In this document: piece after piece, positions 1 through 64,000 of the stretch
Position numbering within the stretch: position 1 is the first letter of the stretch
Layout of the letters: every line of letters starts with the position of its first letter
Assembly: GCA_963817915.1 (NCBI GenBank)
Contig: CAWFQL010000016.1
Coordinates: forward strand, 390,094 to 454,093
From: an uncultured candidate division Zixibacteria bacterium
GTDB lineage: Bacteria > Zixibacteria > MSB-5A5 > UBA10806
Direction of reading: 5' to 3'
DNA length: 64,000 nt
Notes under the pieces: generated by a model
Told to the model about the DNA's origin: nothing
The model's input: the letters and a program-made list of their open reading frames with translations, nothing else
Databases searched by the model: none
Position numbers and translations under genes: made by a program

Positions 1-925
1 TACCGCTTACCACGAATATGGCGGCAATGGCGGGGGTATTGCATGTGAACATTCAAGTCCGACGATTATGGGGAACATAATAACAGAAAATATATCCAAT
101 GGCGTGGGAGGCGGAATATCATTTATCTATTCCAACGCCCGCGTTATTAATAATATTTTGATAGGCAATAGCTCCGGATATAACGGAGGCGGTGGTTTAT
201 TCCTGTCATTTTCAAACCCGCGAATTACGGATAATACGATTTATGGTAATTCCTCAGAGCTAAGAGGTGGCGGAATATGGCTTAGTTATAACTGCAGCCC
301 AATTATGATCAATACTATATTAAGATCTAATTGGTCGAACTCCGATCCCGAAATAGGATATGAATCCGGTTCATTAATAAGGATTAGATATAGCAATATT
401 GAAGGCGGTTGGTCTGGCGAGGGCAATATCGATTGCGATCCGCTTTTCCGCGATCCGCTTGGCGGCGATTTTCATTTGATGGCGATTTCCTGCGATGATT
501 CCGCGAATTCACCATGTATAGATGCTGGAGATCCAGCGATAGTCGATTCGATCCAGGCCTGCAACTGGGGGCTGGGGATGGCAAGAAGCGATATTGGATT
601 CAACTGTGGCAATATGCCAACCCCGTGGACTGATTTAAACCAAAGCGAAATAAGCGCGCCTGTAAAAATTTCTTTACTCTTTAGTTACCCCAATCCCTTC
701 AATCCCTCGACAACAATTAAATATTCGATTTCTCAATCATCAAATGTTCAGATCAATATTTTCAATCTCCTCGGTCAGAAGGTTGAAAACTTATTCGACG
801 GCTATCAAAATGCGGGCGAATATAGCGTATTATGGATTGCGTCAGAAATGCCATCCGGCGTCTATTTCGCAAAATTGAATAGTGAAAAGAATTCGAAGAG
901 CATCAAGATGATGCTTTTAAAATAA
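1..925 (+). CDS. Right-handed beta-helix (GGGI-repeat) protein with T9SS C-terminal sorting domain, 5'-truncated by window edge
   Basis: The frame is open from position 2 (TAYHEYGGNGGGIAC...). Repeated N-x-I-x-x-N...GGGI motifs, a DPLF...SPCIDAGDP...DIG cap and a YPNPFNPSTTIKY...KMMLLK CTD. Confidence 0.85.
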   Translation, partial: TAYHEYGGNGGGIACEHSSPTIMGNIITENISNGVGGGISFIYSNARVINNILIGNSSGYNGGGGLFLSFSNPRITDNTIYGNSSELRGGGIWLSYNCSPIMINTILRSNWSNSDPEIGYESGSLIRIRYSNIEGGWSGEGNIDCDPLFRDPLGGDFHLMAISCDDSANSPCIDAGDPAIVDSIQACNWGLGMARSDIGFNCGNMPTPWTDLNQSEISAPVKISLLFSYPNPFNPSTTIKYSISQSSNVQINIFNLLGQKVENLFDGYQNAGEYSVLWIASEMPSGVYFAKLNSEKNSKSIKMMLLK

Positions 926-953
926 TGTACGGGCCAAACTAATCGGAGGAAAC

Positions 954-2929
954 GTGAAGAGATTTATTATAGTCTTGATATTGATACTATCAGCGGCGGT
1001 CATGCTTCAGGCGAGAATAATAAATGTCCCAGCGGATTATTCCACGATTCAGGCCGGCATAAACATTAGCGCAAATGGGGATACTGTTTTGGTGCAACCG
1101 GCGATTTATCAGGAAAATATCAATTTCAACGGACGACGAATAGTATTATGTTCTTTGTATCTATTGAATCATGATACGACGTCGATAAATTCTACAATTA
1201 TCGATGGTCAACAATCCGGTTCGGTGATTACGCTTAACCACGATGAGGATAGCCTTGCCGTCATATCTGGTCTTACTATTAGAAATGGGCGTTCACGTTT
1301 GGGCGGAGGGATAAATTGCCTTGATTCCAGTCCAATAATAAGAGACAATAAAATCAGTGGAAATACTGCCTATTATCAAAATGATTCAGATGGAAATGGT
1401 GGAGGAATCGCTTCAATCAGCGGTAATCCGTTAATTGAAAGAAATAAATTCATTGGGAATTCTTCTGTAAGTGGTGGAGGAATTTGGATCGGGGCCGGGG
1501 CCAGGATCAGGGATAATATATTTGTCGAGAACAATGCGCGAATCGAGGGCGCGGGGATATTTATTGGTAATGACACTGAATCGGAAATCACGGGAAATAT
1601 CTTATCCGACAACCACGCTGGTTCGGGCGGCGGAATTTCGGCATTTAATATTTCAACGACATTAATCAGCGCAAACACGATTTCAGGGAATGATGTTAAT
1701 CTCGATGGCGCAGGTATGTACTTATTTTTCAATAATGTTCCGGATGAAAGATCAATTATTGTTAACGACAATTCTATTTCGGATAATATTGCGTCGGGCC
1801 AGGGAGCCGGTATTTGCATACGCTGCAATTATTACGGTGAGGGCGACAGAATATTCATGATTTCTCATAACAACATATCGTCCAATATATCAGGAAACGG
1901 AGGAGGAATATATTTGGGATATGGAGCTCGGCAATCTGTGGTGGAAGACAATATAATCAATAATAATTCAGCCAGTACCGGAGGCGGAATTTATTGCTTA
2001 AAAGAATTCGATATAAAATTAAACAGGATCTATGGCAATAACAGTGTAATGGGGGGCGGAATATATTGCGAGAGATCTAATCCCAATATTATCGGCAACT
2101 CGATTTTCCAAAACCGCGCCAGCTTGATGGGAGCTGGAATTTGCTGCGATTACTCACCCGCCCCTTCAATTATAGGTAATCTGATTTATGAAAACGATGG
2201 GAATGGGATATATTGCTACGAATCGAACCCGTTAATAAAAGGGAACGTAATATTCGAAAATACCGGCTTTGAAGGCGGAGGCATTTACAGCTGGTTATCG
2301 CACGCCACAATAACCAATACAATTTTATGGGATAATAATGCGCCCGATGGCCCACAAATCTTGCTTGAAGACGATTCCTCTTCGCTGATATCCTACAATA
2401 ATATCCAGGGCGGCTGGTCAGGTAACGGCAATATCAGCTCCAATCCCTTGTTCCGCGATCCAAATAATGGGGATTTCCATTTGATGTCTACAACCTGCGG
2501 CGATGCTTTCGATTCCCCGTGCATCGATGCTGGAGATCCAACAATATTTGATTCAATTTTGGATTGCCAGCATGGCCTCGGCACTGCCCGCAGTGATATG
2601 GGAGCTTACGGCGGACAGGACTCTATTGCCACCGATATCGAAATCCCAATCGCTCAAATTCCTGAAAGATTTGAGCTTGATACAAAATTACCCCAATCCC
2701 TTCAACCCCTCGACAACAATTAAGTATTCGATTTCTCAACCATCGAATGTTCAAATCAATATCTTCAATCTCCTCGGTCAGAAAGTTGAAACCCTAATCG
2801 ACGACTATCAAAATGCGGGCGAGTACAACCTGATCTGGAATGCATCCGCAAGTGCCATCCGGAGTCTATTTCGCAAAATTGAATGCAGGAATAAAATCGA
2901 GCAGTATAAAGATGATGCTTTTGAAGTAA
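954..2929 (+). CDS. Beta-helix protein with T9SS CTD, paralog 2 (two frameshifts in CTD, ~2670 and ~2850)
   Basis: GGAGG RBS, GTG start, signal peptide, VPADYSTIQAGI N-terminal motif and GGGI repeats. The CTD continues in ORF 2503..2961 (QNYPNPFNPSTT) and ends KMMLLK-TAA at 2929 in another frame. Confidence 0.8.
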
Positions 2930-2957
2930 TGTTTGGGCCAACCAAATTGGAGGGCGC

Positions 2958-4282
2958 ATGAAAAGATTTATTATAACTTTAATAGTGGCGATATCTTCTG
3001 CGGTCATTCTTCACGCAAGGATCATCTATGTCCCCGCGGAGTACGGGACAATTCAAGCGGGGATTGATGTCAGCCTCAACGGGGATACGGTATTTGTTGA
3101 AGAGGGAGAGTATCACGAGCGTATTGACTTTAACGGGCATAATATTGTATTATGCTCAAGATTTCTGACCTTTGCGGATACTCTCAGCATAGAAAAAACT
3201 ATTATTGATGGAGATTCCTTAGGAACAACAGTCAAATTCCAAAACCATGAAGACAGCACTGCGGCTATTATAGGTTTTACAATAAGGCATGGCATAAACA
3301 CAGCCGGAGGGGGCATATCGTGCCGTAATTCCAGCCCAAAAATCTTATGGAATATTATTTGCGAAAATGCCTCCGAGGGATGGAATGGTGGCGCAGGGAT
3401 ATTTGGCGATTCGTCGAATTCTCTCATTGCCTACAATAGGATTCGTCATAATTATAGCGACTGGAACGGCGGCGGCATGAGCTTTCGTTATTCTGAACCG
3501 AAAATCTATAATAATATTATCACCCAAAATACGGCTTACGAGTGAAACGGCGGTGGAATGTATTGCAGTTGCAATACACATGCGAACATAGTCAACAATA
3601 CTATTGCTTTTAATCAAGCATGTTACGGTGGCGGGGTTTACTTTGAACTCTCAAGTTCTGCTATTACCAATTCCATCATTTACTTTAATGATGCCTATGA
3701 TGGGGGTGACGAAATTGTACATTATCAAGATATATTAACTATCACTTATTCCGATATCGGGGGCGGATTCAGCGGCGAAGGAAACATTAATATCAATCCA
3801 TACTTTCGGTATATTGAAAACGATAACTTCAGGCTAATGTCAGCAGAATGTGGCGATTCGGTCACTTCGCCCTGTATCGACGCTGGAAGACCTGAAATTG
3901 AAGACGGTTTATTAAGCTGTTTCTGGGGCCAGGGCACTTCCAGAAGCGATATGGGAGCTTACGGCGGCGGCCCGGGCCAGCAGGTAAACATCAATAATGA
4001 GATTGATAATAAACCGGAGAATTTCTCGATTGTGCAAAACTACCCCAATCCATTTAACCCAACGACATCAATCAAATATTCGATTTCTCAATCTTCGAAT
4101 GTTCAGATCAATATCTATCAATCTGCTCGGCCAGAAGGTTGAAAACTTATTCGACGGCTATCAAAATGCGGGCGAGTATAGCGTCATCATGGAATGCATC
4201 CGAAATGCCATCCGGTGTCTATTTCGCAAAATTGAATGCAGGAATAAAATCGAGCAGTATAAAGATGATGCTTTTGAAATAA
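2958..4282 (+). CDS. Beta-helix protein with T9SS CTD, paralog 3 (in-frame TGA at 3543-3545, frameshifts ~4118 and ~4188)
   Basis: ORFs 2958..3545 and 3558..4142 share a frame. The CTD DNA is near-identical to paralogs 1 and 2 and ends KMMLLK-TAA at 4282. Confidence 0.75.
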
Positions 4283-4316
4283 CGAAAATTTATCGCGTAC
4301 GTCCATTGACATCGAT

Positions 4317-4350
4317 AAGGCGGCACCGTTTGGTGTCGCCTTTGTGTTAT
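4317..4350 (+). terminator. Intrinsic terminator after T9SS gene cluster
   Basis: AAGGCGGCACC-GTTT-GGTGTCGCCTT hairpin followed by a T-rich tail. Confidence 0.65.
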
Positions 4351-4551
4351 TTGCCGTAGCGAAAGTACTTTTCTTTTAAAAAACAATTTAAACATACTAA
4401 GATATCCATATCTATTTATAATTTCAAATTCGCACCTGAATTTATTTTGGGATCAAACTTTTTGCGTGTTCGAGCGTCAAATACATCCAATATGGAAACA
4501 TGGAGACCGGTTTGACGGTTTTCAGCGATATGCCTAAAGGAGGTATACATC

Positions 4552-4962
4552 ATGTCTAGCAGCAGACTAATCAGGCTGACCCTTATCCTAACTGTTTTAG
4601 GGTTGGCGATTTTTTCCGGCTTGGCCGCGGCCAAAGGTAATAAATACGCGGATAAAGCCGCCGAGCATCTGGCATTCTTGAAGAGCAAGCTTAACCTTAC
4701 GGATGTTCAAGCCGAGAAGGTAAAAGCTATTCTGGACGAATCACAGAAGACAGCAATGACGGATCGGCAGAAATATAAAGGAAATAAAGATGCCATCCGC
4801 AGCGCTTCCATGGAACGGCAAAAATCGATGGACGAGAAGATAATGGCTGTCCTCGATGAAAACCAGAAGAAGGAATTCGACAAAATCAAAGACACTTCGT
4901 GGGAACCAATGAAAACCCCCAAAGTCCAAAAGACCCAGGAAGCTCCCAAGAGCGGCTATTAA
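4552..4962 (+). CDS. Secreted helical protein, Spy/CpxP/DUF4890-like
   Basis: AAGGAGG RBS, signal peptide, LNLTDxQ and LDENQKK LTxxQ-like motifs. Confidence 0.65.
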   Translation: MSSSRLIRLTLILTVLGLAIFSGLAAAKGNKYADKAAEHLAFLKSKLNLTDVQAEKVKAILDESQKTAMTDRQKYKGNKDAIRSASMERQKSMDEKIMAVLDENQKKEFDKIKDTSWEPMKTPKVQKTQEAPKSGY

Positions 4963-4982
4963 AAGTTTAAGCCAGTGTTAAG

Positions 4983-5018
4983 AAAATCGCCGGGTCAGAT
5001 GACCTGGCGATTTTTTTC
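4983..5018. terminator. Bidirectional intrinsic terminator
   Basis: AAAATCGCCGGGTCA-GA-TGACCTGGCGATTTTTTT between convergent ORFs. Confidence 0.75.
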
Positions 5019-5021
5019 TAC

Positions 5022-5099
5022 TTATTTCTTTTTGGCGACTTTCTTCTTGGTCGCTTTTTTGACCGCTGGTTTCGATGCTCCGCATTTCTTGCAGCCCAT
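5022..5099 (-). CDS. 25-aa Lys-rich micropeptide MGCKKCGASKPAVKKATKKKVAKKK
   Basis: Manually translated. GGAGG RBS just upstream of the ATG, and the stop abuts the bidirectional terminator. Confidence 0.6.
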   Translation of the reverse strand: MGCKKCGASKPAVKKATKKKVAKKK

Positions 5100-5292
5100 T
5101 AAGTCCTCCAAAGGTTAAAAATACAAGGACAACATTGTCTTTTATATTTCACAATGCCAAAATTGTCAAATCCTTATAATGTCGACACCAAGGATTATTA
5201 TTAATTTTGGAAGCGGGAACATGGATATCAAAAACTAAGTATATATTTCGCGTGGGAAAAATATAAAGGTCACTTTCAAAGGTGAGGTAGTT

Positions 5293-5919
5293 ATGAAAAA
5301 ACGTGATAGAAATGCTGGCTTCCTTTGGGTGCTTCTGGGCTCGATAATTTTTTTGTCGCCATTAGCCAATGCTACAAATCATCATATCAGCATTACGGGC
5401 CTTCAATTCGTGCCGCACGGGATATCCGTCAATATCGGTGATACGGTTACCTGGACGAACAATGACGCAGTCTTGCATACGTCGACAAGCGATCAGGGCG
5501 TTTGGAATTCAGGCACCTTGGCACAGGGAGCTTCATTTTCATTCCGGTTCGACAATTCTGGACGATTTCCATACCATTGCGCCGTGCATCTTTTTATGAA
5601 AGATACAATCAATGTCGCATTGACTGGAATCAATGATAATTCAAGCAATATCCCGACACAATTTGAACTAAGCCAGAACTATCCCAACCCCTTCAACGCT
5701 GAAACCAATATCGATTTTACTCTCAACGCCGAAGGACACGCGTTACTTGAAATTTATAATGTGCTTGGGCAGATAGTAGATGTCCTCGTGGATCAGACGA
5801 TGAGCCCGGGAACATACAAATATAATTGGAACGCCGGAAACAGAACATCGGGTGTTTTCTTTTATCGGCTGACATTCGAAGGCCAAACCAAAACTGGCCG
5901 AATGACACTGCTGAAATAA
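5293..5919 (+). CDS. Cupredoxin (plastocyanin/amicyanin-like) domain protein with T9SS CTD
   Basis: Signal peptide. GDTVTWTN..H and YHCAVHLFM provide His/Cys/His/Met type-1 Cu ligands. QNYPNPFN...MTLLK CTD. Confidence 0.85.
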   Translation: MKKRDRNAGFLWVLLGSIIFLSPLANATNHHISITGLQFVPHGISVNIGDTVTWTNNDAVLHTSTSDQGVWNSGTLAQGASFSFRFDNSGRFPYHCAVHLFMKDTINVALTGINDNSSNIPTQFELSQNYPNPFNAETNIDFTLNAEGHALLEIYNVLGQIVDVLVDQTMSPGTYKYNWNAGNRTSGVFFYRLTFEGQTKTGRMTLLK

Positions 5920-5943
5920 ATGACCAGATTATATAAATAAAAT

Positions 5944-5971
5944 AGGCGGCTTCATCCGGGGCCGCCTTTTC
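5944..5971 (+). terminator. Intrinsic terminator
   Basis: AGGCGGCT...GGCCGCCTTTT hairpin. Confidence 0.6.
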
Positions 5972-6077
5972 AATTATTTCCTGCGAGTCACTGCTCGCCG
6001 TGACCGCATCTTAGCAGTGTTCGCTATCAGGGATTATTTTGGCTTGGTGGCAGGTCTCCGCACCTGCCACCCAACTA

Positions 6078-6643
6078 TTACATTCGTTCGAATTTGCCCA
6101 TGAGCTCGCCCTTGGCGATGATATGGCCGTCCATCGCTTTTAATACATTCTCGCGGCGGGCATCGGATTTTAGTTCTAATGTTATATCAAGAGCGTAAAG
6201 TCTGAAAAAGTAGCGATGCGGGCCGCCTCTTGGCGGGCTTGGTCCGCCATAGCAATTTTCGCCCCAGCTGTTTTTCGCCTGCTTGCCAATTTTAGGATCG
6301 AGATTCTTCTTGGGGATATTCTCGGGCAGCCCTGTCGAATCGGGAGGGATTCCGTAAACCACCCAATGCGACCAGGTCTCGCCCGGGGCATCGGGATCAT
6401 CCATTATTAGCACCAGCTCTTTGGTGCCCGTTGGCGGTTTGCTCCAAGAAAGTTGAGGGGAGATATCGTCTCTCAATGCTGTATATTTCGCTGGAATATT
6501 TTCGCCAATTTTGAATGCGTTGCTTTTGACTTCAAGCGTCGGCATCACAGCCTCCTTCTTATCTTCGGCCATTCCAGATGACAGCCAAAAAATCAAGGCC
6601 GCAATATAATATTGTGAAAATTGATCTTTTCGATGCTCTTCAT
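6078..6643 (-). CDS. YbhB/YbcL family (PEBP/Raf kinase inhibitor-like) protein; probable frameshift near the 5' end
   Basis: DPDAP..W.HW and YGGPSPP.GGPHRYFFRLYALD motifs. AGGAGG RBS + ATG at 6643 is out of frame with the body. Confidence 0.85.
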
Positions 6644-6781
6644 TATTCCTCCTTTTCGCCGAATTATAATTACAGCCTCCATATGAAACTGGCAAGACAA
6701 AATTGATGTTAATGACACAATATGAAGATTGAAATGGCTTCATTTTAATTCATAGGCTATAAATAATAGAGGCAAGCGCTT

Positions 6782-7570
6782 TTGATGATAAATGTGAATG
6801 GGGAAAAAAGACCCGCATTTAATTATTACGGGCTGATAATTTTCATTCTTGAGTTGTTTTTGGGTCTGATATGGCATTCAGCGACTAACTATGTTAATTG
6901 GTTGGCGCTACTCCCTTTGATAATTATCGCTATCTATTTTTACAGCGTCGGCGGGTTCATGTTCGCGCAGTCGTTGTTTTTCATATTTATATATTTAACC
7001 CGGTTATTCCAAGTGGCAAAGTTAGGGTTACTGTTCGCTTTGCCGCTTGGCCTTTATATTCTGATATCGATATTGGTAAAAAGGCGTTCTGAATTGCTCC
7101 CCTGGCTAAAAAAGGGAAGACTCGGCAGCGAGGTATTCGGCTTAAGCATTTTAACAGTAATTGTGTCGTCTTTTGCGTTGATTGGCTGGTATGAAATTGC
7201 CAAACCCAATGTCAGCCGATTTTGGGCGCTGATTCCCGACTTCAATATCGATGTTCTGATCCCGCTCGGTGTCGGGTTTGCCATAGTAAATTCGATCGTT
7301 GAGGAGTTCATTTTCCGGGGAATTATCTGGCACTCATTGGAGGATATCGGTTGTAATATATTACAAGTCTTGACCATTCAAGCGATCATCTTTGGCCTTA
7401 TCCATTATAACGGGTTTCCTGGCGGCCTTAGTGGTGTCGGTCTCGCTACGATTTATGGGGCGTTTTTGGGTGCGATTAGATACCGCTCGCGGGGATTATT
7501 TGCTCCCATAACTGTTCATGTATTCGCTGATGTTCTAATTTTCATTTTGCTGCTTGCAAGAATAGCGTAG
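6782..7570 (+). CDS. CPBP family intramembrane glutamic endopeptidase (CAAX/Abi)
   Basis: EEFIFRG, FGLIH and H..AD motifs with multiple TM helices. Confidence 0.85.
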   Translation: MMINVNGEKRPAFNYYGLIIFILELFLGLIWHSATNYVNWLALLPLIIIAIYFYSVGGFMFAQSLFFIFIYLTRLFQVAKLGLLFALPLGLYILISILVKRRSELLPWLKKGRLGSEVFGLSILTVIVSSFALIGWYEIAKPNVSRFWALIPDFNIDVLIPLGVGFAIVNSIVEEFIFRGIIWHSLEDIGCNILQVLTIQAIIFGLIHYNGFPGGLSGVGLATIYGAFLGAIRYRSRGLFAPITVHVFADVLIFILLLARIA

Positions 7571-7848
7571 ATAGAATCCATAATACATTATTAATATGCC
7601 TAACACGAATTACCATCATATGTATCGAATTAGTTGTAATATTTATCGAATATTAAGCTTCGATGCTACAAAAACGGTGCAATACTTATATCGCTATACG
7701 CATTTTGTAGGCATTAAAGTAAGGTTGAGGATTTTGGGTATAGGCCGATACACGAATAGGTACTTGCCGTTCCATTTGCTTATGATGCCGAAGGGGGGCG
7801 AACGGTAAGGATTTCCAGCCAGCTTGGGCTTTTTGGGGGTCCAAGTAC

Positions 7849-7888
7849 AAAACCGGCCCTGAAGTCAACATTAGGACCGGTTTTTTTA
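7849..7888. terminator. Bidirectional terminator
   Basis: AAAACCGGCCCT...AGGACCGGTTTTTTT. Confidence 0.65.
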
Positions 7889-7917
7889 TTGCTACGGCAA
7901 ATGAAATAACAATTTTC

Positions 7918-9150
7918 CTACCCCTCCAAAAACACATGAGCGAAAATCTTGGCATCCCCCAAGATAAATGATATGTCAGTGTATTCGTTAGGTTGATGGG
8001 CTGTCTCATGAATCCTGCTCCAGACCGCCACCGGATATCCCAATCTGCGGAATAGTGCCGCAACTGTCCCCCCGCCTATGCCGCAAACTGTCCCCTGGAC
8101 ATTATAGACCTTCTTGATAGCTTTTTTAAGAGCCTCGACCACCGGGGAATTTTCAGGAGTTGGCGGAGCGGCCTCGGCTTTTTGAACAGGGCTGACTTTG
8201 ATTTTGACATTATCGGCAAGTTCGATTTCGCGAGCCCATTTTTCAATCATCGATACGACTTCATCGAGTTTATACTTGGGTAGGACTCGGCAATCGATAT
8301 AAAAGACATCATCGCCGGGGATAGTATTGATATTGGGGACATTGGCTTCCTTCTTGGTCGGCTCGAATGACGAATAGGCCGGTTCGAAGAGGCTATCTTT
8401 GTAGTCGAAAATGTTATACAGCGCATGAACCTTTGCGGCTAATTTCGAGGCGGCGGCGAAGGCGTTGACACCCTGATCCGGGCGAGAGGCGTGACATTGC
8501 TTGCCGGTAGTTTCAACCTTGAGCCAGCAAATCGATTTTTCGGCAATTTCGATCGTCTTGCCTTCGGGATCGCCGGAATCGGGGACAATTATCAGGTCTT
8601 CTTTTTTGAATATTTTATGATGTTCGAGTACATAGTCTATCCCGAATTTCGAACCGACTTCCTCATCGGCGACAAAAATCAGGCCAACATTGTACTTCGG
8701 TTTTACACCGGAATCAATCAGCGCCTTCCCGGCTATTACTCCGGCTACCAGGCCATGCTGATTGTCTTCGACGCCTCGGCCGAACATGCGATCCCCCTCG
8801 ACACGCAATGTGTAAGGATCGCCTTGCCACTTTGAAAGATCGCCCGGCGGAACAATATCGGTATGTGCCATTATCCAAACAGTTTTGGAATTATCTTTGC
8901 CGGAGAAATTATATACCAAATTGGGGCGGATACCGCTGGGAACTCGCTTATCGGGGGCATTGTATTCTTCCGGTTTCGGGAATCCTGCCGCAGCCAGGTA
9001 TTTTTTCAGCGCTTCCGCCTTTTTGATTTCACCTTCACCTTCGCTTTCGGGAGCAAGCGCCGGAATCGATGTCAGCAACCGTTCTAATTCGATAACGTCA
9101 TTGCGATACCCGTCTATTTTTTGCGAAATTTTGTTGAATTCCTCACCCAT
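7918..9150 (-). CDS. M20 family metallohydrolase (DapE/ArgE-like)
   Basis: HTDIVPPGD, GRGVEDN, DEEVGS, HASRP and AHQPNE motifs. GGAGG RBS before the ATG at 9150. Confidence 0.9.
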   Translation of the reverse strand: MGEEFNKISQKIDGYRNDVIELERLLTSIPALAPESEGEGEIKKAEALKKYLAAAGFPKPEEYNAPDKRVPSGIRPNLVYNFSGKDNSKTVWIMAHTDIVPPGDLSKWQGDPYTLRVEGDRMFGRGVEDNQHGLVAGVIAGKALIDSGVKPKYNVGLIFVADEEVGSKFGIDYVLEHHKIFKKEDLIIVPDSGDPEGKTIEIAEKSICWLKVETTGKQCHASRPDQGVNAFAAASKLAAKVHALYNIFDYKDSLFEPAYSSFEPTKKEANVPNINTIPGDDVFYIDCRVLPKYKLDEVVSMIEKWAREIELADNVKIKVSPVQKAEAAPPTPENSPVVEALKKAIKKVYNVQGTVCGIGGGTVAALFRRLGYPVAVWSRIHETAHQPNEYTDISFILGDAKIFAHVFLEG

Positions 9151-9610
9151 TTGTATCCTCCTTAAAGATTTCATTATAATGATGTATCATCTGCGGCGGC
9201 TCGATTCCAAGCAATCTCAGGTACACATAAAGATTGCCGCGATGATGAATTTCCTCGTCGATAGCGACATAAATAATAGCCTCGCCTGATATTGAACCGA
9301 ATTTGGTTTCATAAGTTTTCATGAATCTGCCTTCGGGCATCATCTTCAGAAAATCATTCGTTCGTTGATGTTCGTTATAAAGTCTGTCGTATAGCGATTT
9401 TTTCTCGAGAATAGGAAAATCCGGCGACGATCTGTAGATCCAATCCTGATTGACCAAACCTCTCCTGATATATAGCTCGACATCAACGATATGCGTAAAT
9501 TGCTCGGCGACATTTCGAACATCCTTCGTCGGTCTGAAAGTCATTTGATCCTCTGGGAAAAGTTCGAGCAAATGCAACGTCAGTTTCCTGACATTATCCC
9601 AGTATTTCAT
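9143..9610 (-). CDS. DinB family protein
   Basis: F.P...R.VAEQFTHI and EIHHRGNLYVYLRLLGIEPP. Confidence 0.85.
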   Translation of the reverse strand: MKYWDNVRKLTLHLLELFPEDQMTFRPTKDVRNVAEQFTHIVDVELYIRRGLVNQDWIYRSSPDFPILEKKSLYDRLYNEHQRTNDFLKMMPEGRFMKTYETKFGSISGEAIIYVAIDEEIHHRGNLYVYLRLLGIEPPQMIHHYNEIFKEDTNG

Positions 9611-9632
9611 AATCTCTCTTTTGACCATGATT

Positions 9633-10400
9633 TTACGACTTATTACAGATTATTATAAATGTTATGGGGAGATGGTCGGCGATATAGCTATATTCGGACA
9701 TTATCTCTTTAGAAAATCCTATATGCGGCGTATCGATTGTGGATTTGGGCTCCAATATTTTGGAAATTGCAAAACCGGACTCGATTAAGGTATTGCAGTA
9801 TTGAGGAATCGATCTCACGTAATGCTGGAAACGGGGCGAGGTAGCCATATCGTCAAAATCCCAACGCCATTTCATCAGAATAGGTTCGGCTGGATATGGA
9901 TTATTGAAACTCACTCCACCATCGATTTCGTCGATTATATATTGAAGAGGATTCATATCGGATAATATAAATCGGCTGCCCGGTTTGAGCAATCTGTGGG
10001 CCTCATCGAAAACCGACTTTGGATTATCAACAAAGGATATGGCACAAGCCGAAACAATAAAATCGTATGACCCCGAATTTAGTTGGGGGATGTTTTGAAT
10101 ATCACCAACCCTGAAATCAATACCAAGCCCTGCGCCGGCCGCCAGCTCTTTTGCGAGCCCAATCTGTTTTAGCGAGAAATCAATTGCGGTGACATCGGCG
10201 CCTAACCTGGCAAGCGCGATAGCGTTCTGACCGCAGCCGCAGCCGAGATCAATAACTTTTTTATCCTTCAAATTACCGACCAGTCCAAGCTTGTCGTCGC
10301 CGGGACATAGGGGACCATAGTGAACCACATCGGTGGATATCTCGTAGCGTTTCAGATAGCGGTCTGAAATAATATCCCATGATTTTCGAAGATCGACCAT
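9633..10400 (-). CDS. Class I SAM-dependent methyltransferase
   Basis: VIDLGCGCG motif I and LKPGSRF. Confidence 0.85.
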   Translation of the reverse strand: MVDLRKSWDIISDRYLKRYEISTDVVHYGPLCPGDDKLGLVGNLKDKKVIDLGCGCGQNAIALARLGADVTAIDFSLKQIGLAKELAAGAGLGIDFRVGDIQNIPQLNSGSYDFIVSACAISFVDNPKSVFDEAHRLLKPGSRFILSDMNPLQYIIDEIDGGVSFNNPYPAEPILMKWRWDFDDMATSPRFQHYVRSIPQYCNTLIESGFAISKILEPKSTIDTPHIGFSKEIMSEYSYIADHLPITFIIICNKS

Positions 10401-10543
10401 GTCTATTAGTATATCCTAAACATATTCGAAACGCAACCATGATAGCGTTATCCATATTGAAAATGATAATCATAATAATATTGGGAACAGTGACGACTAA
10501 ATACTCGTTTAACCCAAAGCATGAGGAAAGGGAAGATGGAAAT

Positions 10544-11089
10544 ATGAAAAAGAACATGATGATAATTACGATGTTTGGACTGATGGTACTTGCGGCTTCG
10601 AATGTCTGGTCGCAGTCGATTTTAAAAGCAGGAGATACCGTACCGCAATTCAGCCTGTCATTTGCCACCAAGGATGGTCTTGATCTCGGCGCCAAGATAG
10701 GACCGGATGTGATGAAGGGTAAAGTATTTCTAATTGCGTTTTATCCGGCGGATTGGTCGGGGGGATGCACCAAGGAATTTTGCACTTATCGAGACAACTA
10801 CAAAGCATTCGAGGATTTCGGAGTCCAGGTCTTGATGATATCGGGAGATTATGTTTATGCACATCAGCAATGGGCTAAGGAACAAAATTTCCCGTTTTAT
10901 TTGCTTTCGGATCATAAGCATGATGTGGCGAGAGAATTCGGAGTCTATAATGAAGCGACGGGCTATAATGTTCGTTCGGTATTTTTGATTAGCAAGGATG
11001 GGCGAATCGCTTACATGAATCCGAAATATTCGGTACAGGATGACAAAGATTTTGATGCCTTGAAAGAGGCCATAAGAACCCTAAAGTAG
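10544..11089 (+). CDS. Peroxiredoxin (Bcp/AhpE-like) with signal peptide
   Basis: FYPADWSGGCTKEFC peroxidatic motif, LLSD and RSVFLI..DG. Confidence 0.85.
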   Translation: MKKNMMIITMFGLMVLAASNVWSQSILKAGDTVPQFSLSFATKDGLDLGAKIGPDVMKGKVFLIAFYPADWSGGCTKEFCTYRDNYKAFEDFGVQVLMISGDYVYAHQQWAKEQNFPFYLLSDHKHDVAREFGVYNEATGYNVRSVFLISKDGRIAYMNPKYSVQDDKDFDALKEAIRTLK

Positions 11090-11130
11090 GTCCCACCACC
11101 CACTTTTTTTAGGGTATGCAACTACCCACA

Positions 11131-11160
11131 AAAGGGCGGACCCCAAAGCCGCCCTTTCTT
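11131..11160. terminator. Bidirectional terminator
   Basis: AAAGGGCGG...CCGCCCTTT between convergent genes. Confidence 0.6.
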
Positions 11161-11161
11161 A

Positions 11162-11863
11162 TTATCCGCAAATTATGAAAAGTCTGCTCCAGAAATATTT
11201 GCCTACAATCGGTACGAATCTAATCAAATCGACTGGATATAATATACGGACATAATGCGGAAAATTGATCGTCTTGATATTACTGAAACCGAGTTCGGCA
11301 AGAATTCTCTCGTATTGTTTTGACGTTCTCACCCCGATATGCTCCGGATGAGTTCTAAGTATATTATGAGCCTTGAGTATTTCGAGAAAATATTCCCTGT
11401 TGGGCGTGTGTATATAGAGCTCTCCGCCGTCCTTCAAAATTCTATTTAGCCCTGAAAACAATGCTATAAATTCATTGTCATATATATGCTCTACAAAATC
11501 GAGCGCGAATATCTTATCGAATGATTTATCGGGCTGTTTGCTGACGAAATCTATAATGTCCTCGCAAGTGAAATGGGCGTTAACAACATTCATCTTTTCT
11601 GCTCTCTCTTTGGCGACTTTGATAAAATCCTCGGAGAAATCTACCCCTATGTACGAGCCGATTTTGTCACGGATATAATCAAGCAAAAGGGCGTTGCCGC
11701 AGCCGATATCAAGTACCCGGTCGTTGGGTCGAAGATTCATATACTTTAGCAATCGTTTGATTCGCCTGTAGTCGCGAACATGATACTTGGCGACATATTC
11801 GGCGCCGTAGATGCTCTTTAGTTGATTCGGTGTGAGTCTCGTATTTTCAGCAGGGCTTTTCAT
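11162..11863 (-). CDS. Class I SAM-dependent methyltransferase
   Basis: VLDIGCGNA, FVEHI, LKDGG..IHTPN. Confidence 0.85.
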   Translation of the reverse strand: MKSPAENTRLTPNQLKSIYGAEYVAKYHVRDYRRIKRLLKYMNLRPNDRVLDIGCGNALLLDYIRDKIGSYIGVDFSEDFIKVAKERAEKMNVVNAHFTCEDIIDFVSKQPDKSFDKIFALDFVEHIYDNEFIALFSGLNRILKDGGELYIHTPNREYFLEILKAHNILRTHPEHIGVRTSKQYERILAELGFSNIKTINFPHYVRILYPVDLIRFVPIVGKYFWSRLFIICG

Positions 11864-11972
11864 GTTATTATTCAATATAATCATTTTTAGAACTACTGGA
11901 AACCCATAATAATTCTATTTTAATGTTGCTTTTGGGATGGTTTAATTTTTAAATGAACTGGGGTCGGTATTT

Positions 11973-12353
11973 ATGTCAATTATGGCGACATTGGATATTT
12001 TGATGTTTGCTCATGATGATCATTTCATTAAGGCTATGAAGTCCATATTCACTCTTCATCGCCTCAGCGTTATTAGCAAACCCCACAAATTAATGAATAC
12101 TGAATTTGTCAGGAATTTACTTAGTGAAAATATTTACGACACGGTAATCTTTTCCAATTATGGTATTCCCATATCGTTGGTTAAAGAGCATGTAAGGCAA
12201 ATGCCGGAATCGAATAAATTAAGGGCTATAATGATCACCGGTTTTATCGATAACTTTGTCGAGGAAACCTGCAGGAAATACAATATTAGATTAATTAGGG
12301 CGCCATTCGAACTTTCCGACCTATTTGACGCTATTGATACAACCTTGAATTAA
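11973..12353 (+). CDS. Hypothetical protein, degenerate receiver-like fold
   Basis: YDTVIFS, IMITGF and IRAPFEL resemble the CheY-like pattern, but the conserved Asp and Lys are missing. Confidence 0.5.
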   Translation: MSIMATLDILMFAHDDHFIKAMKSIFTLHRLSVISKPHKLMNTEFVRNLLSENIYDTVIFSNYGIPISLVKEHVRQMPESNKLRAIMITGFIDNFVEETCRKYNIRLIRAPFELSDLFDAIDTTLN

Positions 12354-12366
12354 GCCAGGAGTTTCA

Positions 12367-13011
12367 ATGAAATACACTGAACGAGCCCATAAGAAATTCG
12401 CAAGTGAATGGGACAAGATGCTTTCGCATAAATTTATTGTCGAACTCGCGAATAATCGCCTGCCGGATGAGACATTCGATTTCTGGGCTATGCAGGATTA
12501 TATACTTGTGCGAGAGGCGATCAGGTTTTTCTCGGTCCTGATGGCTCGATTCCCGCGCAAATACCAGATACCATTTCAGCAATCATTGGCGGGGCTCGAA
12601 AACGAGCTCAAGATATTCGCAGATTACTCGGCCAAACGGGGATTCGATCTGAATAAGGTCGAACCAACTCCGATATGTCATGGATACAACAGCTTCCTTT
12701 TATCGTCGGCCTACCATGAGGATATCGATGCCAATTTTGTTATTCTATATACGGCCGAGAAGGCATACCAGGAAGCCTGGAAGATTGTCCGCGCCGGAAT
12801 CAGGAAGCGAACACCGTACGAATCATTTATCGAAAACTGGGCTGGCGATGGTTTCAAGCAGTATGTCGAATGGCTTGCTGTCGAGCTAAATTCCATGACC
12901 GATGGCTATCCTGAATCGCGTCTGGCCAAGCTCGATGATATATTTCTGCTGACAGTTCGTTATGAATATCAATTCTGGGAGATGGCGTTCAGCGGCCAGC
13001 AATGGATGTAA
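12367..13011 (+). CDS. TenA/THI-4 family protein
   Basis: H.FI..L..., QDY, FIENW...F and E..FWEMA motifs. Confidence 0.85.
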   Translation: MKYTERAHKKFASEWDKMLSHKFIVELANNRLPDETFDFWAMQDYILVREAIRFFSVLMARFPRKYQIPFQQSLAGLENELKIFADYSAKRGFDLNKVEPTPICHGYNSFLLSSAYHEDIDANFVILYTAEKAYQEAWKIVRAGIRKRTPYESFIENWAGDGFKQYVEWLAVELNSMTDGYPESRLAKLDDIFLLTVRYEYQFWEMAFSGQQWM

Positions 13012-13049
13012 ATAGGTGGCGTCGGGTCTCTGCACCTGACGCTTATTTA

Positions 13050-13595
13050 TTATAACGTAAATATCAACGCCCGGCTGATACTAACCTTAATTTCTTTGAA
13101 GTGCATAAATCCGACCGCTTTGGCAATCTCGACCGTCTTCTCCCAGTCTTTCTTCCCGACATGCATTTTGGGCTCGACCATCATAAATTTCGCGCCCGGC
13201 TTTAATAGCGCGGTTACCTGGCGCAGCAACCCATCTTTGTCAGGCACTTCATGCACCATCCAGAATGCCAAAACGAAATCTGCCTTTTCATTCAGGTCCA
13301 GGGAATCCGCTTTGCATTGATGAGCCCGAATCCGCGATTGCAGGTTATGCTTGGCGGCGTTGGCCTTGACCATGTCGAGCATTTCGGGCTGAAGATCGAC
13401 TGAGATCACGCGGCCAGAATCGCCGACCATCTTCGCCAGGCCGATCGAGAAATACCCCGGCCCGCAACCGAGATCGATCGCGGTCTGGCCATCGGAAACA
13501 AGGCCGGCGAATATCTTCTCCGGCTTATGAAATAGCCGCCTTAGCGGCGTCATCAGCATTCCGGCATGCGTCGCCGGGCAAACATCTGGGGACAT
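13050..13595 (-). CDS. Class I SAM-dependent methyltransferase
   Basis: DLGCGPGYFS, VDLQPEML and HEVPD. Confidence 0.85.
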   Translation of the reverse strand: MSPDVCPATHAGMLMTPLRRLFHKPEKIFAGLVSDGQTAIDLGCGPGYFSIGLAKMVGDSGRVISVDLQPEMLDMVKANAAKHNLQSRIRAHQCKADSLDLNEKADFVLAFWMVHEVPDKDGLLRQVTALLKPGAKFMMVEPKMHVGKKDWEKTVEIAKAVGFMHFKEIKVSISRALIFTL

Positions 13596-13628
13596 GGGAG
13601 CTATCCTTTTAATTTAAAATGATTAAAA

Positions 13629-15365
13629 TTATTGCCAACCATATTTCTTGGCTATCAATATCGGCGGGATCATGCCCTCCGACAATATCTTAGCATGAAA
13701 CGCTTTTAAACTAAAACTCTTCCTTTCTTTAGCTATGGCTTTCTGGCGCATATCGATCAAAAGAAATCGACCCAGCACATAAGATAAATTATGCGTGGGC
13801 TCAACGCACATATAGTATTGACCCTTATAGTCAGTCGAATCCGGACCAAGGGTATCTACAATGAATGCGCGCACTGAATCAGTCGACATTTTGCCAGTAT
13901 GAACCTTGATATCAACAATTGCTCCAATGGCATAACCGCGAAGCTCTTTATAATAGAAATATGGGATTTGCGGATCATCGCCAAAGAATCCGCGATTCAT
14001 CAAGAGCTCTTTAATATATAACTCCCAGCCATGAATCATCATATCGTTTTCTTGAATTTTACGGAAGTTTGATGCGATCCTGCCCGCCATTTGAGTCAAT
14101 AAATGGCGCCCGGGCAGAATTGAGGTGATAATATCTTCCCGAAAAGCTGCGCTCATATCATTAGGAGGCAACCCCTCCCCATTGCCAGAATAAGCGAAAT
14201 CAAGGTTCCTATAATAATATCCTGTTTGATTTCTGTCAAAAATTCCCGGCGGTTCGTAGAAGTCGCGAGTAATACCTGCATGATTCAGATATGCGGGCAA
14301 ATCTATAAAGGCGCATTTCGAAATACTGTCAGGCACGGTTATAATATTCTCTTTTTCCAGGTATTCTTTAATATAGTCGACTTCTTTTTCGCATCGGAAT
14401 ATTAGGGAATCATCATCAAGGCGGTATAGAACGTCGTCGTGAAAAAATCTGCCAAAAGTGGTATCCTCTGGCGGCATCTTTGCCTTCTCGATTTTAGCCA
14501 AAGAATCAGCCCACTGAAATGTCATTTCTGACAATTTGAGTAAAGAATCTGAATTGAATTCTATTGAATAGGCGTTGGAAATCAAAAACTCAAAATTCTC
14601 TTTTCCCAAAACGATATTTGAATCGGCTTGAGGCAGTATTTTTTGAACAAATTCAATATAATCATTCAGAGCAAATACGGCCCTGTCTCTCAGGGTCGAG
14701 ATTTCGCCATTTTCATCAGGAAAGCTATCAACGAGAATGTCACTATATTCTTTTATTAAATCCCTTGCCTGAAATATGGAATGCACAGAAAAATAACATG
14801 AATAAATATTAGGCTTAACTATGTTTGGTTTTGACGATTCTAAAAATTGCGGAATCCCCCGTATCCTACCCAGGAATGATCGACTGCGTTGATCAAACGA
14901 AGGATATTGGCGAGTTTCAAGAGGAAAGATCCCCGATAGTATTTCCCAAATATAAATCATTGGAGACATCCGCCACGTCGGGTAGTCTCGTATGAAAAAT
15001 TTGCCATACCTCGTGCTTGATGTCATAATGGAATAATCGATTTGATCGTCAATTGGCCATCCGGTAGTGTCATAGCTTTCTATAATTGATAGTTCTTTGT
15101 TCATTTCATCAAGACAACTCATCATGCTTGAAGCGGAAGGATTTGACCAAAGGCTGTCACGGTCATGATGTCCATTCAAAGTAGCCATCACAGGATAAAT
15201 ATCTTCATAAAATTTTTGAATACTATCCGCAAAGATCCGAAATTCCGCTGGATCGGTAGCTTTTGCGATTTGAAAAACAAAAAAGTAGGAAAATATAAAT
15301 ACCGAAGCGCAAATTGCTTTGAAATTCTTGAAATAACTTTCTAACTTACTTTTTCTCATAAGCAT
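13629..15365 (-). CDS. DUF885 family protein
   Basis: YEPPG, PGRH, GWELY, IVDIKVH, SYVLG and FSLKAFHAKILSEGMIP pattern. Confidence 0.75.
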   Translation of the reverse strand: MLMRKSKLESYFKNFKAICASVFIFSYFFVFQIAKATDPAEFRIFADSIQKFYEDIYPVMATLNGHHDRDSLWSNPSASSMMSCLDEMNKELSIIESYDTTGWPIDDQIDYSIMTSSTRYGKFFIRDYPTWRMSPMIYIWEILSGIFPLETRQYPSFDQRSRSFLGRIRGIPQFLESSKPNIVKPNIYSCYFSVHSIFQARDLIKEYSDILVDSFPDENGEISTLRDRAVFALNDYIEFVQKILPQADSNIVLGKENFEFLISNAYSIEFNSDSLLKLSEMTFQWADSLAKIEKAKMPPEDTTFGRFFHDDVLYRLDDDSLIFRCEKEVDYIKEYLEKENIITVPDSISKCAFIDLPAYLNHAGITRDFYEPPGIFDRNQTGYYYRNLDFAYSGNGEGLPPNDMSAAFREDIITSILPGRHLLTQMAGRIASNFRKIQENDMMIHGWELYIKELLMNRGFFGDDPQIPYFYYKELRGYAIGAIVDIKVHTGKMSTDSVRAFIVDTLGPDSTDYKGQYYMCVEPTHNLSYVLGRFLLIDMRQKAIAKERKSFSLKAFHAKILSEGMIPPILIAKKYGWQ

Positions 15366-17269
15366 TATTTTTTGAAATTCAATATTTCCAGCGAGCTGTT
15401 TTCCGGAACATAAATTGTTTTGCCCTGTACCATTAAATGCTCGCAGAAATGGCTTCCGGTAAAATAATTAGCAATCAATTTAGGATCGCTAATATCCTTA
15501 ATATCCATAACATAAATCCCTCCCTTGGATCGACTTTGGAGTAAAAAAAGATTCTGTTCTTTCACTTTGACAGCTTCGAATTGAAAATCATAAGAATCCG
15601 TAGAGTCTTTTTCAAGTTTGTATTTTGAGGCTAGGATGGGGTTGGACATATCCGAAACATCTATTACGAAAAGACCCTTTACCGCGTCCGCAAGGAATAC
15701 TATAGAACCTGAAACATCTATTCCGGAAGCGTACTGCGTGTCATAGCTCGACTGGAAATTCGGCTTTGTCTTATCGCTAATATCAAATATCTGCATGCCT
15801 GAATATTCGCATGCCATATAAGCGAAATTACCTTGAACAACTATATCCATAGCAGGAGAGGTCGTCCTAATTTTCCCAACGATATTCGGATGTGCGGGTG
15901 TTGATATATCTACTATTAAAAGCCCCGCGTCATTCGCGGCCAAATAAGCATAGCCTTCTTTCACGAATATGCTTGTTAGTCTATCCGGGGTTTCCATGCT
16001 GCCAATGATTCTTGGATTGGATGGATTTGCGACATCAACCATCAGGAGCCCCTCGCTACCCATGGTTATATAGGCAATTGATTTGTCCACTACTATCCGG
16101 TCTGCTTTTCTATAGACATCCAGAAACTCTTTAGAACCCAATTCCAAATGCCCGATTAGATCGTTATTTCTTGGTCTTTTCAAGCCTAGGATGATAAGGC
16201 CAAAATCCTCTGCCGTGACATAGGCGATGTCATCCACGACGGCGACATCTTTTATTCCTCTTGGCGGGGCAAACAATCCTTTAATTTCAGGGCTTAAAAC
16301 ATTGGAGATATTCATTATCAAAATCTGAGCGTCCTTATTAATAATATAAGCCTTATCATCTTCGAAAGAAATACGCCAGAATACCATACTGTCGGCAGCT
16401 GTTTCAATTAATTTTGGATTCGATGGGGCATTTATATCGAATACCTTAATTGTTCGATTGCTGCCCGGGGAGATAAATGCATAGTTTCCATAAACGAAAA
16501 TGCTGCCATGCCCATCGTTTACAATTTCTGCTTGTCCCGCCAATTTGAGGTTATTCGGATCGCTAATATCCTGGACTAACAAGCCATAGCCGCCATCGAA
16601 AACGAAAGCATAATTGCCCTTGATTACTATAGAGGTAGCCTTTCCTTTAGTATAATAGCTCCCCAATGATTTTGGGGAAGAAGGATCCGTAATGTCGAGC
16701 ATTTCAATGTAGCGGCTTTGGCCCTTAAAATAATCGTCACTTCCTATCCCGATTAGTACATATTTATCGTTAGCCGCGATAGACTGTATTTCCCCGTTAG
16801 TGGCATATGATCCGATTTTTTGCGGTTTTGAAGGATCGTTGATATCGATTATTAGTAAACCTGATTCCTTGTCGGATATAAAGGCCAATGATCCTTTCAA
16901 AAAAACACTACGTATATCGCGAGCATCTTTATAATAAGCCATTACCTTAGGTTTTTTCGGATTGGAAATATCAATAATGGGAAGGCCATCATCGACATTT
17001 GATACGATCGCATAATTGCCGTCAATCGCTATGTCGTGGCACCAGCCATTTAGTTGACATTGACCGATCGGTATAGGGCGGTCTGCGTTTGAGCAATCCA
17101 GCACCATGAGGCCGGCATCGTTGGTGCAATAGGCGATACGATTTATTACTGTTATTGCGAAAAAATTGTTCGATGCTGTCGATCCCAGATGTTCAATTTC
17201 CGAGGCATATAAACTCGGCATAATTAGCCACATTATCAAAATTGATAATTGTATCATCGTTTTTTTCAT
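15365..17269 (-). CDS. LVIVD-repeat secreted protein
   Basis: More than 10 repeats of G.YAY.A....GL.IIDIS.P..P, with a signal peptide. Confidence 0.9.
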   Translation of the reverse strand: MKKTMIQLSILIMWLIMPSLYASEIEHLGSTASNNFFAITVINRIAYCTNDAGLMVLDCSNADRPIPIGQCQLNGWCHDIAIDGNYAIVSNVDDGLPIIDISNPKKPKVMAYYKDARDIRSVFLKGSLAFISDKESGLLIIDINDPSKPQKIGSYATNGEIQSIAANDKYVLIGIGSDDYFKGQSRYIEMLDITDPSSPKSLGSYYTKGKATSIVIKGNYAFVFDGGYGLLVQDISDPNNLKLAGQAEIVNDGHGSIFVYGNYAFISPGSNRTIKVFDINAPSNPKLIETAADSMVFWRISFEDDKAYIINKDAQILIMNISNVLSPEIKGLFAPPRGIKDVAVVDDIAYVTAEDFGLIILGLKRPRNNDLIGHLELGSKEFLDVYRKADRIVVDKSIAYITMGSEGLLMVDVANPSNPRIIGSMETPDRLTSIFVKEGYAYLAANDAGLLIVDISTPAHPNIVGKIRTTSPAMDIVVQGNFAYMACEYSGMQIFDISDKTKPNFQSSYDTQYASGIDVSGSIVFLADAVKGLFVIDVSDMSNPILASKYKLEKDSTDSYDFQFEAVKVKEQNLFLLQSRSKGGIYVMDIKDISDPKLIANYFTGSHFCEHLMVQGKTIYVPENSSLEILNFKK

Positions 17270-17447
17270 TTTAATTTATTTTTTGGCGACAATAACATCT
17301 CGGTACGCAAATATATATACTATTAAATAGAAAAAATATTCCATTATAATTTTTGTTTATAAAAGATTAGGTCTAATTTTTGCAGTATCCTGCAATAAGA
17401 ATTTTCAAAATTAGATAATGATTTATTGAAGGTCAATCAGGAAGTGC

Positions 17448-18440
17448 TTACTCCCCCACATCCTTTAGCAGTCTATCGACTATTTCGAGTGTGCCGACGC
17501 TATCGGCCTCGGCGGAAAAGGAGGTTACGATTCTATGGCGCAAAACCGGACGAGCCACGGCGCGGATATCCTCAATCGATGGTGTCGGACGGCCATATAA
17601 AATCGCGCGAGTCTTAGCGCCAAGCACCAGATATTGCGAGGCTCTCGGCCCGGCGCCCCAGCTGACCCAATTCTTGATATAATCCGATGAGCTTTCCACC
17701 GGACGAGTAGCGCGCGCCAATTTCACTGCATAAGCGATAATACTATCGGCGACCGGCACCCGTCTGACCAGGTCCTGCAATTCCATGACCTCATCGGCCT
17801 TCATGACCTTCTCGGCCGCCGATACATAAGCCGATGTTGTCGTGCGCACGATCTCATTTTCCTCGGCCTCGGATGGATAATCGACATATATATTGAACAT
17901 GAAACGATCCAATTGCGCTTCCGGCAATGGATAGGTGCCTTCCTGCTCGATCGGGTTTTGTGTGGCTAATACGAAAAATGGCTTTTCGAGCTTGTGGGTC
18001 GCGCCCGCGGCAGTCACTTCGTTTTCCTGCATCGCCTGAAGTAGAGCCGATTGCGTTTTCGGCGGAGTACGGTTGATTTCATCGGCCAATACGATATTGG
18101 CAAATACCGGCCCGCGCACGAAACGAAACTCGCGCGTCCCCGACGCCCTATTCTCCTCGATTAGCTCTGTGCCGGTGATATCCGACGGCATCAGGTCCGG
18201 CGTGAACTGGATTCGCGAGAATTTCAGGTCGAGCGTTTTCGCCAATGTCGATATCAGCAATGTTTTCGCCAGCCCCGGCACGCCGACCAAAAGGCAATGT
18301 CCTCTGGCCAGAATCGCGACCAGCATCTGCTCGATTACCTGGTCTTGCCCGACAATCACCTTGCCGATTTCCGATTTTATCCGTTTGTACCCCTCGTTGA
18401 GTCTTTCTACAGCCTTAAGATCGCTTTTTTCGGCGCTCAT
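17448..18440 (-). CDS. moxR: MoxR family AAA+ ATPase
   Basis: GVPGLAKT, RIQFTPDLMPSDITG, ADEINRTPPKTQSALL, ATQNPIEQEGTYPLPEAQLDRF. Confidence 0.95.
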   Translation of the reverse strand: MSAEKSDLKAVERLNEGYKRIKSEIGKVIVGQDQVIEQMLVAILARGHCLLVGVPGLAKTLLISTLAKTLDLKFSRIQFTPDLMPSDITGTELIEENRASGTREFRFVRGPVFANIVLADEINRTPPKTQSALLQAMQENEVTAAGATHKLEKPFFVLATQNPIEQEGTYPLPEAQLDRFMFNIYVDYPSEAEENEIVRTTTSAYVSAAEKVMKADEVMELQDLVRRVPVADSIIAYAVKLARATRPVESSSDYIKNWVSWGAGPRASQYLVLGAKTRAILYGRPTPSIEDIRAVARPVLRHRIVTSFSAEADSVGTLEIVDRLLKDVGE

Positions 18441-18488
18441 CTATCCTCCAGTCGACTTGATATCGAAATTACTGTTCCTATTTCCTTT

Positions 18489-18655
18489 GTAGGTCGCGGT
18501 TTGAGTCCGCCCCGGACGAAAACCCGACATCTTTCCTAAATTACCTTTTGTCGGGTTTTTCAAACCCGACCTACTGCTCCCTATTGCAGTGTTCGTAGTT
18601 CTTATTTCTTTTGTAGCTCAGTGTCTGATCCGCCGAAGGCGGAGAAGACCCGACA
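18489..18655. repeat. REP cluster 3' of RAYT (three GTAG palindromes)
   Basis: GTAGGTCGCGGTTTGA-GTCCG..CGGAC-GAAAACCCGAC at 18489, the inverted TGTCGGGTTTTTCAAACCCGACCTAC at 18549, and a degenerate copy at 18613. Confidence 0.85.
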
Positions 18656-18660
18656 ATTTG

Positions 18661-19140
18661 TTATTCCCCAAAATCACCACTAAATTTTACTTCACTTACA
18701 ACTCCCCAATTTCGCTCATATTTCCCATCTTCATAATACTTCATTAAAGAAGAATACCTATATTCAAATGGATCCTTTGACATTCCATGTCCGACAGGAT
18801 TAAAATGAATATAATCAATATGATTATTCATATCGTTTTGATCGCGAATAATATGGTCCCAAAATCGATTTTGCCAAACCTTGCCAGGGCGATATTGGCG
18901 GCGGAATTCCAATGAATATTTTGTCTTAAACGAATGTATAATTTGGGAAATAGAGATGTCGTCTATTTTTATTATCAGATGAAAATGATCCGGCATAATG
19001 ACCCAAGCCTCTAACGTGCTACCGGCCCAACTGCTCCAGAAAAGGTCGATATTTAAATGCAGGATGGCTTCTCTTTTAAACGTGACATTGGTTATAAAAT
19101 AATAAGTATTTCTAATGTCGAATCTTCGTAGCGTCTTCAT
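18661..19140 (-). mobile_element. REP-associated tyrosine transposase (RAYT/TnpA-REP, Y1 HUH family)
   Basis: YFIT, MPDHFH (HUH), WQNRFWDHIIRD, YIHFNP (catalytic Tyr) and YSS. GTAG-REPs flank both sides. Confidence 0.92.
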
Positions 19141-19151
19141 GCTTAACCTTT

Positions 19152-19317
19152 TGTCGGGTTTTTCAAACCCGACCTACGACTCCCTAAAATCTGATTGCCT
19201 GTCTGATTTCCTGTGTAGGTCGCGGTTTGAGTCCGGCGCCTGCCGGACGAAAACCCGACAATTCTTTTATTATTCTTCTTTATTCACTTGTTGTCGGGTT
19301 TTTCAAACCCGACCTAC
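19152..19317. repeat. REP cluster 5' of RAYT
   Basis: TGTCGGGTTTTTCAAACCCGACCTAC at 19152 and 19292, and an extended GTAG copy at 19215-19260. Confidence 0.85.
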
Positions 19318-19468
19318 GGCTCCTTATCAATGGCACAATTGGCCGAAATCAAAAATTCCGGCATTGTCTATTATACGCAATTGTAGGGGAAATGGAAAAG
19401 GTATTATGGAGGTTTTAAATCAATATTCTGGCGGATTAATTCAAGGAAAACGATATTACAATAAGGTT

Positions 19469-20170
19469 CTATTTTTTTAAAGAATCGACTTTCGCCAGCC
19501 CCACCGTGCCGTCTTTCTCCAACGTTGCAAAAAGCGTATCGGCCTTTTCGGTGGTCACATAATCTGTGGCGAATGTATCTATAGACGCGAACCATCTAAA
19601 ATACTTGGAATCCCGAAACAATTCATATGCCATGCTGCCGCCGCCCTCGAGCTCGTTGTGATGAAGCAAAGCTCCAGTCGTATTTGGCGGAATACGCTTC
19701 AAGAAGCGGCTGTCAAATGATGTTGTCTTGTAACATCGCGCGGGCAAACCGAAAATACCATTGGCGAATTTGAAATTTATGATTTCACCATCGAAACGCC
19801 AGGAGTCGCCCGATAGAAAGAAAACATTCTCGATTACGCTAGTATCGGGAGTCGCCGGCTTATAATGAATCCTGAGCGAACGAACCGGATCGTTCATATT
19901 ATAAACTGTTATTTCGGCAATTGGGCCGGCGGTTTTCAACGGCCGATAATATTTAAGCTGTGACGAGAGCCAGAAAAAGCCCTGGGCTCCCACTATCGCA
20001 AGCAGCGCGACAATTATCAGAATCAGGCTGGCGCTTCTCGGCGGCTTGGTGTATGGCGGCGGATTATCGACATAGCGGATCCGCTTGATGACACGATTCA
20101 GCATATACGCCAATAGCAAAATCCCTGCTACAAACAGGATAATGCCATATAACGTTAGATGCGAACCCAT
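19469..20170 (-). CDS. Hypothetical membrane protein
   Basis: Two N-terminal TM helices, co-directional with the par operon. Confidence 0.65.
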   Translation of the reverse strand: MGSHLTLYGIILFVAGILLLAYMLNRVIKRIRYVDNPPPYTKPPRSASLILIIVALLAIVGAQGFFWLSSQLKYYRPLKTAGPIAEITVYNMNDPVRSLRIHYKPATPDTSVIENVFFLSGDSWRFDGEIINFKFANGIFGLPARCYKTTSFDSRFLKRIPPNTTGALLHHNELEGGGSMAYELFRDSKYFRWFASIDTFATDYVTTEKADTLFATLEKDGTVGLAKVDSLKK

Positions 20171-20184
20171 CAGGTGGACGCTCG

Positions 20185-20571
20185 CTATTTAGGTTGATCG
20201 TGTTTTGGGAATGCTAAATTCGGGCCTGACGATGAATCCTTCATCTTGGAGCTGCCATGAAACATGGCGCCATGCTCGACCAATAATGACTTGGATGTGA
20301 TATCACCAATTAATTCCGACTTCGCCTGCAATTCGACTTTTTCGGATGCGATGATATTTCCCTCGACCTTGCCGCCGATGATGATAGCCTTAGCCCTGAT
20401 TTCGGCCTTGACCACTCCCGTGGCTCCGACCGTAACGACATCATTGGAGATTAGCTTTCCAGTGACAAAGCCATCAATGCGGGTAGCGCCCTCGATGTCG
20501 ATCGATCCTTCGACCTTTGTACCTTTTCCGATTATGGTTTCCAGACGACCCTCACTTTTTGTACCGTTCAT
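20185..20571 (-). CDS. Bactofilin (polymer-forming cytoskeletal protein)
   Basis: TIIGKGTKVEGSI...RIDG.V.G...V.G.I.A...GDI....L.VE.GA.F.G. RBS GAGGGAG. Confidence 0.92.
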   Translation of the reverse strand: MNGTKSEGRLETIIGKGTKVEGSIDIEGATRIDGFVTGKLISNDVVTVGATGVVKAEIRAKAIIIGGKVEGNIIASEKVELQAKSELIGDITSKSLLVEHGAMFHGSSKMKDSSSGPNLAFPKHDQPK

Positions 20572-20621
20572 ATCTCCCTCTTTTTTAATTTCATTTTTTT
20601 CGAATCTTTTCAGCATCATAT

Positions 20622-21440
20622 TTAATCCAGATATGACGCCGGGTTTACCGGTTGGCCATCCTTTCTAATCTCGTAGTGCAAATGAGGCGCAGAGGAGTTG
20701 CCGGTATTCCCCGAAAGCGCAATGACATCTCCTTTTAACACCTTTTGCCCCTTTTCCACAAGCATTTTTTTATTATGGCCATATAATGTTTGAAAACCAT
20801 TGCCGTGGTCTATGATTACTAAATTCCCCAATTCTTTATCCCATCCGGCGTATGATACTGTTCCCGAAGCCGTCGCCAGTACCGATGTACCCTCTTTAAC
20901 CGCGAAATCAATTCCACTATGTTTCTCAAAAACTGTGTCTTTATCAGATGTAAATGGTCTCGTAATCCATCCATATAGTGGTCTGCCATGTGGAATGACT
21001 ATCTTAGCGAGCGTATCCGACAAAGGCTTTGAAGAAGCAATCATGGAATTATCAACAGAGTCAGTTCCGGTATCATTATAGTTTGTATCGGGTATATCAG
21101 TCTCGGATGATCCATACGATTCCGAGAGCGCCATCTGTGAAATATCAACCCCTGCCATCTCAGCCAGGCGGACCGTCAGGTCACGGTTCTTCTTATAGTT
21201 CTTTTCGATTTCATTTACTCTGGATACATCAGCGCGCAGCTTTTGATTTTCATTTTCCAATGACGACACGCGGCTGGCCTTGACCGCAAGCCCCGCGTAT
21301 ACTATCGTGATACCAATTAGAGTCAAAATCAAAAGAGCCGAAAGCGAAATGACGACTTTGAACATCGTCAGGGACATGCTCTGTGAAAATATTCGTTCGC
21401 CCCCTTCGGGGACAATCATGAATGTTATCTTCTTGCTCAC
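20622..21440 (-). CDS. M23 family metallopeptidase
   Basis: HSGIDF, TLYGH and STGNSSAPHLHYEI-type motifs after a TM segment and coiled coil. Confidence 0.92.
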   Translation of the reverse strand: MSKKITFMIVPEGGERIFSQSMSLTMFKVVISLSALLILTLIGITIVYAGLAVKASRVSSLENENQKLRADVSRVNEIEKNYKKNRDLTVRLAEMAGVDISQMALSESYGSSETDIPDTNYNDTGTDSVDNSMIASSKPLSDTLAKIVIPHGRPLYGWITRPFTSDKDTVFEKHSGIDFAVKEGTSVLATASGTVSYAGWDKELGNLVIIDHGNGFQTLYGHNKKMLVEKGQKVLKGDVIALSGNTGNSSAPHLHYEIRKDGQPVNPASYLD

Positions 21441-22318
21441 TGAGTTTCAATCGCCCCAAATAAATCTAATATTCTATTAAGATCGTCATTGGTGTAATAT
21501 TCGAAAATAATTTTGCCACCCTTTTTCTTCTGATTAATTGACACCTTTGTTCCAAATTTTCTTTTCAATACTTCCTCGACCGAAACTACCTGAGCAGAAC
21601 GGGATTCTGCCAATTTTAATTTTCTCGCGGGTTTATTATTATATACGAGCTTTTCGAGCTCGCGAACATTGAGCCCCTCGGCTATCGCTTTTTCAGCCAA
21701 GGCGATTTTTTCTGTATCGGTCTGCAGTGCTAATAGTGTTCGCGCTTGGCCCGCCGAAAGACGACCGTCGTTCACCATTCCCTGTATTACTTCCGGTAAT
21801 GACAGCAAACGAAGGGAATTGGCTACAGAGGATCTATCTTTGCCTACTCGTCCGGCGACATCGGCCTGGGTTAGATTGCATTCGGTCATCAGACGACGAT
21901 ATGCCGTTGCTTCTTCGATCGCATTGAGATTCTCGCGTTGAATATTTTCGATAAGGGCCAATTCCATCGATTCCTCATTGCTGGTGGAATCATAGACTAC
22001 CGCCGGTATAGAGGGCATACCCAATTTCTCGACAGCCTTGAGTCTTCGTTCGCCGACAATCAGTTCGTATCCATTCTCTGTAGCGCGAACTACGACGGGC
22101 TGAATCACGCCACGTTCTCTTATTGATTCGGCCAGCTCCGCCAATTTTGCCTGATCGAAAACCTGGCGCGGCTGAAATGGATTAGGCTTAATTTCAGATA
22201 TCGGGATTTCGAATATAACACCATGCCTTGAATGTGAGGAGGTATCCTCTTCTGCGCCCGATGCGCCGGCTCCCGGAATCAGGGCCTCAAGTCCTCTACC
22301 TAATACCATTCGCTTCAT
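21437..22318 (-). CDS. parB: ParB/Spo0J chromosome partitioning protein
   Basis: LGRGLEALI, NPFQPR, GERR and ALIENIQRENLNAIEEA. Confidence 0.97.
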   Translation of the reverse strand: MKRMVLGRGLEALIPGAGASGAEEDTSSHSRHGVIFEIPISEIKPNPFQPRQVFDQAKLAELAESIRERGVIQPVVVRATENGYELIVGERRLKAVEKLGMPSIPAVVYDSTSNEESMELALIENIQRENLNAIEEATAYRRLMTECNLTQADVAGRVGKDRSSVANSLRLLSLPEVIQGMVNDGRLSAGQARTLLALQTDTEKIALAEKAIAEGLNVRELEKLVYNNKPARKLKLAESRSAQVVSVEEVLKRKFGTKVSINQKKKGGKIIFEYYTNDDLNRILDLFGAIETQ

Positions 22319-23073
22319 CTGGACAAAACCTCCTTGGCGAGATTAATATAGTTTGCCGCTCCCGTGGACAAAATATCATATAACAATATCGGCTTGCCGA
22401 AACTTGGCGCTTCCGAAAGCCGGACATTACGATTTATAACAGTCTCGAAAACTTTTTCAGGGAAAAACTTGCGGGTCTCATCCGCGACCTGCTTGGAAAG
22501 ATTCAAACGGCCGTCATACATGGTGAGCAAGACACCGTGGATATCCAATTTCGGATTCAGATGCTTTTGAACTAATCGCACCGTATTCAGAAGTTGCCCT
22601 AGCCCTTCAAGGGCGTAATATTCGCACTGAATGGGAATAATGAGGGAATCGGAGGCTACAAGCGTATTAATTGTCAGAAGTCCCAGCGATGGCGGGCAAT
22701 CAATCAGGATAAAGTCGTATTTGTCTCGGATTGACGCCAAAGCATCCTGCAGCCTGTGCTCTCTTGAGGCCACAGACACTAGCTCAAGTTCGGCTCCAAC
22801 TAAGCTGATATTTGCCGGCAGAATATCGAGGAATTTGATCTCTGTGGACACAATCGCTTGTACGGCAGGGACTTGCCCCAACAAAACATCGTAGGTCGAT
22901 ATTTCCACGAGCTTCTTATCGATACCTACACCCGATGTCGTATTGCCCTGAGGATCCATATCGATCAGTAGAGTCTTCTTTTCGGCTACAGCCAGACAAC
23001 AGGCCAGATTGATTGCGGTCGTGGTTTTGCCGACACCGCCCTTTTGATTCGTGATTCCAATTATTTTCGACAT
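22315..23073 (-). CDS. parA: ParA/Soj ATPase
   Basis: NQKGGVGKTTT, DPQGN, DCPPSLG, QCEYYALEG and RLSEAPSFG. Confidence 0.97.
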   Translation of the reverse strand: MSKIIGITNQKGGVGKTTTAINLACCLAVAEKKTLLIDMDPQGNTTSGVGIDKKLVEISTYDVLLGQVPAVQAIVSTEIKFLDILPANISLVGAELELVSVASREHRLQDALASIRDKYDFILIDCPPSLGLLTINTLVASDSLIIPIQCEYYALEGLGQLLNTVRLVQKHLNPKLDIHGVLLTMYDGRLNLSKQVADETRKFFPEKVFETVINRNVRLSEAPSFGKPILLYDILSTGAANYINLAKEVLSR

Positions 23074-23158
23074 TGTAACCTCAAAAATTTCGGAAGGTTA
23101 GGGTGCTCATAGAATCAGATGCAAGACTATATTATTTCAGAGCGAAAATCAAGCGAAA

Positions 23159-23174
23159 AGTTTCACGTGAAACG
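23159..23174. promoter_or_regulatory. parS site (14-bp perfect core)
   Basis: aGTTTCACGTGAAACg, upstream of parA. Confidence 0.8.
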
Positions 23175-23190
23175 AGATAATATGGAATCT

Positions 23191-23806
23191 GTAGGTCCGA
23201 ACCCCCATGGTTCGGACTCCTGTCTTTTATTCTCCAATATTTCGGCGAAACCACGGGGGTTCCGCCCTACCCAAAGCAATTTATCTCGGAGCTATGATCT
23301 TGTAATACCCGACTCGCTCAAAATAGATGACTTTGCCATCGGGCTTGACGATTTCCTTGATACGATCGAGATGTTTCTCCCAGCGAGGGAGGAAATTGTA
23401 GGTCCGAACCCCTGCGGTTCGGACTCCTGCTTTTCATTTTCCAATATATAGGCGGAACCACGGGGGTTCCGCCCTACCCAAAGCAATTTATCTCGGAGCT
23501 ATGATCTTGTAATACCCGACTCGCTCAAAATAGATGACTTTGCCATCGGGCTTGACGATTTCCTTGATACGATCGAGATGTTTTTCCCAACGAGGGAGGA
23601 AATTGTAGGTCCGAACCCCTGCGGTTCGGACTCCTGCTTTTCATTTTCCAATATATAGGCGGAACCACGGGGGTTCCGCCCTACCCAAAGCAATTTATCT
23701 CGGAGCTATGATCTTGTAATACCCGACTCGTTCAAAATATATGATTTTGCCATCGGGCTTGACGATTTCTTTGATACTATCGAGATGCTTCTCCCAGCGG
23801 GGCAGG
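23191..23806. repeat. 207-bp tandem array: REP doublet + rsmG 3'-end copy (x3; the last copy is the real gene end)
   Basis: GTAG starts at 23191, 23398 and 23605. rsmG-end sequences start at 23281, 23488 and 23695. Confidence 0.95.
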
Positions 23807-24246
23807 GCGCGCACCAGGGCAACATCGAATTCAACTGTTGGCTGGTATGATTCGAGCCTGATTTCGGCGATTTCGATATTATTAATATCTAATTCGCTAT
23901 GAAGCTTCTTTAAAAACAATACTTTTTTATGGACAGATTCAACAAGCGTGAATCTTGCATTGGGACGACTGAGGGCAAGCGGGATTGCCGGGAAGCCGGA
24001 GCCGGAACCGATATCGACAACCTTACAAATATCGGGAATCTCGTTCAGTGGCGCCAGGGAATCAAAAAGATGTCGGGTGATCATCAGGCTGAGATCGTTT
24101 TGAGAAACCAGGTTCATCCGGCTCGACCAGGACCTAATCAGATCAAAATGTATCTCGACTTTCTGAACAAAGCCGTCATTGATCCCAAATGACCGGGCCC
24201 GAAGCCACGTGACTATTCTCTCTTTTTCGGCCTGACTTAACGGCAT
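23695..24246 (-). CDS. rsmG: 16S rRNA m7G527 methyltransferase RsmG (GidB)
   Basis: MNLVS, RHLFDSL, DIGSGSGFPAIPL, LVES..KK..FL and RAL. Lies between mnmG and parA. Confidence 0.95.
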   Translation of the reverse strand: MPLSQAEKERIVTWLRARSFGINDGFVQKVEIHFDLIRSWSSRMNLVSQNDLSLMITRHLFDSLAPLNEIPDICKVVDIGSGSGFPAIPLALSRPNARFTLVESVHKKVLFLKKLHSELDINNIEIAEIRLESYQPTVEFDVALVRALPRWEKHLDSIKEIVKPDGKIIYFERVGYYKIIAPR

Positions 24247-24266
24247 TCTAACCCATTTCCTGCCAA

Positions 24267-24282
24267 TGTTTCACGTGAAACA
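24267..24282. promoter_or_regulatory. parS site (perfect consensus)
   Basis: TGTTTCACGTGAAACA. Confidence 0.9.
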
Positions 24283-24303
24283 TTTCTACAAAAACACGAT
24301 GAA

Positions 24304-24330
24304 TTGTTCACAACCCACTATTTATCCACA
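24304..24330 (+). promoter_or_regulatory. DnaA boxes
   Basis: TTATCCACA at 24322-24330 and degenerate TTGTTCACA at 24304. Confidence 0.55.
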
Positions 24331-24358
24331 TGATTTCAACAATATATGATGATTATTG

Positions 24359-26195
24359 TCATATTTTCCGCCGAAGATGAACCATCAGGACCGCAATGTC
24401 GCCGGGGGATATCCCCGATATTCGGGATGCCTGACCGAGGGTTTCCGGACGAAATTTAGCCAATTTCTCAACCGCTTCGGTTTTGAGGCCGGTTAACTTT
24501 TTATAATCCAAACTGGTAGGCATCGAATAGCCATCCAACTTCGCCTGACGATCAACTAGCTCCTGCTGACGTTTGACATATCCGCCATAATAGATTTCGT
24601 TGGCCAGCTGACTAAATAGCCTTTCGCCATGCTTGGCCATTAAATTAGATAATATCGGATAGCTATTGATATCGATATGCGGCATTTTCAACGCATCGTA
24701 AACCGAGACGTTCTTCATCGTCGTATTGCCGTTATCCCGAGTCTCGATTTCGAGTCGCGTTTTCATCATTTCATTGAGCATTTCAGATTTTACAACACTG
24801 ATTTTGAGTATGTCTATCGAAAATATTCTGTTTTACCAGCCCGAGACGATAACCTTTTTCCAAAAGCCGCTCTTCGACATTATCCTCCCGCAGATTCAGG
24901 CGATATTCCGCCCGCGATGTAAACATGCGGTACGGTTCCGATGTCGATTTCGTGACCAGATCATCTATCAATACTCCGATATAGGCTTCTGATCGGCTTA
25001 ATTTGAACGGTTCCTCGCCGCGGATCTTCAAGACAGCATTGATTCCGGCCATAAGCCCTTGCGCCGCTGCCTCTTCGTAGCCCGATGTGCCATTAACCTG
25101 CCCCGCGAAATAGAGATTGGCGACGATCTTGGATTCCATCGTAACATATATCTGATGAGGCGGGAAGAAATCATATTCAATAGCGTAGCCGGGGCGGGTC
25201 ATCTCGATATTCTCCAGGCCGGGGATAGTGCGCAATGCCTGCAGTTGAATCTCCTTCGGCAACGATGACGAAAAGCCGTTGAGATAATATTCGGTGGTAT
25301 TTTTGCCCTCGGGCTCCAAAAAGAGCTGATGACGGGGCCGTTCGCTGAAACGAACCACCTTATCCTCTATAGAGGGGCAGTAGCGAGGGCCGATCCCCTT
25401 GATGACACCCGAATAGAGCGGCGAATACTTGAGATTGTCGCTGATTATCCGATGCGTTACGTCATTGGTATAGGTGAGATAGCAGAATACCTGATCGATC
25501 CGGCGCGAATGGTCGCTGCGATTCGAAAAGTATGGCGCAGGCTCATCGCCGGGCTGGGGATCACATTTGGCGAAATCGATAGTGCGGCCATCGAGACGGG
25601 CGGGGTGCCGGTCTTGAGCCGTCCGGTGGTGATGCCGAACGACTGAGATACTCTGGGATAGCCCGACCGCTGGCGGCTCATCGATACGCCCTGCCGGGAA
25701 ATGCTCTAAGCCGATATGTATCAAACCATTAAGGAAGGTGCCAGAGGTGATAACGACAGCCCCGGCGGTGATATTATCGCCATCAGACAGCCTAACCCCT
25801 TGACAGACATTGCCTTGCGTGATCAGCCCGACAACCTCGCCCTCGATAACCGTAAGCTGTTCTTGGGCTTGCACGGTTTCGGCCATGACCTGCGAATAGA
25901 GGGCTCTATCGGTTTGGGCGCGATGCGACTGCACGGCCGGGCCTTTGCTTCGATTGAGGATACGGAACTGGATTCCGGCCTGGTCGGTGGCATACCCCAT
26001 CTCGCCGCCGAGGGCATCGATCTCCATCACGAGTTGGCCCTTGGCCAGACCGCCGACCGCCGGATTACAGCTCATCCGTCCGATGGCCTGCTTATCCATG
26101 GTGATCATGGCGGTGCGCGCGCCCATTCGTGCCGCCGCTAACGCCGCCTCGATGCCGGCATGCCCGCCGCCGATGACTATGACATCAAAATCCAT
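24359..26195 (-). CDS. mnmG: tRNA uridine-5-carboxymethylaminomethyl synthesis enzyme MnmG (GidA); frameshift ~24800 and compensating indels ~25605-25655
   Basis: GGGHAGIEAA, MSCNPAVGG, GPRYCPSIEDK, GQVNGTSGYEEAAAQG and EPYRMFTSRAEYRL. RLKTGTP lies in an alternate frame, and the C-terminus is in ORF 24359..24781. Confidence 0.95.
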
Positions 26196-26240
26196 ATCCT
26201 TATATATCATTATTTTGCGGCTAAGAGGCAAGCGGATTTT

Positions 26241-26340
26241 TGTGGGAACGTATTTCGGGGATTATCCACATTAAAGTGGATAAAAAGCCATTGATTTATG
26301 TTGACACTTTAATTCTATATCTATAATTTGATAATGTTAC
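26241..26340. promoter_or_regulatory. DnaA-box pair plus AT-rich tract upstream of mnmG
   Basis: TTATCCACA at 26262-26270 and inverted AGTGGATAA at 26275-26283, followed by an AT-rich stretch. Confidence 0.5.
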
Positions 26341-26425
26341 TAAGCGCGATGATTTGACAACACTTGAGCGACAGCGCGCGACATGGGCTTATAATATCGA
26401 CAGAAATAAATGTCGAAAGGATGAT

Positions 26426-26797
26426 ATGAGCATTTGGCCAGAATCTAAGACGCTTGAAGGCAAGGCGGAAATCGATCTCAAATGGAAAAACTTGCTGGCT
26501 ATCACATTAATATTAATAATCCCTCTGGCAATTAGCCTTTTTATCAAATCTCTAATTTTCAATGTATTTTGTTGGGCGTTTGCCCTGTTTCTATATTTCG
26601 GATTTCTTCAATATCAAGGGCCAAGCATTACAGCAATTGGAATTCCAATACTTGCTTGGTATGTATTGCTTAAATGGCAATCGACGCCTAGATGGCTTCT
26701 GATCATTGCAATTCTAATTACGGTGTTGGAGTTTAGCTATATTCGCCATCGTATGGCGTTCATTAAAAAAATGAGGGAGAAGGAAGGTTTTCATTAA
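26426..26797 (+). CDS. Hypothetical membrane protein (about 4 TM)
   Basis: Hydrophobic ORF with an AAGGA RBS. Confidence 0.65.
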   Translation: MSIWPESKTLEGKAEIDLKWKNLLAITLILIIPLAISLFIKSLIFNVFCWAFALFLYFGFLQYQGPSITAIGIPILAWYVLLKWQSTPRWLLIIAILITVLEFSYIRHRMAFIKKMREKEGFH

Positions 26798-26841
26798 CTG
26801 CAATCTCATATCAATGGAATAGGTTCGGGACGGTGAATCAT

Positions 26842-27573
26842 ATGAATAAGAAAAGAAAAACAATTCCTCCTGCATTTTTTTATCAGTACAAGCCGTTTCG
26901 GCTCCAATTTGATAACGGTTTTGGAGCCATAAGCGACGCTTTCTATGAAGCGGCACTTCGACTTGAAAAATCGTCAAAGCAGGATCGGTTTATAAATTCG
27001 GCGATGCCTCTATGCTTTCTTTATAGACACTCTATAGAATTATTTCTTAAGTCGTGTATAATTATTCTTCATCGCGGACTGCAAATCGCTTTCGAAAAAG
27101 ATACAAGATCAGAATTGGCTATAAATATCGGCCAGAAAATTATACCTATTGAACAAATACATAGTATCAAAACTTTGCATATATATTTTAACGAATTTCT
27201 TTCTAAACATCATAAAGATCTTGAGCTTGCTTCCATTACCCATTGGAGTACAATTCCGTCTAAGTTGGCGGAATTGGTTGAAAAGATAGAAGTTTTTGAC
27301 ATGAAAAGTACGACCTTTCGTTATCCTGGACCAAATGATGATTTGAAATCTGATTTCAGAAATTCTTCAATTAATGAAGTGTGGGGGTCAATGGCTCCAG
27401 GTTCAGAATATGGCAGAGCCTTCCTTGAATTGGATGCTTCTGGTGAAATAGCAACTGCATATATTTGGGATTCATCGCGATTATTTCCGTTCATTGAATT
27501 CCTTCGCAAGACTTCCGAAATTTTATCGACTCTCCATTTTGCATTGCGTTGCGAGTTGGGCAATGGAAGCTAA
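26842..27573 (+). CDS. Hypothetical protein, HEPN-like
   Basis: LYRHSIELFLK ... IHSIKTL ... FRYP resembles the E.LK / H.L / RYP HEPN pattern. Confidence 0.6.
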   Translation: MNKKRKTIPPAFFYQYKPFRLQFDNGFGAISDAFYEAALRLEKSSKQDRFINSAMPLCFLYRHSIELFLKSCIIILHRGLQIAFEKDTRSELAINIGQKIIPIEQIHSIKTLHIYFNEFLSKHHKDLELASITHWSTIPSKLAELVEKIEVFDMKSTTFRYPGPNDDLKSDFRNSSINEVWGSMAPGSEYGRAFLELDASGEIATAYIWDSSRLFPFIEFLRKTSEILSTLHFALRCELGNGS

Positions 27574-28231
27574 GCAGGATAAAACGCAGATAAAATACGA
27601 AATATCCTCACGGGCATATTTATCTCGTGCCCGCGAAAATCTAAAATTGGCAACTTCCGAATCATACTTTTATGCGGCTCTTGAATTAAGGTGTGGAATT
27701 GAAGCTCGAATGGCCGAATATTTAGAAGCGTGGGATCACATTTCTAAAAGTAAGAAAAACGGATGGAGAATTGCAGATTTGGCTCGAAATATTGAAAATG
27801 AATTCAAGATCGGCGAAAAAACAATACAAGTCGGAATACAGGACTATAATACTCGCAAATTGATTGTAAGTTTTTACTATACACCTGTATCGTCAAAATT
27901 GAAGAAGATAGGCGAAAAGTTGGGCAATTATCTTCATGCATTGAAAGATGTAAGATATCCGAATTCTACTTATTGGGTAGAATTTCGCGAAGAACTAGAG
28001 GAAGGTGCAGATCAACTTCAAATTGCAAATACCGGCACGCTTCTCGGGCCCCTGTTGGTTAATGCCACTACCAAAATTACAACAATGATGACCGAAAATC
28101 CTCCAGGGACAAATAAAGAATCTATCCTTGAACACATAAGTCTAAAGAATAAGTATCTTGTAAACATACAACATTTGGATAAGCTCCCGCAGCCAATTGA
28201 GCCGGAAGCGCAAATCTGGAAAAAATTTTAG
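27563..28231 (+). CDS. Hypothetical protein, possibly HEPN-like
   Basis: YAALELRCGIE and KLGNYLH motifs. Overlaps the upstream stop by 11 nt. Confidence 0.55.
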   Translation: MEAKQDKTQIKYEISSRAYLSRARENLKLATSESYFYAALELRCGIEARMAEYLEAWDHISKSKKNGWRIADLARNIENEFKIGEKTIQVGIQDYNTRKLIVSFYYTPVSSKLKKIGEKLGNYLHALKDVRYPNSTYWVEFREELEEGADQLQIANTGTLLGPLLVNATTKITTMMTENPPGTNKESILEHISLKNKYLVNIQHLDKLPQPIEPEAQIWKKF

Positions 28232-28234
28232 AAT

Positions 28235-28759
28235 ATGTTTAACTATCTTAAAGGATATATTAAAGGCAGAAAAGTTGCGATGCAAGCTTCTATGTTGGTA
28301 CAAAAAATTGTAAATTATCTATTAACCAGCGGAGTAAAACTTAAAATTAATGATACTATAAAAATACTGCAGGAATCTTATTCCTATTGCCATGCACTTA
28401 ATGATAAGCCGCCATCGAGCGATATTATAGTCGGGACTTCATTATATACATCTGATTCCATCATTAAAGAATGGTTAATTAAAATGTATAAGCCCTTGGA
28501 TGACAGCCCCGATACTTTAGAGTACATTGAAAGCTCTCTTTCAACCTTGCAGCCATATTATAATGAATGGTTTAGGGAGCTTGGTAAAGATCATCCCGAA
28601 TATATCGGCAAGCCTCATAAAGAATGGGTTCCTCTTTTTAATTCTCGTTATGCTATCAATGTTGCATTTTACTTGGATACTGTTTTTCCCAATGGCCCTA
28701 AGCAATTATCTTCATTTATTTTAGACCTTACCATCATTACATCCAAAAAATATTCATAG
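28235..28759 (+). CDS. Hypothetical protein
   Basis: 174-aa AT-rich ORF starting 3 nt after the previous stop. Confidence 0.55.
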   Translation: MFNYLKGYIKGRKVAMQASMLVQKIVNYLLTSGVKLKINDTIKILQESYSYCHALNDKPPSSDIIVGTSLYTSDSIIKEWLIKMYKPLDDSPDTLEYIESSLSTLQPYYNEWFRELGKDHPEYIGKPHKEWVPLFNSRYAINVAFYLDTVFPNGPKQLSSFILDLTIITSKKYS

Positions 28760-28819
28760 AATTATAATATCCCATCCCGTTTTTCCCCGGCCCGCCCCAA
28801 CTCCCCCGGGCCGCCGGTG

Positions 28820-29960
28820 GCGCAGATGCGGCAAGCCGGAGCGGAAGGATAGGCAGACGGGGATACAGGAATGATTTTGGCCAGCGTACAATAAATTATA
28901 ATATCTATTTATCGATATCTTTGGTTTGATCCGGTAGCGCCTTATTATCTGCTCTATTTTTGGCTATAGAAAGATAATTTTTATTGCTGACAATTTTTTT
29001 GCCGGTTTTCTTTTCAAGTTCTTTACGAGCATTTCCGGCAATCCTGCCGCCCTGTTTTGCGGCCTCTTTGTTTTGCTTGAATCCCTGGGCTTCCTGAGTA
29101 TGCGCTATTTCTTTCGTCGATACCTCGCCGAGCATAGTAAAAACCAATTCCAAGGGAGTCATGTTATCCCGTAAATTTTGGGTCTTAATTCCCTTAATTT
29201 CCTTATGTTCTTTCGGCGTAATGCCAAAGGTGGCTTTGGAAATTTCTGCCGTCAATATTCCATATTCACTATCTTGAACACCCCTAATTTTCCATTCATC
29301 CGTCAGTTCTTCTCTCTTTTGGATGCCCTGAATTCTAATATCTATCCATTCATCTGGATATCCCTTAGCAATATATGTTACCCTTGCCCTCTTGATAGCC
29401 AAGGAAGGGTCGTCTATTTCAGCGATTCGTTCAAAACCGACTCGCGCTATCCACCTTTTGAATGGTTCGGCCTTTGGCGATGGAATTGACTGTATAATTC
29501 TAAGCATTGTCTCTGTTGTAGCAACATCGGTCAGATAGCTTTTCCCGTCGCTACTTGGGAGTTTCAGTTGTCCGATATTATCGGATAACTGCGTAAACCC
29601 TTCATCCATAAGCTTTTTCTTGAGATCGGACCAATACTTACTTGGTCTTTCGCTGTCAGTCAAAACCCCAACAATATCAACAATCGAAAACCACCATTCG
29701 TTTTCGTGCCATGTTTTACGGATTTCTTTACCCTTAAATAGATCGATCTTCATCTGTTGACCGTTTCCAACATCTGATACTTGAATATCTTTGGAAGTCA
29801 ATTTAATATTATCTTCAAATTCTTTTTCCATTTTGGTCGCTCCGTATTTATTTTTGACAAATCTATACTAATTGTGGTAGCAATACAAGCAATTTTTGAT
29901 AGGCCAATATTGCTGAGCGCAGATGCGGCGGGCAGGAGCGGAAGGATAGGCGGGCGGGGA
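28820..29960 (+). repeat. 44-bp direct repeats (28820-28863, 29917-29960) bracketing the BRO-N gene
   Basis: GCGCAGATGCGGC(AA/GG)GC(C/A)GGAGCGGAAGGATAGGC(A/G)G(A/G)CGGGGA, 39/44 identical. Confidence 0.85.
28905..29831 (-). CDS. BRO-N domain (phage antirepressor-like) protein
   Basis: IRKTW..EWWFSIVDIV..LTDS...YW..LK, RIIQSIPSPKAEPFKRW and NLRDNMT. Confidence 0.88.
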   Translation of the reverse strand: MEKEFEDNIKLTSKDIQVSDVGNGQQMKIDLFKGKEIRKTWHENEWWFSIVDIVGVLTDSERPSKYWSDLKKKLMDEGFTQLSDNIGQLKLPSSDGKSYLTDVATTETMLRIIQSIPSPKAEPFKRWIARVGFERIAEIDDPSLAIKRARVTYIAKGYPDEWIDIRIQGIQKREELTDEWKIRGVQDSEYGILTAEISKATFGITPKEHKEIKGIKTQNLRDNMTPLELVFTMLGEVSTKEIAHTQEAQGFKQNKEAAKQGGRIAGNARKELEKKTGKKIVSNKNYLSIAKNRADNKALPDQTKDIDK

Positions 29961-29971
29961 GATGTGGGAGC

Positions 29972-30469
29972 GTAGGCCGAAGGGCATGTCCTTTCGGCAG
30001 ATTTTTATGCCTCAGGATGGAAGGTCTTTTCGACATCCTGAGGCCTAACAGCTTAAGCGTCAGGATGTCATGTATTCCATCCTGACGCATATCCAACATG
30101 TGGTGTCGGATGCCCCCATCCGACACATTTCATTGCGCGATTTTATCGTCGGGTCAGGGGACTCGACGACACAAAAATGCATATCGAAACCGCGCGTGCG
30201 CCCGTCACGTTCGGGCCGACACATAGGTCGGCCCCTACGGGTGTCTATTTGATCATGATCGATAAAAGGATATAATTATTGTAGGGGCGAGGCAAGCCTC
30301 GCCCCTACAGAAGATTTGTGGTTTTTCATGGGCGGGTTTGAAACCCGCCCCTACGGGGGATTTGATTTTCAATCATTGGGATGAGATCAGCAGCTAACCG
30401 GTCGACGAAGCAATCTGAAGGAGGCTCCCACAGATTGCTTCGTTCGCCTGCGGCGGACTCGCAATGACA
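29972..30469. repeat. Heterogeneous REP/palindrome array (about 9 hairpins)
   Basis: Examples: GTAGGGGCGAGGCAAGCCTCGCCCCTAC, GGGCGGGTTTGAAACCCGCCCCTAC, CCTCAGGATG..CATCCTGAGG, GTGTCGGATG..CATCCGACAC, and a partial GAAGCAATC..GATTGCTTC..CGCAATGAC element. Confidence 0.85.
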
Positions 30470-30473
30470 AGTA

Positions 30474-31802
30474 TTATTGCGGGCCGGTGAGGCGGGAGGC
30501 GGTGTTGATGCCGGTGGTGGCTTCCTCGATGATGCCCATTTTGATATATATCGGATGTATCATTTTGCGTAACTGCGGCAGGCTGAACGCAAACGCAATC
30601 GCGGTCACAATACACAACGCCCCGCCAAACATCAAGGTCTCCGGCGCGCCGATCTTGCTCGCCAGGCTCCCGGCCATCAGGCTCCCGAATGGCGCCATCC
30701 CCATGAAGGCCATATTGTAGAAGCTCATCACGCGGCCTCGTTTGTCATCATCGACAATGGTCTGCAGCATGGTGTTGCATGAGGCGGTCGCCACCATCAT
30801 GCCGAAACCCGAGAAAAATAGTAGTACCATCGATAATGGCAATATTCTCGAAAACGAAAATGTTATCAGGCCCGCGCCGAAAACTACGATTGCTGTCGGT
30901 ATGATTCGTCCCAATCCCCGAACGGATTTTCGCGATGCCAAAAATATCGCACCCATCAAGGCGCCGAGGCCGGTGGTTGCCATCAGGATTCCCATGGTGC
31001 TGGGGCCGCCATGGAGCACATCCTTAGCAAAAATCGGCATGAGGACGATGTAATTCATTCCGAATAAGCTGACCATACTGATAGTAAATAGAATCGTCCT
31101 GATCGGCATGAATCCGAAGACATACCCGAAGCCGTCCTTCATATTCTGCCAGACATGGGTATTGAGCGCGGTGATATGGCGCGGCTTAATTTTCATGGCG
31201 AATAACGCCGCTATGACCGCGATGTAACTTATACCATCGATCAGAAAGCAGTACCCCTCGCCAACCCAGGCGATGAGCAACCCGGCCACCGATGGTCCGA
31301 TCAGCCGCGCGCCGTTGAACATCGAGGAATTGAGCGCGATGGCGTTGCTGAGATCGTTCTTGTCCTCGACCATCTCGATTAAGAATGATTGCCGTCCGGG
31401 CATATCGACAGTATTGATCAGCCCCTGAAAAACATTGAGGACGATTATATGCCAGACCTGTATCAAGCCGGTCAATGCCAATATCGCTAACATGAAGGAT
31501 TGTATCATCGCCAATGTCTGAGTAATAACCAGCACGCGATGGCGGTTCCAGCGATCAACCAATGCCCCCGCTATCGGAGCCAGCACGAATGTCGGTATCT
31601 GACTCGAGAAGCTGACCAGCCCCAATAGAAATGGCGATTTTGTCATTCGATAAACGAGCCAGGCGGTGGCCACGCGGGTCATCCAGGTACCGATAAGCGA
31701 TATCCCTTGTCCGCCGAAGAAGAGACGATAGTTGCGGTGCCGCAGAGCGCGGACCAGGAATTTGACGCCGGTGGGCGATTTTGATTTTGGGTTATCTGGC
31801 AT
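30474..31802 (-). CDS. MFS transporter
   Basis: ALRHRNYRLFF.GQ.ISLIGTWM, G.LVDRWNR and RGRVMS with about 12 TM helices. Confidence 0.92.
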   Translation of the reverse strand: MPDNPKSKSPTGVKFLVRALRHRNYRLFFGGQGISLIGTWMTRVATAWLVYRMTKSPFLLGLVSFSSQIPTFVLAPIAGALVDRWNRHRVLVITQTLAMIQSFMLAILALTGLIQVWHIIVLNVFQGLINTVDMPGRQSFLIEMVEDKNDLSNAIALNSSMFNGARLIGPSVAGLLIAWVGEGYCFLIDGISYIAVIAALFAMKIKPRHITALNTHVWQNMKDGFGYVFGFMPIRTILFTISMVSLFGMNYIVLMPIFAKDVLHGGPSTMGILMATTGLGALMGAIFLASRKSVRGLGRIIPTAIVVFGAGLITFSFSRILPLSMVLLFFSGFGMMVATASCNTMLQTIVDDDKRGRVMSFYNMAFMGMAPFGSLMAGSLASKIGAPETLMFGGALCIVTAIAFAFSLPQLRKMIHPIYIKMGIIEEATTGINTASRLTGPQ

Positions 31803-31860
31803 AGACAGAAAAGCGGGCTGTTGCCCGCTCGTTTACTTATTACTGATTGCTACTGTACAT

Positions 31861-32613
31861 CTACTTCAAGACTTCAAAATCAGACAGTTGAGTGCTCATT
31901 GAAAATCTCATTTTGAAGATTCCTAAAAAGGCTTTGGCAAATCCTTTTGCCCGGGTTGCTGTCATGACGACTAGCCCTCCCTCCAGGGGCTCGAAGTCCA
32001 TTTCGACAGAGAATTCCTTTAAGGCCCCCTCCGGCCTTGGCACTACAAAACTCATTTTACTAATAAAGAAGCTTTGACGATCGACCGTCATGTCGCCCTT
32101 GACCTGACCCTCTTTGGGCGGATCAGACTTCGGCGAAACCGCAATTATATATGACGAATCGTTGGTCTCGGTCAAGGAAAAATTATAATCGGGGTTGTCG
32201 GAGTTCAAAGAAAATTCAATTCCGATAGATTTTTCTTCCTTGCCGGAGGATTTTTCCTCCTTCTTTTTGTCCCCGCCCTTTGTAGAATAAATTGTTTCGC
32301 GCGAGGTTTCTATTTTGCCGTCCATGGTGACCAGTGTATTGAATGTGTCGGCCTTATCGATTGAGCCGTCTTTTTTGAGCTCATTCATGATCACGAATTC
32401 TTTGTATTTGTATTTGGTATGAGCCAGCAATGTATCTTGATAACGCGTGACCGAATCGGCCTTGGCGAGGATATCTTTTACGGTCAATTGCGCGAAGGCA
32501 TTAACCGATGAAAACAAAAACGCCATCACAATAAAAGCGCATAAAAAATATAGATGATTCGATTTGTATCTTTGTCGATCAGGTCCCACTATTGATAAAT
32601 TTGTAATTATCAT
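31861..32613 (-). CDS. Hypothetical secreted protein
   Basis: Signal peptide ending NAFA and a beta-rich body. The true start may be downstream. Confidence 0.65.
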   Translation of the reverse strand: MIITNLSIVGPDRQRYKSNHLYFLCAFIVMAFLFSSVNAFAQLTVKDILAKADSVTRYQDTLLAHTKYKYKEFVIMNELKKDGSIDKADTFNTLVTMDGKIETSRETIYSTKGGDKKKEEKSSGKEEKSIGIEFSLNSDNPDYNFSLTETNDSSYIIAVSPKSDPPKEGQVKGDMTVDRQSFFISKMSFVVPRPEGALKEFSVEMDFEPLEGGLVVMTATRAKGFAKAFLGIFKMRFSMSTQLSDFEVLK

Positions 32614-32681
32614 CTACGAATGTCAAGGGGTTTCGCCTTGACCCCGCAAATCAGGCGATATATTTTATGCAAGGCAAAAGA

Positions 32682-32901
32682 TGTCATTGCGAGGAGACCG
32701 GCTTTTGCCGGTCGACGAAGCAATCTGAAGGCAGCCCACAGATTGCTTCGCTCCTTTCAGTCGCTCGCAATGACAAAAAGGGAGAAATAAATAATTTTGC
32801 TAGCGTCATTGCGAGGAGACCGGCTTCTTGCCGGTCGACGAAGCAATCTGAAGGATGCTGCCCGCAGATTGCTTCACTCCCTTCGGTCGCGCGCAAAGAC
32901 A
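32682..32901. repeat. Two tandem ~95-bp composite palindromic elements GTCATTGCGAG..GAAGCAATC..GATTGCTTC..CGCAATGAC
   Basis: Copies at 32682-32775 and 32804-32901, with partial copies at 30397-30469 and 36313-36365. Confidence 0.85.
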
Positions 32902-32918
32902 ATTGAGATGAGGATAAT

Positions 32919-34325
32919 TTGGACAAAGTAAATTTTAACAAGGTGACGACAGACCTGATCGGGTCACTGAAGACCATTGTCGGCGATAGCAATGTCATCA
33001 CCGATAAATTCGATCTCGAACCGTACTCGCACGATGAGACCGAGGACCTGGTATTCTATCCCGAGGTGGCGGTGAAGCCGCTTTCGACCGACGAGATATC
33101 CGAAATCATGAAATTCTGCTACGACGCCAATGTCCCGGTCACCACGCGCGGTGGAGGCACGGGGCTTTCGGGCGGAGCGTTGGCGGTATATGGCGGAGTG
33201 ATTCTCTCCACCGAACGGATGAACAAGATTATCGAAATCGACAAAGAAAATCTCATGGTCACTGTCCAGCCGGGAGTGATAACATTCAATCTGCATCAGG
33301 CGGTCGAGGCCGAGGGGCTGTTCTATCCGGTCGATCCGGCATCGAAGGAATCATGCACGATCGGCGGCAATATCGCCGAATGCTCCGGCGGGCCGAGGGC
33401 GGTCAAATACGGTGTTACCAAGGATTATGTCTATGGGCTGACCTGTGTATTGCCCGATGGCAAGGTATTCAAGACCGGCGGCAAGCTTCTGAAAAATGTC
33501 ACCGGCTATAATCTGACTCAACTTATTGTCGGCTCCGAGGGGACATTGTGTATTGTAACCGAAATTATCTTGAAGCTGTTGCCATTGCCGAAATACAAAC
33601 GGACGATGCTTGCGCCATTCGATTCATTGGAAAAGGCGGCCCGGGCGCTGGCTGATATCTTCATGGCGAAAATTATTCCCGCGGCGGCGGAGTTTATCGA
33701 GAGGGCGGCGATACAGGCGGCGGAGCAGAAGCTCGAAAAGAAATTCCCGCATTCCGATTCCGAAGCGTTACTGCTTTTTGAAATCAGCGGGGATCGCGAG
33801 GATATGCTCGATGAGCAGGCCGAGAAGATCGGCGAAATCTGTCTGGAGCATGACGCCGCCGATGTCTTCGTGGCCGATAACGCCGAAAAGCAGGCCGAGA
33901 TGTGGCAGATGCGCCGCAATATCGGCGAGGCGGTGAAATCGATCGCTATCTATAAAGAAGAAGATACGGTGGTGCCGCGCGCCCGGGTGCCGGAACTGAT
34001 GGCCAAGATCGCGGCCATATCGAAAAAACATGGCATACTGACTATCTCGTACGGCCATGCCGGCGATGGCAATATCCATGTCAATATCATCAAGAAAGAT
34101 ATCTCCGATGACGACTGGAATAACAAATTGCCGCTCGTTATAGAAGAGCTATTCCGCGAGGTTGTGATACTCGGCGGATCGATCTCGGGCGAGCATGGTA
34201 TCGGATGGGTGCAGAAGGGGTATCTGCCGTTGGCCTTGAGCGAAATCGAAATCGATCTCATGCGCAAAATCAAAAACTCCTTCGACCCCAAAGGGATCCT
34301 GAATCCGGGGAAGCTGCTGCCGTAG
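32919..34325 (+). CDS. FAD-linked oxidase, GlcD/D-lactate dehydrogenase family
   Basis: RGGGTGLSGGA, PVDPAS, GSEGTL, GHAGDGNIH, SGEHGIG and DPKGILNPGK. Confidence 0.93.
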   Translation: MDKVNFNKVTTDLIGSLKTIVGDSNVITDKFDLEPYSHDETEDLVFYPEVAVKPLSTDEISEIMKFCYDANVPVTTRGGGTGLSGGALAVYGGVILSTERMNKIIEIDKENLMVTVQPGVITFNLHQAVEAEGLFYPVDPASKESCTIGGNIAECSGGPRAVKYGVTKDYVYGLTCVLPDGKVFKTGGKLLKNVTGYNLTQLIVGSEGTLCIVTEIILKLLPLPKYKRTMLAPFDSLEKAARALADIFMAKIIPAAAEFIERAAIQAAEQKLEKKFPHSDSEALLLFEISGDREDMLDEQAEKIGEICLEHDAADVFVADNAEKQAEMWQMRRNIGEAVKSIAIYKEEDTVVPRARVPELMAKIAAISKKHGILTISYGHAGDGNIHVNIIKKDISDDDWNNKLPLVIEELFREVVILGGSISGEHGIGWVQKGYLPLALSEIEIDLMRKIKNSFDPKGILNPGKLLP

Positions 34326-34360
34326 GAGTCTGTGCTAGCAGGAATCCCTTCCTGCCTGCG

Positions 34361-35771
34361 TACATGTTATCGTCAGGAAAGGGTTCCTGACGACGCGATA
34401 AAAGCATATATATCTTATTGATATAATTAACTTAAAGAGCTTTGAAAATCCTCTTCTGGTGATAAGGCGATAGAATTGACTATCGAAGGCTGAATATACC
34501 CAGATAATCCTTCTATCTTTGTCTGTAAACCAGAAAGGTCTTCAATGGAAATATATTTGCAGAACTCGCTAAGCCCAATTTTCCTAAATGTGGGACGCAA
34601 TATTTCGCCCATCACCTTTTCTTGCCGATTTAATGGTGCCACTATAAACAGCTCCATTCTTAGGGCTGAAACAACAGAAAGCAAATCTGACATTCTTAAT
34701 AGTCCAGAGTAAATACTTGTAGTTGATTCTATTTCAAATGCACAAACCGGCGAATTTTGTTTAATCCAGATTATATCAATCAAAGATATTCGTCTTGTAG
34801 CTTCTTCATTAAGTCCCAGATTGGGAAGCTCTTTTAGGCAACCAGTACCTAGAGTAGTACCTTTATATTTTCGGTTTCTATCGTTCGAGGCAATCCACAC
34901 CGAACAACCCGCGGCTTTCCCGATTTGGATGAGGGATAATTGAGCTTTTGAATGTATCGATTCTTCTTCTTTTGATCCAAAATTATCTTCTGGCAAAATG
35001 CTTAAATCTTTATTTGAAGTAGCTTTTGATGGCTTTATTGGTTTATTTGTTTTCAATCGTCTAGATTTTAAGGGTTTTTTCTTTTTGGATTTCTGTTTAC
35101 TTGCTAGTTGCCTATCTTCATAAGCTTGCGATAATAAGTTTTCGAGGTTTTCTTTAAAATAATTAATGCTGTTTTTCTGCGATTTAATTGATTTAATAAT
35201 AACTTCAGCCGATTTTTCTGAAAGTTTTTGTTGACCTAAAATACCCCATCCGTATGAGGGTCCCCATTCTTCCGTAAGCGAATCCCTTATTTCGCCCAAT
35301 ATCAAAGGTCTATCATCAGGCAATAATATTGAATTGAACCGCAATGGTATTCTATTTGGATAAAGACCATTATCCCAGATTTTTTCTCTAGAGAAAAAGG
35401 GTTCGCCCGAGATCTCAGCTAAAGCCGCAAGCTTTTTATCCACAATAATTGCAAGACTATCGCCTTTTTGCCAATCTTTGAATCTGTTTGGCTCACTTCC
35501 CCAAATGGAATGCTTAAAACATGTAAGCAATTGAAATTCATCAACCGTAGAAAGGCGTAATCGCATTTTCCGAACCTCTTTTCTTACGAACCGAAATACA
35601 ATATGCCAATACCTGGATTTAAATTAGCATTATTCTATCAATTGTACAACAATATTTTTAGCGGGCCAACACATGGGTCGGCCCCTACCTGTCATGCCGC
35701 ACTTGATGCGGCATCCATCCTATATGTTTCTTACATGTTATCGTCAGGAAAGGGTTTCTGACGACGCAATA
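34361..35771 (+). repeat. 40-bp direct repeats (34361-34400, 35732-35771) bracketing the EVE-nuclease gene
   Basis: TACATGTTATCGTCAGGAAAGGGTT(C/T)CTGACGACGC(G/A)ATA, 38/40 identical and containing a hairpin. Confidence 0.88.
34427..35566 (-). CDS. EVE/PUA-like domain fused to a PD-(D/E)XK restriction-endonuclease-like domain
   Basis: N-terminal WG...KGD.L......A....EPF....IW...YP.RI, a Lys-rich linker, and C-terminal IDIIW...AFEIESTTSIYSGLLRMSDL. Confidence 0.72.
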   Translation of the reverse strand: MRLRLSTVDEFQLLTCFKHSIWGSEPNRFKDWQKGDSLAIIVDKKLAALAEISGEPFFSREKIWDNGLYPNRIPLRFNSILLPDDRPLILGEIRDSLTEEWGPSYGWGILGQQKLSEKSAEVIIKSIKSQKNSINYFKENLENLLSQAYEDRQLASKQKSKKKKPLKSRRLKTNKPIKPSKATSNKDLSILPEDNFGSKEEESIHSKAQLSLIQIGKAAGCSVWIASNDRNRKYKGTTLGTGCLKELPNLGLNEEATRRISLIDIIWIKQNSPVCAFEIESTTSIYSGLLRMSDLLSVVSALRMELFIVAPLNRQEKVMGEILRPTFRKIGLSEFCKYISIEDLSGLQTKIEGLSGYIQPSIVNSIALSPEEDFQSSLS

Positions 35772-36427
35772 GATTTCCCCGTAGGGGTCGGGTAACCCGA
35801 CCCCTACAATTGCATTATTCACAATAACAATGCGATCGATTAATATTATATTTTTCGTAGGGGCGTATTGCATACGCTCCGCAAGATGGGCATCCGCCGC
35901 GGCGGACGACCTTACGAAATTTTAGCTGCGTGTCACAGTTTACTGTGACCGCAAGCTGTGCTTCTAGCGGTCAAAGCAAGCTTTGACACGCAACAATAAT
36001 TGATGCGACCACGAAATTCATGTTGGGGATTCAATATATTGAATCCCTACGGGAGCATTTGTTACGTTTACGCGAGGGCTTGATGAATCAAGCCCTACCA
36101 ATACATGATTTATTGTAGGGGCGGGTTTGAAACCCGCCCCTACGGGAGCATTCGTTACGTTTCCTGCAAATCACGGCCCGCCCGCCTGAGGCGGGGTTTA
36201 CCGTGACCGCATCTTGTCTATGTATGCGGTCAGGGCAAGCCCTGACTCGCAACAAGATTGCCCGGCTGTCGGGTTTTCGTCCGGGGCGCACTCAAACGCC
36301 GACCTACAATCTAAGCAATCCGAAAGCTGTTTATAGATTGCTTCGTCGACCGGCAACAGCCGGTTGGCGTGGTGTCGGGTCGCCTGACCCGACACGATAC
36401 ACGGTCGGGTGAGGCCACCCGACCGCA
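35661..36427. repeat. Large heterogeneous REP/palindrome array (about 15 hairpins)
   Basis: GTAG/CTAC-tagged, TGCG..CGCA, GTCATG and GAAGCAATC families separated by short AT-rich spacers. Confidence 0.9.
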
Positions 36428-36439
36428 CAATTGATTATC

Positions 36440-37628
36440 TTACATCACTCTGCAGATATATCCCTTGAGGTATTCGGATTCGGGGAATGAGACGCGGACG
36501 GGATGATCGATGCCCTGCGAAAGCTTCCTTATAACCTGAATCTCTTTACCGGCATCAGTCGAGGCCCAGAACAAGACGGTCTGCAATGTCTGCGAATCAA
36601 CCGCGCCGGAGCATGAGAAGGTCGCTAAGATACCGTTGGGATTCAAAATATTCATGGCCGACATATTGATATCCTTATAGGCGGATAAGGCTTTTTTGAG
36701 ATCGTTTTTGGTCGGCGCGAATTTCGGCGGATCGAGAATAATCATATCGAATTTGCGGCCGTCATCCTTCATCTGGCGCAAGGTATTGAAAACATCGCCG
36801 CAGATATATTCAACCGGCTGATCCAATTTGTTGAGCTTGATATTCTCGTTCGCTATTGCAAGGCTGGCCGCCGAGCTGTCGAGCAGGGTTGCCGACTTGG
36901 CGCCGTTCGCGAGCGCGTACACCGAGAATGCCCCCGAATGACAGAAGCAATCGAGAATATCGCGGCCATTGGCGAATTCCGCCGCGGCCTGCCGGTTGTC
37001 TCGTTGATCGAGATAAAACCCGGTCTTCTGCCCGGATTTGATATTGACCTTGAATTGATGATTGTTCTCGTTGATTGTTATATATTCCGGCGGCTCACTT
37101 CCGGCGAGCAAGCCCTTGTGCTGGCCCAGCCCTTCTAATTTGCGGACATCGACATCGCTTCGTTCGTAGATGCCTGTAGGCGATAGCGATTTTTCAAGAT
37201 GCGATACGATTATATCTTTTACCCGTTCGATTCCCGATGATAGAATCTGGATGACGATATATTCGCCGTATCGATCGACTATCAATCCGGGGAGCATATC
37301 TGATTCACTGTAAACGAGACGATATGAGTCTGTGCCTGAATTGCTGATTAATCTTTCACGGCGGGCAATCGACGCATCTAATTTCTCGCGCCACCAATCA
37401 TCATCGATGGCTGTCTTCTCGTCCCATTCCAAGAGCCGAACAGATATCTGCGACTTGGAATTGTAATAACCATAGGCGATGAAATTATTATCGGAATCCT
37501 CGACTTCTGACAATCTCGCCGGGCGCGATAGAATTGCCGACCTGCTTAATCCCGCCCGAGAATATCCAGGGATGATGCTGGCGGGCGGATTTGTCTCTGC
37601 CCGGTTTTAGAATAATATTTGCTATCAT
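36440..37628 (-). CDS. rlmI: 23S rRNA m5C1962 methyltransferase RlmI family; frameshift ~37512
   Basis: HPWIFSG PUA N-terminus (5' frame), SESD.LPGLIVDRY, GQKTGFYLDQRDNR, LDPPKF and YLK. Confidence 0.88.
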
Positions 37629-37641
37629 GCACTCCGCATTT

Positions 37642-39939
37642 CTAATCGACTTCGCATAGTACAGCCGAAAAAGTGTTAAAGATTATTTTCTTGGGCTTAA
37701 GAGGAAGTATCGGCAGCTCGATTTCCGCTTCGGGCTTATCGACCATTATTTTCAAATGAATATAGCGGTCGTCATCAAACAAAACCGTAATTGGTACAAT
37801 CATCGCAAAACCATCGGAAACATTTTTCTGTATAACATTGAGGCCCACTTTATATTTATTCTCGGGGGTTTTGACAGATGTATAGTCGTATTTATATTTG
37901 GGAATTTCGGTGCCGTAAACCCATTGATTGAAAAACCAGGTCATATCGCTGCCGATATGATCTTCAAGCAGTTTCTGGAGCAGAGGAGTTGTTATAATCT
38001 TATCTTTATATTTAACCGCCAGGTCTTTCAGGAAATTGGCGAAAGCGTCATCCGAGCCGGTCTTGTAGTCGTGCATCAGGTAACGGATCATATGGAAAAT
38101 ATACGCGCCCTTATTATAAACCAGATTTTGATAATCATCTGATTTGGAAGACGCCAACCGCGCTCCAAGCACAACCGGCCCGGCCTTAGATCCAACCGAA
38201 TTTACACCGGTGCCGGTCATAATATCCTGCCGCCAGGAATTCAGGATATTGTTGCAGGCATTCGTCTTCTTCTCGGACAATTGATAAAACCAGAAGCCGC
38301 AATATTGAGCCAACCCCTCGGTAATCCAGGTATCGCGATCTATTTCCTTGTCGACTACGTGCCCCCACCATTGATGGGCGACTTCGTGCGCCCGGAATTG
38401 CACGTCCTGCCCCTCAAGTCCTTCGGTCTGATATGTAGACCATGACAGATAGATCAGGCCCGGCGAACCCTGGCCCATATTTATTGGAATTTCGGTCGCC
38501 TTGATTGTATCAAAAGGACATGGTCCGAATAGGCTGGTAAAGAATGCCATACTGTTGGTGACATCGGCGCCGACCCTTCCGATCATATCGGCACTTGACA
38601 GAATCCCCTCCTTCTCCGCAAGATATAAGGCCAATTCGGTGTGGGGAATATTATTTGATATATAAACTTTTACAGGCGGAAGATTCGGGACAGTGATCAT
38701 CTTGCTATCGAAATTCCCGATATTAAATGAAACATACTCAACCGGCTTGGTGACAAGCCATTTCGAGATGGCGCGTCCGTCTTGAATTATAGTCGATGTA
38801 TTATCGCCGCAAGCCACAACCTGATAATGCTCGGGGCTATTGAATGTCATATCGAAAGTGGCACAGTCTCTGAAGGGATTTCCCGGATACCATCCTGATC
38901 CGCTCTTACAATAAAATACACCCCAGATATTCTCAAGACTCTTACATTCATAATTGATAAAGATGGAATCGATTTTGCCCAATTCGGCGGGCTTGCTTAG
39001 AACCAGCCCGAAGCCGCTTTCGTCTTTACTGCAGAACCAGAAAAGGGAATTTCCATCGGAATCGGTTACCGATAATATCTTGTTCTTATCATACCAGTAA
39101 AAATGAAGAGCTCGAATCCCCATTCTTAACGGCGTAAATTTTATCCAGCAATTAGATATCATCTTGCCGCCGCCCTCGATCCGCGAATCGATATTATAAC
39201 TTGAAATATCAATAGCATTCACCCCTCGCTGAGAAGGCAAAAGACTATCCGGCGAGCAGGCGCCCAAAATATCGGCAGTCTTGGCCCCGGCAGTCCGGCG
39301 CAATTTGCAAAGCGTGTAAAGATCATCGTTAGACGGATCCTCAATAAACAATAGATGACCGAATTTCAGAACCTCGCAATCGGCGAGGAGGAAAAATCCG
39401 GGCTGGCCTGAAAGGGCATCGCCCATTACGCAATTAGGGAGATATTGACCCAGGTTGGCATACGAATCTTTCAGGGTATTCGAGAAAATGCCCCAGGCGT
39501 CTTTTGATACTGTGCCTCTTGAAAATTTGGATGTATCGATAATAGAAGCAAGATCAATCGAAAATACCAGTGTTGCGTTGATAAACGATCCGTTCAGCGT
39601 ATCCGCCTCGGTAAATTTGCGCATTTGATAGGTTTCGACCTTATCGGGCGGATTATATACTATTTTCCCGCTACCCCTGTACACCATAGCCAACGGCCGT
39701 CCGGAGCCAAAATCGAATAGGGTTACATCGCCCGCGCCGAAATAATAACTTATGGGACCGCGTGTAATGCTAAGGGTGTCAATTCGCCCGTAAAGGACTG
39801 ATTGTTTTTCGCCCTCCATCATATTATCGATGATTGTCCCGGCAATCTCTTGCGAAAAAACGGGGATATTAAGGCAGAAAAGGATTTGCAGAACAGCGAA
39901 AACAATTATTTTCAGTCTCGGCCAGGCTATTGAATGCAT
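37642..39939 (-). CDS. M1 family aminopeptidase
   Basis: AHEVAHQWWG..W.TEGLA (HExxH-x18-E) and YNKGA, with a signal peptide. Confidence 0.88.
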   Translation of the reverse strand: MHSIAWPRLKIIVFAVLQILFCLNIPVFSQEIAGTIIDNMMEGEKQSVLYGRIDTLSITRGPISYYFGAGDVTLFDFGSGRPLAMVYRGSGKIVYNPPDKVETYQMRKFTEADTLNGSFINATLVFSIDLASIIDTSKFSRGTVSKDAWGIFSNTLKDSYANLGQYLPNCVMGDALSGQPGFFLLADCEVLKFGHLLFIEDPSNDDLYTLCKLRRTAGAKTADILGACSPDSLLPSQRGVNAIDISSYNIDSRIEGGGKMISNCWIKFTPLRMGIRALHFYWYDKNKILSVTDSDGNSLFWFCSKDESGFGLVLSKPAELGKIDSIFINYECKSLENIWGVFYCKSGSGWYPGNPFRDCATFDMTFNSPEHYQVVACGDNTSTIIQDGRAISKWLVTKPVEYVSFNIGNFDSKMITVPNLPPVKVYISNNIPHTELALYLAEKEGILSSADMIGRVGADVTNSMAFFTSLFGPCPFDTIKATEIPINMGQGSPGLIYLSWSTYQTEGLEGQDVQFRAHEVAHQWWGHVVDKEIDRDTWITEGLAQYCGFWFYQLSEKKTNACNNILNSWRQDIMTGTGVNSVGSKAGPVVLGARLASSKSDDYQNLVYNKGAYIFHMIRYLMHDYKTGSDDAFANFLKDLAVKYKDKIITTPLLQKLLEDHIGSDMTWFFNQWVYGTEIPKYKYDYTSVKTPENKYKVGLNVIQKNVSDGFAMIVPITVLFDDDRYIHLKIMVDKPEAEIELPILPLKPKKIIFNTFSAVLCEVD

Positions 39940-39966
39940 CGTTCCCCCTTTAAGGATTTATTTTAT

Positions 39967-41409
39967 TCAATTTTGGCGAAAGTCGAATTTATTGGATTGA
40001 GGGTTCCAACTGACAAAAAGATTCTTGTTCCTAAAACCCAAATTTTCCGGTTCAATATTTGTATTTTTAACGATCACTGGAATATCAATACCCAATTTGA
40101 TGTCGAGAATTGCCCTCAGATGAGGCGCCGATTCAATAATAAGCGGATCAGATGAAATTGAATCGGCCAGAACGAAGAGAGTGTCAGCCTTTACAAGTTC
40201 CGGCTGCATTTCCATGAAACTGGTTATAACGTTTTCGGAAAGTTTTTGATTATCCGTGTTATTTACTGTAGTTTTCTTTACTATCACGAAATTTATCAAT
40301 ACAAAACGCGGAATGATAATAGCCCAAACATAATTCCAATTGGAAAAAGCGTCTCGATCTGCCATGTATAGTATTCAATTCCACATGCAAGGATCAACGA
40401 CAAAACCCGGAGAGGCAGAATACATAAATCTTGCGGCGGTGCCTCCCGGATATAACGAAAATAGACTTAGGTCCCATCTCAATATCGCGACAGTTGAGAT
40501 AAACATAAGAGCCCATAGGATAAAATATCTTACGAAAATTCTGCCTTTTGCCAATCCATATATTAGAAGGAGCGGCATTAATACTATTATAATTATTTTG
40601 CATATTTTAAGAATCTGAACAAGGCCGGCTGGCACAATATCAAGTAGCCTTCTAGAAAACGGGACAAATAAATATGACATCAAATACCAAATATTTATGA
40701 AAATCCCAGTGATTGAATCTATCTGCTTATCGGCATACGTCCTGGTGGTAAAGTAGAATACCAGATATGCAAGAAATACTGTCATGAAAACAAGCGAATA
40801 TGCTCTAAATTTCCTTGAGAAGGGATTGCCGCCCTTAAGAATGATAATGGTGCAATATAGCCCAATTGAAACAAAACCGTTTTCCTTAATTAAAATCGCC
40901 GCGAGCGCGAAAATTAGTATAGAAACAAAATCGGCGCGAGAAGGTCGTTCGGCGAATTTAATAGTCTTCAATGTTATAAGCAGGCAAAGGAAAACGATCC
41001 ACAAATCATGCCCCATAGATATCCATTTTATTGCGGCGGAATTCAAAAAATAAAAAGCGAACATTATAGAAGCAGAGTACTTTACAAAAATCGATGCGCC
41101 AAACCTATCAAGTGCCCTATAAAACATCCAGATATTTGCCATATGAAGAAGAATGTTTATTGCGCTAAATAGCATTGCTTTGGTTCCAAAAAGGATGGAC
41201 AATATTACCATTAGAATCATATTCAGCGGCCGGAAATACCCATACATCGGCCGCCCAAGAATAAGCGAGGGGTCCGCCAGTGCCTTTTGGGCATTATAGA
41301 GCCATAGCCAGTCATCCCCTATGAATTGCCGCGAAATGAAGGGCAGATAAAAGAGCCCTGCACCCAGAATTATAATGGGCAAATAATATTTCTTGTCTAT
41401 TTGAATCAT
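39967..41409 (-). CDS. Multi-pass membrane protein, GT-C glycosyltransferase-like, split near 40375
   Basis: F.GDDW..L, YFRPL, N.LLH..N, KE and RFMY. ORFs 40375..41409 and 39967..40365 share a frame. Confidence 0.6.
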
Positions 41410-41610
41410 CGCCTAAAGCTTATCGGGTTTGACATTACCATAAAATATTATATTCCCTCTAGCCTGACAAGCAAAAACCCAGAGTCTTGTCTTAAAAACT
41501 CGGCCCGGCCGGTTTGAATTAGCACTATCGGCCAAAATTCCTCGTAAACCTCAATTAGGCGCATATGGCGATTTACAATCATGATTTAATGTGCTATTTT
41601 GTATTCAGCT

Positions 41611-42498
41611 ATGAAGACCGCCTTAATCGTCAATCCTGTCAGTGGACGAGGAAAATCGATAGAATTGCTCCCCAAGATTATCAAATGGGCAGAAGATCAT
41701 AATATCGATATCAAATTGTTTTCAACATCAAAAGCGGGGGACGGCGTGCGGCTCGCCAAGTTAAGCCGTGTAAACGGTTTCCAGCGGATAGTCGTTCTGG
41801 GGGGCGATGGTTCTGTCAACGAGGTTGCCCGGGCATTATATGGGTCTGATTCAATCTTGGGAGTCTTGCCCGGTGGATCCGGCAATGATTTTTTCAAGAT
41901 GCTCGGGAATAACGGCCGCCTGGAAAGCGCGCTAAGAACAGCCTTCCTGGGAGAGCCAACCCTGATTGATGTCGGGAATGTAAACGGTCGCCCATTTTTT
42001 AATTCAGTTGGAATAGGGTTCGATGCCGAAGTTGCCCGCGCGGCCGCAGAAAAGAAACATCTGGGCGGTATCTGGGTATATTTGTTGGGGGTGTTTAAGG
42101 TCATGCGCAAATTTGAGCCGTTGTCGCTGGATATTCAGCTCGATCAATTTAAAATCAATCTGGATGCCACCTTAGTAAGCATCGGCAATGGCCAAAGCTC
42201 GGGCGGTGGATTCTTTCTCACTCCCAGGGCGAAATTCGATGATGGCTTATTTGATATTTGTGTGATCGAGAAACTATCCAAGGGTAAAATATTGCGCTAT
42301 CTCCCAACAACATTCAATGGCAGTCATGTCAGGTTGCCATTTGTGAAGATGTACCGCAGCCGCAAAATAGTAATTAAGTCCGAAAAGCAATTCAATATTC
42401 ATATCGACGGCGAAGTGCTGCCGGAGTCATTGAATACGATTGAAATAAAGTTCGAATCTAAAAAACTAAATCTCTCGGTCGCCGGAAAACCAGAATGA
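41611..42498 (+). CDS. Diacylglycerol/lipid kinase, YegS/BmrU family
   Basis: NPVSG, GGDGSVNEV, PGGSGNDF, GIGFDA and DGE. Confidence 0.92.
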   Translation: MKTALIVNPVSGRGKSIELLPKIIKWAEDHNIDIKLFSTSKAGDGVRLAKLSRVNGFQRIVVLGGDGSVNEVARALYGSDSILGVLPGGSGNDFFKMLGNNGRLESALRTAFLGEPTLIDVGNVNGRPFFNSVGIGFDAEVARAAAEKKHLGGIWVYLLGVFKVMRKFEPLSLDIQLDQFKINLDATLVSIGNGQSSGGGFFLTPRAKFDDGLFDICVIEKLSKGKILRYLPTTFNGSHVRLPFVKMYRSRKIVIKSEKQFNIHIDGEVLPESLNTIEIKFESKKLNLSVAGKPE

Positions 42499-43001
42499 AA
42501 ATTAAGCATCTGGCAATTTCGATATTTATTTGCTTTGCGCTGGCGGCATCGCACAAGACATCTTATTGCCAGGAAAACGATTCCACGACGGTTAGAAAAG
42601 TCAATCCGACCGGGGCGTTGTTTCGATCGATAGCTATCCCGGGATGGGGCCAATTTTACAATCATAAATATATCAAAGCTGGCGCATTTATGCTTGGTGA
42701 AAGCTATATGATCTATGGAATCGCTACTAACTGGAAATATATGAATCGCCATAAGAAGAATTTCCTGACCACCACCGATCCTGTTTATAAGAATGTAGAA
42801 TTCAACAAATTCACTGATTTCAGGGACAAGCGCAATATTCGAATCTGGTTTTTGGCGATCACCATTTTCTATTCCATGTTTGACGCTTATGTCGACGCGC
42901 AATTATCTGACTTCGATCAGAAAGATAAAGCATTCGAGGCAATGGTCGCGCCTATGAGCAACGACGGAGTGGCCCTAACACTTAATATCAGAATTCCATG
43001 A
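42495..43001 (+). CDS. DUF5683-like membrane protein
   Basis: S.AIPGWGQFYN..Y.K and DAYVDAQL..FD. Confidence 0.8.
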   Translation: MKIKHLAISIFICFALAASHKTSYCQENDSTTVRKVNPTGALFRSIAIPGWGQFYNHKYIKAGAFMLGESYMIYGIATNWKYMNRHKKNFLTTTDPVYKNVEFNKFTDFRDKRNIRIWFLAITIFYSMFDAYVDAQLSDFDQKDKAFEAMVAPMSNDGVALTLNIRIP

Positions 43002-43588
43002 AAATTACTGGCATATCGGGAAGCCCGACCGGCGGCTCATCCACTGATTTATTGATTCAGACAGTATTGGATAGCGCTTCATCGAGTGGCGTGAAATCAC
43101 ATTTTATACGGCTTAACGAGAAACGCATCCTTCCCTGCCAAGCCTGCGGCAAAAGCCCCGAGCCCGATTATTGCTTTTTCCATGACGATATGGATTCCAT
43201 TTATAATCTCATGGAAAAATCTGAGGGAATAATTTTGGGTTCGCCGGTGTTTTTCGATTCTGTTTCCGCCCAGGCAAAGCTATTCATCGATCGCACGAAT
43301 TGCCTGAGGCCCGCGGATTTTTCTGATTTGTCCGGTCATAAATTCAAGACGCCAAGATTTAAGGGCAAAAAAGGCGGCATCGTACTGGTCGCTGGTGAAA
43401 AAGAAAAATTTGATTGCGCACTGAGGACCGCGAGAGGATTTTTTATCTGGGCGGGTATTGAAATCATCTTTGAAATTTGTTGGCGATCTAAAAGCTTGAA
43501 TAAAGGTGAGGTCGCTAGCGATCCGATCGGTCTGGCCGAGGCAAGGGATTGCGGCAAGAAGCTAATAGATTCCATTAAATCGAAATAG
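42998..43588 (+). CDS. Flavodoxin-like iron-sulfur flavoprotein / NADPH-dependent FMN reductase
   Basis: GSP..G.ST, CxxC...C...DDM and GSPVFF.....K.FIDR. Confidence 0.88.
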   Translation: MKITGISGSPTGGSSTDLLIQTVLDSASSSGVKSHFIRLNEKRILPCQACGKSPEPDYCFFHDDMDSIYNLMEKSEGIILGSPVFFDSVSAQAKLFIDRTNCLRPADFSDLSGHKFKTPRFKGKKGGIVLVAGEKEKFDCALRTARGFFIWAGIEIIFEICWRSKSLNKGEVASDPIGLAEARDCGKKLIDSIKSK

Positions 43589-43611
43589 AAATTAATATCG
43601 CAGGACTAAAA

Positions 43612-43641
43612 AAATGGGAGCCGAAGATAGCTCCCATTTCA
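43612..43641. terminator. Bidirectional terminator
   Basis: AAATGGGAGC...GCTCCCATTT between convergent genes. Confidence 0.7.
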
Positions 43642-43662
43642 AAAAATTCTTTTTATACTTCG

Positions 43663-44979
43663 TTATTTTGCCGGTACGCCGTCAATCTGGAATCTTTTTA
43701 GTCTGCGCCATAATGTCGTGCGGGAAATTCCAAGTTGAGAGGCTGTCCGAGAATAGTTGCCGTTGTTTTGCTTGAGCGCCTTTAAGATAAGTGTCCGCTG
43801 ATTATCTTTCAGGGTCATATTGAAAAATCCCTGAGAATCTTCCGACTCCGGCCTATCCTCCGGCAATGTAAATATCAGCGACTCATCGAGTATTTCACCG
43901 TTAGCAAGAGTGCATCCTCTGGCGATTATGTTTTCTAATTCGCGTACATTCCCCGCCCATTCGTAGGTTCTCATCCAGGCCAGGACTTCGGGGGATACGG
44001 CTTTGATATTTTTATTGTTCTGAGAGCTATATTTTGCCAAGAAATATTCCACCAGTGGGAAGATATCAGCAGCCCGTGCTTTGAGCGGCGGAACATAAAT
44101 GGACATTACATTGAGCTGGTAATACAGATCCTCGCGGAATGAGCCATTGGTTATCAGCCGCTTAAGGCTGACTATGGATGAAGCTATTATTCTCACATCC
44201 GATTTCAAAACGTTCGCGCTATCGGCGGGCGAAAACGCTCCCTCTCTAATAAAACGCAAAATTCTGATCTGAAGCCTTGGGCTTAGACCATCGATATCCC
44301 GCAAGAATAAGGTTCCGCCATTTGCTCTTGATATTGCGCCGCCGTCGGAAGGATTATCTGCTGATCCAAAAATCTCTTTTTCCAAGGATGCCTCTAAATC
44401 GGATGAGCATTCGACCGCGACAAATCTGGCTCTGCTGCGGCGTCCCTGCTGATGAATCATGCGAGCCAAAAGCTCTTTTCCTGTTCCCGATTCACCTTCA
44501 ATAAATATCGGGACATCGGAAGCCGAGGCCTTGGTCGCGAGATCGATAATGTCTTTCATTTTCTGAGATTGAGCGATGACCTGATCATATTTCTCATTGT
44601 CGGAAGCCACGCAGGTCTCGCGGCGTTTCAGAGTCTTCTCGATTTTATCAAGGATGGTAGAATAGTCGAATGGCTTTTGAAGAAAATCGGCGGCGCCATC
44701 TCTCATAATATCAACCGCCAACGGAACACTGCCAAATGCCGTCATGATCATAAATCCAGTTGACGGATGAAGCCGCTTGGCTTCCTTCATCAAATCATAG
44801 CCTGACATTTCACCCATTTTATAATCTGAAATGACAACATCAAAATATGTACTGGTAATTTTTGTTAGAGCCTCTTCGCCGGATTCTGCAGTATCAACAT
44901 CGTATCCCTGGCTCTTGAGGTAAAAAGCTAAATTCTTTCGTAAAACTTTTTGGTCGTCTACTATGAGAATATTAGCCAT
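43663..44979 (-). CDS. NtrC-family response regulator (REC-AAA+-Fis HTH), atypical
   Basis: ILIVDD, GESGTGKE, FREDLYY, W.GNVRELEN and LGISRTTLWR. No GAFTGA motif. Confidence 0.9.
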   Translation of the reverse strand: MANILIVDDQKVLRKNLAFYLKSQGYDVDTAESGEEALTKITSTYFDVVISDYKMGEMSGYDLMKEAKRLHPSTGFMIMTAFGSVPLAVDIMRDGAADFLQKPFDYSTILDKIEKTLKRRETCVASDNEKYDQVIAQSQKMKDIIDLATKASASDVPIFIEGESGTGKELLARMIHQQGRRSRARFVAVECSSDLEASLEKEIFGSADNPSDGGAISRANGGTLFLRDIDGLSPRLQIRILRFIREGAFSPADSANVLKSDVRIIASSIVSLKRLITNGSFREDLYYQLNVMSIYVPPLKARAADIFPLVEYFLAKYSSQNNKNIKAVSPEVLAWMRTYEWAGNVRELENIIARGCTLANGEILDESLIFTLPEDRPESEDSQGFFNMTLKDNQRTLILKALKQNNGNYSRTASQLGISRTTLWRRLKRFQIDGVPAK

Positions 44980-45122
44980 TGCCTTTTTCCCCTCCGCGTT
45001 TGAAGAATATGCTCGTGAAGCATTGTCTTAGTTATTTTTCGTCACCTTTTCAGAGAAATTTAATAATTGTTTTGTATTAAATTTTCTTGCAAAAATGACT
45101 CCCAGATATTTAATAGGAATTC

Positions 45123-46250
45123 ATGAAAAAAGTAATGCCGCTGTTCTTTTTTTCAACAGTCCCCCCCGCGTTGAAAGCAAACAATAAGAATCGAATTAAT
45201 CCTGCTTTAGTATTATTAGGAAGAACCTCAAAAAATTTGATTTTGTTCCTCTTGGTATTATCTTCCGTTTCGGCGGCGGCCAGCCTTAAGCCGTCAGATG
45301 AGCAATTTTTGATCATTCAGCAAAATGTCGAATATGTTTTCGAGGATAGCTTCGCTCAGGCCTATAATAAATTGTCGGAACTCAATGATACTATCGAAGG
45401 TCAGCCTATTTATCGTTTGATTTATTCGAGTATTTTGCATGCCCAGATGGTTGATGCCGAGGATGATGGGCAGGAAAAGACGCTTTTGCAGAATCTTGAT
45501 TCGAGCATTGATATCCTAAAAAAATGGGTTGATAATAATCCCGACGATGCCTGGGGTTTGTTTTTTCTGGGCTCGGCCTATGGATATAAATCGGTTTGGT
45601 ATGGTCAGAATGGCAATTGGATTAAATCGCTTTTGGCCGGCCTGAAATCGAAATCAAGATTTTCGGAAGCATTGCAGGCGGATTCGACATTATATGACGC
45701 TTATACGGGCCTTGGAAGCTTTCACTATTGGTCTTCGGTAAAGCTCAGCAAATATATTCCATTTCTTCCCAATAATCGCAACCTCGGTCTGCAGGAATTG
45801 CGGCTGGCAACTGATAGTTCTCATTTTTCGCGTCAGGCGGCCACTGTCGGGCTGGCCTGGGCGTTAGTAAATGAAAATCGATTATCCGATGCCCTTGGGA
45901 TTTCGCGGAAGTTAATGCAATCGACCAATAACGGACGGGCGGCGTTATGGCTGATGGCTGGCATATATTGGAGAATGGGAAATCTTGGAAGGGCGGCGTT
46001 TTATTATGATGAAATTATCAAGTCGCTCGAAAAAACAGATGGCCAGAACTTTTATAACCTTATCTTTTGCCATTATCGAAAAGGTGTTTGCTTTTATGCC
46101 GCGAAAAACTACGACGACTCCAGAACCGAATTTGAAAAGACGCTCGAATACGATCCGCCGGGCAAGTTGAAGAACAGGCTCAAAGATACATTGTCTAAAT
46201 CGAAAGACTATATTAAGAAAATCGATAATCTGAAAGCAAACAAGCAGTAA
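45123..46250 (+). CDS. TPR-repeat secreted protein
   Basis: Helical repeats (GLFFLGSAYG, DAYTGLG, YRKG). Start codon uncertain. Confidence 0.7.
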   Translation: MKKVMPLFFFSTVPPALKANNKNRINPALVLLGRTSKNLILFLLVLSSVSAAASLKPSDEQFLIIQQNVEYVFEDSFAQAYNKLSELNDTIEGQPIYRLIYSSILHAQMVDAEDDGQEKTLLQNLDSSIDILKKWVDNNPDDAWGLFFLGSAYGYKSVWYGQNGNWIKSLLAGLKSKSRFSEALQADSTLYDAYTGLGSFHYWSSVKLSKYIPFLPNNRNLGLQELRLATDSSHFSRQAATVGLAWALVNENRLSDALGISRKLMQSTNNGRAALWLMAGIYWRMGNLGRAAFYYDEIIKSLEKTDGQNFYNLIFCHYRKGVCFYAAKNYDDSRTEFEKTLEYDPPGKLKNRLKDTLSKSKDYIKKIDNLKANKQ

Positions 46251-46275
46251 ATTCCAATTGTTCAATATTATGAAA

Positions 46276-46301
46276 AAGGGCGCCCGAGAAGGACGCCCTA
46301 A
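46276..46301. terminator. Terminator of the prs-rplY transcript
   Basis: AGGGCG...CGCCCT hairpin with an A-tract on the + strand (U-tract on the - strand). Confidence 0.55.
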
Positions 46302-46336
46302 TATATAAATTAGCCCTTAGACCAAGGAACGGTTGG

Positions 46337-47074
46337 TTATTTCTTTTCTCCCTTTTCACCCTTCCCTTTTTCACCCTTTTCCTTCTCGGCTCTTCTTTCC
46401 TCGGTTTTCTTTTCAGAGATAACTTCCGGCTCGGCAGCTCCTTCAGCGCCTTCAACAGGGACAGCGGCAGCGGCGACTTCACCTTCAGCGGTGGCTGGCG
46501 TCTCTTCCTTGATGATTGTAGGAGGAATAACTGTCACGATAGTTTCATCGGGATCATTAAGGATTTCAGCGTTTTCGAGCTTGATGCTTCTAATATGAAT
46601 AGACTCGTGAATTTTCAATGCCGAAACATCGATAACGATTTTGCTGGGGATATTGGTCGGCAAGCAGGACACCCTGACCATTCGAACCAGCCACGACATG
46701 ATGCCGCCGAAATTCTTGACGCCATCAGGTTGGCCTTCGAGAGCCACCGGGACTTCGATATGAATCTTTTCGGTCAGAGAAATATGCTGAAAATCGATAT
46801 GCAGGAGATTTCCCTCGACTGGGTCTCGCTGGACATCCCGAATAAGCGCTTTCTTGCCTGAATCCTTGCCATCTACAAAAAGAGTGATCAGGGGATTTTC
46901 ATTGCCGGCCTTTCGCATGGAATTATGAAAATCCACATAATTCATTTCTATCGCCTGGGCTTCTTCGCCCTTGCCATAGACTACGCCAGGAATTAATCCC
47001 TTGGCCCTTAGTTTTCTCGCTACGCCTTTGCCGGTTTCTTTACGGCTTTTGGCTTCGAGCGTGATTTCTTTCAT
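46337..47074 (-). CDS. rplY: 50S ribosomal protein L25/general stress protein Ctc
   Basis: GKG.ARKLR..G.IPGVVYG, VQRDPV....HIDF and IPSKI.IDVS.L. Confidence 0.95.
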   Translation of the reverse strand: MKEITLEAKSRKETGKGVARKLRAKGLIPGVVYGKGEEAQAIEMNYVDFHNSMRKAGNENPLITLFVDGKDSGKKALIRDVQRDPVEGNLLHIDFQHISLTEKIHIEVPVALEGQPDGVKNFGGIMSWLVRMVRVSCLPTNIPSKIVIDVSALKIHESIHIRSIKLENAEILNDPDETIVTVIPPTIIKEETPATAEGEVAAAAVPVEGAEGAAEPEVISEKKTEERRAEKEKGEKGKGEKGEKK

Positions 47075-47138
47075 TGAATACTCCTATTTTAAATCCAGTT
47101 TATTTTCTAAAATTATTGATTCCGGTTTTCCCATTTGT

Positions 47139-48074
47139 CTATGTAAACAGACTTGAAAGTGATTTTTCCTCATGAATTCGCAGTATCGCCTCGCTGAACA
47201 CCTCTGAAACCGAAAGTATCTCGAGTTTGGGTATTTTTTTCGAGGCGGGGACATCAATCGTATCGGTAACAATTATTTTTTCTATAGGGCTCTCAGTCAG
47301 CCGTTTGATTGCCTCTCCCGATAAGACGGCGTGGGTAGCCGCAGCGATAATTCTCTTGGCCCCTTTTTCTTTCAGGGTATATGCTGCATTAGAGATTGTG
47401 CCAGCGGTATCGATCAAGTCATCACGGATAATAATATTTTTATCAGCGACCTCGCCGACAATATTCATCACTTCGGCTTTATTGATATCGGGACGTCGTT
47501 TATCGATAATAGCAAGGCCGAAATCCAGTTCTTTGGCCATGGCTCGAACCATCTTTATGCCGCCGACATCGGGTGAAATAGCGACACCATCCTTCAAACC
47601 TATTTTCTTTAAATATTCGTTCATCACATGAGAGGAATAAAGGTGGTCCGATGGGCAATCGAAAAAGCCCTGAATCTGAGAAGCGTGAAGATCCATCAGG
47701 ACAACCCTGTCCACGCCAGCGGTCGTGACCAGGTTTGCAACAAGCTTTGCGACGATGGAGACGCGCGGCTGGTCTTTTCTATCCTGCCGGGCATAACCAT
47801 AGTAAGGAATTACGGCCGTAATACGGCGCGCCGAGGCCCGTCGGCAGGCATCGATCATGATAAAAAGCTCCATAAGATTCGCCGCAGGGGGATTAGTGGA
47901 TTGAACTATAAAAACATCGCATCCCCGAATATTTTCATCTATTTGAAAAAATATTTCATCGTCGGAGAATCTGCGCAGTGTGCATTTGGAGACAGGTTTC
48001 CCCAGCCGATCGGCGATTTTTTGAGCCAATGGTTTATTTGAGCTTCCAGAAAATATTTTAAACTCGTTTACCAT
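47139..48074 (-). CDS. prs: Ribose-phosphate pyrophosphokinase
   Basis: FSDDEI, PYYGYARQDRK, DLHASQIQGFFD, SPDVGG and DDLIDTAGT. Confidence 0.97.
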   Translation of the reverse strand: MVNEFKIFSGSSNKPLAQKIADRLGKPVSKCTLRRFSDDEIFFQIDENIRGCDVFIVQSTNPPAANLMELFIMIDACRRASARRITAVIPYYGYARQDRKDQPRVSIVAKLVANLVTTAGVDRVVLMDLHASQIQGFFDCPSDHLYSSHVMNEYLKKIGLKDGVAISPDVGGIKMVRAMAKELDFGLAIIDKRRPDINKAEVMNIVGEVADKNIIIRDDLIDTAGTISNAAYTLKEKGAKRIIAAATHAVLSGEAIKRLTESPIEKIIVTDTIDVPASKKIPKLEILSVSEVFSEAILRIHEEKSLSSLFT

Positions 48075-48140
48075 TACTTGTCTCCATTCCCCAAATAATG
48101 CCTCCAAATGGACAGGATATTGATACCAATGCTTTTATAT

Positions 48141-48212
48141 CTGGGGCGCCAGGATTCGAACCTGGGATTGCCAGCTCCAAAGGCTGGTGACTTACCGCTT
48201 GTCGACGCCCCA
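48141..48212 (-). tRNA. tRNA-Gln(UUG), CCA not encoded
   Basis: TGGGGCG-TC-GACAAGCGGTAAGTC-A-CCAGC-CTTTGGA-GCTGG-CAATC-CCAGGTTCGAATCCTGG-CGCCCCAG. Typical position upstream of prs. Confidence 0.95.
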
Positions 48213-48525
48213 TCAAAATAGCATCAAGCTAATTAAAATATATAATTTTCCCGCGTTGTCAAGACTCGAATATCCCTAAATTACGGCTATCTATGGATAT
48301 TGGAAAGCGGGGATTTTGGCTGTATATACCGAAAATCCCGATTTCCTTAAGCCCTAATCCGACCTTTTTGGCCAAAAGACTTGAAAATATCCGATAAATA
48401 TCATATTTTGGGCGAGCACAGGTTCGCATTTTGAAGGCGGATCGGGAGATTATCTGGAGGAAATTAACCCCGGCAAGGTGCTTCTCATCGGGGTTTATAT
48501 TTTATATGCTGGAAATATATTTCTA

Positions 48526-49473
48526 ATGGATTTAAATCGTCAAAAAAGACTTGTCGCAGGGCTGTCGGTAGGCTCCAACACCCTCCTCGTGATCGGCAAA
48601 TTCATCGTTGGAATAATGATCAATTCGGTGAGTATTATCAGCGAGGCGGTCCATTCGGGAATAGACTTGATAGCGTCGGTAGTGGCATTTTTGGCAGTCA
48701 AAGAGGCATCCAAGCCACCCGACAAAGAGCATCCGTTCGGCCACGGCAAGGTCGAGGCTATTTCGGGCGCGTTTGAGGGAATGCTGATCTTCCTGGCAGT
48801 CATTATTATTATTTATGAATCTATTGCCAAAATAAAATCGGGCGGCGAAGTAATTAAGCTGGATATTGGCATGGCCATAATGGGAATTTCGGCGTTCATG
48901 AATACAATAGTCTCATGGCAACTTTTCAGAACTGCGAAAAAGACCGAGTCGCTGGCCCTGGAAGCGGACGCGCTTCACTTATCCACAGATGTATTTACAT
49001 CGCTGGCAGTATTTGTAGGGTTATTGCTAATCAAAATTACAGGGATCCACCTGCTTGACCCAATTACGGCCCTGGTAGTGGCATTAGTGATTTGTAAGGC
49101 CGCCTATGGAATTGTTCGCAAATCATTTAAGGACCTGATGGATGAAAACATTTCGCCCGACGAGCTCGGAGAGGTCAAGAATACGCTCGAAAGCCATTAC
49201 AAGCATTTCGTGGAATTCCACGATCTTCGGTCACGTAAATCGGGGGATATACGGGAAATCGATCTGCACCTGGTGCAATGTCGAAAAAAGACGCTCGATG
49301 ACGCGCATGCAGTTTGCGATCATCTGGAGGACGAGCTTCAAAAGAAGATCAACAAGACACACATTACTATTCATGTGGAACCATGTGACTTAGATTGCGA
49401 AAAAAATCATCATTCATGCCAGATCGGAAAAGAACCATTGGCATCGCATATACAAGAATCCAATGAGAGATAA
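48526..49473 (+). CDS. Cation diffusion facilitator (FieF-like)
   Basis: SEAVHS..D, PPDKEHPFGHGKVE, ADALHLSTD, IDLH and IHVEP. Confidence 0.93.
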   Translation: MDLNRQKRLVAGLSVGSNTLLVIGKFIVGIMINSVSIISEAVHSGIDLIASVVAFLAVKEASKPPDKEHPFGHGKVEAISGAFEGMLIFLAVIIIIYESIAKIKSGGEVIKLDIGMAIMGISAFMNTIVSWQLFRTAKKTESLALEADALHLSTDVFTSLAVFVGLLLIKITGIHLLDPITALVVALVICKAAYGIVRKSFKDLMDENISPDELGEVKNTLESHYKHFVEFHDLRSRKSGDIREIDLHLVQCRKKTLDDAHAVCDHLEDELQKKINKTHITIHVEPCDLDCEKNHHSCQIGKEPLASHIQESNER

Positions 49474-49598
49474 TTTAAATTCCACATTAAGCAGACATTA
49501 AATTTTTATCGAGTTCGGATCATTATTTTATAGCAAATATCGAAATCGTAATCACGGAATAAGGAAAATGTGCCAATTTTGCATCAAGTGGAGGGCTA

Positions 49599-50135
49599 AT
49601 GGCTGATGAGAAAAAAGAAACCTGGTTGAATTATCTGGCATTATCATCGGTATTGTTGGCTGTATGCGCAACTCTTGCGACATTCAGGGGCGGCAGCTAT
49701 TCTACAAGAACCGTCCTCAGCCAAACCCAAGCATCAGATCAATGGGCATTCTACCAGGCTAAAAGCGTCAAGGGGAATCTCTACGAGATACAGAAGGAGC
49801 AATTGGAACTTGATATTGCCGCACAAGGGGTGGATATTCCCGAAAAGCTAAAAAATGATTACGCAAAAAGATTAGAGGAATATAATCAGCGAATTGAAAA
49901 GTATAATAGCGAAAAGGCGCAGATTCAGGAGGATGCCAGGAAATTTGAAGAGATTAGAGATCATTCATTGCAGCACAGTCAAGCGTTCGGAATGGCTGTG
50001 ATCTTTCTTCAGATCGCGATATTGCTCTCATCGATCTCGGCCTTGATGAAGAAAAAGCCTGTTTGGGTTTTGGGATTGATCACGGGTGCATTTGGGGTCG
50101 CTTATTTTATCAATGGATTCTTACTGTTTTTATAA
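49599..50135 (+). CDS. DUF4337 family membrane protein
   Basis: ASDQWAFYQAKS.K and LQIAILLSSI. Confidence 0.85.
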   Translation: MADEKKETWLNYLALSSVLLAVCATLATFRGGSYSTRTVLSQTQASDQWAFYQAKSVKGNLYEIQKEQLELDIAAQGVDIPEKLKNDYAKRLEEYNQRIEKYNSEKAQIQEDARKFEEIRDHSLQHSQAFGMAVIFLQIAILLSSISALMKKKPVWVLGLITGAFGVAYFINGFLLFL

Positions 50136-50200
50136 ATATTTATTCATATGATGAATTAAGGATTAGTATTTGAATTCAAAACGATTATCTTAGGCGCGCC

Positions 50201-50692
50201 ATGAACAGAAATTCGCTTGATCCTCAAATAGATTTATTAGTCAAGATAGTTGACCAGGCCTACGACACGAAGGCATGGCATGGAACCAACCTGAGAGGTT
50301 CAATCCGCGGCCTGAATGCCAGGCAAGCCGCCTGGCGCCCGGGACCGAAACGCCATAATATATGGGAAATTACTTTGCATGCGGCATACTGGAAGTATGC
50401 GATCTGGAGAAAATTGACCGGCGGCAAAAAGGGCACATTTCCATTAAAGGGCAGCAATTGGTTCAAATTGCCAGCCCCGACAGACGATAAAAACTGGAAA
50501 AAAGCCGTAGAATTACTTAAAACCTATCATGTCCTTTTAAGAAAAGCTGTCTCTGATTTTGTTCCGGACAAGCTGATAGTCATACCGACCGGCAGCAAAT
50601 TACGTTATGAACAATATATTTATGGGGTTGCATCGCATGATCTTTACCATGCAGGACAGATTCAACTCCTGAAACGACTAATGAAAAAATAA
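50201..50692 (+). CDS. DinB family protein
   Basis: WHG, HNIWEITLH.AYW and HDLYHAGQIQLLK. Confidence 0.85.
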   Translation: MNRNSLDPQIDLLVKIVDQAYDTKAWHGTNLRGSIRGLNARQAAWRPGPKRHNIWEITLHAAYWKYAIWRKLTGGKKGTFPLKGSNWFKLPAPTDDKNWKKAVELLKTYHVLLRKAVSDFVPDKLIVIPTGSKLRYEQYIYGVASHDLYHAGQIQLLKRLMKK

Positions 50693-50751
50693 TAAAGCCA
50701 GCTTCTTGGTTGCCGTTAATAGAAACAAGAATGCAAGCGAAGGCGGATTGA

Positions 50752-51666
50752 ATGCTCAGAAAATATAAAATCGTTGACCGCAGATTGGTAGAATCTCAGG
50801 ACGATAGCTGCGCTATTTCCGTCTATATCAATCCCGATGAAAAAGAGAAAAGATATTTGATCGATTCTCTCAAGCTTGATGAGCACACATTAAATTCAGC
50901 CCTCGATCCCGATGAATTGTCCCGTTTGGAATTCGAACCCGAACACGTAGCAATAATTCTCAAACGGCCGAAAAACTATTCGAGCGAAGACCAGTTTCTA
51001 TTCAAAGTTACCTCGGTTGGCGCATTTCTATTCAAAGAGCAATTGATCATAGTCGCCCCCGAAAATGATGTCATATTTGACAGCAATCATTTGCTGAGAT
51101 CACAAACACCGGCGTATCTACTGATAAGACTGATTTATCGCACGAGTTTTCATTTTCTGGAGCATTTGAAAATTATCAGCAAGATTTCCGATGAGCTCCA
51201 GAACAAAATCAATACCGCCATGGAAAATAGAAACCTCATCAATATGTTTACTCTGGAAAAAAGCCTGATTTATTATCTCAATTCTCTGAATTCCAATAGC
51301 GCTCTTATAGACAAATTAAAGCTGAATTCGGCAAAGATCGGATTCTCGCCGGAGGAGATTGAATTTTTGGACGATACCCAGATTGAAAATACCCAATGCT
51401 ATAAACAATCTGAAATCTATTCCAATATTCTGGCCAGCCTCATGGACGCCCGCGCATCAATCGTGAATAATAATCTAAGTGTTCTCATTAAATTTCTGAA
51501 TATCATAACTATCGCGATCATGGTGCCGACCTTCGTGGTCAGCGCATTCTCTATGAATGTCGGCCTGCCATTGCAAAACCATCCATTCGCATTCTACATA
51601 GTCATGGGGCTCGCCCTGTCATCGGTCTTGGTCTTTATCTGGTTCTGGCGCCGTCTGAAATGGTAA
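50752..51666 (+). CDS. corA: CorA family divalent cation transporter
   Basis: ALDPDELSRLE, KSLIYY, S.VNNNL...K.L..ITI and FSMNV, with two C-terminal TM helices. Confidence 0.85.
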   Translation: MLRKYKIVDRRLVESQDDSCAISVYINPDEKEKRYLIDSLKLDEHTLNSALDPDELSRLEFEPEHVAIILKRPKNYSSEDQFLFKVTSVGAFLFKEQLIIVAPENDVIFDSNHLLRSQTPAYLLIRLIYRTSFHFLEHLKIISKISDELQNKINTAMENRNLINMFTLEKSLIYYLNSLNSNSALIDKLKLNSAKIGFSPEEIEFLDDTQIENTQCYKQSEIYSNILASLMDARASIVNNNLSVLIKFLNIITIAIMVPTFVVSAFSMNVGLPLQNHPFAFYIVMGLALSSVLVFIWFWRRLKW

Positions 51667-51669
51667 CCC

Positions 51670-51836
51670 GCCTGCGCGGCGCGCCTGTCCGGCTTCGCCG
51701 GACAGCATGTATCGTAGCCGTGAAATAGTCTATAATCGTTTTAAAAAACATTTTTGATATATTTTAATAATCTGGATACTTACATCGCCATGCCACATGC
51801 TATCCGCCATTGGCGGATAGGCGCGCCGCGCGAGGC
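51670..51836. repeat. Inverted pair of composite palindromes
   Basis: GCGCGGCGCGCC-[TGTCCGG..CCGGACA]-GCATGT and ACATGC-[TATCCGCC..GGCGGATA]-GGCGCGCCGCGC. Confidence 0.75.
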
Positions 51837-52748
51837 TTAGCCGCCATAGGGCTGGGCAAAGCCATTGCCAAGCCCGGCCTGTTCAAATTGGTCTAGTGCC
51901 TGTTGGTATTCTTTTTTCAATATTCGACGATCGAGCTTTTCGAGTTTCAACGCTTTATGGGCTGGAAAATACTGGCTCATCAGCGAGACAAATGTTTCAG
52001 GCGAGATTTCCTCGGCGATAAATCGGAATATTTCCGCCGATCCCGCGATATTTTCCGGCAGGACCAAATGGCGGATTAGCAGTCCTTGGAGGGCTATCCC
52101 GTCATCGTCCAATTGAAGTGTCCCGACCTGACGAAACATTTCCTTGATGGCGGCGCGATTAATTTCGGGGTAGTCTTTAGCCTGGGAATAACATTGCGAT
52201 GATTCCTCGCGCGAGTAACGCATATCCGGCATATAGATATCGATGATCCCATCGAGCATTTGCAAGGTCGAAACACTGTCGTAACCGGATGTATTGTAAA
52301 CCAGCGGCAACGAAAATTTCTGCTTGTATGCCGAAAGCAGGGCGGCCATGATTTGCGGGACATAATGTGATGGGGTCACGAAATTGATATTGTGGGCGCC
52401 GCGGATTTCTAATTGAATTATCATCTCCGCCAGACGATCGATCGTTACCGGCTCCCCATTGCGTAATTGACTTATGGGGTAATTCTGGCAGTAGACACAT
52501 TTAAGATTGCATCCTGAGAAAAATATCGTTCCGGACCCCCGGGAGCCTGAAATAGGCGGCTCTTCGCCGTAATGGAGATTGGCGGATGACACTAAAACCG
52601 TATCGGTGACACCGCAAATTCCCGTTTTGCCATTAGTGCGATCGACATGGCAATCGCGGGGGCAGACCGTGCAGTCTTTGAGAAGCTCTAATGCTTGAGG
52701 CAGCCGTTCCACGAGCCTCGAAATTTTATCTTCGATAGAAAATCTCAT
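51837..52748 (-). CDS. Radical SAM protein (PflX-like)
   Basis: C..CPR.C.V.R, GEEPPISG..GSGTIFF, CNLKCVYCQN and LLIRHLVLP. Confidence 0.9.
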   Translation of the reverse strand: MRFSIEDKISRLVERLPQALELLKDCTVCPRDCHVDRTNGKTGICGVTDTVLVSSANLHYGEEPPISGSRGSGTIFFSGCNLKCVYCQNYPISQLRNGEPVTIDRLAEMIIQLEIRGAHNINFVTPSHYVPQIMAALLSAYKQKFSLPLVYNTSGYDSVSTLQMLDGIIDIYMPDMRYSREESSQCYSQAKDYPEINRAAIKEMFRQVGTLQLDDDGIALQGLLIRHLVLPENIAGSAEIFRFIAEEISPETFVSLMSQYFPAHKALKLEKLDRRILKKEYQQALDQFEQAGLGNGFAQPYGG

Positions 52749-52791
52749 GGATGCAATATATGGACAAGGACAAGATTAGGCAAATGAGGGT

Positions 52792-53220
52792 TTAGACTGG
52801 TAATTTAGTCCGCAGGATATTAATCAGCTGATCGGGCTCATCGGTGCCGATACGGATAATGCGCCCTTTTTTCAACACAATTTCTATGGCATCGAGACCA
52901 GATACATTATACAGCCAGCCCTTGCCGAACCATCGAATACCCCATCCGTAGTACCAGTGATTTCTGACTTTCCGGGCCAGTCTTATATCGCCAAACCTGA
53001 AACTTTTCCGCAATATCCCCGGACCGAAATGGAAGCTAAGATTGGTATTGTCTATAACGACTGTCAGGCTTCCAAAAAGAAAGATGACAACCACAAAAAC
53101 AAATGGAAATATATACATGATTTCAGTCGATGATTTAGCCGCGCCAAGAATCATCGCGATTATGGCGAAAACACCGCCCGCGATAGCCGGCCATCCTATT
53201 TGCGTATGTTTGTAATTCAT
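52792..53220 (-). CDS. Hypothetical membrane protein
   Basis: YKHTQIG, YGWGIR, LYNVSG and IGTDEP motifs. Confidence 0.75.
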   Translation of the reverse strand: MNYKHTQIGWPAIAGGVFAIIAMILGAAKSSTEIMYIFPFVFVVVIFLFGSLTVVIDNTNLSFHFGPGILRKSFRFGDIRLARKVRNHWYYGWGIRWFGKGWLYNVSGLDAIEIVLKKGRIIRIGTDEPDQLINILRTKLPV

Positions 53221-53263
53221 AAGAATACCTTCAATTCTTCTCGATCAATATCTCATCCAACAT

Positions 53264-54610
53264 TTATTGCTGCTTGATCCACTTAGCGATATCCTCGATA
53301 ACACTTTTCTCTACGTGACCGGGCTTGGCGTAATCCGATGGTGTGCTTCTACCCTCGACTGCGATGAAAAGATGGTTGAGCCTGGGATAGAGCTGGAATT
53401 GAACATTTTTCTTTTCGAATAATGCCTTTTTCCATCCGCCAAAATCCTCAGTCGTCACCTGGTAATCGCTTTCACCCTGCAATATTAATATCGGCTTATT
53501 TATATCTTTAGCTTCTTTCGCCGGATCATGCTTTCGCAAATCTATCCAATACGATGCCGGGACACCCATTGGCAACTCGGATGGAGGGGTATCGAGCGCA
53601 AGATCGGGCGATTTAACTTTTGAGACTTGCTCCTGTATCATCTTCAGCTGATGTATTTCATCATCCGATACAACGCTGTCGAGCGATGCGATATAATTCA
53701 TCTGGGCGAATATCAAGTCCTCCAATGGTCTTGTCGGACCCGCCATAATAATAAATCCCGCGATCTTCGAATCCGCCTTGGCGATTCGCGGAATCACCAT
53801 GGCGCCAAGGCTGTGACCAAGCACAAATACTTTATTGGAATCAATTTTGTTATCGTGTCGTAAAAGCTCCGATGCCAGAACCGCATCGTCGATAGTCTCT
53901 TCTTTTACGGTAAAACTGTCGGTCGAATTTGCCAATTTGGCGGCATAAACCTTGGTGCGCTTTTCATAACGAAGCACCGCAACGCCCTTTGATGCCAACC
54001 CCCAGGCGAGGTCTGTGAATGGCTTATCAGCCCCTACAGTCTCGTCGCGATCATTCGGGCCAGAGCCGTGAACCAGCACTACGCCCCGAAATGGCCCATC
54101 GCTCTTGGGCAATGTCAGAGTCCCGGGGAGTGCCCATTCGCCACTGCCGACAGTAACATCTTTCTCGGTAAATAGGCTTGCATCAGCATATTCGGGCGTC
54201 TGATAATCGATTTTAGCCTGAACCGGCGCAAAGAATAACCCCGCTATTTTGCCCTTGGTATCATATATGACTTTGGCATCAAGCGACATCGCCTCAAATT
54301 TACAAGTAATATAGACTATGGTATATCCACCCGAGCTTTCAATTCTTGAATCCCCCTGGCTTATAAATTTCCCGATTTGGGCGATCATCGATTCCCACGT
54401 TGCCTTCAGCTTATCCGCAGGCATTGCATTGGTCATGGTGTTATCGAAATCTTTGACTGCGCCAGCAAAATCACCATTTGAGATTTGTTCAATAAACACC
54501 TTGGCCTTATCGGTCAGGGTCTGTGCATTCGCCTTTTTCCCGCAAAAAATTATAATTAGGCCGATAACTACAATGACCATCGCGTGTAAAATTCTAAAAC
54601 GTTTATTCAT
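53264..54610 (-). CDS. Alpha/beta hydrolase with DUF3887-like N-terminal domain
   Basis: HGSGPNDRD, GHSLG nucleophile, QGESDYQV and NHLF. Confidence 0.9.
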   Translation of the reverse strand: MNKRFRILHAMVIVVIGLIIIFCGKKANAQTLTDKAKVFIEQISNGDFAGAVKDFDNTMTNAMPADKLKATWESMIAQIGKFISQGDSRIESSGGYTIVYITCKFEAMSLDAKVIYDTKGKIAGLFFAPVQAKIDYQTPEYADASLFTEKDVTVGSGEWALPGTLTLPKSDGPFRGVVLVHGSGPNDRDETVGADKPFTDLAWGLASKGVAVLRYEKRTKVYAAKLANSTDSFTVKEETIDDAVLASELLRHDNKIDSNKVFVLGHSLGAMVIPRIAKADSKIAGFIIMAGPTRPLEDLIFAQMNYIASLDSVVSDDEIHQLKMIQEQVSKVKSPDLALDTPPSELPMGVPASYWIDLRKHDPAKEAKDINKPILILQGESDYQVTTEDFGGWKKALFEKKNVQFQLYPRLNHLFIAVEGRSTPSDYAKPGHVEKSVIEDIAKWIKQQ

Positions 54611-54732
54611 ATCTGTTTTCCTTGAAATATTGTTGCTTCAAATCCAACATCACGACCTCACAGGATAATACCCGCGAGCGTTAATTCTATTCAAAAAGAA
54701 ATATGGGTATTCGAATGGCCATTGCGGAAATG

Positions 54733-55482
54733 CTACTCGGCCTTATCGGCTATAGCGGCCAGCATGGCAACATTGCTGATATAGTCGTCGAAAAGCCCTT
54801 CGAGCATGGCGGTCGCGCCGGATTGGCCTTTGCGCAGACGCCAGACCCTGTCTATGGCTGTCGTATCGGAATTGTAGATTTTATTGACTTCCACAAGAAG
54901 ATCGCCGACATCGTGCATTGGCGACTGTCCCGACATCCAAACCATCCCCCGGCAAGCCGCTAATACCGATGATAATGAGTCCTCGAGAAGTTTTTCGATA
55001 TTCTCCCGTTTGCCGCCGGTTCTTAAAAAGCCCCGTCGCAGATTGACCAATAGCGACTTAAGCTCTCGTTCGCACTGGTAACGAAGATTTCTTTTTTCGA
55101 TATTGGCCGACACAAACGGATCCTCGCCATAGAGCATTATGTGATGCTCTTTCATATCTGAAAATTCTATCGGGAATGTATCCAGCGATGTGACAACATG
55201 TTCTTTCTGGAAGATCAATGGAATTGCCAGCCCTTTATTGGCGTATTTTTTCCCAAGCTCCATCAAGATATTCAACTCGGGTATTTTGATATTCTCAAGA
55301 ATGATGGTGATATTGATATCGGATTTGCCATCGATATAATTTGGCCCCGATGCCGAACCAAAGAGAAAAACAGAATATAAATTACTATTGAATGATTTCT
55401 CAACCTGGTCGGTAAAATCTATTATTACTTTGCGAGCCTTTTCGGGCAGGTTTTTCAGTTTTTCAATCGCGCTTTCAATCAT
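54733..55482 (-). CDS. Nucleotidyltransferase-domain protein
   Basis: LFGSA.G......SDIN and D.FPIEF. ATGA overlap with cobB. Confidence 0.75.
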   Translation of the reverse strand: MIESAIEKLKNLPEKARKVIIDFTDQVEKSFNSNLYSVFLFGSASGPNYIDGKSDINITIILENIKIPELNILMELGKKYANKGLAIPLIFQKEHVVTSLDTFPIEFSDMKEHHIMLYGEDPFVSANIEKRNLRYQCERELKSLLVNLRRGFLRTGGKRENIEKLLEDSLSSVLAACRGMVWMSGQSPMHDVGDLLVEVNKIYNSDTTAIDRVWRLRKGQSGATAMLEGLFDDYISNVAMLAAIADKAE

Positions 55483-56227
55483 TTATTACCCCTCAATTCT
55501 TTTATTTTATTTACAATTGCCGGCATGATCTCGCCCGATTTGCCGTTCAAATGCTCATCGACAATATACGTTAAATCTGTCGGCTCGACATTAATTTCTA
55601 CAACAAATGCGCCCTGTGTTCTCGCGGTTATCGGCAATGATGCCGCGGGCTGGACTATTCCCGATGATCCCACGGCAAAGAAAAGATCGCATTGACGGGA
55701 TACCTGAAACGCCTTTTCCAACTCCTTTTCGGGCAACATCTCGCCAAACCAGACCACATCGGGACGAAGCCTGCCGCCGCAATGAGCATACTGGCGGAAA
55801 TTGCCTCGAAATCCTCGCTGTAATCCATTTTGCCGCATTCGATACAGCGGTTCCGTTTGATATTGCCATGCAATTCAATGATATCATCCGAACCCGCCTG
55901 CCGATGAAGACCATCGACATTTTGCGTGATCAGATGAAAATCATCATATAGCTTGGACAATTCAAATATCGCGTAATGACCCGGATTGGGCTTGATATTG
56001 TTGATAATTTCCCGTCGATGCTGATACCATTCCCAGACCAGTTTGGGATTGCGCTGGAAGGCTTCGAATGTAGCCAATTCCTCAGGTTTGAATTTTTTCC
56101 ATAGCCCGTCTTCGCCCCTGAATGTCGGCACGCCCGACTCGGCAGACACTCCGGCTCCGGTCGAAACGACTACTTTTGTGGCATTGCTGAGTTTTTCTAT
56201 AAAACGATCTGAAAATTCGAAATTCAT
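55479..56227 (-). CDS. cobB: NAD-dependent protein deacylase (sirtuin); indels ~55780-55810
   Basis: [27 protein letters not shown] and CxxC, with [18 protein letters not shown] and EIN in another frame. Confidence 0.92.
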
Positions 56228-56337
56228 AGCTACGAAAGAATAAGATAGAAATTGCTAATGGTCAATCTGAATCGGCGAGCAGTTGAGGGGAAGCACAAAC
56301 AACACGGGGATTTGATTTGACAAATCCACCCGCGACC

Positions 56338-56601
56338 TGTCATTCCCGCGCATGCGGGAATCTATCTTATTTTGCCGATATATCAAATCCCCTGTAGGGG
56401 CGAACTGCCGTTCGCCCTTCTTGCGGGGGCGTATGCAATACGCCCCTACAGTAAATTATTATTCCTGCGTGTCACAGTTTACTGTGACCGCATCTTGGCA
56501 TCGTTTGCGGTCAGGGCAAGCCCTGACGCACAACACTGACAGTAGGGGCGTTTGAGAAAACGCCCTAATACGTGAAGGGCGTTCAGTTGAACGCCCCTAC
56601 A
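56338..56601. repeat. Heterogeneous REP/palindrome array
   Basis: GTCATTCCCGC..GCGGGAATC, two GTAGGGGCG..CGCCCCTAC doublets and a TGCG..CGCA doublet. Confidence 0.85.
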
Positions 56602-56610
56602 TTAGCAATT

Positions 56611-57792
56611 CTATTTTAGTAATATCATCTTCTCTGAGGTGCGCTTATCGCCCTGCGATAATTCGATAAAGTACACACCGGATGCATATCTATCTGATGA
56701 AAAATCCAATGGTATGCTTATTTGCAAATCATTGGGGATTCCAGAATATATTTCTTCTAATTTCCTGCCAAGGATATCATAGAGATTTATTCTGATCGTA
56801 TTTCTATTCGACAAATTTGCGCTGATAATCATTCTCGAATTAAAGGGATTTGGATATAAGCTTAGATTAAGCAAAATTTTATCAGGGTTAACAACCCTTT
56901 CGTCGATAGATGTAGGGTCCCATGTCGATACCATAATCTCATAATCGCCGTTTGGCAATCTGTCTCGTTGATTTGAAAAATATAATTTCTGATTATCCGG
57001 TGTCGCAGATGCGTTTTGATCCCAAACAGCGGAATTTATGGGCGTCCGCAAGTTTTCCACATTGCCCCATCCATGGCCATTCCATATGGCTTTAAATATA
57101 TCTCCTTCTCCTTGCCAACCGGGAACACCGTGCGAACCGGGGCTATCAAAGTAGAGCGTATTGCCATCAGCAGAAACATAAGAAACAATATCGTCAGAGA
57201 AGTAATTCACAGGCGCTTCGACATTAAAGGGAGGCCCCCAATCCCCTGTAGTAGTATCCCAATCCGAATACCATATATCCATAAATCCAAGACTAAATTG
57301 GCCGTTTTTTTCATATGCATCGGTCGTGAAATACATCCGCCGCCCATCGGCCGTGAAACATAGCCCCCATTCAATTGACGGCGAATTTATATTTTCACCC
57401 AGGCATTCCGCCGGGCCCCAGCATTGACAACTATCGCTCCAATGTGAACGCCAGATATCCCACATTCCCATCCCCCCATCCCTCCAAGAAATCCAGTAAA
57501 TCGATTGAAGGTCGGGAGTTATCGCCACCGCTCTCTGAACCCCTATATAATTAATCGGAGAAGGAAGATACTCACGGGGGCCCCAGTGGTCTCCTTGCCA
57601 GTGACTCATTGTTATCGTTCCCTCAGCAGAAAAGACCATTACGCTCCCATCAGCTGAAAGGTACGGAAAATATTCATCTCCGCTCAGATTAAGTTCGGTT
57701 ACCGGTACTGGCTCGGTCCAACCAGCATAACTCGGCCCGGCCAAAACGAGGGCTAATATTAAGCCCAATATCCCTACTCTAATCTTATTCAT
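56611..57792 (-). CDS. PD40/TolB-like beta-propeller protein with T9SS CTD
   Basis: Signal peptide, repeated IN....P..S.DG..LYF / DIW / W.P..L, and YPNPFN...KMILLK. Confidence 0.85.
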   Translation of the reverse strand: MNKIRVGILGLILALVLAGPSYAGWTEPVPVTELNLSGDEYFPYLSADGSVMVFSAEGTITMSHWQGDHWGPREYLPSPINYIGVQRAVAITPDLQSIYWISWRDGGMGMWDIWRSHWSDSCQCWGPAECLGENINSPSIEWGLCFTADGRRMYFTTDAYEKNGQFSLGFMDIWYSDWDTTTGDWGPPFNVEAPVNYFSDDIVSYVSADGNTLYFDSPGSHGVPGWQGEGDIFKAIWNGHGWGNVENLRTPINSAVWDQNASATPDNQKLYFSNQRDRLPNGDYEIMVSTWDPTSIDERVVNPDKILLNLSLYPNPFNSRMIISANLSNRNTIRINLYDILGRKLEEIYSGIPNDLQISIPLDFSSDRYASGVYFIELSQGDKRTSEKMILLK

Positions 57793-57876
57793 TTTTCAAT
57801 CCCTGCGAGACGTAACTGCTATATTATAAACATAAGTTACGAAATATCGATGATTTGTCAATGGAAATGAGGGGGT

Positions 57877-58027
57877 TTCCTGCGTGTTACAGTTTGCTGT
57901 GACCGCATCTTGATCAATTGCGGTCAGGGCAAGCCCGGACACGCAAAAAAATGAAAGATTCGGCAGTTGTAGGTCGGGTCGCCTGCGACCTGACGAAATA
58001 AAGACGTCATTTCCCAGGGGAAATGAC
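57877..58027. repeat. REP cluster
   Basis: TGCG..CGCA doublet (57881-57945), GTAGGTCGGGTCGC..GCGACCTGAC and GTCATTTCCC..GGGAAATGAC. Confidence 0.8.
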
Positions 58028-58289
58028 CTACTGCTAAGATGCGACATCTAATTTGGCAATTTTGCCTCCTGACCATCAGCATCCATCAAATATTGGATAA
58101 ATCCTATAATCAGCCATAAACAGTCGGTTTCCGTGTGGAGTTGCCACGATGAATTTCAACGCAAATTGCCACATTTAATGAGGTTACGAGGCGCTGTTCA
58201 ATTATTGACCGCTTTTATAATGAGGGTATGAGAGTTGCTTAATTATAGGCGGGGAATAAAAAGAACGTCTCGATAGGAGGCTTAAAGTT

Positions 58290-58832
58290 ATGAAAAAATA
58301 CAGAAATATGCTCAAAGGCAAATCGGGAGTAACGCTCCTGGAGCTGCTGATCGCGTCATTGATGACAATCCTGGTTACGACTGCGGCGTTCACATTTTTT
58401 ATCCGGTCTAATCAGCAATATTTCTCGCAGGAAAATGTTGCCGAAGCCCAGGAAAATGCCAGCGCGTCGATTGAAGAAATCTCAAGGCAGCTGCGGATGG
58501 CGGGATACAATATTCCGGATACCATCAATGCCTTCGAGGTTGATTCGGTAATTGGCGGGCAAGACACATTGGTGATACACCGGGATACATTGGAAATCCG
58601 TTATTATATCGATAATTCCGACACGCTCAATCCGGATCTCATAAAAGAAGTAAACGGGACCGCGGAAATATTCGCCGAACAAATAAGCAGTTTTAAGGTG
58701 AATAGAGTCGCGGCGACCTCGCTTAAAGTTACTTTAAAATCCCGCAGCGACAAAAAGGACTACGATATAATGAGCGGCAAACAGTTTTCCAGAACTGAAT
58801 CACAAACCATAACAATCAGGAATACAAATTGA
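58290..58832 (+). CDS. PilW-like minor (pseudo)pilin
   Basis: Class III signal KSG|VTLLELLIA and LRMAGY motif. Confidence 0.85.
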   Translation: MKKYRNMLKGKSGVTLLELLIASLMTILVTTAAFTFFIRSNQQYFSQENVAEAQENASASIEEISRQLRMAGYNIPDTINAFEVDSVIGGQDTLVIHRDTLEIRYYIDNSDTLNPDLIKEVNGTAEIFAEQISSFKVNRVAATSLKVTLKSRSDKKDYDIMSGKQFSRTESQTITIRNTN

Positions 58833-58840
58833 GGTGGGCC

Positions 58841-59233
58841 ATGAAGAATATAATGAAAAACCAGAAAGGAATAAGCCTCATTGAGGTAACCGCGGCCATG
58901 GTAGTCCTTGCCGTTGGAATCTTAGGGCTCGCCCCGATGATGACAATAACAATGGACGCCAACTCGTTTTCGCGGGACCTTAATAGGGCCGATGTCTTGG
59001 CGCAGGACAAGCTGGAATCGTTGAGACTGACAACAACCTTTTCACCGCTACCAGTGATAACAACCGAGAACAATCTCGATGGCCGTTTCCGCCGCACGAC
59101 GAGAGTGGACGCTTCCGAGTCGGACGCCACTGTGCCGCCAAGAATCTATCGTATTCACGTCACAATGAACTGGACCGATAAGAACAGTCTTCCGAGATCA
59201 GTGGAATATTGGACATATTTTCCTAAGAACTAG
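58841..59233 (+). CDS. PilV-like minor (pseudo)pilin
   Basis: QKG|ISLIEV..AMVVLAVGILGL, LAQDKLE.L and V...W.D. Confidence 0.85.
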   Translation: MKNIMKNQKGISLIEVTAAMVVLAVGILGLAPMMTITMDANSFSRDLNRADVLAQDKLESLRLTTTFSPLPVITTENNLDGRFRRTTRVDASESDATVPPRIYRIHVTMNWTDKNSLPRSVEYWTYFPKN

Positions 59234-59248
59234 GGAAAAGGGAGGAAT

Positions 59249-61186
59249 ATGAATATAAGACGAAACAACGAACGCGGTATCGCAATGATTATTGCCATAC
59301 CTATCCTGATGATGATTGCGCTTCTTGGAGTGGTAGCGATCATGAACTCCAATACAAGCGTTGAAACAGCCGGAAGCTCAAAGAGAAGCTCGCAGGCCTT
59401 TTATATAGCCGAAGCGGGTCTCGAAAGAGCTGTCAGCGAATATGTCTGGGGTAATTTCTACGACGAGAACGTTTCCCCATTCGTAAATCCATTCGGCTGG
59501 CTCGAAAGCCTGAACGATTCAACATTTTATAATAATATCAATCTCGGAGCCGAAGGTAATTACTCTGTCAGAGTTACTTCGGTAGTCAATCCGGGCCCGA
59601 AAAGCCCTTATATCGATTGCCGCGATGTCACGATAGAGGCCACAAGCCATGCTACCGGCGGCAATGAAAGTGTAACCCTTGTCGCAACTATGCGATTTGG
59701 AATATTGCCCGCCAGCGTCTTTGATTATTCCTACTTCATTAACCACTTTGGATGGTGGTCGGGTTTTGCAAGCGGAGGCGCTGTCGCCAATGGTAATGTT
59801 CGAGCTAATGGTCACTTTGACCTTCTCGCGGGGTATATGACAGTCAATGGTAACCCGCGATTCAATCCTGTTACCGGCGAGGTCATGGATAACGGCGGCG
59901 CGTACGCAGGCGGATATGTATTCCCCACGAGCGGCAGCGGCTACCAGGGAATGGCTTCATATGCGGCCAACAGACATAGTTATGCCGGTGCCGATAAATC
60001 TGAAGACGACAGGGCACTTATTGAAATGCCTAACCTGAATGACCCTGCTGACCTTGATCATGACGGCAATGTCGATGAATTGAATCCTTATTATATAGCC
60101 CTTGCCAATGGTACTCTCGGCAGCCCAGTTGGAAAGGCCGGAGTTGATACAAACGGCGATGGCATCTTGCAGGCCAGCGAGGTTATTATAACAGGTACAT
60201 ACGGAGACAATGTTGGCGAAACCGGCAATGTCGCCTTAGTTGGTACCGACACAAATCCGATAATTGTTCAGGGCACCGTAGCTATTACCAATAATCTGGC
60301 TATCAAGGGTACTGTAAAGGGCAAGGGCTCTTTTTATGTTGGACGGAATACCTATGTCGGCGGCCAGATAAAATACAAGAATGCGCTTACGGCCAGGCCG
60401 AATTTCAACTACGGGTCTGAAACACCTGAAGCGTATCAAACTCGATTAAATACATGGAAGACCGCCAATGCCAATGCCGATATGGTGGCATTCATGACAG
60501 CCAATAATATCGTTGCCGGTAATTTTACGACCACTACCTGGAAATCAAACATCCTTAATGGTGCCAGCGGTTGGTTGGCAGATTATCGCAATAATGGTTA
60601 TGAAGATGTCGGAATCGATGGTGTATTCGGCAATCTTTCAAGTCAGACCACACCTTATGCCGCCTCCACCAAAGAAGCCGATGGTAAATTCACGGTGGTT
60701 ATCGCTGATGCCGATGGCAACCAGCACATGCAGGATCTTACAATTTCCGGCGGAGTCGCCCAGGTTCCCAGTGGATACCATGTGGTTCCGGGCACCGGTG
60801 AAGATGTTGACGGCGACGGTATCTATGACGCCCCGTACAATTACACAAACGATATTAATATCAATACTACCTTCAACTCGGCTAACTTCTATAATCTCAG
60901 CCCGAGCATTACCAACTATACTGGTTTCTCTGATGCAAGCGTCGCGAAGATGGACGGTATTTTTTACACTAACCACGCTATCGCGGGAATGTTTACCGAT
61001 TATTGCGCGTTCAATGGTTCAGTTGTGGCGCGAAATGAAGCGATGGTCTTAACAGGCGGCCACGTATCTCTCACCCACGATGATCGTTTGTCATCGAATT
61101 ACCATGACCTGACAGCCATGAACATATATTTGCCGTTAATTAAGAGATATTCAACCGTAAGCTGGATCGATACAGGTATTCGTTAA
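59249..61186 (+). CDS. Large PilX-like protein with Ca-binding DxDxDG-type motifs
   Basis: NERG|IAMIIAI (no E5), QAFYIAEAGLERA and a C-terminal W, with an GGAGG RBS. Confidence 0.8.
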   Translation: MNIRRNNERGIAMIIAIPILMMIALLGVVAIMNSNTSVETAGSSKRSSQAFYIAEAGLERAVSEYVWGNFYDENVSPFVNPFGWLESLNDSTFYNNINLGAEGNYSVRVTSVVNPGPKSPYIDCRDVTIEATSHATGGNESVTLVATMRFGILPASVFDYSYFINHFGWWSGFASGGAVANGNVRANGHFDLLAGYMTVNGNPRFNPVTGEVMDNGGAYAGGYVFPTSGSGYQGMASYAANRHSYAGADKSEDDRALIEMPNLNDPADLDHDGNVDELNPYYIALANGTLGSPVGKAGVDTNGDGILQASEVIITGTYGDNVGETGNVALVGTDTNPIIVQGTVAITNNLAIKGTVKGKGSFYVGRNTYVGGQIKYKNALTARPNFNYGSETPEAYQTRLNTWKTANANADMVAFMTANNIVAGNFTTTTWKSNILNGASGWLADYRNNGYEDVGIDGVFGNLSSQTTPYAASTKEADGKFTVVIADADGNQHMQDLTISGGVAQVPSGYHVVPGTGEDVDGDGIYDAPYNYTNDININTTFNSANFYNLSPSITNYTGFSDASVAKMDGIFYTNHAIAGMFTDYCAFNGSVVARNEAMVLTGGHVSLTHDDRLSSNYHDLTAMNIYLPLIKRYSTVSWIDTGIR

Positions 61187-61839
61187 TGGAGGGTATGAAG
61201 ATGCTAAAGACAAAATATTCGCTGCTAATATGCGCGATGCTGGGGCTATCGTTTACAGCTACGAATGCGATGCAGGTTATTGATGAAAACGCTCTGTGGT
61301 CTAGTCATTCCTATGAGCAAGAACGTCCTGCTCCTGAGGCGGTCCAGAGCGAGCTGATTCCTGAAATTATTCATAATCCGCAGCCGCAAATACCATCGAC
61401 TAAGGATTTCTATATTACCGCCAGCATCTTGAATTTGGGACTAGGTACACCGATAATTCATTACCGTTTCGGCGACAGCAAGATTTATTTCACGAGAGTC
61501 TTTAGACAAACAGATCCGGAAAATTACGGCTTCAAAATTCTCTCGGCAGCGTTGAATGACGACAAGCTTTCGTATTATATAGAGGTCACAACCGGCACAA
61601 AAACACTCGCAACCTATGGAACATCGGGAAATCCGGTGGTAGTTCAAATCATCTCCCCGCAGCCATTCAATAAGTACCTCATAATGACAGTGGGATTAAT
61701 AGCGGCATTTCTAGGCGGGCGATTTGTCATGGCAAAAGTCAAAGCCCAAAAAGCCTTGGCGCTCGCCCAAGCCCAGGCGGCCCCGGTGAAGAAAAGCCAA
61801 TTCGGGTCAACATTGGCCAAGCTCTCCAAGGTTCGGTAA
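61186..61839 (+). CDS. Hypothetical protein with signal peptide and C-terminal TM anchor
   Basis: Coupled to the PilX-like gene, with an Ig-like YYIE-containing middle region. Confidence 0.65.
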   Translation: MEGMKMLKTKYSLLICAMLGLSFTATNAMQVIDENALWSSHSYEQERPAPEAVQSELIPEIIHNPQPQIPSTKDFYITASILNLGLGTPIIHYRFGDSKIYFTRVFRQTDPENYGFKILSAALNDDKLSYYIEVTTGTKTLATYGTSGNPVVVQIISPQPFNKYLIMTVGLIAAFLGGRFVMAKVKAQKALALAQAQAAPVKKSQFGSTLAKLSKVR

Positions 61840-61862
61840 CAATTTTAACAATGATAATTCCA

Positions 61863-61891
61863 AGGCCCCGATTTCCGATCGGGGCTTTTTT
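61863..61891 (+). terminator. Intrinsic terminator of the pilin operon
   Basis: GGCCCCGAT...ATCGGGGCT followed by a T-tract. Confidence 0.75.
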
Positions 61892-61970
61892 ATCTTAGTA
61901 AATATCTATATTTTAACTTGGCAAATAATTATCTTCTTTGGTATATTTGTATGCAAAGGAGAAGGATTAT

Positions 61971-62156
61971 GTGGTTGGATACTTTCTGATCGCATTGGGA
62001 CTGCTTTTCGTACTGGATAATTTTCATATCTTGCGCGGCGATGTTTGGGAATACGCCTGGCCATTGATATTGATTCTGCTTGGCGCATCCATGGTCATAA
62101 ACCGTTCGAGAAGACATACTCGAGAATCGAAATCCAAAAACGATTCGGAAAAATGA
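61971..62156 (+). CDS. Small membrane protein, LiaF/DUF5668-like
   Basis: G..LI.LG.LF.LDN....W..WPLILI.LG. AAGGAG RBS, with a GTG start or a frameshifted ATG at 61969. Confidence 0.75.
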   Translation: MVGYFLIALGLLFVLDNFHILRGDVWEYAWPLILILLGASMVINRSRRHTRESKSKNDSEK

Positions 62157-62201
62157 CATTGATGCGCATTGTCGCCTGTCCGAATATTGTGAGCCGCGCC
62201 G

Positions 62202-62336
62202 GCGGGGTTCCGCTGACCCAAAGGGTCATGAAACCCGACAGGCGCGTAACCAAAATGAATAGATTCACGAAAATTCAAAATTCAGACTACTTCGGGTTTC
62301 ATCCCCCGAACCTTGTTCGGGGGAGCGGAACCCCGC
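62202..62336. repeat. Inverted pair of composite palindromes with different inner hairpins
   Basis: GCGGGGTTCCGCT-[GACCCAAAGGGTC]-ATGAAACCCGA and TCGGGTTTCAT-[CCCCCGAAC..GTTCGGGGG]-AGCGGAACCCCGC. Confidence 0.8.
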
Positions 62337-62403
62337 AAGTGGATATTCGCGGAATGGGTTTTGCAACCCGGAATTATCAATGCCCCATTAATGAGGAGGT
62401 TTT

Positions 62404-62466
62404 ATGAAGGATCGTAACACTCCGCCAAGAGAGAAGAAGAAACCGAAAAAGGAAAAAAAGAAATAA
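62404..62466 (+). CDS. 20-aa Lys-rich micropeptide MKDRNTPPREKKKPKKEKKK
   Basis: GAGGAGG RBS upstream of the ATG and a terminator immediately downstream. Confidence 0.55.
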   Translation: MKDRNTPPREKKKPKKEKKK

Positions 62467-62475
62467 TCGTGATAT

Positions 62476-62505
62476 GCCGCCGCCATAAAAGCGGCGGTTG
62501 TTTTT
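62476..62505 (+). terminator. Intrinsic terminator
   Basis: GCCGCCGC-CATAAAA-GCGGCGGT-TGTTTTT. Confidence 0.7.
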
Positions 62506-62546
62506 GGGAGACTAATGATAATTTGTTTTGAAACCATTAATATAAT

Positions 62547-63074
62547 ATGCTAATCCGACCAGCCTCCATAGATGATGCCTTCGATATTGCCCGGGTTCAT
62601 GTTGATACCTGGCGAACAACCTATAATGGCATCATGCCGGACCATGTATTATTGGGACTTAACTACGAAAAAAACGCGCAACGATGGCAAGGCGATTTAT
62701 CTGATCTGGGCGATAAAAAATGTGCCTTTGTGTCCGAGGATGATAATGGCCGTATTGTCGGATTTTCGTATGGCGGTATAATTAGGGGCGATATTGTCGG
62801 ATTCGATTGCGAATTGTATGCGATTTATATTACCAGGGGTTTTCAGCGTAAGGGGATCGGGAAAAAGCTCTTTATGGCCACTGTCAATTGGATGATGGAA
62901 CGGGGCTATAGTAAAATGCTTGTTTGGGTTGTGAAGGGTAATAAGGCCAACGAATGGTATGAAGGGCTCGGCGGTGTTTTTCATTCGACGAAAACGACGA
63001 AAATCGGAGATTCCCCAATCGAGGGTATCAGCTATGGATGGTCAGACCTGAATATCTTCAAGGATTCACAATAA
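62547..63074 (+). CDS. GNAT family N-acetyltransferase
   Basis: IARVHVDTWRTTY.G, ELYAIY....QRKGIG and N.A..WYE.LGG. Confidence 0.9.
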   Translation: MLIRPASIDDAFDIARVHVDTWRTTYNGIMPDHVLLGLNYEKNAQRWQGDLSDLGDKKCAFVSEDDNGRIVGFSYGGIIRGDIVGFDCELYAIYITRGFQRKGIGKKLFMATVNWMMERGYSKMLVWVVKGNKANEWYEGLGGVFHSTKTTKIGDSPIEGISYGWSDLNIFKDSQ

Positions 63075-63138
63075 TAGTAAGTTTTGATCATTATTTTGAT
63101 TGATATATAATAAAAAATACCCTACTAAGATTTGCTAT

Positions 63139-64000
63139 ATGACAACGATTAAGGGCCCAAGCAAAAAAGCCCCGAGCGGCAGGCAGGTTTTCGATGAACT
63201 TAAGGGTCTGATTACCGAAAGTATTAATCCGCGCACACGCAATATCGATCGCCTTTCGACACGAGCAATATTGAAAGCCATAAATCGAGAAGATGCCACT
63301 GTAGCGACTGTAGTGGCAAAGGAAATCCCCTATATTGCCATGGCCGTAGAAATGGCGATAAAGACATTCAAAAATAAGGGCAGGCTTTTCTATGTTGGCG
63401 CCGGCACATCCGGAAGATTAGGCGTGCTCGATGCCGCTGAATGTCCGCCGACATTCGGCACCGACCCTAAGATGATCAAAGGTATTATAGCAGGAGGTTA
63501 TGATTCTCTTATCAGATCCAAAGAGGGGGTAGAGGATAATATCGAAGCGGCTATTGCTGATATCAAAAAGAATAGAATCAAATCGAATGATATGGTCATC
63601 GGCATAACCGCATCGAAAAGAACACCGTATGTGTTGGCCGCTCTGCGTGAGGCCAAAAAACAAAAGGCATCAACAGTATTTATTTGTTGCCAATCCCCGA
63701 AAGACAGTCCCGAAAGGGTTCGACCTCTCGATTTGCCCCGTGGTCGGTCCGGAAGCGCTTGCGGGCTCATCGAGGATGAAGGCTGGGACCGCTCAAAAAA
63801 TGATACTGAATATGATCACCACCACAACCATGATTCGAATGGGTCGGGCGTATGGCAACCGCATGGTGAATTTGATGGCAACCTCGGAAAAACTGAAGGA
63901 ACGGATCCAAGCGTGTTCTGATTGATATAACGGGCTGTGACTATGAGACATCGGAGAAAATACTAAAATCGGCCGATGGCTCGGTTAAGATAGCCATAGT
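63139..64000 (+). CDS. murQ: N-acetylmuramic acid 6-phosphate etherase; frameshifts ~63690 and ~63905, runs off window
   Basis: [25 protein letters not shown], and [23 protein letters not shown] in the next frame. Confidence 0.95.

Follow-up and report, generated by a model that had tools for sequence, protein, structure and literature searches.

The window analysed here is a 64,000-nucleotide stretch of the genome of an uncultured candidate division Zixibacteria bacterium (hereafter the source genome), and positions given without a contig label refer to it. It contains an mnmG-rsmG-parA-parB operon in which rsmG (gidB; 23695-24246, minus strand) is intact, its 183-aa product matching Pfam GidB and scoring above the cut-off of TIGR00138. 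From the end of rsmG toward the downstream gene parA (22315-23073, minus strand) extends a tandem array at 23190-23806, for which TRF gives a period of 207 bp, 3.0 copies and 0% indels, with spacings of 207 and 207 bp. Each 207-bp unit consists of a GTAG-REP doublet and the last 37 codons of rsmG, as a preliminary description made from the letters alone had stated. Read along the minus strand, the end of rsmG is followed by doublet C (23605-23684), whose GTAG lies 10 nt past the rsmG stop codon, a 5-nt junction spacer (23600-23604), copy B of the rsmG 3' end (23488-23599, minus strand) and doublet B (23398-23477). Then come the same 5-nt spacer (23393-23397), copy A (23281-23392, minus strand; 112 nt, 36 codons plus the stop) and doublet A (23191-23270), in which the GTAG ends face outward around two hairpins with 9-bp stems and which is joined to the unique downstream flank, the parS-like site and parA. 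Doublets B and C have exactly the same sequence, and 10 positions set doublet A apart from them. The junction spacer resembles the flank beyond doublet A but differs from it, and there is a CC microhomology at the array junction.

The palindrome at 23160-23173, which adjoins the array, has a second copy at 24268-24281, so that rsmG and the array are bracketed by two such sites; we take both to be parS-like. The motif is kept at the same place in most relatives. Beside the end of rsmG (23685-23697), the first hairpin begins 14 nt past the stop codon, and REPs so near a stop codon are said to influence translation. A promoter scan gave 3 sites where 2.7 were expected, and a 110-aa ORF on the plus strand (23119-23451) was set aside as a shadow frame that is interrupted in the next period. 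The consensus of the source genome is indel-prone: mnmG (24359-26231) lies in three pieces, with three frameshifts that are not in the contigs of a relative, and recA and a tuf copy also seem truncated. This bears on other findings of 'frameshifts' in the same genome.

The two displaced copies of the rsmG end are diverged from the gene mostly at silent sites. Copy A differs from it by six synonymous changes (including the edge codon, CTG/CTC) and two amino-acid changes, S/R and I/V. Copy B carries these changes and adds CGC/CGT and GAG/GAA, giving eight synonymous and two nonsynonymous differences, and copy A has the gene's base at both sites of these extra changes. Neither copy contains an indel or a stop. 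In each, the reading frame runs open for 50 codons after an in-frame TGA, with no ATG, GTG or TTG in it; both this lack of a start and the counts of changes agree with the preliminary description. The final 36 coding nucleotides and 13 nt are the same in all three units, which has P=0.016 if differences are distributed uniformly.

About 20-28% of the possible changes in the copied stretch are silent. Under a null that divides the divergence equally between a gene branch under selection and a copy evolving neutrally, the synonymous excess has P=0.003-0.027 for copy B and P=0.018-0.10 for copy A, each range being set by transition bias and by the treatment of the edge codon. At rsmG alone the bias is genuine but modest, and the locus was chosen for its pattern. 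A natural full-length RsmG (P0002), 95% identical, has the Arg of the copies and the Ile of the gene, which leaves no more than one amino-acid change peculiar to the copies. The copies, though untranslatable, diverged in the manner of a sequence under coding selection, and by their codons they look like former working ends resembling another functional rsmG allele. The synonymous excess and the Arg of the natural protein both bear out what the preliminary description had said on this point.

The repeats themselves are GTAG REPs, with the GTAG directly followed by a palindrome that has 9-bp stems and 5-nt loops. Genome-wide the family comprises 49 REPs, among them 18 strict inverted doublets, and is thus present as dispersed doublets. 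Doublets B and C each form a pair of separate hairpins, and a single long hairpin forms only in one strand of doublet A; the array's repeats are therefore better called BIME-like doublets than strict REPINs. The window contains a RAYT gene (18661-19140, minus strand). We rejected its product as the cognate enzyme of the array, since the gene is bordered by a different REP family. The cognate candidate lies on another contig (C17:582892-583401; contig label and position, as in all such references below), where it is flanked by the array's own REP family and scores 132 bits against NF047646 (cut-off 80). A RAYT may have bound and cleaved the repeats of the array and transferred strands there. 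TnpA-REP is described as cutting at a distance and transferring strands in vitro, a single-stranded circle being a published model (PMC3333891), and cleavage has been reported at C|T or C|A (PMC8266576). On the coding strand the rsmG junction agrees with C|T, but the other loci do not do so consistently and the chance rate is high. On the REP strand, T|T, frequently as AT|T, is the sequence at many repeat-bounded junctions in the source genome, an observation made post hoc. AT|T was not accepted as a junction motif, because it occurs at several loci but is absent at rsmG, at thpR and at a comparable locus of a relative (L048). In an E. coli mobilome study, REP circles were not seen with a method blind to ssDNA (bioRxiv 2024.07.17.603846). 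Searches with the REP pattern gave no viral contig, and the full doublet matched no genome contig. A single REP matched four genome contigs, one of them from a Zixiibacteriota assembly, and in none of the four was a gene-end duplication seen.

With its head-to-tail units and a boundary at the REP end, the rsmG array belongs to a known type, the tandem BIME or REPIN with a captured gene end, and its layout is not novel. Ton-Hoang et al. (2012) named the codA-cynR region of E. coli as a BIME that had captured a fragment of a gene, and they proposed single-stranded circles and rolling amplification (PMC3333891); their passages on it make no mention of a mismatch between alleles. The E. coli locus shares with rsmG the REP doublet joined to a gene 3' end, tandem periods of about 200 bp, a junction at the GTAG end and an intact gene. 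It differs in its REP family and phylum, and also in divergence, which is 7-9% and strongly synonymous in the rsmG array and amounts to two synonymous and two nonsynonymous changes in 84 nt in E. coli K-12. In P. fluorescens SBW25, tandem doublets with flanking DNA are given as the commonest higher-order REPIN arrangement (PMC3116915, PMC3337134, PMC3733652), and 3' ends of rayt genes have been described as captured in BIMEs (PMC2817692). These resemble the rsmG array in their tandem doublets with flanking DNA and in the capture of gene 3' ends. In contrast, the SBW25-type clusters are described as near-identical units amplified in place, and the passages of these papers that describe them report no allele from another lineage.

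Other classes fit less well. Integrative elements of the e14/icd type restore the 3' end of their target gene and, like the rsmG array, leave an intact gene beside a displaced, synonymously diverged 3' end. However, rsmG has no integrase, att core or cargo, its boundary is a REP end, and the source genome has duplicated 5' ends too. Only the 80-bp doublet and 15 nt stand between the gene end and the copy, and we rejected an integrase-driven element that restores a gene end. We also rejected a CRISPR-like archive, the spacers being near-identical copies of the adjacent gene end. Homology-facilitated illegitimate recombination (HFIR), described for natural transformation, combines a homologous anchor with a joint at microhomology (PMC6382021). 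The CC at the rsmG junction is in keeping with it, and ComEC and DprA are present in the source genome, but HFIR predicts neither joints clustered at REP ends nor tandem amplification.

A scan blind to REPs, in which 5,482 ORF ends of the source genome (22 contigs) were searched for same-strand copies within 30 kb, yielded 71 rows, 15 of them outside ORFs, at 13 loci. Four of the 13 proved to be paralogues or repeats and were left out (C6:166492, C12:541375, C16:333683 and C18:35988), and nine truncated gene-end copies, including that of rsmG, were retained. At seven of the nine a repeat lies within 6 nt of the junction, compared with 2.3% of free non-coding positions (P ~1e-10). The plainest RAYT-cassette scar in the genome lies at thpR (TIGR02258; C3:26518-27823, L033), where the gene is followed by REPs, a RAYT gene, a further REP and the displaced thpR end, with recA just downstream; the displaced end has 10 synonymous and two nonsynonymous changes plus two edge codons. 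The RAYT gene at this locus lies in two frames, possibly owing to a sequencing indel. At C3:21200-24085, 246 nt of the 5' end of a gene that we take to be hutH-like flank a 2.4-kb two-gene cassette, with 13 synonymous and no nonsynonymous changes and a junction 5 nt from a repeat. The 3' end of a presumed nupC-like gene (C3:41910-43914, junction at C3:43828) shows a ratio of 9:0, stop included, around a 1.9-kb one-gene cassette that has no REP at its junction. The remaining copies have synonymous to nonsynonymous counts of 1:1 (3' end of a presumed MFS gene), 0:1 (5' end of a presumed fumC-like gene), 0:0 (C9:349770), 0:0 (5' end of a RAYT gene on C21) and 1:3 (C17:56468).

The repeat-bounded loci other than rsmG pool to 24:6 (P=5e-6), nearly all of it supplied by thpR and the hutH-like gene, since the four others have 0-2 differences. 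The preliminary description had held that the absence of other REP-linked gene-end copies would count against its reading; such copies do occur, with synonymous bias, in the source genome and also in a relative (L048 in genome G011). The nupC-like case indicates that a scar can form without a REP and that a RAYT is not required. Duplications beside repeats in the source genome include 3' and 5' ends of genes as well as promoters and non-coding flanks, so gene ends are not singled out. For the suggested RAYT/REP-driven replacement of gene ends, the position of seven of the nine junctions at repeat ends is circumstantial support for the part of the RAYT, set against the strongly synonymous REP-free case and the lack of a cleavage signature. 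Cluster look-ups for thpR and for the C17 RAYT returned only proteins of the source genome itself, and the copies at these loci could not be polarised.

No second rsmG end was found near rsmG in any of 30 related genomes (29 with a match), no GTAG hairpin downstream of rsmG in 29 loci of relatives, and no donor allele at the DNA level among the related genomes, the nearest of which are about 50% identical in RsmG. A metagenome scan for relatives of RsmG gave two distant loci only. One sequencing run (X1) contains a relative at about 87-97% identity, only as low-depth contigs, and in a 367-nt contig of depth 3 the position 23185 is joined to 23693 via 139 other letters, so that this relative has no array. 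The contig stops at 23803, 3 nt before the array junction, probably because of low depth, although a branch from a junction of this kind could also lie there. Among 28 RAYT loci of relatives, one (L048) has a scar, a 103-nt gene-end duplication around a RAYT gene with a ratio of 10:0. In another relative (G002), a 258-nt duplication of 89% identity (L060:784-1041 and 2232-2489) flanks a RAYT-like gene.

We propose that a REP-ended piece of foreign origin entered by recombination at the gene end and was then amplified once, leaving an inert scar with two alleles, a reading that we consider about as probable as its negation. The piece, extending from within rsmG to slightly past the REP doublet, would have been excised in a related lineage and closed end to end, with the cognate RAYT, working on single-stranded DNA, as the most likely agent. 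After transfer, the piece would enter the chromosome via the common gene end, with rsmG staying intact. It may have done so as a circle of gene end and doublet, through a single crossover in the identical tail, or as a linear piece with an upstream homologous anchor and a non-homologous joint at the REP end, much as in HFIR. The end of the second allele would be left behind the doublet, and the foreign part could be either the resident end or the copies. One further amplification of the unit of doublet, junction and gene end, by unequal crossover or as a dimer, would yield the third unit. The 10 differences between doublet A and doublets B and C and the spacer unlike the flank, set against at most one private amino-acid change, argue for two haplotypes that were joined. 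By the same contrast the doublets, too, come from different lineages, which is hard to fit with duplication first. Scars like that of rsmG surround the thpR RAYT gene and the 2.4-kb cassette (13:0), and the one at L048 has the RAYT inside; import in one event also accounts for these cassette loci. Against it stand the single scar among the relatives' RAYT loci, the lack of a donor allele in DNA, the inconsistent C|T or C|A junctions and the REP-free 9:0 scar. Copy B's two extra changes also require one further small event.

The same locus could have formed in the reverse order, by a REP-bounded tandem duplication within one genome, after which the resident gene end and first doublet were exchanged by homologous recombination with another strain, the older allele stayed in the copies and the RAYT played no part in the allele mismatch. 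We regard this order as unlikely at rsmG but worth serious weight, since the E. coli cynR pattern fits it. In our comparison of the K-12 locus with eight hand-picked matches of 60 listed, the captured cynR end of K-12 differs at 4 of 84 nt from its own cynR but at 1 of 84 from the cynR that two other strains carry intact, so the captured end in these isolates is a natural allele of another lineage. The number of copies varies in E. coli, up to four places per genome among the matches listed. Copies in three strains have one private change in common while the resident alleles differ between strains, and one strain has a mosaic copy beside a different resident allele; judged from these alignments, allele exchange after duplication does appear to happen. 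Near-identical repeat-bounded duplications in the source genome (C21, 100%; C9:342401, one change; C6:102784, two changes) also speak for such a path. However, at rsmG it requires a donor diverged by 7-9% and a tract that ended at the junction and kept the spare unit, and it leaves the cassettes with new genes (thpR/RAYT, 2.4 kb, 1.9 kb and L048) unexplained.

The mismatch might instead have been made in the assembly, with the real duplication of one strain stitched through the identical tail to an rsmG allele that belonged to a co-occurring strain. The genome is from an uncultured organism, and its consensus errors are frequent enough to have split mnmG and 5 of 23 probed loci over frames. 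Even so, a chimera is improbable: the junction is a novel sequence that needs reads behind it, and the same pattern is seen around cassettes of 0.7-2.6 kb, in a second genome and in E. coli isolates. In addition, the 22 contigs and the full 16S gene would suggest long reads. An old neutral duplication, in which silent changes accumulated in the gene while the copies drifted, with a bias due to chance, would suit copy A taken alone (P from 0.02 to 0.10) at a locus picked for its pattern. With the values for copy B, the pooled excess at the independent loci and copies free of indels and stops, we think this quite improbable. Still more so, indeed very improbable, is an array that is selected, whether as a store of gene-end donors, as a translated element or for tuning parA expression. 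Its intact frames and its place between rsmG and parS/parA would suit such a role, but it has no start codon, differs by two amino acids only and is absent from relatives, and gene ends are not favoured among the DNA duplicated beside repeats. The 'archiving' function put forward in the preliminary description finds no support.

The rsmG locus itself is a harmless scar, and it is the allele mismatch that matters, because it touches on the spread of REPs and on the way in which RAYT genes arrive at new places. More generally, REP/RAYT systems may mobilise REP-ended pieces for which the end of a host gene serves as homing arm, moving REPs, RAYT genes and small cargo between related lineages by homologous recombination while the gene stays unbroken. 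This we put forward tentatively, as a generalisation that we doubt more than we believe. If this is true, elements regarded as passing almost solely by vertical descent would have a general way of spreading horizontally, and every displaced end would be the record of an allele from another lineage. The generalisation would contradict the near-vertical view of REPINs, which have been described as almost exclusively vertical (bioRxiv 2021.07.10.451892). A search of largely open-access literature gave no paper that reports mismatched alleles in gene ends captured by REPs. Seven repeat-bounded scars in one genome, one of them around a RAYT gene, together with the allele of another strain in E. coli, make the idea testable in strain collections, and the order of duplication and allele exchange should be readable from thousands of E. 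coli genomes.

Tandem amplification in the source genome extends to other DNA. The array's REP doublet occurs in two more tandem arrays, one of three 131-bp units that carry promoter-like sequence (C8:10338-10730) and one of four 318-bp units of non-coding DNA with several REP families (C11:71268-72536). At C16:333683-334722 (L036), three 322-bp units stand behind an intact tRNA-Met, each with a tRNA 3' fragment and an 84-aa nuclease-like ORF that we take to be GIY-YIG. The unit nearest the tRNA is the diverged one, with 12-16 synonymous and 6-7 nonsynonymous differences.
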